Shown here piece by piece: positions 1-64,000 of a stretch of 64,000 bases of DNA (positions are counted from its first letter, which is position 1; each line of letters begins with the position of its first letter). The stretch comes from Octopus vulgaris (lineage: Eukaryota). The notes below the pieces were generated by a model. The model was not told where the DNA came from. It was given only the letters and a program-made list of their open reading frames with translations, and did no database searches. The translations under genes were made by a program, and so were the position numbers. The DNA is taken from contig OX597831.1 of assembly GCA_951406725.2 (NCBI GenBank), positions 50,716,001 through 50,780,000 of the forward strand, given 5' to 3'.

Positions 1-258
1 TGTACGTGACATTGCTGCATCTTATAACAGTTCAGTTTATATCTTCACGTCACATTACAAACGAGAAAATATTGCAATGAAAGAGTTCCAGTGATCGTGC
101 GACTGGCTCAAAGTAGCAGTGAGATCTCCTTCAAACTTCACACATCTTGAAAATGTTTGAATATACGAACTAACCCATTCCTTGTGATAACGTTCCGAGA
201 AAGAAATCGGAATTCTTACACATAGGACGCTTGATTTAGAAGAATAAAGTTCGTCAAA

Positions 259-672
259 GGCGCAGGCTTGGTTGTGTGGTTAAAAATCTTTCGTTCAAAT
301 CGTATGATCTTGGTTTTAGTCTCACTACATCGCACCTTGGGCAAGTGTCTTTTATTATAGCTCTAGGTCAACCAAAACCTTGGGAGTGAGCTTGGTAGAC
401 GGAAACTAAAAGCCCACCATATATGTATGTGAGTGTGCCTTATTGTTTGTGCTGTAGTTGTTCTCTCTGCCATACCACCAACGTTTGATAACCCATGTTA
501 GTTCGTTTACGTCAACGTAGCTTAACGCTTCAGTAAAAATAAATTATAGAATACGTTCCAGGGGGAAAAATAAGCACTGAGGCCGGTTTATTTGACTAAA
601 CTCTTGAAGGCAGTGCCACAGCATGGCCGCAGTCCAGTCACTGAAACAAAATATAAGCTTAAAAGATAAAAG
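259..672 (+). mobile_element. tRNA-derived SINE family A, old diverged copy
   Basis: GGCGCAGG head, ACCTTGGGCAAGTGTCTT core and CAGCATGGCCGCAGTC..CTGAAAC tail, matching intact copies such as 44338-44767. Confidence 0.8.
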
Positions 673-1832
673 AAAGAAGCGATATAACCAAACAATTTAA
701 TGAATAGTACGGTACGATGAATGTCGGTATTCTTAAATAGAGGAAAGCTGAAATAAGGTTCATCATAAATTTCGAGTCAATATTATTTTGAAAAATAAAT
801 TAACAGAACTTGATATTCAAACATTTTATTTGCTTGGCAGATTATTTTATTAAATACTTAAAGGAACAGTATTTGTAATAAAGCCACGTAAATCCACCAT
901 CTAACGAAGCGGTAAGCTTTATTGATAAAACAATTTTAATTATACGGTAGCAATTTTCTCTGTGAAATCAACGGTTGCAAGCAAAATTACTTTTATTTCA
1001 TTACTTTCTTGAATTTACATTTTTCACTAATGCTTTCTCGGTTTTAAGGCGTCTTTTCAACAGCGAAACGCAAGCCGCTAATTCATATTTGCATATAAAG
1101 AAAAATACCTTTTTGAAATATTCTATTTTCCCTAACAAAATCTTGAATATTTCATCCGAAATTTTTCAGCGTAACATCACACACACACATACACACACAC
1201 GCACACACACACGCAAACATATATATCGTACTTTGTGGTACTCAAGACGCACTGTGTTATGAAATACTTTGAAGATTATCGTGCATTTTCCAAGAAGCTA
1301 GTTGAGAATCGCAGAACAGTTCATGAGAAGAGCAACAAACCACCATGTAGGTGACTATTTCTTTGTTATCTCGCTCAACGATGAGCAGAAGCATTCAACG
1401 GTGTTGCCTGCTAATTTTGTCTAACAATAGTTACTTAGGCATTTAGCATGTGCCTGCCGGTCAATTTCCGATCTTTTGGATGGGGCTATGATGAGAATTG
1501 TTTCTCCTAGAATTAAATTTACAAAGATCAAGCTGCCTCTTCCACTATGTTTTATCTACAAAGCCACAAAATACAATATATGCATACTTGCCCCACACAC
1601 ACACACACAGGCGCACATACATACGTACATACATATATACATGTATACACAAATATATATCAGCGCCAAGCAGTGTTTAAGCATAAACAAAATTTAGGTT
1701 AGTTAAAATATGTTTGTGACATATTTTAACAGCTAAAAAGCAAATTCACTGCAGTAGTCGCGAGGAAAAATTCCTTCTTTTGGTAAAAAAGTGTAAAAAC
1801 ACATATCTACCCAGAGACGCCACATGTCAGGC

Positions 1833-1879
1833 ATACATACACATACATACATACATACATACATACATACATACATACA

Positions 1880-1908
<29 letters not shown>
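1833..1908. repeat. (CATA)n microsatellite
   Basis: Direct reading. Confidence 0.95.
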
Positions 1909-1913
<5 letters not shown>

Positions 1914-1963
1914 AACTTATCATATCTGTAATAGATAAACTTAAATATATAAAAAAAACAAAA

Positions 1964-2196
1964 GTCGGCGAGCTGGCAGAAACATTAGCACGCCGGGCGA
2001 AATGCGTAGCCGTATTTCGTCTGCCGTTACGTTCTGAGTTCAAACTCCGCCGAGGTCGACTTTGCCTTTCATACTTTCGGGGTCGATAAATTAAGTACCA
2101 GTTACGCACTGGAGTCGATGTAATCGATTTAATCCGTTTGTCTGTCCTTGTTTGTCCCCTCTGTGTTTAGCCCCTTGTGGGTAGTAAAGAAATATA
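1964..2196 (+). mobile_element. tRNA-derived SINE family B
   Basis: GGCGAGCTGGCAGAAAC head, B-box-like GAGTTCAAACTCC, GGTCGACTTTGCCTTTCA body; repeated at 12521, 15417, 27074, 28797. Confidence 0.9.
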
Positions 2197-3712
2197 GATA
2201 TAAAAACGACTTAGATAAAAATAACATTTCAACTTGCTTTTATGCCAAGCTTCTTTCGGTTTCTTGCGAAGTAGTTATTGGATTTTTGCACACCAGCTTG
2301 CATTTCCTTGCGCACAAGCCTGTATCAGCTGTCTTTTGCACATCTTTCTGCAATTAGTTACTGCAGTGGAAATATCACTGAACTGTCGTTATCGTTTTTT
2401 CTTTCTAAATTTCCACTTGGATGAAGATGGTCAGATTATTGTAACTAACCGACCAAGCAAACCAGCGAAGCATGTGAACATTTAAAAATTAAGGTCAAAG
2501 CTGATAAACAAGAAGGATAAAGCGAAGTAAGATAAGGCTAAATTAATGCCTATAATATAACATTTATAATTACATGGAACAACATGTACTGAAATAATAA
2601 AAAAGACAGCCATTATAAAATAACAGCATACCAATACCACCAACAACAGTTGACAAAAATTTTACATCATAACATTACCAAATTTGTAATGCAACTACGA
2701 CAAAATGAAACACCAGAATAACAATCATAATGATAATATTAAAAAATGTATTGGAACTATTTGCTATTTCGGGGATGGAATTAATGTTCAATCATGGCTG
2801 CCTTGAAGCGTCTATAAACAGTCAATAATAAAAAGAAGGTATTGATATGAAATTAAGCAAAAAATCGTCATAGAAATGCAAACTATGTGAAAGAAAAACT
2901 ATACAAATAATTCCAAGCGAAAATATTATTTTCGCGAAGAAAAGGGAAAAACAGTACATATGAAAGTGTTTCAAGTTTAACTGATACAGATAAAAACCGA
3001 TACGGAAAAAAAATATAAATGATGATTTAGTTTCCTTATTTATTCACATAACTGGCAGAATATAAATTTAAGTCCACTCATTACACTGTTGTAACACGAT
3101 TTTTGTACATGGGTAGCAACTGTTATTTCCTATTGGCTTACCTCGAAAAAGTATGAAAAATAACTAATATTTCCTTCATAATTTGTTTTTGTTACATTTA
3201 TTCAGACTCCTAAGAATCCTTCTCAACACATGGCTATGAAGCTCCCCCACTACCCCTGCTCATGATCAGTGATGCATATATTGTCGGCAACTAACAGACA
3301 TGCTCAAATGGTTACAGTGGAGCAACTGGCAAGCAAATCTTTGGTACTGAGCAGATAGTTTACTGTAACGATATTTCTGCTTCAGCAACTCAGAGCTGAA
3401 TCTGTCTGAAATGTAATGAAAAATGGATAAGTATCAACACATTAATGTCCAGGTCACAGAAGCAAACTTTTAATGGAATAGTAGTCATTTTCTTTTGTTT
3501 CTAGATAGAAACAAATAGGAAATAACACTTACTGACCAAAGTAAGAAAAGAAATTAAAACTTTGTTGCACAGTGTTGTTGATCCAATCCCATCACGCTGC
3601 TCCTTGATTGCCGTTACCATAACAGCAGCCCCTTGTTCCTCTTTGTACTACCTTCCTTAAGATGCAACATTCTCAATGATGAGTGTAAATGCATAGGAAT
3701 TACTTGTTACAT

Positions 3713-4109
3713 GAGGCCATGTGGTAAGTAGCTTGCTTACCAACCACTTGGTTCTGGGTTCAGTCCCACTGCGTGGCACCTTGGGCAAGAGTCTTCTACT
3801 ATAGCCTCGGGTCGACCAAAGCCTTGTGAGTGGATTTGGTTGACGGAGACTGAAAGAAGCCCGTTGTATATATATGTATATATATATGTGTGTGTGTGTG
3901 CTTGTGTATCTGTATTTGTCCCCCAACATCGCTTGGCAACCGATGCTGGTGTGTTTACGTCCCCGTAACTTAGCAGTTCGACAAAAGAGACCGATACAAT
4001 AAGTACTAGACTTACAAAGAATAAGTCCTTGGGTCGATTTGCTCGACTAAAGGTGGTGCTCCAGCGTGGCCACAGTCAAATGATTGTAACAAGTAAAATA
4101 GTAGAAAGA
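3713..4109 (+). mobile_element. SINE family A
   Basis: B-box GGTTCAGTCCC, internal (TA)/(TG) tract, family tail; high similarity to other copies. Confidence 0.92.
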
Positions 4110-4635
4110 CTATATACATATGTTTGTGTGTGTGTGTATGCGTACGTTTCTACACATACACACGCGCGCGCACACACACATATATACATATATTTGTGTG
4201 TGTGCGTGTGTATGTGTCTGTGTCTGTGTGTGTGCATATGTTTGGTGAGTATAACATCTGAGTGAGAATCGCTTAAGGCAGGGCCTAGTGTTGATGCTAT
4301 TAAACAAGACCATAGATCCCAGTCGGCTACTCAAGAATATGAGGGATTTGTGCAGGAATTTCAGGCTATCACTCGCAGTGCTGGAGCGAAAGTGCTGAGA
4401 ATGAGATCAAACCTGAAACTGCAAAGTTTCACAGGACTGTAACAACACAGCCATCTCTGTGCCTTGCTGATAACTACCATCCTTAAACACTTATGTTGGG
4501 GAAGAGCAACCGATGAAGTGCACTGCAGTATGTATCTGGTCATTTGCTTTATTGAGCACGAACGTTTCGACCTAGGTGAGATTTGAGCTCAGAATGTAAA
4601 GTATCATAACTAAAGCAGTAAAAAGCACTACCGCC

Positions 4636-4636
<1 letters not shown>

Positions 4637-4678
<42 letters not shown>

Positions 4679-4707
4679 CATTATCATCATCATCATCATC
4701 ATCATCA

Positions 4708-4805
<98 letters not shown>

Positions 4806-4806
4806 G
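4637..4806. repeat. (ATT)n/(ATC)n compound microsatellite
   Basis: Direct reading; source of the spurious poly-N/D ORF. Confidence 0.95.
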
Positions 4807-5679
4807 ATTTCTAACGTAGGCACATATATTCACAGATGTTGGAGCGGAAAACATTCGATTATATCCACTTCCATGTTACCGATCTCTATACGGGGCATTT
4901 TAAAATCAGAAAGTAAATTTAACTAAAACTAAACCATGCAATATATATTTTGTTTACCCAAATCACAGAGGCATACGTTCACAGACATGCAGAAAGATGC
5001 ACATACACACACAATCATTTATATTTATATATCGACGTACCGCATAAACATTTGAACAAATGCTTTTGATCGTAAATGCTATTTTATTTCAGAACTTTTG
5101 TTTTCAGTGCAAAACTTGCCCATTTTCCCTACCGTCATTTAAATCATTTAATCACCAATTTTGTTATGAATATTATTTCTGCGAGCCTTTGTACGTTATG
5201 TTTGAAATTATAATCATTATCTAAATTACAGAAGAGATCTTTGTCCTTAATATGTTTGATGTTCCACTTGAATGTTGATGTTAGTGCATAAAATATCTGC
5301 ACATGGGGAAATGTTTATAGCCAGCTGATGGAAAAGATAACAAAAGAAGACACGTAATTGCCCACAGTTTTATTAAAGACCAACGCATCTTTTGATTAAA
5401 TAACAAACTGAATGTTTTTATATGCTGAGATGTATTAAATATAACAGAAAAATGAATATTATAACATAGAAATCATCACATTAATTCAGCATTTTAGAAG
5501 AAAGGCTACAATATTAAAAATTTAACTAAGTTTTCGTTATGTGCGAGATAAATATTTAAAAACAGTGATGAAGATATGTATGTTCAAAATTCTGTCAGAT
5601 TTGAACTTGAAATGCTCTGTAACTTCTGTGCTATTTTCGCTGCCTATACATGATATAATACAGTATTCATTATTAATTT

Positions 5680-6350
5680 AGGCGCGGCCTTAAACTTGTG
5701 GGCGAGGGACAACCGATTATGTTTAGCCTTGTACTTTATTTTATTAACATTAAAATGATGGAAAGCAAAGTTTATTCTGACGAGATTTTAAACTCAAACC
5801 GTAATGAGCTGTAACAGTTTAAGAACAAGACCAACAAGTTTGAAATATTAGTCGATATCATCAAAACCAGTACTTGACTGGTGCCCTGTTTTACAGATCC
5901 CGAATGGATGAAAAATAACGTTGGTCCCAGCAGAGAGACGGAGAAAATGTATTACATCCGACGCTCCAAATATTCTGCCATTTCATTGCACCTTACAGAA
6001 ATTTGAACCTTACTCTTATAATTTTCTAACTTTCTAATTGTTTCTAATTTAATGACAGGAAGAGCAATTTCTGAGGGAAGGAGAGTAGTTGATTACATCG
6101 ACCCAAGTTCTACCCTGATACTCTGTTTTACCGACCTAGAAATGATGAAAGGTACTGCTGATCTAAGTTGGATTTGAATTCAGAGCGTAATAATCCGATA
6201 CAAATACTCTAGTGCATTTTGTCCGACAAAGCGGTGAACTGGCAGATTCGCTAGCATTCCTTCCGGCTCTTTACCATCTGAGTTCAAATCCCGCCGAGGT
6301 CAACCTCGCCTCGATGTAACTGATTTGTCCCTCTCCCCTACAAGTTATTT
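5680..6350. mobile_element. Cluster of degenerate SINE-B-like fragments
   Basis: Partial GGCGGTGAACTGGCAGA, GAGTTCAAATCC and GATTACATCGACCC motifs in both orientations. Confidence 0.55.
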
Positions 6351-6594
6351 GCTTTGAACCTAGCAACAGACCGCCGGTCTGTTGCTAGGTTCAAAGCTAG
6401 GTTCAAACTGCTCCACAGTTAATGTTGTGATCTCGCCAGTTGCCATGGAAGCCGGGTAACTGGCTTTATGAGTCCTAGGGCTGAAGAAAAATAAAACAAC
6501 AACATTTTCTTCAGCCGTTTCAAAGATTCTGCCATTTCACTTTTCTGATAATATTATATTAATTCTTTCTAACATTAATACTAATGATTATTTA

Positions 6595-6825
6595 ACACAT
6601 GCGCATACGTGAGACACGTGAGATAGAGAGTCGTTGGAGAGGTCATAGGATGTGTGACGAAATATTTCAGACAAAAGTACACTAAAATAAGAATAGTAAT
6701 AAAGTTGAAAGGTTAATAGACAAAAAAATGTGCGTGTGGTTAATAGGCAAAAAATGTAACCATCCCCAAATATAACAATATCTGCTTCAACACAGGATTT
6801 CATATCAGGAATCTTGCAAAACAAA
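6595..6825 (+). mobile_element. Dispersed repeat of the same family as 32838-33029, with hammerhead-like motif
   Basis: Shares GAGGTCA..GATGTGTGAyGAAA and CCATCCC..AACAATATCTG.TTCAACAC with the 32.8-33.0 kb copy. Confidence 0.7.
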
Positions 6826-6843
6826 TGTTAGTAATACATACAC

Positions 6844-7241
6844 TTACATGTTTCAGTTATTTGACTGCGACCATGCTAGAGCACCATTGTATAGAGTTAG
6901 TGAAATAAATCGACCCTTGTACTCATTTTAATATTAGTGCTTATTCTATCGATATCTTTCGTCGAATTATTAAGTTAGAGGACGAAAACGAATTATAAGC
7001 TGGAGAATCAAAACACACATATACACACACACATTTCTTTTATTTCCTTTATAGGTTTCAGTCCAAAGGCTGTGGCCATGCTGGAGCACCGCCTTTAGTC
7101 GAGCAAATCGACCCCAGGACCTATTCTTTGTAAGCCTAGTACTTATTCTATCAGGCTCTTTGCCGAACCGCTAAGTTACGGGGATATAAACGCACCAGCA
7201 TCGGTTGTCCAGCGATGTGGAGAGGGACAAACACAGACACA

Positions 7242-7279
<38 letters not shown>

Positions 7280-7474
7280 TATAACAATATATATATATAT
7301 ATACATATATACAATGGGCTTCTTTCAGTTTCCGTCTACCAAATCCACTCACAAGGCTTTGGTCGGCCAGAGGCTATAGTAGAAGACACTTGCCCAGGGT
7401 GCCACGCAGTGGGACTGAACCCCGGAACCATGTGGCTGGTAAACAAGCTACTTACCACAGCCGCCCCTGCGCCT
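6844..7474 (-). mobile_element. SINE family A: degenerate 3' part (6844-7000) plus full copy (7034-7474)
   Basis: Reverse complement of the family consensus, ending at ..CCTGCGCC. Confidence 0.88.
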
Positions 7475-8295
7475 AACTCGTGGTCTTTGTAGTCATTCAT
7501 TTACATACTACGCATGTCTAAGTGAACAAAAATATGTATAAAAGAACATGACTTAGATATGAATGTATAACCGTGCGTGTTAATGTACTTATGAATATTC
7601 ATAATATGTATGTGGTTCGTATCATATAAATATTCCTGAAAATATACTATCATCCCGAAAAGTTAGCAGAGCGTGAAATTCCAACAACTCATACACCGCT
7701 CTTTGTCTTTGATCCTTATTTTGTTGATCCTTTAAATCCCTCTCTTCCTACAGACCAGATATCTTTTTCATTACTTATTGTATCTTATTCATTCGTTCTA
7801 TTATTCACCTAAATAAATACTAGACAAGTAAACCTATGCTTTTTGCAAATTAGTTCTATATTAGAACACATATCTTCTTTCGGCGCCAACTTCTTTGAGA
7901 AACCTATTTTGTTATTTCGATTATAAGATATTGTTGTTGTTTTGGGGTTTTTTTTTCGATTTTTAATGATTTTAATGTATTTATATACTGCTTTCTCCTC
8001 TGAATTTGTTTTGCTCCGGGCCCATTTTATCCTTAAAGTAGAACCTAAGTAGCAATATTTTGAGTACATCTATTGCCTACTGATATATATACGGAGGTAG
8101 TCAGCTTATTCTATGAGGTGTAGTTGATGTTTCGAAACGCCATGTATCCTTCTGAGGATTAGTGACTTCGCTCCCATATCAGCGCCCTTCTTTATACACG
8201 TCTCCATATTTATATATATGTTTGCATATGTATATTTGACGTGAGTGTTAATATTCAAGCAAAATAATATATAACTAAGAAGATTACGAAATAAT

Positions 8296-8299
<4 letters not shown>

Positions 8300-8379
<80 letters not shown>

Positions 8380-8395
8380 TATATATATATAGATA

Positions 8396-8463
<68 letters not shown>

Positions 8464-8470
8464 GATATAT

Positions 8471-8513
<43 letters not shown>

Positions 8514-8618
8514 AGTATATGTATATACATATGTATATATGTATATACATATGTATACGTATATACATATATGCATATATGCATATATGGATATACATAC
8601 ATATACATATATATATAC

Positions 8619-8678
<60 letters not shown>

Positions 8679-8869
8679 GAAAGAATGGAGTTGAACGACG
8701 ATTTAACAAAATTCCTTTATTCTCGACATATTCTCTGACGTGAATTTGCTACCCGGGTATCGGTTAACCGAATTATCCATACTAAGATAATTCATTCAAC
8801 TACTTATATATATATATACATATATATATACATTTATATATATATACATACATATATATACATATATGT

Positions 8870-8950
<81 letters not shown>
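8300..8950. repeat. Long (TA)n-rich arrays
   Basis: Direct reading; explains the poly-YI ORFs. Confidence 0.95.
8674..8731 (-). mobile_element. Truncated 3' tip of the PLE family seen at 23484
   Basis: AAATGAAAGAATGGAGTTGAACGA..AACAAAATTCCTTTA.TCTCGACATAT is nearly identical to 23484-23541, and both abut (TA)n. Confidence 0.8.
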
Positions 8951-9405
8951 CAAATACATAAACTGCAAATGAATTGCACGTGACTTTAATTTTTTAAATT
9001 ATTATTGTAAATAGGCATTAAATGACAGAGCTTTAGTTTGATTCTCTGCAACCCAAATAATAAGTGAAGTTTACATAGAATCTGGAGGGAATAATTAGCT
9101 TGGTATGTGACAGAATAGATTGCTACTAGAAAATAGCGGTCTCGTTCAAATTAAAACTTCTAGTCCTTTCGCTGATCAGCAGTTTACATATTAATTGAAC
9201 TTAGCCTTAGCGTGTGTTGTGTTGACAGTAATTATCTTTCTTAATAGAATATGTGTTGTTTTTGCTGCTATTTTTTTGCTCATTAGGGAATGATAAAAAA
9301 CTAGTTGATTGAGAGTCACTTCAAAATAAAATTTATATAATAGGATAAAAAATAATAATTACACGAGTTTTGTAATTTCCTTAGCAAATCAGCTAATTTG
9401 GCCTA

Positions 9406-9813
9406 TACTCTTTTTTTTTTACTCTTTTTACTTGTTTCAGTCATTTGACTGCGGCCATGCTGGAGCACCGCCTTTAATCGAGCAAATCGACCCAAGGACT
9501 TATTCTTTGTAAGCCCAGTACTTATTCTATCGGTCTCTTTTGCCGAACCGCTAAGTGACGGTGACGTAAACACACCAGCATCGGTTGTCAAGCAATGCTA
9601 GGGAAACAAACACAGGGGAACACACACTTATATATATATATACATATATACGACAGGCTTCTTTCAGTTTCCGTCTACCAAATCCACTCACAAGGCATTG
9701 GTCGGCCCGGGGCTATAGCAGAAGACACTTGCCCATGATGCCACGCAGTGGGACTGAACCCGGAACCATGTGGTTGGTTAGCAAGCTACTTACCAAACAG
9801 CCACTCCTGCGCC
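9406..9813 (-). mobile_element. SINE family A, young copy
   Basis: Full head-to-tail match to 42040-42431 and 62298-62707. Confidence 0.95.
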
Positions 9814-11658
9814 TATGTTAACACTTAAATTGGATGATCATGTAGTCCATTTTAATCATAGAATTATTTGAATTCATTCAGTTGATTGACCCTTTAAATT
9901 TACGTTTGGTCTGCTCTCTTAGCATGAACGATTTCAACCTTCCACCTTTCTTATTAGATGCTGTAAGGTTCTCCCAGATTGTCTTACAATATTAGTTGTG
10001 AAATAGCTTACAAAATGATAGATTTTTTTCTACAAATTTCTGAGAAAGCATACAAGAAACTACAATTTTTATACTCATTGCATCCTGTATAAGAGAACTA
10101 AAATTTTATTCGTCTTTTATTCATCACAGTCTAATGTCCTCTAGAACTTCTCTGAATTTCACGACGCCAAGTACCCAAGATATTACCCCTCACTCTCTTC
10201 CTCGCTCTCTTTCCCTCTCTCCCCCTTTCTTTAATTAGTGTGACTATAGAAAACTTAGAGTTCAGAACTCAAAGAATTAAACACGCAGCAAAAATTAGTT
10301 GCATCTACTCCTCAAATTGCTGTATTGTATATGTTTATTATCTCTAATTTTAGTTGTGTAAGCAAAGCTATTCGTATTACAATGTCAATATACGAGAGAT
10401 GGTTGGGTTCTATTTAAATTTGATATCGCGAATGTCTGATATTTGGTCTTTTCTTTTTAACCTTTAACTTATGCTCTGTTATTTCTACACAGTCAAAATA
10501 AAGATATTTATCAATAAATACATTACAAATAAACTGCAATTCAGGCCATTATAAAATATTTATTTGTAATTTACTTTTCGTTGTTGTACCGCCTGATATA
10601 AAATCAGTCAGAACGGTATAGCTCTTAAATGAAACAAATTCCTCATTGGATCAACTGAAGAAACAGCATTACATGATGTGGTTGCAAAGCTCTTTCTAAT
10701 ACAACATTGTTTCATTCACGTTTTCTTCTCATCACCTCCATTGTTTAAACATTTTCTCAACCGTGAACTACTAGAATTAAATTTTACAATCATAAATTCT
10801 AAAGACAACATTCGAATTTTTAATAACATGGTGCACACAGCTTGAATGCCAACGAAACGATAAACTGAGCATATGATCAGCAACCTTGAAGCTATCTTAA
10901 ATCATTATTTGATTCAAATCTGGCTGAAGAATAACAACTGTATTTGACTGTGTTTTGGTTCCATATCTCCTATCTAAAAACTGTGCTACAACAGTCTGAG
11001 CTTCGTTCAAGACGAATTAAGTTCATTAACTCATTTTTTTTTTGCTGTCTGAAAGAAGGGAATATGTTCTTAGTCTTCGCAGAATTTCGATGTCTCTGCT
11101 AAGAATTAATGCCATTAATGCTCGTCTGGAACCGTTGCAAGTTAATATTGGTGTGATATTTGAGTAGATAGGGAGTTCCAGACGACTAATGTTGTGAGAG
11201 TGAAAGACTGGGTACGAGAGTAGACGCAATAAGACTAATGAGTGGAGGAGACACAAGTGGTTCGCGAATGCTTAACTAAGGTCATATTGCCGGAAGAAAT
11301 GCCGCTGCCAGCGTGCTGCAACGAAAATTGGAAAAATACTTTCAGTATGTGGGACTTGTTAGTATTTGTTCTTAGGAAATATAAGCTCTAAGACGTTATG
11401 CATGCTTTTATACCAAACGAAGAAGAATCGTCATCCAGAAAGAACTCCTCATGAGGAATCATCACCCCAAACTGCGCTACCTCAGTAATCATCAGTCTGG
11501 CTCCTGCTACACCTTCATATTGCCAGAACGTAATGAATGAAATTGCGGTATTTAACGACGAACGATTGGGCTTTAATTATAAAGGTTGAAAGCAATGTAT
11601 TTTTAAAGGTTTTCTTTTACTGCTACACCGAAATGTAATAACTACAATAAAGTCATAA

Positions 11659-12283
11659 GGTGCAGGCATGACTGTGTGATAAGAAGTCCCACTGCGCATC
11701 AACATAGCCAGGTATATTCCAGTACAACCCCGAGTCAACCAAAATCGTGTGAGTGGATTGGCTCAACAGAAACTTAAAAAAAAACACCATATATGTGTGT
11801 TTATGTTGCCCACCACCGACTGACAATCCGTGCGGGTTTTTGAAGTCACTGTAACTTAGTAGTTCGGGCAATATATACCGATAGATTAGGGTCAATTTGT
11901 TCGAATACACCAGTTTCCCAACCTATTTTCCTCCAGGTCTCACTATAACGTTCCACAAAAATGCATGCCCCACCGGTGGCTGGAAAAAGCAACTTTATTT
12001 TTAATATTTTATCACAATTACTTATTACAAAAGAATCTACCGGTATCTCTTTTATTAAGTATTGAGTACAAAAAGAAAGTACATTGTTGACTAAGAAAAA
12101 AAAGTGACTCACTTCAATGAGAAACTTGTGTCTGGCGATTACGACACCATGTCCCACAACTTTCTCAGGCTCCATCGGTAGGGCATATGCCCCACGTTGG
12201 AAATCACTAGACTAAATCCTTGAAGGCAGTGCCCCAGCATAGCCACATTCCATTGACTGATACAAGTAACAATAAGAATAAAA
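11659..12283 (+). mobile_element. Old SINE family A split by a MITE
   Basis: Head to GGGTCAATTTGTTC (about 11902); the tail resumes at GACTAAAT..GAAGGCAGTGCCCCAGCAT (12210). Confidence 0.75.
11911..12209. mobile_element. hAT (Charlie-like) MITE
   Basis: Termini CAGTTTCCCAAC / GTTGGAAATCACTA form an imperfect TIR; degenerate 8-bp TSD GAATACAC / GACTAAAT. Confidence 0.65.
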
Positions 12284-12520
12284 TCATCGTAGTCAATCAA
12301 CCTAATAACACGATTTCCTTTACATGAACTTTCACTAATTACGTACATAAAGTTGGTTGATGAGTGAACTAAAACAATAAGACGAACAGCGAGAATCGAA
12401 ACAATGGCTAACATGTTCATTCTTTATACATTCCGGCAGATTTGAATGGGAACATGTTATTTCTTACACGTACATTCCATTGCATTCCCTTCTTATTTTA
12501 TTTACTCTTTTCGTCCTTCT

Positions 12521-12749
12521 TATTTCTTTATTGCCCACAAGGGGCTAAACATAGAGGGGACAAACAAAGACAGACAAAGGGATTAAGTCGATTACATCGA
12601 CCCCAGTACGTAACTGGTACTTAATTTATCGACCCCGAGAGGATGGAAGGCAAAGTCGACCTCGGCGGAATTTGAACTCAGAACGTAACGGCAGACGAAA
12701 TTCCGCTTGGCATTTCGCCCGGCATGCTTAACCATTCTGCCAGCTCGCC
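12521..12749 (-). mobile_element. SINE family B
   Basis: Reverse complement of 1964-2196. Confidence 0.9.
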
Positions 12750-13276
12750 TCTTTTCTTCTTTCTGTCTACCATATTTCAGACTGTAAGTTGTAATTTAAG
12801 GGAGAATTGACTTATTATTTCCAGTACATTAAGCGATCATGTAGATTAGATAAATTACCGTGGCCTGTGTTATGTAGGCGATTGTGCATGAAGCGTAAGA
12901 GAAGAAAGCCAACATGTGCTATAAGAAAACTGGCTTAATCTGTTCCTACCTCTACCAAAATAATTACATATTCACTCTTAATACATTTCAGCAGATTTGA
13001 ACCGAAACAACCTAATCATTATTGTGTTGCCTCTTCAGAGAACAACTTCTTTCAAACAATGTGCATTCATAACACATTCGATTCACTAAAGTACGTTTTC
13101 TTTGAGATAACGCAATATTTCGACCTGGTTGTCTATCTTCAGGAAATGCCACTCCTGAATCAATGATTCCATTGTAGCATTGTAGTTCTTTATAGAATTC
13201 AATAAGCAAATTATTTTCTGGTGCATGCTAATATCAGCCAAACCGCTAATAATGGCTATTTATCAATATATCAACA

Positions 13277-13678
13277 TTCTCTCTTTACTCCTTTACTTCT
13301 TTCAGTCATTTGACTGTGACCATGCTGGAGCACCAACTTTAGTCAAACAAATCGATTCCAGGACTTATTCTTTGTAAGCCTAGTACTTATTCTATCGGTA
13401 TTCTTTGCCGAACCGCTAAGTTACGGGGACATAAACACACCAGCATCGGTTGTCAAACGATGTTGGGGGGACAACCACAGACACAAAAGCATATACACAC
13501 ACACATACATATATATATATACATATATACGACGGGCACCTTTCAGTTTCCGTCTACCAAATCCACTCGGCCTGAGGCTACAGTAGAAGACACTTGCCCA
13601 AGGTGCCACGCAGTGGGACTGAACCTGGAACCATGTGGTTCGTAAGAAAGCTGCTTATCACACAGCCACTCCTACACC
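13277..13678 (-). mobile_element. SINE family A
   Basis: Family consensus with a small internal deletion. Confidence 0.92.
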
Positions 13679-13784
13679 TATTGAAATACCTCCCTGCAAT
13701 TTGAAAATAAATTCTGCCATTGCTATAACGTACACTTGATGTTCCCACCATTAAGCATGCGTTTTGACTAGTATATTGTGTACA

Positions 13785-14093
13785 TTTCTCTTACTTGTTG
13801 CAGTCATTAGACTGCGCCCATGCTGGTGCACTCCCTTTAATTTTGAGTTGACTGAATCGATCCCAGTACTTATCTATTTTCTTCTAAGATTGGTACACAC
13901 ACACACACACACACAAACACACACAGACGGACGTATATAAATATATACGACGGGCTTCTTTTGGTTTCAGTCTACCAAATCCACCCTCAAGGCTTTGGCC
14001 GGCCCAAGACTATAGCAGAAGATACTTGCCCAAAATTCCACGCGGTGGGACTGAACTCAGAACCATGTGGTTGGGAAGCAAACTTGTTACCAC
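13785..14093 (-). mobile_element. SINE family A, diverged and internally deleted
   Basis: Tail motif and head (TACCAAATCCAC..ACTTGCCCAA..GGGACTGAAC). Confidence 0.8.
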
Positions 14094-14756
14094 AAAATCA
14101 TAATTACTCTCTATTTTTTCACCAGTAGATTAAAGAACTGTCCTTTACAGATAATTAGCATAAATTATTCATTTAATCTGAAAAAGGTAGCATAATGTTT
14201 ACGTGTGGCTGATGTATTGTTGGGTAATATGTATTCTCAGCTGCACGTTAATAATTATTGAATGTCTGTTGTTTTGAAAGACATTGAAATTATCGATCAG
14301 AAGTGCATACACAACTAGTCATTTTAATTGCGAGTCCACTAATCATTTCAAATTGCTCCCCAAATGTAAACCTGAAAATAAACATATAACTAGGATATGC
14401 TCTATGGCCTATTAACACCGGTTATTTCCTAATCTATCGACCGTTATTCTTGATCACTAACAAAACAGGAGTGAAATGTTCGTGTGTAATAACAACATAA
14501 AATTACTAATTAACACTCTAAAAATATTAAAATTTGATTTTAGAATTAATTTAACTTTAATTGGAAATTCTTTAAAAAATGGGAGTACGTGAATATTAGT
14601 TGTAATGATTAGAGTTTATTGATTATATTGAAGGGAGAAAAATCCTTAGAGCAATAAAAGTCTTAAGCTGCCAATTTCTCGATCCGATTTCGATTTCCAT
14701 TCCCCTCCCCCTCCTAACATTTATCTGCTTGAGGCTCAAACAAACTAGCACTTCTT

Positions 14757-15029
14757 CGGTTACTACGACGAGGGTTCCAACCTGCTCGTAAAATTAACGT
14801 GCAAGTGGTTGAGCAATCCGCAGATACGTGTATCCTTAGCGTAATTCTCAGGCAGATTGAGCGTGACACAAAATGTGACAAGGCCGGCCTTTTGAAATAC
14901 ATTTTTACCAGCTTAGTGGACTGGGGTAACATGAAATAAAGCGCTTTGCCCAAGGACACAATGCGCTGCCGGGAATCGAACTCACTACGATCGCGAGCCG
15001 AATACCCTAACCAAAAAGCCACGCGCCTT
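14757..15029 (-). mobile_element. tRNA-derived SINE family D, sharing its 3' region with family C
   Basis: Minus-strand head GGCGCGTGGC..TGGTTAGGG..GAGTTCGATTCCCGG, then CCTTGGGCAA; 3' part matches 36120-36290 and 62952-63140. Confidence 0.8.
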
Positions 15030-15250
15030 CACATTTGTCTATAGTAAATAAGATCCATGATATGTTCAAAACTCTTTCAATATAGGATTATATCTCATGA
15101 AAGATTTTCCCAGAGGATTTAGGCTTCTATATGTATTTGACGTGCTCACCATGAGTTTATCAGATTAAACTCTGTCCTCTTAAAGAGTGTTCATTGGATA
15201 ATGTAGTTCTAGACACCAAATGGTCAAGACTGGAAGACTTTCATTTCAGT

Positions 15251-15776
15251 TTTTTTTCTACTCTAGGCATAAGGCCCGAAATTTTAAGGAGTGGTGGCAG
15301 TCAATTAGATCGACTCCAGTACGTTACTGGTACTTAATTTTTCGACCCCGAATGGATGAAAGGCAGAGTTGACCTTGAAAGAATTTGAAGTCAGAACGTA
15401 AAGACAGACGAAATACCTATTTCTTTACTACCCACAAGGGGCTAAACACAAAGAGGACAAACAAGGACAGACAAACGGATTAAGTCGATTATATCTACCC
15501 CAATGCGTAACTGGTACTTATTTAATCGACTCCGAAAGGATGAAAGGCAGAGTCGACCTCGGCGGAATTTGAACTCAGAACGTAGCGGCAGACAAAATAC
15601 CTATTTCTTTACTTACCCACAAGAGGCTAAACACAGAGGGGACAAACAAGGTCGACTTTGCCTTTCGTCCTTTCGGGGTCGATAAATAAAGTACCAGTTG
15701 CGTAGTGGGGACGATCTAATCGATTGGCCCCCCTCCTCAAAAATTTCGAGCCTTGTGCCTAGAGTAGAAAAGAATA
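15251..15776. mobile_element. Composite multimeric SINE-B cluster
   Basis: Minus-strand units of about 184 bp joined at GAAATACCTATTTCTTTAC, then a plus-strand fragment. Confidence 0.85.
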
Positions 15777-17318
15777 TTAACCGCAATTGTAAGTGACCCC
15801 ATGTTTGAGTATCCATTCAGAAAGAGAGAGAGAGAGAAGAACATGAGAGAGCGAGAGAGAGAGACAGACATAGGAGAGAGAGAGGGATAGATACATACGT
15901 AAAAACACACGCACATGCACACAAGCAGATAGACAGACATACACGCGCGTATGTATGTACGTATGTATGCATGCATGCCATTCATATATAGGCATAGTTA
16001 TACATACACCATTTACATATATATATAACTATCTTGTATATCAGCTTCATCATAATCTTTTCAGTGACATGATGTTTATACTTATGTTCAATTAATGCGT
16101 ATTTTATACACATCTTATATCTTAAAACAAGCTTTCCAACCTGTATTTCCTTCCTAGTTTTCACAAACTAATTCTCGATTCTGTTTACCCAACTCTAAAC
16201 AACAAACACAATGTAATTATAACTGTGAGTAGCTGTTTATTACATAAAGAACGTAGCGTTTATTCACACCGTAACACGTTCTCACGTCCTCTCCATTACT
16301 TTCTTCGTCGTTTCCTTTCGTTCGTATCTATTTTCTTTCCAACATTCTTCATTCACCAAAATAAAAGAAAGCTTAGCGACCATTACCAACGTCCGGAATG
16401 CATTGTGGTCTGTGGACTAGGATTTATTTTCCAATAATCTACATTTTAGCTATATATATATTTTTTTTTTGAGACGTAGTTTATCTTAATAGAGATATAG
16501 GTGAGTTTTATTGAGAGATATGTAAGCTTTATTGAGAGATGTGTGAGCTTAAGCTTAAAAATATATCAAAACTGATGTTTTGACTACCTCTTTAAGAAGA
16601 AGAAAAACAACAGATGACTTTTGTGATTGGATTGCTTCATATCATAAGCGACATTATATAATAGAAAAAAAAATAACATTATTAATAATGCTGAACGAAA
16701 GAAAAATAATCGAACATTTAAATATATTAGCTTGACATTTTACTGCACAGTATGAACAAATTGTAAAGCAAGCAAAATATAAAAAGAAAACGCCGTTCTG
16801 ACATTATCAAGGAAAATTCAAGACGATTTGGCGATGTACCGGGAACAGTGAAATTGGAAGCGTGTATTGGTTATTTGAATCTGATTACTATTACTATATT
16901 TTAGAAAGATTGCATATCTTACATAATTGGATCTTCGATTCACACTGAATGGAAGAAAATTTATGAGAGACTGGGTGAGAGAGGGGTATAGATAGTGACT
17001 GAGAACAGAAAGAATTTGAAAGCATTTATGATGAATAAAATATTACAGAAAATATTGCAATGAGCGAACATCACACAGTCAAATCTCAGAGCAATTTTTG
17101 TTGTGTAGATAAAAACATTTCCTTTGACTTTTGTGAGCAATTCCACTGAAAAATACATGAATATCAAAGCTTAATGGGTTTTTTAGTATTTTTCTTCTTT
17201 CGTTAAAATAGTGTCTATACACCTTGTCTAACTAATCTGTTAATGCAACTGTTCAAGAGAAACATTGAGTCAATTTCACCTGACAAAACAATAATAAATA
17301 AATAAAATAATAAATAAA

Positions 17319-17812
17319 CGGTAGGCGTGGCTTTGGTGTTTAAAAAGTTCGTTTCTTAATCAGGTGGTATTATGTGTTCGGTTCCACCGTTTGACATCTT
17401 TGGAAAATGTCTTCCCTTATAGACTTGGACCGATCAATGTTTTGTGAGTGACATTGATAGAATGAAACTGTACAGATACCCGTCGTGTGTGTGTGTGTGT
17501 TATATAAAAACAGTGTCAGTGTTTATGTCCAAGAATGTAGCGGTGACAAATAATGATCATCAAAATAAGAAACAGACTTTAAAGCATAAGAACTAGGATC
17601 GATATAATCGACTAATCACCCTTCAAGTCGTCCCGTGCAAGGCGGCGATGTGACAGAATTGTTAGCACATCGGGCAGAATGCCTAACGGCATTTTGTCCG
17701 TCTTTACGTCGTTTCGCGGTCGATAACATAAGCACCAGCTGAGTACTGGAGTTGTTGTAATCGACTTAAACTTTTCCCTGCCAATGCTGGCCTTGAGCCA
17801 AAATTTGAAACC
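17319..17812 (+). mobile_element. Old SINE A (17319-17630) followed by old SINE B (17640-17812)
   Basis: Degenerate head, core and tail motifs of both families. Confidence 0.6.
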
Positions 17813-18346
17813 AATATCAGAAAATTAGAATTTAGTTGTTTCCAGAGCAAGACGTCAGGAAGTATCAAGTCGGGGCATATTATGTTCTGAGGTTAAATGC
17901 CACAGAATTTAACTTTTCACCTTTTAAATCTTCGGGAGTCGATAAAATAAAATAATACGCAACGAATGATATCGGTTATAAGGAATACCATCGCTCACTT
18001 TGTCGAAGCTAAATGTCCAAAATACATCATTAGTAGTAAGTACCTTCTATGCAGAAATATGTATTATCAATACCACGAGATAGTGTTTGTTTGATATTGA
18101 TATTTTCTCTTTCCTCTTTTACTTGGTTCGGTCATTTGACTGCGGCCATGCTGGAGCACCGCCTTTAGTCGAGCAAATCGACCCCAGGACTTATTCTTTG
18201 TAAGCTTAGTACTTATTCTATAGGTCTCTTTTGCCGAACCGCTAAGTTACGGGGACGTAAACAACACACCGGCATCGGTTGTCAAGCGATGTTGGGAGGA
18301 CAAACAGACATACATACATACATACATACATACATACATACATACA

Positions 18347-18393
<47 letters not shown>

Positions 18394-18615
18394 TCAATAT
18401 AGGGTGGCAAAAAATTTCGCAGAATTTTTTTGCCACCAGCGACCTAGTGGGAAAAAAGTAAATAGTCATAGACCATTTATAAATTCAACAGCAAAATTAA
18501 GGAACGGCCATAATAGGCCATTCAACCCACTAGAAATAACAGCCAAGGCTTCAACCGCAAAACAATATTAATTCCGTAAACCAGGAGAAAATTTAAAAAA
18601 CATTTACCCTGTAAT

Positions 18616-18718
18616 ACTTTATACGATGCATCGTTTCGTCTATTCTTTAATGGTAAATCAACCTGATTAAATTAAATCAAGCTAATCTTCCATAGGCCAG
18701 TAGATTCATCAGTAAAGT
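18616..18718 (-). ncRNA. Type I hammerhead ribozyme motif (copy 1)
   Basis: Reverse complement of 18981-19083. Confidence 0.75.
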
Positions 18719-18980
18719 CAGCCAGATCGGGGCAGATATTTTCACGAGGCAGTTCCACTACTGTCTCGGCAATATCTGACCTAAAATTTTCAAATCATCG
18801 CACTCGCGCCAAATTTATCGGCAGCAAATATAAGCTGCCGATTCCATTACGGAATTAAACAGAAAATTCGTAATTAATCAATATAGGGTGGCAAAAAATT
18901 TCGCAGAATTTTTTTGCCACCAGATATTGCCGAGACAGTAGTGGAACTGCCTCGTGAAAATATCTGCCCCGATCTGGCTG

Positions 18981-19083
18981 ACTTTACTGATGAATCTACT
19001 GGCCTATGGAAGATTAGCTTGATTTAAATTAATCAGGTTGATTTACCATTAAAGAATAGACGAAACGATGCATCGTATAAAGT
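18981..19083 (+). ncRNA. Type I hammerhead ribozyme motif (copy 2)
   Basis: ACTTTA-CTGATGA-ATCTA...TAGAC-GAAA-CGATGCATCG-TA-TAAAGT: 6-bp stem I, palindromic stem III, GUA site; first pair of stem II is A.C. Confidence 0.75.
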
Positions 19084-19207
19084 ATTACAGGGTAAATGTT
19101 TTTTAAATTTTCTCCTGGTTTACGGAATTAATATTGTTTTGCGGTTGAAGCCTTGGCTGTTATTTCTAGTGGGTTGAATGGCCTATTATGGCCGTTCCTT
19201 AATTTTG

Positions 19208-19280
<73 letters not shown>

Positions 19281-19302
19281 TACGAATCTTTTTTCGGCAG
19301 TA

Positions 19303-19361
<59 letters not shown>

Positions 19362-19966
19362 TGTATGTATATATACGACGGGTTTCTTTCAGTTTCCGTC
19401 TACCAAATCCACTCTCAAAGCTTTGGTCGACCCGAGGCAATAGAAGATACTTAGCCAAGGTGCCACGCAGTGGGAATGAACCCCGAACCATGTGGTTGGT
19501 AAGCAAACTACTTACCACACAGCCACTCCTGCGCCTATGTTTATGCATATTTTAACACTATACGTTAATACGAAAACTTTCTCTAGACGAATGTCGCAGA
19601 TTTACAGGCGTTAAACACTATATCGCTTTAAGTATAATGTATATATAGATTCCTACATATGTGTGTGTGTGCGCGCATGCGTTTGTGCGTATGTGTGTGT
19701 TTGTGTGTGTATGCATGAAATTTAATTTTGCTCGCTGCAAATACATACATAACGAAGAAAATATATTTCCCACACAGAACCGCTCGAATTTGTCACCATC
19801 CAGACGACCCTGCTGCGTGATTTTGTATCCAAAATGTCATAATTCAATGTTCATATGCACTCGACAATCCTAACAGCTTACATTAACAATTACTACAAAC
19901 ACAACACTCTCACGCCTCACTCATACACATGCACACATACATACTCATACACATAAATATATAGAT

Positions 19967-19998
<32 letters not shown>

Positions 19999-20969
19999 TG
20001 AGAGAGACAGATATTCAGACAGACAAAGTTAGACAAAGATAGATGTGTGAATACGTGTTCGGTTATTTTTATATAGAAACTTAATTCCATTATTAAGTTG
20101 GAAAAAAGTTGGGTCGCATTATTTTCACAATAACTTTGAGGGTATTTTTTCAATTCTTATTGTAAAATAAGCATTTGTTTCTATACACTTTTCTTTCTGT
20201 CTTTCTTCATTACTTTATACTATAGTAATTAAATTTGCATTGATTTAACCATTCAAAATGAGTTTAGATTAGACCTGTTTCAAACACTGCTTGGTGTTTG
20301 AATTCAGAAAGGGCTCTCCAGCAGTCGGCGTAGTAAGAAATACTCTGTCTGTGTATTAAATGAAGTTTTGAATGTCCAGATATGACAATGTTTGTTGGGC
20401 CCAAGATATTTTTCTCTGGCAGATTCCCTTTGATTGGACCGATTCAAATCTGTCAATATCGAGATTCTGAAAATCGTAGCTGAGGGAAAACCGATTAGAA
20501 TCATATTTTGATCATAAACCATCTTCATGAAGAAGGAAGAAGGTCTACACTTGGTCAGTTGGTCGTTTCTCATCAGACCGCTTATCAGCTTAATGAAAGC
20601 GTTGTCATCTGCTCACCAAGGAAGAGTAAACTTGCTACCTAACCTTCCTGGAGTAATCATAACTAGTGATAAAAAGTAGGTTCTCTATAAACATATCCAA
20701 CGAAAAATGACAATGGTAAGCACTCAGTGAAAGAAGAGAATACATTCCAGAACATGAACTACGCCCAAAAGCAAATATGTTTTGTGTTTAGTGAGAAATG
20801 AAACATGTCGTCTGTCATGAAGAGTTAAACTGAAACGCAAAGAAGTATTGCAGGACAGTTTTCAAAAAAGGCATCCATCATTGGACGATCGTAGAGATCT
20901 GGTCTACAACGCTTTTGGTGTTTAGGAAACAGACATCATTCCTATACAAAATCGCTCTCCTGAATCCAT

Positions 20970-23111
20970 ATACAACCTTCTTTTTGACTTTGACCTATCA
21001 GGTCCAGTTTTTAAGTTATTGAAATCCCTATAGTCACTATGTATGTATGTACGTCCAGTACACAGTGTTCGTTACCTTATTCTAATTCTAAGCTTTTTTT
21101 CTCTTTTCCTATACTTTTTAGATGTTGTGGTGGACTGAGCAATAGAAAATAAGGAAGATGTCCTCTTCCAGGAAGTGTTGCGTTAATTCTCCAAATGTGT
21201 TTTGTTATGTTTGTGAAGAATACACATTACCTGAAAATCAAAAAGACATCACTGACTTTGTTGAAAGAGCGTATATGGCATATTTCGGGGTCAAACTAGG
21301 AGACAAAGATAAATACTGGGCACCGCATAGTGTCTACAAACAATGTACAGAACATCCACGACAATGAGTTAAAGGGAGAATGAAAAACATGAGGTTTGCT
21401 ATACCAGTGCTATGGAGGGAGTCCTATAATCACCTGGACGACTATTATTTTTGTAAACTAAAGTTGAAGGGTATTAACCGGCAAAATCGACAGACGCTTG
21501 TCTATCCTAATCTTGCTTCTGCTTCCTGTTCCTGTCTTCTTTGTCTTGCCTCATATGACTTTACCCTCAACCAAAGAAGTTTCATCACCTGAAGATGACA
21601 CTAGAGCTCAAGACTTTTCAGTTGAGGCTTTACCACCGCTATTCTCTCACGTAGAGCTGAATGATTTAGTTCGCAACTTGAACCTCACAAAATATTCTGC
21701 AGAACTATTGGCTTCCCGACAGAAAAAGAAGAATCTTCTAGGGAATGGTATCTGTATAACTTTTTATTGCAGTCCACATGAAGCTTTCCTTTCTTTCCTC
21801 ACAAAAAAAGGAAGAGCTGGTTTACTGCAGGGATGTCAGTGGGCTTCTAAATAAACTTGCCATTGAGGAATACAAACCAGAGGAATGGCGCCTTTTCATA
21901 GACAGCTCTAAACGTAGTTTAAAATGTGTATCGTTACACAACGGAAATGTATGTGGTTCTGTCCCACTTGGCAACTCAAAATCTCTGAGGCAAAAATATG
22001 TAGAAATTAAGTTGGTTTTACAGACGATACTGTATCATGATCAGAAATGGGTTATCTGCGTTGACTTAAAGATGGTGAATTTTGTCATGGACAGCAATCT
22101 GGTTATACCAAATACCCATGCTTTCTTTGCATGTGGGACAGTAGAGACCGAGTAACACACTATGTTAAGAAAGACTGGCCACCAAAATAAACATGGTTCC
22201 ATGTAGAGCTGCCAATATATTGGAAGAACCCTTAGTTAAGCGAGATAAGATCACCCCACCCCTTTGCACATCAAACTCGGATTCATCAAGCAATTCGTCA
22301 AAACTCTTGATAAAAATGGTGAGTGGTTCATGTATATATGCAGTATATTTCCAGACTTGAAGATTGAAAAACTTAAAGCAGGGATTATTTTTGATGGACC
22401 ACAGATCCATAAGCTCTTGAAGGACACAAATTTTGTGAAAACGATGAGCGAAAATGAAGCATCAGCTTGGCTAGCCTTTGCAGAAGTAGTGCAAAATTTC
22501 CTTGGAGAACACAAAAGTGAAAACTATAAGGACCTTGTTACCATCTTGATATCAACTTTTCGTGATAATGGCGCGAATATCAATTTCAAAATGCATTATC
22601 TTTTTAGACATCTTGATTGGTTTCCTGAAAATCTCGTAGATGTTAGTGATGAACAAGGCAAACGATTCCATCAGGACATCAAGGAGATGGAAACTTGGCA
22701 CCAAGGATGTTGGGAAGCTGTGATGATGGCAGACTATGGCTGGTGTTTACAACGAGATACACCTGTTGCTCAACATTCACGGTGCACAAAGATACAGAAA
22801 TTCATTCCTTGAATCTTCTGCACTTGTTGAAAATGCACATTAGCAAAGATGTTTGCATCTTTGCCAATGTGCATGTTCAACTTTGAATTTTTATATGTAC
22901 TTTGTTTTATTTTGTGTTACGCTCTCTTTATTGATTCATATTATGTGCCTCTTGTATGAATAAAATACTTACTCTATCAGATCTAGTTTTCTGACTAGTT
23001 TCTGATAGAGAAAAACTGAAGTTATTTTTTTTAATTTAGCAGGCAAACCATTTAAGAATTCGTTGAAGTATTCCAGGCACCAGACAAAAACAATTTTTTT
23101 GTTGCCCAGTG
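20970..23111 (+). mobile_element. DNA transposon, probably Chapaev3 (CMC superfamily); left end uncertain
   Basis: Right terminus GTTGCCCAGTG followed by TTA; contains the transposase pseudogene. Confidence 0.7.
21158..22812 (+). pseudogene. Chapaev3-like transposase pseudogene (in-frame stop and several frameshifts)
   Basis: Consecutive ORFs: C..SPNVFCYVC, AYFGVKLGDKDKYWAPH, DDYYFC, WRLFIDSSKRSLK, ICVDLKMVNF, HIKLGFIKQFVK, KMHYLFRHLD.FPENL, VSDEQGKRFHQDIK, MMADY. Confidence 0.85.
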
Positions 23112-23431
23112 TTATTAATTGTGAAGACGTTAAAAATTATATTAAGTGTTTCTTTGTTCGAAATCGGAAGAATTTTAAGCCTAAGGGACCACAATTTGTC
23201 ATACAAATAGGATTATGATATATACAAAGAGGGGAGAATACTATCTTCATTAAATACTTCAAGACAAATGAACCATTTGTTACTTTCTCATCTTGAAATG
23301 CAAATGGACTTCCTTTCCAACCTAATATAGAAGAGAAAGCAAATAACTTCGGAGAGTTATACATAAAACTAATATACATATATGCATGTATGTGGGGTGT
23401 GCTATAGGATGTGTCAGTGTGTATGCTGGTG

Positions 23432-23483
<52 letters not shown>

Positions 23484-23487
<4 letters not shown>

Positions 23488-24065
23488 GAAAGAATGGAGT
23501 TGAACGAAAATGTTAACAAAATTCCTTTACTCTCGACATATGTTTCGAAGACAACATGGTTTCATTCCAAAGGAATAAAGGGTGCATTATGCAATCTTCT
23601 CATCAGGGAAGAAAGGGAGCCTTTCTCGACAACAAGACAAACAAAAAACGATAATGAGTGTTTTTAAAAAAACCGTTAGAAGAACTGACGTCAAAGATAG
23701 ATAGTAGGAAGAGAATGGTTAAAGGAATAATAGGTAGGGAACAAGTGGAGAGGGAAGGGTACGTTGATTGAAAGAATGTTCGAAGGCTTAGGAAAGAATT
23801 TCGCTATTGAAGTGGAGTGCACGTTAAGCTAATTGTTCAAACCACAGTGACTATCGGTATCATTAATATGAGTAAAAAGTATGTTTCTGCCAGTGTTTAC
23901 ATTTGTATGATTTTTCTATGAGTGTGTTTACAAGGGGAACCTTAGAGAAGAGAATATGGAAGAGTTCAGAGTTGCAAATGTTACAAAATCTCCTGCCCTT
24001 ATCAAAAAGAAAGGATGAGGATCACTATTACCTTGGAATTTGGATAACCAGTAATTGCCTTTCAA
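23484..24065 (-). mobile_element. 5'-truncated Penelope-like element (endonuclease C-terminus plus 3' repeat with hammerhead)
   Basis: Minus frame DKGRRFCNICNSELFHILF..LVNTLIEKSYKCKH (CxxC..E..CxH tail of PLE GIY-YIG proteins); ends at (TA)n. Confidence 0.8.
23524..23616 (-). ncRNA. Minimal type I hammerhead ribozyme motif
   Basis: CTGATGA-GAAGA...TCTTC-GAAAC-ATAT-GTC; intact core, imperfect stem I. Confidence 0.75.
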
Positions 24066-24079
24066 TTATAGACGTAGTG

Positions 24080-24238
24080 TGGAAGCGCAATGGCCCAGTG
24101 GTTAGGGCAGCGGACTCATGGTCATAGGATCGCGGTTTCGATTCCCAGACTGGGCGTTGTGAGTGTTTATTGAACAAAAACACCTAAATCTGTACTAGGG
24201 GTGGCGGCGAATCCTGCTGTATTCTTTCACCACAACTA
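24080..24238 (+). mobile_element. tRNA-derived SINE family C, 5' part
   Basis: A-box TGGCCCAGTGG, B-box GTTTCGATTCCC; AAAACACCTAAA..CCTGCTGTA.TCTTTCACCACAAC shared with 36016-36087. Confidence 0.8.
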
Positions 24239-25071
24239 TAGGCTGCGCACTCGGTTTGCATATTGAAATCCTTACGTGCAAAGAGAACTTCTTAACCACC
24301 AGGTCATTTTGCACCCTATACCTAACATATATTTGTATACGCACAAACATATACAAAGATGCATACACAAACACTCATACACTCACTTTCGCATAGGCAC
24401 GATACAGAATATTTGTGGGGGAAATTATGCAGCCTTCCCTGAAAATATTTAAGTTTTCCAGATATTAAATCATAAAGATGAAACACTGCATAGAAACAGT
24501 CGAACATTTATAGCATAAAATATATGATTTTATGAGGGAGTCTTAAATTTAATTAATGAGAACACTACATAATCCTTTGTTATTCAACCACATTCATTCT
24601 GCCCATATTTAATTATAGAATGCTAAATTATGGCAATCAAGTTACGCGCAAGGTATTTTCATTTGCATGAGAAATATAATGAAAATTCAGAATAAAAGAT
24701 GATTTATGGAAATCGATAACTATTTTCACCGATCTAAAGAAACAATTCTAATTTAGTTCTCTTCACACAGACGTTTGGGGCGCAACAGAGCTAGGAGGAA
24801 ACCGTAGTATCTTGGGCTTGGGCTGAATATATATTTATTAATATTTAGCAGGCATAACAGAATAGCACAAGGGCGGAAAGTTTCGTGCGTCGACACTCAT
24901 CAAGCTAGTGCCATGTATATATGAATTAGAAGCAACTATTGCTGTTTCTAATTCATTTTTGAATTTTTTTCCGTGACATGAAACGTTGGGACTTGCCAGA
25001 AGATGGTGCCTAAACCATTTAGCATATTGTCATACTCGGCGATATGGCTTGCAGCGGGCTTTGTTTAGTAT

Positions 25072-25118
25072 GCGGCGTTGATGAGTCAAAAGAACGACGA
25101 AACATCGATATCCATCGC
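25072..25118 (+). ncRNA. Degenerate minimal hammerhead relic
   Basis: GCGGCG-TTGATGA-GTC(AAAAGAAC)GAC-GAAAC-ATCGAT-ATC-CATCGC. Confidence 0.5.
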
Positions 25119-25399
25119 TCCGACAAAGGACCTGATGTGAGTTGTCTCGCTTGACTGCGACTTACTTTCAGGTATTTTTTCTTACATCAGGCGCATAAAG
25201 ATTTTATTCTCTTACACCAAAACATCGAAGCCGACCATGAACTGACAACGCCCATATTTTGTGTGTGTGTTCGAAATTTGCACCTGACCCTAGCAATTTG
25301 GAATAGCACCCGACCTTAACAATTTTGTGACTAGTGAAGTCATCTTAAAAAGTTTGTCCACTATCAAATGGTACAATTGCCAATCTCACCTCCATTAGT

Positions 25400-25775
25400 T
25401 CATTATAATCATAGTGATTGTCATTATTATCATTATCACTCTTCAGCATTATCACCGTTGCCATTATCACCATCAATGTTTCATTCATCATAATTCGTTA
25501 AAACTATGAATTTTTTTATTTCGTTTAACGACGTTGACGACGACGATGATGATAATTCCGACGATGACGATGATGATACTGATGATGATGAAGAGGAGGA
25601 CGAGGAGGAGGGGTAGGGCAAGAAGGATAAGGATGATAACCATCACCATTATCCCTCCACCACCGCCAGCACTTGGCGATTAATATCATCACCATAACCA
25701 TCATCATCATCGGTAGCAGCATTTTCATTATCATCACCATTACCATATTTATTGCCATTATCACGCTGCATCATA
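25400..25775. repeat. Decayed trinucleotide low-complexity region
   Basis: CAT/GAT/GAC/GAG triplet runs. Confidence 0.8.
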
Positions 25776-26009
25776 GAGGTTCTAATTACTTTCTCATGAC
25801 TAATTAAAAGAGATTCTGTGAGAACAACCATCTGGATCGCGTACACATCCTTTTAGAAATTGTATCCTAGTGGCCATTGCTGAAATGCTTCTTTCGCCAA
25901 TATAATAAATATTTATTTGTCTTGCAACACCTCTCTATGACTATTTGAGACATCTGAATCATAATTCTATTACTGTTGTCTATACACGCATACATGTGCA
26001 GACGATTTA

Positions 26010-26021
26010 TTATTATCATCG

Positions 26022-26070
<49 letters not shown>

Positions 26071-26247
26071 TGGCAGAATCGTTAGCACGTTGGATAAAAT
26101 GCTTAGCAGCATTTCATATTCCGCCGCGATCGACTTTCCCTTTCATCCGTTCGGGATCGATAAATTAAGTACCAGTGAAAGAGTTCGATGGTATCGACTA
26201 CCCCCCCAAAAAAAAAAAATTCAGGCCTTGTGCCTTTAGTAGAAAAG

Positions 26248-26294
<47 letters not shown>

Positions 26295-26365
26295 CATTAT
26301 CAACATCATCATCATCATCATCATTATTATTATTATTATCATCATCATCAGCAGCAGCAGCAGCA
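26010..26365. repeat. (ATT)n/(ATC)n/(AGC)n arrays enclosing a SINE-B fragment (26070-26247, +)
   Basis: Direct reading; CTGGCAGAATCGTTAGCAC...CCTTGTGCCT.TAGTAGAAAAG. Confidence 0.85.
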
Positions 26366-26439
26366 TACGTGATAGATTATATCGCCTGGTGATCGAAAAT
26401 GACTTTGCCACCTTGCTGTCTTTATTTTAAGTTGTACAG

Positions 26440-27487
26440 TTTTAAAGGGAGGAGATTAGTCGACACCCGACCCCAATACATGACTGGTATTTTGTTTTAA
26501 TGACTCTGGAAGAATGGAAAGCAACGTTAACTTCAGCTGGAATTGAACTCAGAACGTAAAGACTGGAAAGACCGATGCTCAAATGATTTTCCTAAATCGC
26601 ACTCTTCAACGTAATGTGAACTCGGAACGTGAAGACGGACGAAATGCTGCTAAGCATTTTACCCAGCGTAATAATGATTCTGCTAGCTCGCCGCCTTAAA
26701 CAAGGAAAATATTGGTTTCAAATTTTGGCTCAAGGCCGGATAGTTCACGGGTGGAGGTAAGTCGACTACATCTTGCACAGTACTCGACTGGTACTTAACT
26801 AAAAGAGACCGCAGGAATAAAAATGGAAGTTGTCCACAGCAGAGTTTGAATTCAGAACATGAAGACACACGAAATGCCACGAAGCATTTTGCCCGGCGTA
26901 CTAGCGATTCTTTTCTACTCTAGGCACAAGGCCCGAAATTTGGGTGGAAGGAGCCAGTCAATTAGATCAACCCCACTACGCAACTGGTACTTAATTTATC
27001 GTCCACGAAAAGATGAAAAGTAAAGTCAACCTCGGCGGAATTTATACGCAGAACGTAAAGACAGACGAAATACCGATTTCTTTACCACCCACAAGTGGCT
27101 ACACACAGAGAGGTCAAACAAGGACAGACAAACGGATTAAGTTGATTATATCGACCCCAGTGCGTAACTGGTACTTATTCAATCGACTCCGAAAGGATGA
27201 AAGGCAAAGTCGACCTCCGCGGAATTTGAACTCAGAACGTAGCGGCAGACGAAATACCTATTTCTTTACTACCTACAAGGGGCTAAACACAGAGGGGATA
27301 AACAAGGACAAACGGATTAAGTCGATTATATCGACTCCAGTGCGTAACTGCTACTTATTTAATCGACCCCGAAAGGATGAAAAGTTAAGTCGACCTCGGC
27401 GGAATTTGAACTCAGAACGTAGCGGCAGACGAAATACGGCTACGCATTTAGCCCGGCGTGCTAACGTTTCTGCCAGCTCGCCGTCTT
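26440..27487 (-). mobile_element. Head-to-tail cluster of SINE-B copies; young multimer at 26908-27487
   Basis: GAATTTGAACTCAGAACGT..GACGAAAT repeated several times; head at 27487. Confidence 0.88.
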
Positions 27488-27896
27488 AAAAAGGAAAATA
27501 TTAGCTGCAATGAAGAATATTTGATTATCAGTCAGCCAAATATCATTGTATTTATATTCCTGTAGACTATAAATACAATGATTAGTTTCAACTTATATAT
27601 ATATAAGAAGATATCTTCTGAAAAGTATATTGTATTTAAAAAAAATAAACGAAGAGGATAACTTGTAAACAAGTAATATAAATATTCCGGATATTTACTA
27701 TTTTTTAATTATGTGTAGCAGCCATCAATAGAGACAGTTTTAATATTTAGTAATTCATCAATAGTAAAATAAAAATTCTTTAATACTTGATGTAATAGTG
27801 CAATATTTAAAAATAAATCTGAAAAAAATCGCCAGTGTTTATACGTTCACAATTCATATAAATGAATACATACACACCATATGCATATATGAGTGC

Positions 27897-27971
<75 letters not shown>

Positions 27972-28073
27972 TTCATGTGTCTCCACTCATCTTTCAGTCT
28001 CCTTTATATGTATACATAAGTATATGTGTATGTATATGTATATATATACGTATGTGTGTATAAATATATAAAT

Positions 28074-28634
28074 AAAGCGACTGAAGGTGCTATATAGCAC
28101 CTGTATTGCTAGAAATAAGATTAAAAAAAACATCTTATTGACTGACAAGGGAAACAAGCTCCCTAAGCACGGAGCATAGCCACATTACCTGTGATTTTGC
28201 ATTTACATTAATGTTCGTCAGTGACTTTCAACGGTGCCTTTGGTTAAACACCACTAGCCTTGTCAGCTTGTAATCATACACTGATTCCATAAATGGTAAA
28301 AGCGTAAATTATAAATAGTAAGGGTGGCTTGTTAGTAATTTTTCAACCGAAAGGCAAAAATATATACATCACAAACATTTATACTTTTACCATTTATGAA
28401 ATGAGTGTATGATTTCTCTGGTGATCTTATTTGGCTGACAAGTCGAGTGGACTTTAACCCAAGGCGCCGGAGTGAGCCACTGATGAGCATTAATATAAAC
28501 GGGAAGTGTGATCTGCCTATGCTCAGTGCTTAAGGAGCTTGCTTCCTTTGTCAGACAATAAGATGGTTCTTTTTGTGACTCTTATTTCCAGCAACACAGG
28601 AGCTGAATAGCTGAATGGCGTCGTCAGTCGCTTT
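28074..28634. repeat. Fold-back element with diverged inverted arms of about 110-130 bp
   Basis: AAAGCGACTGA..GAAATAAGA..CATCTTATTG.CTGACAA.GGAA.CAAGCTCC.TAAGCAC.GAGCATAG mirrored at 28501-28634. Confidence 0.8.
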
Positions 28635-28744
28635 GTAAAATATGTGTGTGCGTGTACGTGCGCGTGTCTATGTATTGTATCTATGGGTATATATATATTT
28701 ATGCACGTACATGTATGTATGTCTGAATAAAAGTTGGAGATCAG

Positions 28745-28955
28745 GTAGTATCGTTAACACGCCGGTCGAAATGCATAACGGTATTTCGTCCGTTAAGGCG
28801 GTGAGCTGGCAGAAACGTTAGCACGTCGGGCGAAATGCTTAGCGGTATTTCGGCTGCCGTTACGTTGCGAGTTCAAATTCCGCCGAGGTCGACTTTTTCT
28901 GCCAGCCCTTAAGTACCAATTGAGCACTAGGGTCGATGTAAGGAACTAGTCGCCT
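28745..28955 (+). mobile_element. SINE family B with duplicated head
   Basis: Partial head at 28745, full GGCGGTGAGCTGGCAGAAAC at 28797. Confidence 0.8.
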
Positions 28956-28964
28956 TCATTCATA

Positions 28965-29000
<36 letters not shown>

Positions 29001-29044
29001 TGTGTGTGTGTGTGTGTAAGTATGTATGTATATATGTATGTATG

Positions 29045-29082
<38 letters not shown>

Positions 29083-29110
29083 AAAAAAGCAACAAGAATG
29101 GATCAATATA

Positions 29111-29195
29111 TCGGTACAATTGTTTCTTACGAGGACATCTTTAATAAAGCTACAAAAATTGCAGTAAATATAGGTGGCTCGTACTCATCAGCCGA
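29111..29195 (-). ncRNA. Minimal type I hammerhead ribozyme motif
   Basis: TCGG-CTGATGA-GTACGAG...CTCGTAA-GAAAC-AATT-GTA-CCGA; first stem II pair G.A. Confidence 0.7.
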
Positions 29196-30244
29196 AAAAA
29201 CATCAGAGATTCCCAAACATCAAAGGGGTAATGTTACACTTATGAAACATCATGGAAAATTCTGTAAAAATGAGAATTTAGATAACATATTGGTTTCTAA
29301 GAGTTCAATTAGTATCATACAGTCATATATCAGGTTATTAAAAAGTTTTTTCAAAACATCCTAGTTTTCCAGAGAGTGAAGATACAAATGAGGGTGTGAG
29401 TTTAACTGTATTGAAGAAAGTTTGATTCCTGGAGATCTGATGAGAGGTCTTGAATTTACAGAATATGTGCTTGTCCATATATAGTTCATAGTAAATTGTT
29501 AATCAAGCTATGTGAAGAAATTTTGGATACAATCGTGCGAAATTTCTGAGAACTGCTGTATTATAATCCGAGTAAGAAGCAAATTTACAAGAATCACAGA
29601 GCTAAGGAAGAAAGTTGAATTTTACCAGTTACTGCTATTAATTGCTATAAAAAGAGGGAACGGGAAGCTAAAAAGGGAGGGTCACAAGTTGTTACTATAA
29701 GAAAACATCTTAGCTTATTTGGTGCAAAATTCGAACTGAGGTCATTTAATTTATTTCTTTATTTATTAATGTTACTATTAATAGATTGTCAGGTTACAAT
29801 GAGAGGTCAGAAGAAAAGAAAAGAAAAAAAGAAAATGGAGTTATTTTCTAATGAAACCATACAATTATATTATATTATATTATATTATATTATATTATAT
29901 TATAATAGGTTTGGGATTAGCAGAATTAGTTATTAGTGTGAAAGAAACTAAGAAGTTTAACTAACTAATTTCCTATAAGTAGGTTAAAGTGAAATAGACT
30001 AAGAAATAGAGAGAAAAAAATAGAGAGAAAAATTTAAATTATCTACATAGAATGAAGAATTAAATCAAATAACTTAAATTAATAAGTATCACCTAGTACA
30101 GTTAGAGAGACAATATAATCATAGCTAGTTAGATCGTAGCTGTCTAATTAAATATATAATATAATATAATATGTAGGAGTAAAGTTTAATTCAAAGTGAT
30201 TTTATACAAAGTGATTTTAATATATACTGTTATCAATTAAAACA

Positions 30245-30540
30245 TCATTTAAAATATTTAAGAGTCCTAGTTCGAGCGTGGATACAAGATTTTCCTAATT
30301 CAATTCTGCTGTTCAATAAAACTTTTTTCTATAATTTTTTCTATACATTAGTATTTCAAATGTTTCCATGGAGCAAAGTTGACAACCTACTCTGCTATTT
30401 TTATAGGGTATCGCTCTTCTAACTAATTCCCAATTAAGGTTATATTTGATATTATTGTTTTTTAGTTCCCAAATTTTACTAGAGAGAGTGGTGCTATCAG
30501 CTTTATGACGTAATCTGAAGGAGGAAAGATGATTAGTAAA
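30245..30540 (-). pseudogene. PLE GIY-YIG endonuclease C-terminal fragment
   Basis: FTNHLSSFRLRHKADSTTLSSKIWELKNNNIKYNLNWELVRRAIPYKNSRVGCQLCSMETFEIL, a frameshift in an A-run, then VLLNSRIELGKSCIHAR. Confidence 0.85.
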
Positions 30541-30557
30541 TCATATATATATATATA

Positions 30558-30802
30558 GGCGCAGGCGTGGCTGTGTGGTAAGAGTTGCTTCCCAGCTACA
30601 TGGTTCGGTGTTCAGTCCCATTGAGTTTCATCATTTAGAACAGGCGTTGCTGAGTGCTAAGGAGCCTGCTTTCCAACCACATAGCTTTGGCATCAGTCCC
30701 ACTGTGTGAGACTTTGGGCAAGTGCCTTCTACTATAGCGTCGAGCCGACCAGAACCTTTTCGGTAGATTTCGTTGACAGAAACCGAAAGACGTCTGTCGT
30801 AT
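30558..30802 (+). mobile_element. Two tandem SINE-A 5' fragments
   Basis: GGCGCAGGCGTGGCTGTGTGG head, then a second head with TTGGGCAAGTG core. Confidence 0.7.
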
Positions 30803-31099
30803 ATATTGCGTTGTTCTTGAGCAAAGCCCTCCAGATGACGTTGCCCTGTGATCATTTCGCCATTTGACATGTGGAACACGGTGCACCTGTAGAGGTAATA
30901 TCGACTTGATGGAAGGAGTGAACTTATGTGTACACAAACATTTGATCACTATAAACAAATCATCTATGTGATTGTTCGGCAAGAAATTGTCGTAACCTCA
31001 TACGTCCCTCATTTCTAATAATCCGACCCCTCATTTCTAATAAACGAGAATTTGCATCCAGAAGGCCTCCAGAAGGCCTCCAGAAAAGCGAGGCATCCC

Positions 31100-31670
31100 A
31101 CGTTCCACGATGAGAACAATGAAGTTTGGGTATATATCTGATGCTTTGGGGATACATAAAAAATGTGATGGTTCAAGAAAGTTGGTTAAATTTGACGGTA
31201 ACTTGAATAGTGCCTAATACATCCAGTCGCTGAAGGACAATTTGATATCAAACTTAGATAAAGGTGAGATTTTTCAGCATGACTGAGCTCCATGGCACAG
31301 ATTGCATGCAACACAACAGACTCTGGCTGATAAAGGTGTTCCCGTGAAGGTGTTCCAACTGGAGCCCTGACTTAAATTTCATCGAGCAAATGTGGACAGA
31401 ATTAAAGAGAAGAGTTTGTCAGAAGAATCCACGCTCTCTTGAAGAGTTGTGGGAGTTCAGCCACAGAGAAAGGCATCGCATATTTGTAAAGATGATGAAG
31501 GATTTTTTACATATCTCAAGCTAAGAGGAGTCACACAAAATATTAACAATGTACAGTAACTTCTTGAAATGAACATTATGTAATAAATTTTCGTTATAGA
31601 CATTTTTCTGCTTTAAAACACTGTAACTTGATTGGTTTATGTGACATGGCCAAAAACCTTTGTACAGCCA
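31100..31670 (+). mobile_element. Tc1-like transposase relic (3' part)
   Basis: GSRKLVKFDGNLNSA*YIQSLKDNL, IFQHD*APWH, SPDLNFIEQMW. Confidence 0.8.
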
Positions 31671-32246
31671 TTTTTGGGTGGTCGTCATGCATTTTCCCGT
31701 CCCATTTAGAACCCTTACAACAAAGTATAATGATTAGGTATGAAAATGACTTCGACAGGGCCAATGTTAAATCTGTAAAAAACGCAATGCGAAACATCCA
31801 CTTTTAAGTTAGCTGCCAATTAGTAGAAATTTACAATAGTTTAAAGTGGCCGAAGACTTTTACATCGTACTGTACACTAACACACACACATACACACATA
31901 CGTGCATGCAAACGCGCACATACACACACACAAAAGAAAGAGAGAAAGAAGAAACAAAGAAACCGTGCAAAAATTCAATAAATTTTATTGTATCTTCGCA
32001 AATGAGCCGTGATATAATGTCAAGAGAGTATATACTTAACATAAATACAACTGGGTGGGGAGAATTGTCTGACGATATTTCAATTCAATAAAGAAATATA
32101 TTAGGAAAACGAATTAGAAAAATAATATCAGGAAATTAAATTGGAAAATAAAATTAAAATGAAAATAAATTTTTTGATGATGAAGCCAAATAAAAGTCGT
32201 TTGTATAAAGAAGAACTCTTACTTTTCTTAATATTCAAAATTACTA

Positions 32247-32390
32247 AGGCGGTGAGTTGGTAGAATCATCGGGAAAATGCTTAGCGGTATTTCGTCCGTC
32301 TTTACATTCTGAGTCTAAATTCCGCTGATGTAATCTGCTTACCCGCTCCATTACAATTACTGGCCTTGATGCGAAAATTTGAAGCCAGTA
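32247..32390 (+). mobile_element. SINE-B fragment
   Basis: GGCGGTGAGTTGGTAGAATC..GGTATTTCGTCCGTCTTTAC. Confidence 0.65.
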
Positions 32391-32638
32391 TTTCAAATTT
32401 CTCCAACTCAAAATTCTCCAACATCTTTTCTTCCTGAAGAGCGTTTAAAAAGAGATGCAAGGACATTCAGACGGTTGCGTAAAGTATTATTTTACTCTGA
32501 AAAAGCAGATAAAATACCCACTCATTCCCCGCATCTCTTGTAACAAAGTTGTGTGACATTCGGACAAAAATTAATAAACTCAAATATATTTCATAATTTA
32601 AAGTAGCTCGAGTTATAGTCAACAATTTTAAAGTATTC

Positions 32639-33029
32639 ATTGTTGTATTCCGAGATGGTAATTGGGGGGGGGGGGCAAATAGGCACGTGCATTATATATT
32701 CGTTCTTCACTCTTTTAATACTGGTCTTATTTTTTATCTCCATTGTCAAGAAATCTTTCGTCGCACATCTCTGATCTCTTCAGTGACACTTTCTGTCCTC
32801 GAGTGTGCTCCTGCTCCGCTTAGTCCATTCTCGAATGGTGCTGAAGAGGTCACAGATGTGTGATGAAAGATTTCCAGAAAAGGGAAATGATTTAAAATAA
32901 GAACAGTAATAAATGAGTGAACAACGAATGTATAGTGCGAGAGTTTTTTGGGCCCCCAAAAATTACCATCCCGAAATACAACAATATCTGTTTCAACACA
33001 CGGTTTCACATCAAGAATCGTGCAGCACA
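32639..33029. repeat. Fold-back element (arms 32639-32788 and 32838-32985) with hammerhead-like motifs
   Basis: ATTGTTGTATTCCGAGATGGTAATT mirrors AATTACCATCCCGAAATACAACAAT; inner ends carry CTGAAGAG. Confidence 0.8.
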
Positions 33030-33428
33030 ACTCTTTTACTTGTTTCAGTCATTTGACTGCGGCCATGCTAGAACACCACCTTTTAGTCGAGCCAATCGAC
33101 CCAGAGGACTTATTCTTTGTAAGCCTAGTTCTTATTCTATTGGTCTCTTTTGCCGAACCGCTAAGTTACAGGGAAGTAAACATACCAGCATCGGTTGTCA
33201 AGCGATGTTGGGGGAACAAACACAGACACACAAACATATACACACATATATATATATACATATATACGAGGGGCTTCTTTCAGTTTCGGTCTACGAAATC
33301 CATTCAAAAGGCTTTGGTCGTCCTGAGGCTATAGTAGAAGACACTTGCCCAAGGTGCCACGCAGTGTGACTAAACTCGGAACCATGTGGTTCGTAAGTAA
33401 GCTACTTATCACACAGCCACTCCCACGC
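33030..33428 (-). mobile_element. SINE family A
   Basis: Full family match. Confidence 0.92.
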
Positions 33429-33825
33429 AGAAATTCATAAAATTTTAAGAAGTTCAGTGTTTAGCGCCCGAAATTCCAAAACCTGTATAGATTGATTTAT
33501 ACTTATGCAGGCTTATCTCCTCTACAAATAATCAAGTAAACATTTGTAAGGTTATTATCACGCAGAGGGGTTATCTTTATGAGAAATATTTGTACTATAA
33601 TTGATTGGTTTACTCAAATGGAAAGTAAATGAAATTGGAAAGATTACCACGCTTGTTATAGTAAAATTATAATGCTCTCTCACTCAAAGCTCTTTCTGGT
33701 TAATTGCATTAGATTTCAACGAACGATTTTTATCGCCGTTACTGGCCACAAAATTAAATTTATTCATGCATGCCAAAACGTCTTAACTGTTCATATACAT
33801 TCATGCATACACATATACACGCACA

Positions 33826-33887
<62 letters not shown>

Positions 33888-34056
33888 TTCTCTCTCTCAT
33901 TTCCCTCTCTGTATATATATAAACACATATATACATACACATATATCCATTTTATGTATACTATATATATATATATATATATAGTATACATAAAATGGAT
34001 ATATGTGTATGTATATATGTGTTTATATATATACAGAGAGGGAAATGAGAGAGAGA

Positions 34057-34057
<1 letters not shown>
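33888..34057. repeat. Perfect 170-bp palindrome centred on (TA)11
   Basis: Base-by-base mirror around 33972/33973; extended imperfectly by (TC)n and (GA)n. Confidence 0.92.
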
Positions 34058-34131
<74 letters not shown>

Positions 34132-34198
34132 AAGAGATATATATAATATATATAATATATAAGATATATATAATACATACATAAATTGGATACATGTG

Positions 34199-34252
<54 letters not shown>

Positions 34253-34880
34253 TGGCCAAGGGTGACTAGAAAACTAGGGCATTGCAGTTCCACCCTCACC
34301 CGTTTTCCGTGAAAAGTGTATTATTACTGTAGTATTACTGTTTTAAAGTAGTTAGTAAGACACGAGAAAAGTACATATAACTTAGGAAATCGCTTTCCAA
34401 CGATTTCATCCAGTTGGGGCCGACTTTGAGAATAAAAAGTTGAAATTCTTTTTAAGCTTTGGAAGAAAATTTGACATTCAGGAACTCCTGAAGCTGATAG
34501 AGAAATTACCAAATTAAATGAATATGTAAAAACAATGTACAACCTCTGTCAGTGATGCAGCTTTTCTATCTTTACTGACATCGACTTATCCCCTAAACTT
34601 TTCTTGAAGCCTTTCTTTTTCATCAATAAATCGCAAAACGTGCGACTGTTAAGATTTCATTCGAAGGTTTGTAAGTGTCACCAAACATAACAGCAACAAA
34701 TTTTCGATCATCTTAATTTACACCTTGACTAGTAATAGCCATACAAATAAATGATTTTGTTTTGAATATCACTTTCAAGTGATATTCGTTTTCAATATTA
34801 CTCCAAAGTTGAGAAAATGTGTTCTTATACTGACAAACTAACAGATAATGGAAACAGAAAACTTTTCTCAGAATGGGCCG

Positions 34881-35438
34881 TGGAATTAAACGCAGATGTT
34901 ATTCAAGTCTTTATACTTCCGACATATGCTTCGAAGAAAACATTGATATTATTCCAGAGAGAATAAAACGATGTAAAACAATGCGATCTTCTCGTCAGGG
35001 AGAAAAAGAGAAACGAAACACATCAATATGCCATTTTACCCGAATGTGATAACTGCGTATATGATGAAGGGAACGCTGGCAAATTATTTTTTAAAAGAAC
35101 AAACCTTAATAGATTTAACGTCAAATGCAATTTAGAGAAAGAGAAGGAAGAGAAAGAAAGAAATTAGCAGAAAACCAAGTGTGGAAAAATGCATTTGATG
35201 TTAAATCTATTAACGTTTTTTTTTTTTTTAAATAACTTACCAGCGTTCTCTTCATCATATACGCAGCCATCACATTCGGTTAAAATGGCCCATTGATGTG
35301 TTTTATTTCTCTTGTTTTCCCTGACGAGAAGATCACATTGTTTTACATCATTATATTCCCTCTGGAATAATACCCATGTTTTCTTCGAAGAGTATGTCGT
35401 AAGTATAAAGACTTGAATAACACCTGCATTTAACTCCA
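34881..35438. mobile_element. Inverted pair of PLE 3' repeats related to the 23484 family, each with a hammerhead relic
   Basis: Arms 34881-35132 and 35186-35438; CTGACGA-GAAGA...TCTTC-GAAG...ATGTC in both. Confidence 0.82.
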
Positions 35439-35469
35439 TTTCTTTGTGTGTGTGTGTCTCTGTGTGTGT

Positions 35470-35520
<51 letters not shown>

Positions 35521-35799
35521 CAGGTAAGCAACGATTTGGATACGTGTATACTGAACCCTGTGTAAAGGAAAATTTAGCAATTATTCAACCAGAATTCAGA
35601 AGACAACTGCGTTATGCAAGAATACAAATGATACGAGACATGGATCTTCCTAAACGTAGCTTTTCAGTGATGGATGTGTAAGAAGTTCAACGATTCTTGT
35701 ATTATTTGTTTCCCTTGTTGCACAGCGGAAATTTTTTTCTCCTTTTTAGATATGCAAGTGGATTCCAAATTATTGCATTTTTTTTAAACGCAATCTTCG

Positions 35800-36003
35800 C
35801 TAATTTTGGGACACGGCCAGCAATTTTGAATGGGATGGGTAGTCGATTACATCTACCCTAGTACTGATAAACTACTTATTTGATCGTCACGGAAAGGGTC
35901 AAAGACAGAGTCGATCGACCTCGGTGGAATTCGGACTTACAAAGTAAAGACCCGGAAGAAATACCGTCAAGCATTTTGTCCGGTGCGCTGAGGATTCTGA
36001 TTG
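35800..36003 (-). mobile_element. Old SINE-B-like copy
   Basis: GTCGATTACATC..GACCTCGGTGGAATT..AAGCATTTTGTCCGG. Confidence 0.6.
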
Positions 36004-36013
36004 CTTCTTATTG

Positions 36014-36300
36014 CGAAAACACCTAAAGCTCTACGAGGCTCCGGCAGGGGATGGTGGTGATCCCTGCTGTACTCTTTCACCACAACTTTCTCTCACTCTT
36101 ACTTCCTGTTTCTGTTGTACCTGTATTTCAAAGGGCCGGCCTTGTCACTCTCTGTGTCACGCTGAATATCCCCGAAAACTACGTTAAGGGTACACGTGTC
36201 TGTGGAGTGCTCAGCCACTTACACGTTAATTTCACGAGCAGACTGTTCCGTTGATCGGATCAACCGGAACCCTCATCGTTGTTACCGACGGAGTGCTTCC
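36014..36300 (+). mobile_element. SINE family C, 5'-truncated
   Basis: 5' part overlaps the 24177-24238 motif; 3' part matches 14757-14900 and 62952-63140. Confidence 0.8.
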
Positions 36301-36588
36301 ATAGGATCATTTCCACTTCGTTTGTCTTCAATGTCTCATTCATCTTCGTACTTGTAATGAATAGTTATTAAGCAACGGCGATGCATCTACAGATATGTAA
36401 AATGAAATTAAAATATAACATTGCATATAAAATATGCATAGAGATTATATTGAAAAGTTACTGTTAAGATTTGTCATTTCAAAAAAAAAAACATTTATTT
36501 AATAATTACTGTTTGAACTAGAACATATATTACTTTACGCTTTTTAATTCTAATACAATATACAATACGATACGTTACTGAATGGATA

Positions 36589-36797
36589 TAAACTTAGATA
36601 AACTTAGATATGTTTCGACCAAAGATTGGTCCAGGCCATGTCTAACTTAATAGCACCACCTGATAGGATTATTCGAATCCTGTTTAAGTCAAGTTTTGTT
36701 TATGGTCCATTCAAGTAGTGAGTTCTTGTTGGGTGAGTTGTATCCAATTATGGGTGGCTTATCTGGTATTCTTTGAAGGAATCTATCCAGACTCCGT
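36589..36797 (-). mobile_element. 3' end of a non-LTR retrotransposon (CR1/Jockey-group-like)
   Basis: SLDRFLQRIPDKPPIIGYNSPNKNSLLEW C-terminus, terminal stem-loop and tandem TATCTAAGTT tail. Confidence 0.6.
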
Positions 36798-36799
36798 TT

Positions 36800-37493
<694 letters not shown>

Positions 37494-37756
37494 AGTAACA
37501 AATATGTACCAGTGTCAATTAATTACGGCCGTTTCAAGTGTCTCCTTTATTTGACTAATGAAAAAATTGCATCATTTTAAAGAAACCGTTCTCGTCAGAT
37601 GACTGCATACACTTCAAACATAAAGGATATTCCCATTTACTTAACATTTCCTTAACAAGAACGGTTTCTTTCAGATGATGTAATGTTTACATTAATCAAT
37701 TAAAGGAGTTGCTTGAAACGGCCGTAATTAATTCACACGTGTACATCTCTGTTACT
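37494..37756. mobile_element. Short fold-back element with hammerhead relics
   Basis: Arms 37494-37598 and 37651-37756; GAAACGGCCGTA in both, CTGACGA in the minus-strand arm. Confidence 0.78.
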
Positions 37757-38052
37757 GATTTATATTTTATTCACCTAATCTGCATAACAGAAATACTATA
37801 AAAAGTACCTTTATAAAAAATACATGTCTGAATTACCAAGAGTGGATATCTTCATTTAGCTGGGTTGCGTTGTCTGCACACAAGGCAGGAATATCAGGTA
37901 CAAACACTCCTGCATGGGGTCTTGATATTCAATATTCAATAAAAATTGTTTGGGTGTGTAGTATATAGCGACCCCAGCAAGGTGCCTCAATTTAAGTACC
38001 TAATTCAACGGAACCTTAATTACATTATATATATATATATATATATATATAA

Positions 38053-38116
<64 letters not shown>

Positions 38117-38149
38117 AAATGTATGCATATGTACATACGTGTAGATATG

Positions 38150-38196
<47 letters not shown>

Positions 38197-39499
38197 ATGT
38201 ATTCTTGTATGCATATGTATGCGTGTGTACTTGTGTATGTAGGAGTGCATGCATGTGTGTATGCATGCAGCTTTGCAAGCATCAATTTAAAGAAATAAAT
38301 GAAATCTGTATTTTTGTGACATCTTAGTCCTTCCAGTGTGTTCAATAAAACGCAGATGAGAATTGTTTTTCTACATGATTCTCTATCGTGATATGAAGGC
38401 ATAGACATTCGGTTTTCTTCATTTGCATAGCTGTCTTTAATTTAAGGTTGCTTTTAATGCTAATTGTCATGTCACATGCAACAAATAAAATAGCTAAAGT
38501 CAATATTAGGAGGGAGAAGAGATAAAAGACATCAAAAATATTATCAATTCTTTTATTGCCTTTATCAAAAAATTACAAAGGAAAGCCTGCTGCCCTCCGA
38601 TTACATGTGTCGTGGAAGTCCAGGATTTTTATTATAAGGTTCAAAAAGGTTGTGAAATGGAAGAATTTATAGCTTCTTATAATTGTAATTCTACATTATA
38701 ATCTTTCACTTACTGATTTCAAATCCAAATAAGGCCAACTTTATCTTTCTTTCATCTGTAAATGATTATAAAGAAGATTAATTTGAAGTCAAATTTTGCG
38801 TCGTCTTCGTTTTTATTGTCAGTGGAAAGTTTGTTTGATACGCTTTAACATCGCAAAAGATATTGTCAATAATAAATAATTCAATATATGATTCAGTACA
38901 TTATAATCATTGAAGACAAAAGTGATATTGCTTCTTTAAAGCGTTTGTAATTTTTCTCGGCATCTTGACATCTTTTATTTTCGTGCATAATGTGCCTACT
39001 GAATTCTGAAAAGTAGAAAATTATATTTCACTCTTTCTGTATATGTTATTAATAGGATTTTGTATGTGGTTAGGATTAATAATTTGACATAAGAATTCAT
39101 TTTATTGATGTATTTAGGCTATCGGGAGATTATAAATTGCTCTAGTATCAAATACTTTTGTGCTTATGTATGGTTTCTCTAAGTAATCTCTGTGTCGAGC
39201 CATTGAAAATATGTTCTATTCAATTAGGAGATGAATACAATTGGTATTAAATCATATAATGATTAACTACTGTGAAAATCTTGGTGTTAGAAATAAAACC
39301 GAAGAGAATTTAGTTAGGATTTATGTGATTAAAACCAAAGGTAGTTTTCTTCACTTTTCGATTGAATAGAAAATGGTAGTTACTCATCGACTGTGTTAGA
39401 TTGAATTTGATCAAATACTTAAACTCTATCCCTGCTACTTCGTTCTAGTCTAGGCAATCATAATTGTCGGTAATAATGTCGTGGCTGTATGTCTTTGAA

Positions 39500-40620
39500 C
39501 TCACGTTGGTCACATATTTTGCAGTCGGTTCGGTTTTTTCAGCGAAAAGGAAACACGAGTTTTAAGCAAAAAGTGGTTTATTTAATCAATGATTTAATTA
39601 CCGCTTCGTTTCAGTAACTTCCGTTATCTTGTGGGCAAATCCATTATTCCCTGATCACAAATTTCATCTTTACTGGTGAATTTTTTACTGGTGAGTTCTT
39701 CCAGGTGAATGTTTCCACCTTGAGAACTGAAGATTCGCCCATTCGTTAAATTTTTATGAGAGCGAGACAGGTGGAAATCCACAGACGCAAGATAAGGCGA
39801 ATATGGATGTTGAGGCAATACTTTCCAGGCAAGTCCCAGATGTTTCTGCCGCGTTTGCAATGTAGTATGCAGTTTGGTATTGTCGTGGTAAAAGAATTAA
39901 TGGTCCTCTTTACGAGAACAAGCTCGTAAAAGTCAACACCCTTACAATCACATTAAATAGAAAGTGTAACCTTCATGGCTTTGTAGTAGTTCTGTGCCTC
40001 CCTCTTTCCCACTGACATTTGTACTTCATATTGTTATAGACGATTCATTTTTCGCCCCATCACCATTCTCTTCACTTTTCTGCATCTAATCACAGACGGA
40101 GATCCATTTGGCGAGGTTATCCTCATTCAGTTGATGTGGAACCCAAACATAGAGCCTTCTTATGTAACCAAGTTGATGCAGATAGTTTACAACACTCGAT
40201 TTGGATATTTGGAGAATATCTGCGATCATCCTGGTCGTATACCCGGGGGATTAGTGTCGGCTATTTCCTTCTTAAAATATTTACTGGTGAATTTTTTTAC
40301 AGGTGAGTTCGTCCAGGTGAATGTTTACACCTTCTCGGGAACTGAAGATTTGTTCATCATTAAAGTTTGATGAGAGCGAGACAGATGGAAATCCAAAGAC
40401 GCAAGATCAGGCGAATATGGATGGTGCGGCAATACTTTCCAGGCAAGTCACAGAAATTTCTGCCGCGCTTGCAATGTAGTGTGCAGTTTGGCATTGTCGT
40501 GGTAAAAGACAATTCTCGCACGATTAACAAGTATTGCACGCTTCTGGTGGATCGCTGCATTTAATTTGTCCAGCTGATCACAGTACACGTCTGAATAAAT
40601 GGTCCTCTTCATAAATTTTC
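39500..40620 (-). mobile_element. Rearranged mariner relic
   Basis: WVPHQL (about 40145), YCDQLDKL..IVFYHDNA..WKVLPHHPYSPDLA (40615-40380), second WKVLPQHPYSPYLAS copy (39860-39624). Confidence 0.85.
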
Positions 40621-40804
40621 CATGTATTAGCATTTTAAGTTTCTTAGTGTCTTGTTCCTTTAACTGGTTTAAAGTCTACCTCTACCCTGCCTCTTTTTTA
40701 TAGACAGTTACTTCTATCAAATTTCCTTTTTCTTAACTATGATAATATTTATGACCATACCTAGCCATGAGCTGGCAACTTACACTTGTTCTTTATTCAA
40801 AATA

Positions 40805-41222
40805 GACGCAGTGGCAGGAGTGGCTGTGTGGTAAGTAGCTTGCCTACCAACCACTTGGTTCCGGGTTCAGTCCCACCGCGTGGCATCTTGGGCAAGTGTC
40901 TTCTGCTATAGCCCCGGGCCGACCAATGCCTTGTGAGTGGATTTGGTAGACGGAAACTGAAAGAAGCCTGTCGTATATATGTATATATTTATATTGTGTG
41001 TGCATGTGTTTGTGTGTCTGTGTTTGTCCCCCTAGCATTGCTTGACAACCGATGCTGGTGTGTTTACGTCCCCGTCATTTAGCGGTTCGGTAAAAGAGAC
41101 CAATAGAATAAGTACTGGGCTTACAAAAGAATAAGTCCCGGGGTCGATTTGCTCGACTAAAAGGCGGTGCTCCAGCATGGCCGCAGTCAAATGACTGAAA
41201 CAAGTAAAAGAGAGAGAGAGAG
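40805..41222 (+). mobile_element. SINE family A, young copy
   Basis: Full family match. Confidence 0.95.
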
Positions 41223-41224
41223 TC

Positions 41225-41575
41225 TTCTAGTCTTAGATTTAATAGATGATAAAGTGATAGATAAATTAGAAATGAATTACAACCCTTGCAACCCTATGAC
41301 CCCACTACGCTCCATGCGATTCTAAGAGATTATAGTCTATTCTTAGCCACTCTGCTACAATCGCGACACCATGAATTTCTTCCGTCTTCTTACTCTTAAA
41401 ATATTTAAGAAACATTATATCAATGTGTCCTACTAGTTAAGAAATTCTATATATTGTACAGCTTAAGCTAGCACTACATTTAAATTGATTTAATGATTGC
41501 TTTGTTCAATTAAACGGAGCCGCTTCAAACGCTCGTACCGCATTACTACTTGATATCCTGTTGCTTATTTTGTTT

Positions 41576-41580
<5 letters not shown>
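41225..41580 (+). mobile_element. Possible old PLE 3' end
   Basis: QPYDPTT remnant; AAACGCTCGTACCG..CTGTTGCTT..(TA)n resembles the 29081-29125 terminus. Confidence 0.4.
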
Positions 41581-41642
<62 letters not shown>

Positions 41643-41981
41643 CTTATATGAGTTATAGAAAGGCAGAATACATAATTATAAATACAAAAGAAAAACAGTC
41701 TGGCTTGCTTGTTTCTGATGTAATAAGAAACGTTTTCCTCTAGGGAGAAATTTTAATGTTTTACGCTTAGACAAACAAAATCATTATTGCTTTCGTATAT
41801 TTCCCTCGTTAATATCTTTTCAAAAGATAGGTACTTCTAAGTCACGTAAATTTACACAATTCTTAACGTGGTTATCTAATAACCGATTATATACATTTTA
41901 CCGATATATCAAATTACAGTAAAAACTACGGAAATTCATGTGACCAAGTGTTTTCTGTTACAATATCTATATCTATTTTAT

Positions 41982-42575
41982 GGCGGGCAGCTGGCAGAAT
42001 CGTTAGCACAGCAAGCAAAATGCTAAGCGATATTTCGTCACTCTTTTACTCTTTTACTTGTTTCAGTCATTTGACTGCGGCCATGCTGGAGCACCGCCTT
42101 TAGTCGAGCAAATCGACCCCGGGACTTATTCTTTGTAAGCCCAGTACTTACTATATCGGTCTCTTTTGCCAAACCGCTAAGTGACGGGGACCTAAACACA
42201 CCAGCATCGGTTGTCAAGCAATGCTAGGGGGACAAACACAAATACATATATATGTATATACATATATACGACAGGCTTCTTTCAGTTTCCGTCTACCAAA
42301 TCCACTCACAAGGCTTTGGTCAGCCCGAGGCTATAGCAGAAGACACTTGCCCAAGATGCCACGCGGTGGGACTGAACCCGGAACCATTTGGTTGGTAAGC
42401 AAGCTACTTACCACACAGCCACTCCTGCGCCTATTCACGTTCTGAGTTCAAATTTGACAGTGATCTACTTTGCCTTTCATCATTTTGTGATCGAAAAAAT
42501 AGATACCAGTTGAGTACTGGGATCGATGTTTCCGACTTTTCCTTCTCCGTAATTGTGGGCCAAAAGTTGAAATCA
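41982..42575 (+). mobile_element. Old SINE B interrupted by SINE A
   Basis: Head to TATTTCGTC (42039); resumes ACGTTCTGAGTTCAAAT (42437). Confidence 0.8.
42040..42431 (-). mobile_element. SINE family A, young copy
   Basis: Full family match. Confidence 0.95.
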
Positions 42576-42666
42576 ATATCTACGTCTATCTTTATGAATG
42601 AATGAATGAAAGAATGAATGAATGTATGTATGTATGTATGTATGTATGTATGTATGTATACATATG

Positions 42667-42738
<72 letters not shown>

Positions 42739-42740
<2 letters not shown>

Positions 42741-42915
42741 TGCAGGCGTAGGTGTGTGGTTAAGAATCTTGCTTCCTAGCTGTGTCATCTTGTGTTCAGT
42801 CTCACTTCCGACACCTTGGGTGAGTGACTTCTATTATAGCCCCTAATCGAAAAAGCCTTGTATTGTGAGTAGAATTCGTACACAGAAGCTGAAAGAAGAC
42901 TGTCGTTGGTGTAGA

Positions 42916-42946
<31 letters not shown>

Positions 42947-43136
42947 CTTTGTGACTGTCTTTATGCTTGTTAACCGGTGGTGCTTTGTTTATGACCCGTA
43001 CTCTAACGGTTCAGCAAAAGGGAGCAATAGAAGAAGTACATAGCTTAAAATGTAATGGTATCTATATAGTTTGACTAAACCCTTCAAAGCTTCGTCCCAG
43101 AATATTTAAAGTCCTATGGCTGAAAGAAGTCAAAAG
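42739..43136 (+). mobile_element. SINE family A, old copy
   Basis: Degenerate head, core and tail. Confidence 0.7.
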
Positions 43137-43253
43137 TATATATGCATGCGTTTATATATGTATCTACATATATATGCAAATATAAATATATGTGCGTAGT
43201 TATATAGAGTTATATGTCAGGTTATGTCGGTTATATACAGTTATATAAACGCA

Positions 43254-43304
<51 letters not shown>

Positions 43305-43485
43305 GGATGTATTGTGTGTGTGTACACACATACATACAGACATGTGCCTTGCTCTTCCACCCAAATTTACTGCTGCATCAATATCTATGTCAATATCTGT
43401 TTCGTTAACATAACTATATACATACATACATATGTATGTGTGTATATGTATCTATACATATACATATGTATGTATGTATGTATAT

Positions 43486-43527
<42 letters not shown>

Positions 43528-44337
43528 AGTTGCTCTTTTTCCTTTTGTCCTCTCTCTCCTCCTCTTTACAACTATGAAATTGCATTATTTACTTGTTTAT
43601 TTAATTCATTATTTAGTTCTATCTACATCGACCTCTCGAATACCATCAACACTGCTTTCACTCCTCGGTTTTGTTTTTCATATTCTCCCCCTCCGTCACG
43701 AAATAATACATAATCAACCATTACAAGAAATTATATTGTAATGTAACATTTGTAGGATATAATACAGCTACTGAGAATGATATATCAGCTATATTCTATT
43801 TATTTGGGTGCAAGGTAGTTGTATTTGTGGGTGATAACTTTAATTGCATTTTCGACCAACTAAAATTTGCCCTTTCATGAGCGATTAGCTGAAAACGATG
43901 CTTCCATCAGAAATGCCACAGAAAAATGGTTCTCTGTCCTATTATACTACATCGCCTCCTACCAAACCAAACGTGATCTTTTTAACAGTAGAAACAGGTG
44001 ACTTGTGACTATAAAGCCTGCAAGCTAACGCTACCATGAATGCAGCTTTGCAGAAGATTAAAAATGACTATGAACTTATTGCTCATCGTAAGCTGAATAT
44101 TACCAGGCAAGCTAAAAATAGCGGCACAAGCGTACCTTCGGCAGAATGCTTCCAGGAAGGTTATTCATAAATAAGCGGAAACAACTGGTGCACAAGAAGA
44201 GCCCCAATAGAATGCCGGAAGCACACAATACGTAAACAGTATAAAATCTCACGAAGCGTCATCCAAGCAAAAACACTAAAGAGAAGCAGAAGTTACATCT
44301 CAATTATACACATATTATACAATTATACAATTATACA

Positions 44338-44767
44338 CAGGAGTGGCTGTGTGGTAAGTAGCTTGCCTACCAACCACATGGTTCTGGGTTCAGTCCCACT
44401 GCGTGGCATCTTGGGCAAGTGTCTTCTGCTATAGCCTCGGGCCGACCAATGCCTTGTGAGTGGATTTGGCAGACGGAAACTGAAAGAAGCCTGTCGTATA
44501 TATGTATATATATGTGTATGTATATGTATATATATGTATGTATGTGTATGTATATGTTTGTTTGTCCCTCTAGCATTGCTTGACAACCGATGCTGGCGTG
44601 TTTACGTCCCCGTCACTTAGCGGTTCGGCAAAAGAGACCGATAGAATAAGTACTGGGCTTACATAGAATAAGTCCCGGGGTCGATTTTCTCGACTAAAGG
44701 TGGTGCTCCAGCATGGCCGCAGTCAAATGACTGAAACAAGTAAAAGAGAGAAAAAGAGAGTAAAGAG
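44338..44767 (+). mobile_element. SINE family A, young copy
   Basis: Full family match. Confidence 0.95.
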
Positions 44768-44769
44768 AT

Positions 44770-45700
44770 ATAAACATTGGATGGAAGATACCTTCAACGA
44801 TAATCCTGGAAATGACTATGTCTCTGAAAAATTAATTAGTTTCTGTCGGCACCATATGCAAAAATTCCTAGCAACCATTTGGCCAAGATATGAAAATAAG
44901 AGACAAATGCTATGTATAGTTCGAGTATTGAAAAGTTAATCTTTGAGATCTTGGTTATCCTAAAGCTGCATTACTGACACCACTGAAGAATTCATACATT
45001 TTCTGCAGAACATCAGAAAATAGATCTCAGCATTCCAATTAACTATCTTTAGGAAAAAAAAACGTATCAAAGAAGATGCATTCCTACCAACTTTCAAAGT
45101 GCAAGAGCAAATCTGCCATAACAAGGTAGCTCTTCAGACACTTCTGAATGAAGAGATTTGGTAAGTGTAGCTGCAGTTTGGCCATGAGTTATAGAGACAG
45201 ACGCATCTAAAACACTATTTCTCTTGGCAAAAGATCTGAATTGATTTTGAAATTTTCAAGAAAGCGTTGAAGTCTGCGCCCACCTCGGATTTTCAAATTG
45301 TCTTTGATAAATACAAGATCTTTGGAGAACATGCATGCCGTTTCAATACACCAGACAACAACGAGGTTATTGCTATCAGGAGTGGCGATTCCAATAGCAA
45401 AACAAATATCATTCTGAAATGTAAAACACGACTGTCGAAATTATGAGAAACATATCCTGATACACCGCAATATCATGTTTGTCGATAGTGCGAGAAATTA
45501 TCCCAAGAACTGGTATCAACGTTGGATCAAATCGCTGGCAGAAAGGAGGCTTCAGACGGTGCAACACGATGGACTCTCCTGTGAATGCTAGGCTGCTGTT
45601 GTTGTAACTTGACGAATAATGTATAGCAAAACTTTTGACTCTACACAACAGAGACTTTAAACAATCTATCAACATGAATGTCACTCGAGGTCAGCTATCT
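44770..45700 (+). mobile_element. Helitron RepHel N-terminal relic (may extend upstream of the SINE to about 43900)
   Basis: HFLQNIRK*ISAFQLT, FLPTFKVQEQICH and GEHACRFNTPDNNEV match Helitron motifs HFL.NIRKYNS.FQMTSFG, FMPTFK.QGQ.YH and GEH.RRFNAP..NEV. Confidence 0.78.
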
Positions 45701-45914
45701 GAGAATTTTGCGAAAAATTTATAAAATTTGGAGAGCGAAATTTTCCTTGCAACAATAATGTCAACATTCATGCAGCTTCTATTACAAATCAGTTGACTCT
45801 ATAAAGAATTAGGAATTGTAGATAGTTTATCTTTCTGTAAGATATTTTAATCCCTTGGAAGCATGAGATCTTCGGATAAAAGCGTGATTCCAAATATTAC
45901 TGCTGCATAATTTA

Positions 45915-46552
45915 GACCAGCCATGCAAAATCACTGAACTAGAAGAACTAGAGAATGTAGCCGGGTTTACAAATTAAGTAGTAAGATAACGCTTTCAGGC
46001 GGCACCGGCGAAGATATTAAAACGAGGCAAGGACCGCTTTTCACCTGTTAAAAAAAAGTATGGAGCGCAAGTGTAACTTCAATAAAGAACAAAATATGAA
46101 TTTTTAACACTAACGTAAAAGCGGTGTTATTGTATGGGGCTGAGACATGCCGAACAACAGTTAAGTCAAATAAAGCAAATACAATAATTTATCAACAGAT
46201 GCTTGCGTAGTATACTTAAAATTAGATGGCTCGAACACATAAGCAATATGGAGCTATGGCAAAGAACAAATCAAGTTTCGATTAGGGAGCAAATATTTAA
46301 GAAAAAGTGGAAGTCGATTGGTAGCACAATTAGAAAAGACACACCAAATGTAGCGAAATGTACTTTACAGTGGAATCCGGATGGATATAGAAGGAAAGGT
46401 GAACCTAAGAACTTGTGGCGTAGATCAACACAAAAGGAACTAGAGAAAGGGGGACATTAATGGCAGATTATAAGTACAGAAGCGAAAAAATTATGCGACA
46501 TTGAATTTAATTATAAGTGGCCTATACTCCGCGTTGGAAGGTTAAAGGCAGA
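45915..46552 (+). mobile_element. RTE-clade LINE 3' fragment
   Basis: SGGTGEDIKTR, IFNTNVKAVLLYGAET, CLRSILKIRW..ISNMELWQRT, LQWNPDGYRRKGEPKNLWRR. Confidence 0.88.
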
Positions 46553-46830
46553 AAAAATGAGTACTTCTAAATTTACCATGGGCGATTAATAAAACTCAAG
46601 AGAAAATAATGAGAGTTGCTGGATTGCATCTTGTGTAATGCTTTACTTTTCATGATCTTTTAATTCTACCTCTGAATTATTGTGTATCTTAGGGCCTTGA
46701 CAGGAGAGCACTCAGAACTACCAAAGCTGTGATAAGTACAGATTTAATACCATAGAACGTGGAGTTTAATGCTACTATTAATAATCTTTCTTTATCAATA
46801 GATGTATTTCTGTTCCAATATTTCTATATG

Positions 46831-47001
46831 AGGGCGAAATGCTTAGCGGGATTTCGTTTGTCTTTACGTTCTGAATTCAAATTCCACCGAGGTCGACTTT
46901 ACCTTTCATCTTTTCGGGGTCGATAATCAACTGACCCCCTCCCCAAAAATGTCGAGCCTTGTGTTTAGAATCGAGCCTTGTGTCTAGAGTAGAAAAGAAT
47001 A
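46831..47001 (+). mobile_element. SINE-B fragment
   Basis: GGGCGAAATGCTTAGC..GAGGTCGACTTT..CCTTGTGTCTAGAGTAGAAAAGAATA. Confidence 0.8.
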
Positions 47002-47745
47002 TTTCTGTGTGAGGTTTTCTGGGCATACCAGTTTACATTTTGCATTTACACTGGGCATTTAAACAGAACACACTGATATGTACATGTTAGAAGTTTGATT
47101 TTATTACATTGAGTGATTTACCTGCCAACATTGCGATTTCTATTCATCTTCAAATGAATTTAAGAATGAATGATTTACAATATAAAAGATATGTCCAAAA
47201 TAGTTTCAAGTGAAACTATTATATTCAGTTCCACTTAGCCATGTGTTTATATTTAACATGCTTCAATAAGAAATAGTTCAAACGCATACTTAAATTACAA
47301 GATACACCATTAATGTTGAGTGTGTTTCTGAAGCACAATGCATCAGACAACTAATTGTTACCAGTGCAGCGGAAAGTAATTTTTGCTTTTCGCAAAAGAT
47401 AAATGGAAAAGGAAAATCTGGCAGTGTACTATTAAACCGATTATGCCTCGTTTAAGACTGCTCGTGAATTTATAGTAATGTATTCTACTAGTAAATGATA
47501 TGCGTACATATATTTGTGTATGTGTGTGTGTGTGTATGAATGTATGTATGTATGTATGTATGTATGTATGTATGTATGTATGTATGTACGAGTATATGTA
47601 TTAGATATGTCTGTATATTCAAAATTTGAAAGAACATTTATAGATAGAGAGTGACAGACAGACACTTGCCTTCAAATTCTGGATAAGGGTGAACAACGAC
47701 ACGTATTCTATTAGTCAAAGATATATATATATATATATAGTAAAG

Positions 47746-48400
47746 ATTTGCCAACATAATGTAGCGCTCCCGTTTGGGACGAATGTTACTGTTATTTAGC
47801 TCCAGGAAACATCGTCTCCAACTGGCTTTACGACACACTATCTGTGTCCTTATACTTTTAAAAGGGAAGTTTAGCATCCCCACTCAGCACAAAGTAATAT
47901 CTATGGACTGCGGTTTCTGGCTTATTTTTCTTCCTCGACACAGAATAACTGCTCGGCTCGAGGAGAGGCTGCTAAACTCTTGTTCGAAAATATATATAAT
48001 TTCAAAGTGATATACAATCAAGTATCTAATAAATACAAACATTATTATTTCTACATCTATCAACAATAGACATTCAGTAATAGTACTCTAAAGTAAAGAT
48101 CATTTGCCAACATAATGTGGCAGTCCCAGCTGGGACGAAAGTTACTGTTATTTAGCTCCAAGAAACATCGTATCCAGCTGGCTATACGACACACTATCTG
48201 TGTACTTATACTTTCGAACAGGGGATATTATCATCCCCACTCAGCACAAAGCAATATCTGTGGGCCGCGGTTTCTGGGTTATTTTATCTTCCGCGCCACC
48301 GAATAACTGCTCAACTAGAGATGGTGCTGCTAAACCCCTGTTAGAAAATACATAGAATTTTCAAAGTGACAGTCACTGATTTAATAAATAAAAATATTAT
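47746..48400. repeat. Tandem direct repeat, period about 356 bp, roughly 1.8 diverged units
   Basis: ATTTGCCAACATAATGT..GTTACTGTTATTTAGCTCCA.GAAACATCGT..CATCCCCACTCAGCACAAAG at 47746 and 48102. Confidence 0.9.
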
Positions 48401-48451
48401 ACACACACACTTACACACACACACGCACACGCTCGCGGCACACACACACAG

Positions 48452-48485
<34 letters not shown>

Positions 48486-48486
<1 letters not shown>

Positions 48487-50478
48487 AATTTTTGGAGAAT
48501 GAGATCCAAGGCTGTGAAGATTTTAGAACATTTATAAATAGAAGGTTTACAGCTATTTCCGGGATAACTTTTATATCCCCACACCGGAGACTGTGTGAGA
48601 AAATGGTTACGCAATAGTAGAGTGAAGTGGCGGAATGAAAACAGATGTGAGATATGTAGGGATATTGCATCTGTAGATCCATTATTTATGTAGAATGATA
48701 TACATATAAGATTCCAATACCTTGTGAACAAATTCCAATAGTATTTAAAATTTGTCATTCTAAGTATAGAGTTTGTACACAGTGCTATTAAATCGAGGGT
48801 TTTATTTTAAGTGACCTGAAAGTAGGGAATGTATTTGTAAGATCAAATCGAAAATAGGAAGAGAGGTATAAAGAAAAGATAAAAATGAAAAAAAGAAAAG
48901 AAAAGATTAAAAAGAAAAAGAAAAAGAAAAAAAGAAAAAAGAAAAGCAAGGTGAGAGATAAGAGAGAGTGTACCAGTTAGTGGCCAGTCAAGATAAATTG
49001 ATAGTAGGAATGGAGATGTGAGGATGATAGAGAGAGAAAGTTAAAAAGAGTGTGAAAAGATGATAGGGTGAAGAGTAAAGGAGTATCAGATAGAAGGAAT
49101 GAGGGGTTGATAGAGAGAGAGAGGTATAATAGTGTAAAAAGTAAATGAGTGTCAGTTATGTGATGATAGAGCCTAAGCGATGGGGAAGAGAGAGGGTGTA
49201 GGGGTAGTAATATGATGGAATGAAGAATTTGGGAATATAGATAAGGTTGGTTGGACAGCTCAGTGCCTAGTATTAGGAGAAAATATATATGTGAAGATGA
49301 ATACAGATGTATATATTAAACATGTATATATATTTATACAGATATTTATACATATCAACATCTGCACATGCAACTCATATTCATATGTATATGTACATAT
49401 GTACACCCATGTATACGTGTATCTGTACGTATTATCGCCCCTGCACACGCAGGTATATATACCTTGCATACATACATACATTCACCCATACACACATGCA
49501 CACACATGCATACACACGCACACATGTATGCACGCATATCCGAATATAATTAGATTGTGATATTCGAGTATGAAAGAGGAATTAGATAGGGATTAGGAGT
49601 TAAAATGTAGATTTATAAGGTTATTGGGATTACCTAAGGAGTATTGCAGTAATATACCCGTATGGTCATTTAGGAATTTGGATTTGAAGTAGAATCTGAA
49701 TGTGTGAAAAAAGTGGTGGTTGCATGTGCTTTAATATGTGAAGTGCCTCCTTCAGCCAAGGCTAGCAGGTTGAGCGTTGACTTCGGTAGGGAAGCCCTGA
49801 ATCCAATATGGGCCACGATAGATTATAGGGTATATTTGTATTTTTGAGATGATGTATGTGGTTGGCGAATGTTGTAGATTTACTATGCTTATCGTATCTA
49901 AAAGCATCTTTTCATACTCTCATATCTTTCTCTCTCTGTCACCCTCACATCCCCATTCCTACTATCAATTTATCTTGACTGACCACTAACTGGTACACTT
50001 TCCCTCTCTTCATCGCTTTATTATCTCTTTCTCCTTGTTTTTCTTTTTTCTTTTCTTTATTCCTCTCCTCCTGTTTTCGAATTGACCTTACAAATACATT
50101 CCCTACTTTTAGGTCACTTTAAATAAAACCCTCGATTTAATAGCACTGTGTACAAACTCTATACTTGGAATGACCAATTTTAAATATTATTGGAATTTAC
50201 TCACAAGGTATTGGAATCTTATATGTATACCATTCTTCCTAAATAATGGATCTACAAATGCAATATCCCTGCATATCTCACGTCTATTTTTATTCCTCCA
50301 CTTCACTCTCTATTTCATATCTTATCTAAATTAACTATTGCTTAGCTATTTTCTCACACAGTCCCCGATGAAAGGATATAAAAAATATCCCGGAAACAGC
50401 TGTAATACCTTCTATTTATAAATGTTCTAAAATCTTCACAGCCTTGGATTTGTATCTCATTCTGAAAGAAATTTGTTT
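48486..50478 (-). mobile_element. 5'-truncated Penelope-like element with inverted pseudo-LTR
   Basis: Arms 48486-49040 and 49925-50474; internal minus frame AFRYDKHSKSTTFANHIHHLKNTNIPYNLSWPIL..LPY..TC*PWLKE (about 49915-49720). Confidence 0.85.
50361..50408 (+). ncRNA. Degenerate minimal hammerhead
   Basis: CCGATGA-AA-GGATAT(AAAAA)ATATCC-CG-GAAAC-AGCT-GTA; a more decayed mirror copy lies at 48545-48592. Confidence 0.55.
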
Positions 50479-50653
50479 TATACATACACATACTGATATA
50501 TGACCTACGTTGGACTCCTTATTCTCATAATCACCGAACCTGGTACTTAACTATAGTGTGTTCATAGCACTTACTCAGCATTACCTGACACCATTGGGTC
50601 TTATTGACACCATTACCTCTCATAACCTCTCTCTCTCCCTCTCTCCCTCTCTC

Positions 50654-50684
<31 letters not shown>

Positions 50685-50699
50685 GTATATATATATGTA

Positions 50700-50744
<45 letters not shown>

Positions 50745-51582
50745 ATGTGTGTAGTGTGTGTATGTAAGTATATATGCATGTATGTATGTTATGTATATAT
50801 ATGTGTTTATGCATGTATATCTATATTCAGAATTTGAAAGAACGTTTATAGATAGAGAGACAGATAGATGGATACATTGACAGAGAAATAAGCAGTAAGA
50901 TAATTTCAGATTATGGATTAACTATCGTTACATTACGATTTACCGTTTTAGAATACACTCATCGGATAATATTATTAATCTGTCTTCATTCTATGACTGT
51001 TGAAATAATATAGAGAAGAAAGTTCATTTCTAATAATTCTGACCTTATCTTCGACGCATCTATACTTAAGCTGATACATGCATACATAAACGTACATATG
51101 TACAGCTAAGCTTCGCAAATTTAAATGTACAATATAAGATGAGATATAAATTTTAAAATATCGTATAGAGGATTAGGATTATTATATATAAAAGTAAGAA
51201 AGAGCCAGCATTCTACTTAATAGGTTTATATCTCAGATATAAATATCCTTTATTCCATGCTAAAATTTTGATGGTTTTATGATGATAACAAAATGAAGTT
51301 AATTTTTGACATCATGTTAATTATTGCACACTGTGCAAATTTCCAGATTTGCCCCTTCCATATATCAGGCTCCATCGATTTGCATATTTATATTTCAAAT
51401 ATAAAATTTACTCTTTTCTCTTCTAACCAATGATGAAATTTCCTTTCCGTTTACCTCTATTGTTGAATTCTCGATGTTGACGCTATACTTAACTAAATTT
51501 ACGACTTCAATCTCTTTATTTCTACAGAAACACACCCTGATCTTTGTACCACCTACAGGTTCCTTTATTCTCCTGTCACCTC

Positions 51583-52287
51583 TTCTAATCCTGCAGACTA
51601 TCGCCCTATAGAATCACTTCCAGTATCTCTAGGGTAAATGAGACAAAAACATTAACATATACGTCATTCAACACCTTGAATGACTCTCTATTACTCTCTC
51701 ATTGTCGCTCTCTTTGTATCTCTCTCAGTTTCTATCTATTTGCTTGTCTATGTCTCTCTTCCACATTATTTAATGATCCCCAGTGTACTTTCTGTAAGGT
51801 CAGGTTGAGTGGTGATCTACTCTCCTTTGTAACACAGCAGTGAGGTCTTGCCTTAGCGAAATTTAGTTGAAATATTGTTGTTGTCCTCGATATTAGTAAA
51901 GCTTTAATGAGTGTCAGGTGAAACCCCTATCAAAACTATCCCCCAATGAACACTTAGATCGGTGTTCATTGAGTGAGCGTTGTCACATCGCGCTATCACA
52001 GCGTGAATTCACGGAGTTCATTCTGTTCCTAAGTCTATTAAATCTGGTTTGCCCATCTGAATATAAAGAGGTAAAGAGATGTCCATCTGAATATAAACTC
52101 AAACTTAAAAGTCGAATCCAACGGCTCGAGTATATTTTTTGAAAGAGACAAAGAGGAACTGGCACTACATGAGCTGATGAATATGTCGTCCTTGAATAAT
52201 CAAAAGACACACTATCACTTTTAGTAGAAAGTTTTAAAAAGAATGCACCATTTCTCTCCTTTTTAGTTTTTATACATTAACGACTTA
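51583..52287 (+). mobile_element. Jockey/CR1-group reverse transcriptase relic
   Basis: SNPADYRPI, DPQCTFCKVRLSGDLLSFVTQQ, VVVLDISKA, YINDL. Confidence 0.72.
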
Positions 52288-52289
52288 CT

Positions 52290-53749
52290 TGGCACACCAC
52301 ACTTGAGCTCAGATTGGTCATTTAAAATAAGTAGTTCCTCCAACGTCAATTAACTACGGCAAACATTTGACTTGATGCCTACTTAATTTTTTTATTTATG
52401 TTACATTTTTCAGTATTCAAGGACCATATGCGCACAGCTTATTCAGAGTCAGTTCTTTACCCTTTCAGAAAATTATTTTCCTGCTATTTTATTCGATGTT
52501 TATGTCAGTTTGCCATCTCGACATATTCAAATCCGTTAGGATTATTTCTCGGGGTTACCTTAGCTCTTTGTATGCTATTAATTCTTCTAGTCAAATTCTA
52601 CGAAATGGATATGTAACTAAGGTATGTCAGTGGCATTTGTAACTACATTTAGCTTTGTTGTTTACATTTTCGTCATCTTCCTATGGCTCAGGTACTGCAT
52701 TTGATTTATATAGAATTAGCATGTTTTTAAATGAATTTCCGTTAGATATTTTTTGCGCTTATGATCGAGTGGAAAATGTTTCTTTATGAAATGAATATGT
52801 CCTTTGCCCTTTCTCTGTTTCTTTTGTTCATACACTAATCAGAAATGAAGGATTATATCGTATACGATTCCTAGTCGGCTCCATCATTTTAAAAATTTAT
52901 TTGTTTTATATTCAGTTGATTCTTCGAAACCGTGAGATTTTTGTGCACAGTGTGTCTTCGCTATTTAAAGATGCATGCCCCATTGCCAGAAATAGATGGA
53001 ATTCGCTGAGTTAAATTACAGGAACGATTCTTCACAATATTTCATAGCCGATTTGATTTAATGTTTTTGTAGAGTCAAGGGCCTGTAGGTTTTAAGTACC
53101 GTTGAATTATACCCTTATTAATACCAGCCGACAGAGTCAACGGGTTAGCAGTTTTTATATCGGTTTTATCTTTATTTTTAGGTTTAGGCCACTCAATAAC
53201 TTCGTTAATTCCTTTGTGACCTTATTCGCTTTCTAGATATTTCCTTCTTAGATATTGAAATACTGTCGTTCTCTTTAAATTTGTTTTGTATGAAATCTAG
53301 AAAAGCAATATCATTTCAAACTTCTAAATACCTGACATTCATATTTACTTTCAAAGGATCTACGTCCTCCTTCAGTATCCAAAAGCTAGCACCATAGAAC
53401 ATAATTGAATCTTTTCATAATTTGTCTATCCTTATCGTTATTGATCTATGATGTTTCACCAAGTTGTAGCTTCTCAGTGAGATTTGATTTGATATAGGAG
53501 AAACTGTAAAGCTCTCTGTCAAATGGTACAAAAATAGATTATCCATCTATTCACCTACCCAGTACTTGCAAACACGTACCAAATGGGACATCAACGTATG
53601 TCATTATTAATTCCATCTCATATACTTTTGCTACTTCTTTCAATTTCTATTTCTGTAGAATTAATAAGTCGACTTGTGGAATTACTCATAAAATTAGAGT
53701 TGCATTTTGATGTTAATAGACTGTTTTCGACATAAAGGATCTCTCCACT

Positions 53750-53812
<63 letters not shown>

Positions 53813-54098
53813 GAATATGTTACAAAAAGAAAATATAAGATACACGTGGAAATGTAAGGGTAAAATATGAAAATTCAACGAAAATGCACATTGCAAATTT
53901 TAAAAAAGGCTTTTTATGACAAGTAACGACAAATATATACATTTAGATGGACTGAGGTAGTAATAAGAGTCATAAAAGTCATTATGAGATGATTATAAGA
54001 TGATAATTAAAGTAAGAGAACAAAGCGAACCATGGTTTCCGCAAAACTATTCATCGCTTTGAAAACACCGGCTAATACACTGTGCATTTTCGTTGATT

Positions 54099-54146
<48 letters not shown>

Positions 54147-54620
54147 AGACAAGATGCTATAAATATCACTTCGTTATTTATAGATATCAAGAATTATGCA
54201 ATGGCTTATTAGTATTTTCTTTAAATACTATTTTCAGCAAATCATTGAAAGTGCCATACGTATTCATTTCGGTGTACAGAATTCAGAAATCATGTTGTCT
54301 TTCTGTTCGATTTTCTGGCATTTTTCAATTTCCCTGCGATTTCACTTTGGAGGCCATAGAATCTTTTTCAACGTCATTTCCTTTAACATTCTGAAGATGG
54401 CATTCTCTAAAGGTTCTAGTAGATTATTTCCTGGTAGCTGTTTTCTAAAGCCAGATTTCCTCTCCTTATGTTTGTCCACGTCATTACGTCTCTCTCAAAA
54501 AATAGCTTCCATCTCATATTCTTGACTAGGCTTTTCGTCGTATCGATGCATTTCATAAACTGCTTAAAAGAGGGAGTGGCGATGCTCTTCGTGGGGAAAT
54601 TAATCGGAAAGATATTTATA
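52290..54620 (-). pseudogene. Near-full-length decayed Penelope-like RT + GIY-YIG ORF, interrupted at 53752-54143
   Basis: Ordered remnants KSIATPS, LVKNMRWKLFF, GFRK..LEPLENAI, NFMSNSTSRLINSTEIEIERSSKSI, IFVPFD, RNRIRYNPSF, IKKHFPLDHK, AKVT..FEYV, RIWSL. Confidence 0.75.
54021..54061 (-). ncRNA. Hammerhead relic with deleted core bases
   Basis: CAAAGCG-ATGA...G-GAAAC-CATG-GTT-CGCTTTG: perfect 7-bp stem I, palindromic stem III. Confidence 0.45.
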
Positions 54621-55048
54621 TAGCTGGTTAACGATGTAAAAAATGACTTGAATTTATATGGCTATGATTATATATAGATATACATACATATATATGCATA
54701 AATTAGATATATATATATGTAATATATACAAATATAATGTATACATATATATGTATATAGTATATACATATATTCATATACCTATATATATTATATATAT
54801 TATATACTTATATATATTCACACATTTAGACATATCTATATACCTATATACATACATACACAAACACACACACAAACAAACACACGCATGCATACACATA
54901 CATACATACATACATACATACATACATACATACTTGCATACATGCATATATACATATAAAGAGAGTGTGTCATGGGTCTATACCATATTTGTTTGAATGG
55001 TTTGTTTGAAAGTTCTTTACCGTTTCTTTTTCTATCATATATGTATAT

Positions 55049-55103
<55 letters not shown>

Positions 55104-55633
55104 GAAAGAGAGAGAGGGGGAGGAAGAGAGAGTATATTTAGAACTCTGGCATTATTAAAGCATAACTTTTAAAAGCCATGTCTTTTATATTTTAGCACAC
55201 TCTTAAATATCAATGTACATAATCAATACTATTGTACTCGATAGACAAAACTGTTAATCAACACATTCACAGAGAATGATATCTGCATATTACAGAAATA
55301 TCTGCACATTTCAATATGATGCAATGGAAGAATAAATTATTTTGCTTCTTCAATGCTATTTGAAATCATGTAATAATTGTAATAATTTGCTCAATGTATT
55401 TTGTATGAAACTTGAATGTTAAAGGTAACTACAAATACTTTTACAAAAATACACACAAATGCACACACAGTAGAATGGTTTCGAATTGAAGTAGGGAAGC
55501 GGCTTTTAAAAAGAGTCTACCTGTTGATATTATCACCCATAATTCTTGACTGACCCTATATTTTATCGACCCTGGTGGGATATGACAGACACTAGCGGGT
55601 TTTAAACTGAGAATGTAAAACAACTGAACAAAC

Positions 55634-56013
<380 letters not shown>

Positions 56014-56552
56014 TAGGAAATATATATGAAGCATTTCATTGCTATTAGTACATGTTTATAACGAATCTCATGTCTAATTGCATAGATTTAATGAGGGCAA
56101 ACTTTTTAAGCTCTAGAGACTTGTATGATATTTGGTTTATGTTTCATATTTTCTGAACACTTTGTGTGATATCTCTCGCTGTACACTCCATTAGTTTTAG
56201 CACTGTATTTTTATAAACATGTTGGTTTCTTAAGTTGTTTTACTGCTTAGAAATCATGTTGTTTGTTCCTACTTCACTTATAACAACGAATATCTGATAG
56301 ATTTATGTAATTTATGTGTAAATTTATTTTGGTTTGGTACCTAGAATCAAAATTCAACAATTTAAAATTGTTGGTTTCAGAGGATTTATAGTTGTAGTTT
56401 ATTAATGATAGACTAATTAACTATAAGGGGTTAAAAGAAACATAACTGATTCATAAATATCTTCCTGGAAAAAATGGAGAGACCAGGATTCGTATCCTGA
56501 AGGAAAAAAAAAACCAACTGTTTAAGTTCGACAATATAAAACTATTGGTTTA

Positions 56553-56720
56553 AGGCGGTGAGCAGGGAAAATCGTTAGCACGCCAGTCAAGATGCCGAGT
56601 GGCGGTATTTCGTCCGCCTTTACCTCCTTTCGGAGTTGATAAAATATGTACTAGCTTTGTACTGGGATAATTGACTATCCCCCTACCCCGAACTTGTTGG
56701 CCTTTTGACAAAATTTGAAA
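56553..56720 (+). mobile_element. Old SINE-B-like copy
   Basis: AAGGCGGTGAGC..ATCGTTAGCACGCC..CAAAATTTGAAA. Confidence 0.6.
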
Positions 56721-57421
56721 TAAATACAAACTACTGATAAAAAGCCGACAACGTTTAATTTCAAGATTGTTAACGCAAGTGTCTATATATTTTTATGAAC
56801 AACAGAACCTTGAGCACGCTGGTAAGATCGTAGTAGTGGTTCAATACAAAGACTGATATCCACATAGCTAAAACCAATACCAATAAATGATGGGCTGTAA
56901 TCACGCGACAAAAACGGCAGCTAAAATTATCAGATTGCCATCAGAGTGACCAACAATCTACAGAGGGCTTTTGTAAAGAAACTATCATTGATGAAAATGT
57001 AATATTCAGAAATAGAAAGTGTTTAACTTTCAGCAACGACACACTACCTGATTTTAGTATAAATTATGGACTTTTATGTAATGAACACAACACTCAGCTG
57101 CTATATGTGTTGCTCGTACTGAAATTTTAGAAATCTTCTTCAAATAGCATCCTATTGTGGAAAAAATAGGGGCAGACTACATAATGCAGTTCTAGAGTTA
57201 ATGTATTTGAGAAAACAACAGAGGATTGTGGTGTCTTTGAGCATAGGTTTCTTCGGATGCTTTTGATTTAGGCTGAGCACTAAAAATAAGGACACGCTTA
57301 TGATTATGGGTGTGTCTTTGCGAATCTATGTTTGTGTCTGTATTTGTGTGGCTATATATACATGCTTGCAAAGTAGACGTCAGCATCTAATTTAATTAAA
57401 GCACTATTTTGTGATTGTACA

Positions 57422-57640
57422 AGGCGACAACTCGGAAGAATCGTTGGAATGTCGGGGGGAAAATTTTTTAAGTATTTAAACCTGCTCTTTACGAGCTCAA
57501 ACTTGTCGAAGTAAAATTTATTTGTTTTTATCTCTCTGGGGTGGATTACATAAAGTATTAGTCTTCTATTGATATCGATGCAATCGACGAACCACCTCCC
57601 TTCAAAACAGTTTGTCGTGTGCCTAAATCAGAAGCCATAT
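57422..57640 (+). mobile_element. Very old SINE-B-like copy
   Basis: AAGGCGAC..GAATCGTT..ATCGATGCAATCGAC. Confidence 0.45.
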
Positions 57641-59369
57641 TGTGTAATGGCAATCATAAAGGCTTTGTAAAAGTCGCGTCTACCTTACGTTTCCTTTTTA
57701 CTTTACTCTTTTAAAGTCAAAAAGGTTAATCACTCAATGATGGATACCGCTTCTTAGGAATCATAAAGAAAAAAATGCAAGCATTTATGATTTTAATTAT
57801 ATTTTGTTAGTTCTCATTTTTAATTTACAACCATTTCAGCAATTATTTTTCCTTTACGTAATTTTTTTCTTCATGAAATTTTTTAGCGATTTTCACATCT
57901 CCAACTGGTTAAGATCATTAACTTCTTTTTAAAATATCGCAGTTTTGGGGTTTTTTTTCTTCTACTTAATTGTTTACTTTGGATTAAATATATCAGATGT
58001 TAAAACTATTTTATTCAATAAGCAGAAAAAATTAAATACGAGAAAGGCATCCGTTCCAGTTTCCAATTGTTGAAGCGACAGCAGTGGTAGTGGTAGTAGT
58101 AGCTTATATTCTATGAATTCGAAAAAACGTGCAAATATAAATTAAATAATGCGGTGATGGAATCAAGGAAAATAAACAGAAAACAGTTGAAACATGAGCA
58201 AAAGAAGGAAGCAACAAGAGTAACAAGAGCAAGTACCACTGAACAAAAACATTGCATTCATTACTTTAATTACCACTGTTGGTTAGGATTAATATTTCAT
58301 ATTTTTGCAATCTTCAACGGGGCATATTTCCGTTGTTTTGTACAGTCTCTCTTTTCTTTTCTTTTTTAACAAAAAAAAATTATAAAAACAAAATATTTGT
58401 CGGATTTAATCTCTTCGTGTCAAATTTATGGAAATGTAATGTTTCATTGTCCTTTCTGTTTTAATTATTGGAAGTTAAGATGTTTTGCTTTGATTATTGC
58501 TTTTTGTTCGTTTGTTTTCTTTGAGGAGTTTGTTTTGTTATTGTTTAAAAGGTTTCATTGCATTACATTGATTGCGATAGAACAAATGGTAAAAGAATTA
58601 TTGTTTGATAACAAAGCGCATTTCGTTTTTCGTGAAAAGCAAAGCGACGTGAATAACAAGAAATGGTAAATTTTCTTACAGTACGAAGCCATACTCAGTT
58701 CAAACCCCTGAAGGGAATTTCTTTCGTGATTTTTTTTTCTTTTTTGAAGAGAGTTGGTAGAGTGTAAGAGTGTCTAGCTGCGAAATACTTTGCGGCTGTT
58801 AACTGCAATTCCTTGCATTCGGAGTTCAAATCCCGATGTCAACTTTGACTTTGATCTTTCTGGGGTTGATAAATAATTTACTATCTATAGCAGTCGTCTG
58901 GTGGAGGATATGGAGTTTTGAAGAAAATGCCTTGCAGTACTTGTTCTGCTTCTCTACGTTCAGATCCCGTCGGGGACTACTTCGATGGTACATTTAATTC
59001 ATCATTCATTTTTGCACGACCAAGTGGCCCATTGGATTACTTTAGCAAAGTTCACTCAGTTGTAAATATACGAGCCAGACTAGATCCCTGGTTTGAGAGT
59101 ACTGTCTTTGCTTCCGTTTCGGAGATCCTAAATATGTCATGAACAAAGCTTTTTCCTCTGAAATAAACAATAAAGAAAGAAATTAAATATTTGCAAACCA
59201 CTGAGGGGAATAGAAGCGAATTCTTCCTCAAATTCCATCCTATTATTTTAAAGAAGGAAAGATGCGAAGTGAAGATCACAACTTGGATGTTTTTGACCAC
59301 AGATCTTTCAAACCATTATAGTCCTAAGGTGAAACAGCAAGAGGTAAGTTTAATTAAAATTCATTTTGT

Positions 59370-60200
59370 GTCTGTTTTTGTCACCACACCACCACCATCA
59401 TTAGACAACAGGTAATTTGATTTATTTCCGTTTCCGTAACTTACCAATTCAGAAAAATCAACCGATAGAATAAGCATCAGACTTGGAAAAGTAACAGAAG
59501 TCTTGCAGTTGATGTGTTCGATTAAAACTCTTCAGGGTAGTGCCCCGGTTGCGGTAGCCTAATGGCTGAGTAAACTGAAAGATAAAAGATAAACGGATTA
59601 AACAAAGTGGAGCTATTGAACAGAGAAATTAATGCTTTCTTTTCTTCCACTGTGTTCTGAGCACATAATGCTAGAAGGGATTACATGAGTGCGTGTGTGC
59701 AAGGACGTCTAGCTGCCAGATGGACAAAAGCAAATTTGACCTCGGCGTAATTTGAAATATAAATTTGAAGATGAAAATATTTTGGTCGTCGATTGGGTTA
59801 TTTCGCCACTTTAATAACAGCTCTCAACACAGAAATATTGGCCACAAGTTTATTAACTCCAAAGGGATTCAAGCCAAATTATAATCGGCAAAATTTGAAC
59901 TCAAAATGTAAAAAAAACGGAACGAAATATTTCGAGATATCCTTTTCAGATGCTTTAACAACTCTGCCAATCTGCTGCCCTTGATGATGTCTAACATAGG
60001 CATACGTCCAGAAATAATAAAGGATGTTGGGTGGTGGTAAGTAAATCGATCGCAGAAATTAACAAATACATCATTTATTGGCCACGAAAGGATGAAAAGA
60101 TAAGTTTAACCTTAGTGGGATTTGAAATCAAAGCATAAAGAGGCGAAACATTACAACGGATTATCAGTTCCAACACTCTAATAATTCAGCTAGTCCACCG
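59370..60200. mobile_element. Degenerate SINE A tail (59370-59590) and SINE-B-like remnants
   Basis: CCGTAACTTA..ACCGATAGAATAAG..CTGAAAGATAAAAG; GACCTCGGC..ATTTGAA. Confidence 0.5.
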
Positions 60201-61344
60201 ACTTTAATAATTTCTGGTATGGGCACTTATAAGGAATATGAAGGAAGGGGTGCAGTCAAGATATCGATTCCATCCAATTGCTAGGGTATCGTGTTTCAAA
60301 TTTGTAGGTCTTGAAACCTAACACGTATCCAGTAGAATACAGCACGCCACCGATCTGCCAATGGTAGATACAGTATAGATTGGCTGAGATATGAAGAACA
60401 CAATATTTCCTGTTATAATATACTCAGTTATAGTACACAAGAATAATACTTCTCACAGCAGGTATCTAGAGTTATTGAAAAAGAAAAATTATTCCAACTG
60501 TTTGTTTACACCTTAGAGGGCTTATGTTTTGTATGTGTATTAGACATATATGTAAATTCAGCGGACATATATATATATATATATAAAACAAGTGCTAGAC
60601 ACTAACGCGCACACAGACACAAAATTATGTCTGTATTAATGTATACATGTGTGTATGTGTGGGTATGTGTGTGTGCATGTGTGTGTGTTCCTATATATAA
60701 ATACGTATATATACGTGCATATATATATACATATATATGTGCACATATTTATATTATATGCGCATATATATATATGTATATATATGTATATATATACATG
60801 TATGTATGTATATATATACATGTATGTATGTATTTATGTATATGCGCATTGATATGCATATATATATATCAACATACACACACACACATATATGTATATG
60901 TATGTTTGTATGCGTGTATGTATGTATGCATGTATGTATGTATATACATTCGGTAAACAAAATCGTTCAATAGCAATAGATGGCTCGAAACCATTTAAGT
61001 TGTTAAAATAGATTGTATACTACTTTCGGTTGTATTGTGAGTTACATAAAGTGATGTTTATACATTAAACTAGAAATAGTATTCTTGTTAAGTCATGTCA
61101 AAATCTGAATCACTATCACGCTACGTACTTTACAAAGCGATAAGGAGAAAATGCAAAAGATTCTGAACAGCTTTATAGGTTCACAGTATGGGATGTAATA
61201 TCTTCAGTTATCTATGAATTTTAATTTTACCAATAAAAATAATCTAAACACTTAGTTTATAAAGGAATGCTTTCTACTGCCAATATATATATTTCTAAAA
61301 AATTTTAACGAGATTGTATATAAATATGTGTATATACTTTTATT

Positions 61345-61500
61345 CTTTTCATTATTTACATTATTTACATTTCATGGATATTTGTCCTCATCTTGTTTGT
61401 TTTTAAAACAACGTTTCGGCTAATATACCCTCCAGCCTTCATTGGGTGTCTTGAGGAAATTTCGAACCTGGGTTCTCATTCCTAAGGTACTTTTCGATGT
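61345..61500 (-). mobile_element. Repeat end with hammerhead-like relic
   Basis: Minus CCAATGAA-GGCTG(GAGGGTATAT)TAGCC-GAAAC-GTTGT at 61405-61447; AATGTAAAT-type tandem tail. Confidence 0.5.
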
Positions 61501-61502
61501 TG

Positions 61503-61931
<429 letters not shown>

Positions 61932-61938
61932 CTCTATA

Positions 61939-62297
61939 ATGGTATGGCGAGCTGTCACCAGTAATGGTTGTTCTGGGCAGAAAAATACATCAAAATACTT
62001 AAGCAAGGACTACTTCCGATGTATTTACACGATAGCATAACGAAAAATGAGTTTTTATTCATGGAAGATGAGGCTCCATTCCACACAGCGAAAAGAAATC
62101 AACAATGGGATCAAAAAGCTTCCTTGGCCGAGCCAATCTCCTGACATGAACCCAACTGGAAAGTTTGGGAGCATACTAGATAGAGCTATACGAAAAACTC
62201 GACAGAAACCTAAAAATAAAGATGAATTTTTTTCGATTGTTGCGTGAAAACTGAGCAGAAATTCCACAAAAGACAGTCACAAAAGTCATCAGGTCAA
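61939..62297 (+). mobile_element. Tc1-like transposase fragment
   Basis: MVWRAVTSNG, FMEDEAPFHTA, LPWPSQSPDMNP. Confidence 0.75.
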
Positions 62298-62707
62298 TAC
62301 TCTTACTCTTTTACTCTTTTACTTGTTTCAGTCAGTTAACTGCGGCCATGCCGGAGCACCGCCTTTAGTCGAGCAACTCGACCCCGGGACTTATTCTTTG
62401 TAAGCCCAGTACTTATTCTATCGGTCTCTTTTGCCGAACCGCTAAGTGACGGGGACGTAAACACACCAGCATCGGTCAAGCAATGCTAGGGGGACAAACA
62501 CAGACACACAAACACACACACATACATATATATATACATATATACGACAGGCTTCTTTCAGTTTCCGTCTACCAAATCCACTCACAAGGCATTGGTCGGC
62601 CCGGGGCTATAGCAGAAGATACTTGCCCAAGATGCCACGCAGTGGGACTGAACCCGGAACCATGTGGTTGGTTAGCAAGCTACTTACCACACAGCCACTC
62701 CTGCGCC
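62298..62707 (-). mobile_element. SINE family A, young copy
   Basis: Full family match. Confidence 0.95.
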
Positions 62708-62856
62708 AATGTCAAAAACAATTTCTTAATTAAAAACTGCAAAGGGAGTGTCAACTAAATACTAAAGTATATAGTCCTACCTATCAATTACATTTCAATT
62801 GTTCGCTTTGCGTATTAAATAAGAGATTTTGAAAATTAAAGGTGTCTATTTACTTC

Positions 62857-62946
<90 letters not shown>

Positions 62947-62951
62947 GCATA

Positions 62952-63140
62952 GGAGCGTTCCGTTGGTTACGACGACGAGGGCCCAAGCTGAAAGGATGAA
63001 CGGAACGGCTTGCTCATGAAATGAAATTAACGTGCAAGTGGCTGAGCCTTCCACAGACGCGTGTGCACTTAACGTAGTTCTCAGGGAGATTCAGCCTGAC
63101 ACACAGTGTAACAAGGCTGGCCCTTTAAGATACAGGTACG
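62952..63140 (-). mobile_element. Shared SINE C/D 3' region
   Basis: GGTTACGACGACGAGGG..AATTAACGTGCAAGTGG..GTTCTCAGG.AGATT.AGC.TGACACA matches 14757-14900. Confidence 0.8.
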
Positions 63141-63420
63141 ACTACTGAGGACATCTCAGTACATGTCCTCAGATTGTACTGTCCTCAGATTGAGACCCAA
63201 ACACTCTGAAATGTTTGTATTGGAGCTTGTGGCGTGAATGCCAAGCAGTACAGCATTCCGCTTCCAAATTTCTGGCAAAGTGAATTGCGTCATGGTGCTG
63301 TTTTTCTAATAGACGGTGCCCAACTGACCCTATTAAACTGTGTAGTCGACAAAACCAAAAACAAACAAGTGTGTGTGTGTTTGTGTGTGTATGTGTATAC
63401 ATATATATATACGCATATAA

Positions 63421-63468
<48 letters not shown>

Positions 63469-64000
63469 GTGTGTTTACGTATGTGTATATACATGTATGC
63501 AGACACACATGCACAAATATAAACAGACAGACAGATAGATAGATACATAGATAGATACATACATACATGCATGCATGCATGCATGCATACATACATGCAT
63601 GCATGCATACATACATACATACATACATACATACATACAAACAAACAAACAAACAAACAAACATACATAGACATGTATATGTGTATATTTCTAATCTGCA
63701 CATATATCACACGATGCGTGTATATGTATTAAGAAACGGATTATAGCTATGAATACATTTTTTATACTTTATATTTATTAGAAATATGTCGATAACTCAT
63801 TTCATTGCTTCACAGAGTAGCCGTGGAAATAATACACGTACCATCAACAGTACACTTTTTTCCAAAAATGAATTAGGATATTCTTCGATAATGCATAGCG
63901 AGTCTAATGTTGATTGGTAGAATCTGATCCTGTTTACTTATAAACGGCTACCAAAAGGTTTAACAGCACGTTTGCTGCTATGCAAAGAAAACCATTCGGT

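Follow-up and report, generated by a model that had tools for sequence, protein, structure and literature searches.

A retrozyme-like hammerhead repeat of octopus genomes, probably copied into a (TA)n tract by a Penelope-like enzyme

A 64-kb stretch of Octopus vulgaris DNA (contig OX597831.1, positions 50,716,001 to 50,780,000; hereafter the window, in whose own numbering all positions are given) contains a SINE that has been parted by foreign sequence. What is this sequence, and by what route did it arrive? The host SINE's left half (18100–18306, + strand) shares 87–91% identity with the left halves of 10 further copies in the window, and its right half (19372–19540, +) shares 78–90% with the right halves of 10 further copies. 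The two halves are 1076 nt apart at this locus, versus 37–108 nt in 10/10 other paired copies in the 64-kb window. The comparison of SINE copies thus bears out a preliminary description of the locus, which had proposed an 823-bp insert between (TA)n arrays that splits a SINE into collinear halves, and it places the insert in the microsatellite middle of the SINE.

The insert is bordered by two strandless microsatellites, (CATA)n followed by (TA)n on the left (18307–18388) and (TA)n on the right (19209–19276); within such a run a target-site duplication is not readable. A second TA run and a 29-nt non-TA island of unexplained origin (19277–19305, strandless, between the two TA runs) separate the insert from the right SINE half. 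The island has no match in the repeat unit described below and no convincing match in the window, and four 10–11-nt motifs taken from it found no matching terminus among the consensi in the covered part of Craig et al. (PMC8557442). Possibly it represents a truncated end left by another TA-targeting insertion. Just outside both TA runs, about 15 nt of the flank 18336–18350 is the reverse complement of the flank 19355–19370, which may be low-complexity chance or a by-product of insertion.

The insert is built from a single 484-nt non-coding monomer (18387–18870, 36.6% GC, hammerhead sense on the − strand). Its first 53 bp (18387–18439, −), which contain a hairpin at 18403–18437 and whose outer end lies 235 nt downstream of the predicted hammerhead cut, recur at 18871–18923 (−) with 53/53 positions identical and a spacing of 484, forming a partial upstream unit of 0.11 monomer. 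By repeat comparison, the segment 18490–18778 (−) is duplicated as an inverted, 5′-truncated copy at 18921–19209 (+), whose outer end lies 132 nt downstream of the predicted cut; 288 of the 289 positions are complementary, the exception being 18671 versus 19028. The two arms are joined through a strandless CAG microhomology (18921–18923) common to the direct repeat and the inverted arm, and fold prediction places a further strong hairpin at 18817–18842 (−). The direct repeat, the inverted duplication with its single mismatch, the CAG joint, the two additional hairpins and the want of a recognisable protein are all as the preliminary description had them. Read head to tail, the unit has a longest stop-free stretch of 73 codons on the + strand and 49 on the − strand, and none of the eight stop-free frames of at least 150 codons in the window overlaps or adjoins it, so that no RT or GIY-YIG ORF is found there. 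The unit folds strongly (folding energy z = −7.2; 0/100 shuffles fold as well). No second copy of it was found elsewhere in the 64-kb window. Since the duplicated parts of the insert show 1 difference in 342 bases, the insertion is likely to be recent.

Other repeats and frames in the window are listed here for completeness. A 187-codon stop-free frame at 22249–22812 (+) has no Pfam match at E ≤ 0.1 and looks like a transposase-related remnant. A 184-bp unit present in 2.6 tandem copies at 26956–27437 presumably resembles another octopus SINE. At 32917–33369 (+), a SINE-derived pseudo-ORF has matches to three predicted octopus proteins, of which two belong to Octopus vulgaris and the third to O. 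bimaculoides; the matches mark the host as an octopus and suggest that these database entries are spurious translations of repeats.

The preliminary description had also placed a type I hammerhead in each arm. A strict descriptor run on both strands of the 64 kb returned two matches, one per arm: 18616–18718 (−) in the first arm and 18981–19083 (+, predicted cut after 19077) in the inverted arm. The same descriptor matched 3 of 20,000 dinucleotide-shuffled units. In the first arm, on the − strand, a 6-bp stem I (18718–18713 paired with 18621–18616) encloses the core CUGAUGA (18712–18706), a 68-nt stem II domain, GAAA (18637–18634), a palindromic stem III and GUA, with the cut predicted after GUA (18622). 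In the window copy an A-C mismatch lies at the foot of stem II; the commoner family allele at 18638 makes this pair A-U, versus the usual G-C. Rfam reported no match at the gathering score in the 64-kb window; at E ≤ 10 it gave 38 matches, none of them to a hammerhead family, and no hammerhead in the interval 18000–19700. The miss is probably due to the long stem II. When the monomer is folded as a circle, the structure of lowest energy conceals stem III, and imposing the hammerhead is 2.7 kcal/mol more costly. Self-cutting of the RNA by this hammerhead is predicted.

To what extent the unit is more than a single curiosity can be judged from public sequencing runs. Among 24 listed runs, all as contig data, part of the unit is present in 20 (10 studies, 4 organism labels), five of which hold at least half of its words; none of the unit-bearing runs is recorded as RNA, and one run (X11) that may be RNA is left out as evidence of expression. 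Contigs from four runs with three organism labels, probably from other individuals or species, were placed on 18387–18870. The unit is matched by 3228, 7340, 1104 and 156 contigs in the four runs, respectively, of which 674, 1109, 242 and 26 are at least 99% alike to it, and single contigs reach mean depths of 1161 and 2712, depths that are not copy numbers. Judged by these contigs, the family is abundant and has many genomic copies. The multi-copy, non-coding, hammerhead-bearing family that had been proposed from one locus is thus abundant in 4/4 runs.

The same contigs speak to the 484-nt head-to-tail unit. In 4/4 runs, position 18869 continues into the unit start, with A versus the window's G at 18870. 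The junction is crossed by the loose ends of 5, 24, 7 and 2 contigs, and its depth reaches 2691 in one run. The 484-nt period therefore belongs to the family as a whole and did not come from a single template jump at this locus, and the proposed unit length stands. Among the contigs listed for the four runs none spans the whole unit, and the insert locus itself amounts to 1.11 units. The share of contigs that continue into unlike sequence is 0–0.01, and 60, 428, 96 and 16 contigs run over the unit ends. The inversion joint is absent among the matches listed for the four runs (4 joints, 12 of 44 joint-letter rows and 24 of 231 loose ends), runs that may lack this insertion. Exact 23–26-nt patterns from the unit gave no matches in metagenome, viral or prokaryote contigs.

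By hand count, 25 of 40 listed substitutions are the majority allele in one run (X1), so the window copy belongs to a minority subfamily. The subfamilies are several percent apart, and the family occurs under four organism labels. The preliminary view of a young, recently active element accordingly applies to this insertion, with its one difference in 342 bases, but not to the family, which is not brand-new. One run (X3) also contains four internally deleted variants of the unit within 18407–18839, lacking 35, 51, 187 and 288 nt, each in one contig with a short side of 20–23 nt. One deletion (18604–18792) skips the whole hammerhead, in a contig of depth 287 whose short side is only 23 nt.

Variation within the family bears on whether the hammerhead fold is maintained. 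The substitution test used the 40 listed substitutions (21 more lie beyond the list). None of the 40 falls in the 13 core positions; 21 are at unpaired positions, 13 keep a pair and 6 break one, versus 12.6 pair-breaking changes expected at random (P about 0.014). The structure used was the one predicted for the window copy, and the contigs are least deep near the core, so that this test gives modest support to conservation of the fold. In stem I, the window has ACUUUA/UAAAGU, and the commonest variants, UUCUUA and UAAGAA, change three adjacent pairs on both sides; in a further variant pair G-C replaces A-U next to the core. The arms lie in separate contigs, and we infer that their variants are linked. 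Position N7 is U, A or C and position N17 is A or C across the family, and these are the positions that are free to vary in hammerheads. The contig variants thus indicate that the type I hammerhead fold is conserved in the family, with its catalytic core spared and stem I covarying. The contig at depth 287 that lacks the hammerhead counts against a strict need for the ribozyme.

These features recall the retrozymes of animals. Non-LTR retrozyme monomers measure 220–240 nt in coral, 350–390 nt in mussel and 330/350 nt in axolotl (Cervera and de la Peña, 2020, PMC7229834). Like them, the octopus unit is non-coding and low in GC (36.6%, the class lying under 45–50%; longest stop-free stretch 73 codons). 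It contains a type I hammerhead, identified by descriptor, spared core and stem I covariation, and it has many genomic copies, each DNA run yielding variant contigs in their thousands, with depths above 1000 for single ones, copy number aside. Members of the class are defined by at least two consecutive full hammerhead units and, when a target-site duplication is present, by a length of more than 4 bp. At the level of sequence, the unit reads as one that works like a metazoan non-LTR retrozyme, sharing the features of the class that can be read here, except proven arrays. In the literature searched we found no description of an octopus or cephalopod retrozyme or hammerhead family, and one could be listed in the supplements of PMC7229834 and of a 2026 preprint, which the search did not cover. 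For the giant squid genome 235 Hammerhead_1 matches were counted without analysis (PMC6962438), and the covered part of a 2026 repeat annotation of O. vulgaris reports 190 Penelope-like families and never mentions ribozymes (PMC13282606). Motifs of the unit have no match in the supplement of the latter paper, whose tables comprise just 5,371 characters. The 484-nt family may already sit unnamed in a repeat library.

How, then, did the unit enter the SINE? In insertions of Penelope-like elements (PLEs), a partial tandem stands next to an inverted, 5′-truncated copy, with a tail on one side only (Craig et al., 2021, PMC8557442), and a partial tandem with an adjacent inverted, 5′-truncated copy is what the insert contains. 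PLEs of the Hydra clade carry canonical hammerheads and insert into (TA)n (PMC8557442), which is also where the unit lies at this one locus. The unit has no ORF with the RT and GIY-YIG domains of an autonomous PLE. We consider it probable that the insert is a recent insertion of an abundant octopus 484-nt hammerhead family, a retrozyme-like passenger that was copied into (TA)n by a PLE enzyme. As (TA)n inserters in Octopus, the supplement of Craig et al. gives Hydra-1_Obim (Octopus bimaculoides), Naiad_Obim and Naiad_Ovul, and the same paper describes cephalopod Naiads as long inactive (PMC8557442). A search for the partner with 8 exact 9–14-nt motifs of the unit matched no animal PLE consensus in the covered part of this supplement, which holds few families and in which line breaks can hide motifs. 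One 10-mer of the unit matched two GC-rich entries in its Chlamys part (PMC8557442). The 3′ end of Hydra-1_Obim is unlike the unit by eye, and no shared sequence was found between the two.

Both arms run inward from a (TA)n run in cDNA polarity and meet 3′ end to 3′ end at CAG/CTG. This layout most likely reflects two cDNAs, started at internal RNA sites from two nicked target strands and joined head to head. The RNA, either a transcript that exceeds one unit or a circle closed by ligation, would be bound by a TA-targeting PLE protein, probably of Hydra type, whose endonuclease would nick both strands of the palindromic (TA)n. One nick, in the left microsatellite, would prime cDNA 1 internally, 235 nt downstream of the hammerhead cut, for a length of 537 nt (1.11 units); the other, in the right (TA)n, would prime cDNA 2 (the inverted arm) from another internal position, 132 nt downstream of the cut, for a length of 289 nt. 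The 3′ ends of the two cDNAs would then anneal via CAG/CTG and be filled in. We infer the two start sites from one locus. The two-cDNA model is preferred to a strand switch because it fits published PLE biochemistry better: the Poseidon PLE protein of Anolis carolinensis nicks and extends both strands in vitro (Frangieh et al., 2024, PMC11167929), starting at two internal sites downstream of the hammerhead, 30–40 nt apart (PMC11167929). The mobilisation by a PLE that had been proposed for this locus is supported by the partial tandem, the inverted truncated copy and the (TA)n target, which match PLE insertions (PMC8557442), while the single strand-switching cDNA proposed with it fits less well.

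The outer ends also constrain the template. Neither coincides with the hammerhead cut, and both arms cross the cut site intact, so the RNA copied was either a multimer left uncut or a circle that had been re-joined; a hammerhead-cut linear monomer was considered as template and is ruled out on the same grounds. The 53-nt redundancy is accounted for by an uncut linear multimer just as well as by a circle. For the one PLE tested in vitro, unprocessed RNA was the main template (PMC11167929). We place the uncut multimer slightly ahead of the circle, at little better than even chances. A more far-reaching version, in which a Hydra-type PLE enzyme would reverse-transcribe ribozyme-made 484-nt RNAs of the family directly in their circular form, with fixed internal starts on both nicked (TA)n strands, is possible though rather doubtful.

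The insert's two ends are offset by 103 nt, versus the usual PLE tail of 30–40 nt, a value taken from one locus. On a head-to-tail template, the coordinates put the start of cDNA 2 at 50 nt beyond the stop of cDNA 1. We take this arrangement to resemble the twin priming of L1, and it lends weak support to the two-cDNA model; no literature linking "twin priming" with Penelope was found. A separate observation concerns the hexamer GAAUUU, which occurs only twice in the unit (18869–18864 and 18486–18481, − strand), the outer ends of the insert lying 2 and 4 nt upstream of the two occurrences. About 1% of random end pairs share a hexamer in this way, the comparison was made post hoc, and the second GAAUUU is altered by the commoner family allele at 18483. 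The hexamer is a possible signal for the start of reverse transcription.

Several other histories could have left a similar trace. In one, a single reverse transcription would have gone 1.11 times round a 484-nt RNA circle, after which the cDNA end folded back at CAG/CTG, copied 289 nt of itself and joined the right target. This yields the same final sequence and accounts for arms that differ at 1 of 289 positions; the monomer is stable as a circle (−140.6 kcal/mol versus −106.7 ± 5.2 for 25 shuffles), and retrozymes of coral, mussel and axolotl yield abundant circles (PMC7229834). It requires, however, that the right end be joined in an extra step, and it gives no ground to expect the end of the inverted arm 50 nt past the first cDNA stop, a weak point given that we estimate the chance of such a coincidence at roughly 1 in 4. 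Priming on two strands at two internal sites is, moreover, what a PLE protein does in vitro (PMC11167929), and we regard the fold-back of a single cDNA as unlikely. A different possibility is that the unit is only the pseudo-LTR or 3′ end of a coding PLE, and the insert an ordinary 5′-truncated copy of it in tandem-plus-inverted form. The architecture is that of ordinary PLE insertions (PMC8557442), homology to PLE pseudo-LTRs is described for the retrozymes of Xenopus (Li, Clavereau and Pollet, 2026, bioRxiv 10.64898/2026.07.22.740005), and contigs do overrun the unit ends (60, 428, 96 and 16 in the four runs). Nevertheless, the head-to-tail junction found in all four runs argues that an ORF-less 484-nt form is amplified by itself, no ORF remnant exceeds 73 codons, and the Hydra-clade hammerheads in the supplement measure 80–100 nt with flanks and have short stem II loops (PMC8557442). 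This origin is improbable.

The family could also be real and the inversion an assembly artefact, or a later DNA rearrangement of the repeat between the TA runs. The joint missing from the listed matches and the 29-nt island adjoining the insert would be in keeping with this, and PLE tandem and inverted structures trouble assemblies according to Craig et al. (PMC8557442). Against it, the SINE halves stay collinear, the window contains no Ns, the arms differ at one site and meet at a 3-nt microhomology, and the layout agrees with a described biological pattern; the runs probably represent other individuals or species, and the joint was judged among listed contigs only. We think such an artefact quite improbable. 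Least credible, and in our view very improbable indeed, is the reading in which a hammerhead look-alike arose by chance in a plain satellite or in a DNA transposon of the non-autonomous MITE or Helitron type. A strong terminal hairpin, an AT-rich target and the silence of Rfam would suit it, whereas the rarity of the descriptor match among shuffles (3/20,000), the spared core with covarying stem I, and insert ends that form no terminal inverted repeat do not. The preferred reading thus remains a retrozyme-like passenger copied from two nicked strands by a PLE enzyme.

The mobilisation of animal retrozymes by PLEs has so far been inferred from shared hammerheads, co-occurrence and pseudo-LTR homology (PMC7229834; bioRxiv 2026.07.22.740005), and retrozymes have been argued to be non-autonomous PLE derivatives (Li, Clavereau and Pollet, 2026, bioRxiv 10.64898/2026.07.22.740005). 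In the same preprint, only one of nine predicted retrozyme dimers was cleaved in vitro, a result that counts against the reading preferred here. The present locus, where an ORF-less hammerhead unit bears the PLE insertion pattern, offers a testable case of retrozyme mobilisation by PLE machinery, and an abundant family in sequenced octopus genomes would allow ends, start sites and inversions to be mapped and circle to be weighed against multimer. If circles are indeed copied by a PLE enzyme, the insertions would be a genome-wide record of animal retrozymes moving via circular RNA with PLE machinery, so far a hypothesis. The class is already known, and the value to specialists is useful rather than surprising.

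Among known systems, the non-autonomous Chlamys PLEs such as MRC1 of Chlamydomonas (PMC8557442) are likewise non-coding PLE passengers with pseudo-LTRs and head-to-tail insertions. They differ in that an autonomous family generally has the same 3′ end as they do, whereas the search for an octopus partner gave no match. Hydra-clade PLEs, including Hydra-1_Obim, have in common with the octopus insert a (TA)n target, a type I hammerhead that lies close to the 3′ end and has a short palindromic stem III, and a partial tandem with an inverted, 5′-truncated copy; the octopus unit is distinguished by the lack of an RT/GIY-YIG ORF, a much longer stem II and the 103-nt end offset. A palindromic stem III and a long stem II have both been described for PLE hammerheads (PMC4209133). 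With Poseidon, the insert shares genomic ends that fall at two internal sites downstream of the hammerhead and not at the cut, and the priming of both target strands, but Poseidon is autonomous and its starts are 30–40 nt apart, whereas the octopus starts are deduced from one locus. In comparison with metazoan retrozymes, the octopus monomer of 484 nt is longer than the 150–450 nt reported for the group (PMC7229834) and lies inside the wider range of 51–972 nt (bioRxiv 10.64898/2026.07.22.740005); within its hammerhead, the stem II domain measures 68 nt and position 10.1–11.1 is A-U or A-C, and the copy, known here from sequence alone, consists of 1.11 units plus an inverted arm and not of an array. 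It nevertheless resembles the metazoan non-LTR retrozymes in its head-to-tail unit, which is non-coding, low in GC and equipped with one type I hammerhead, and further in its high copy, its strong fold and its proposed mobilisation by PLEs.
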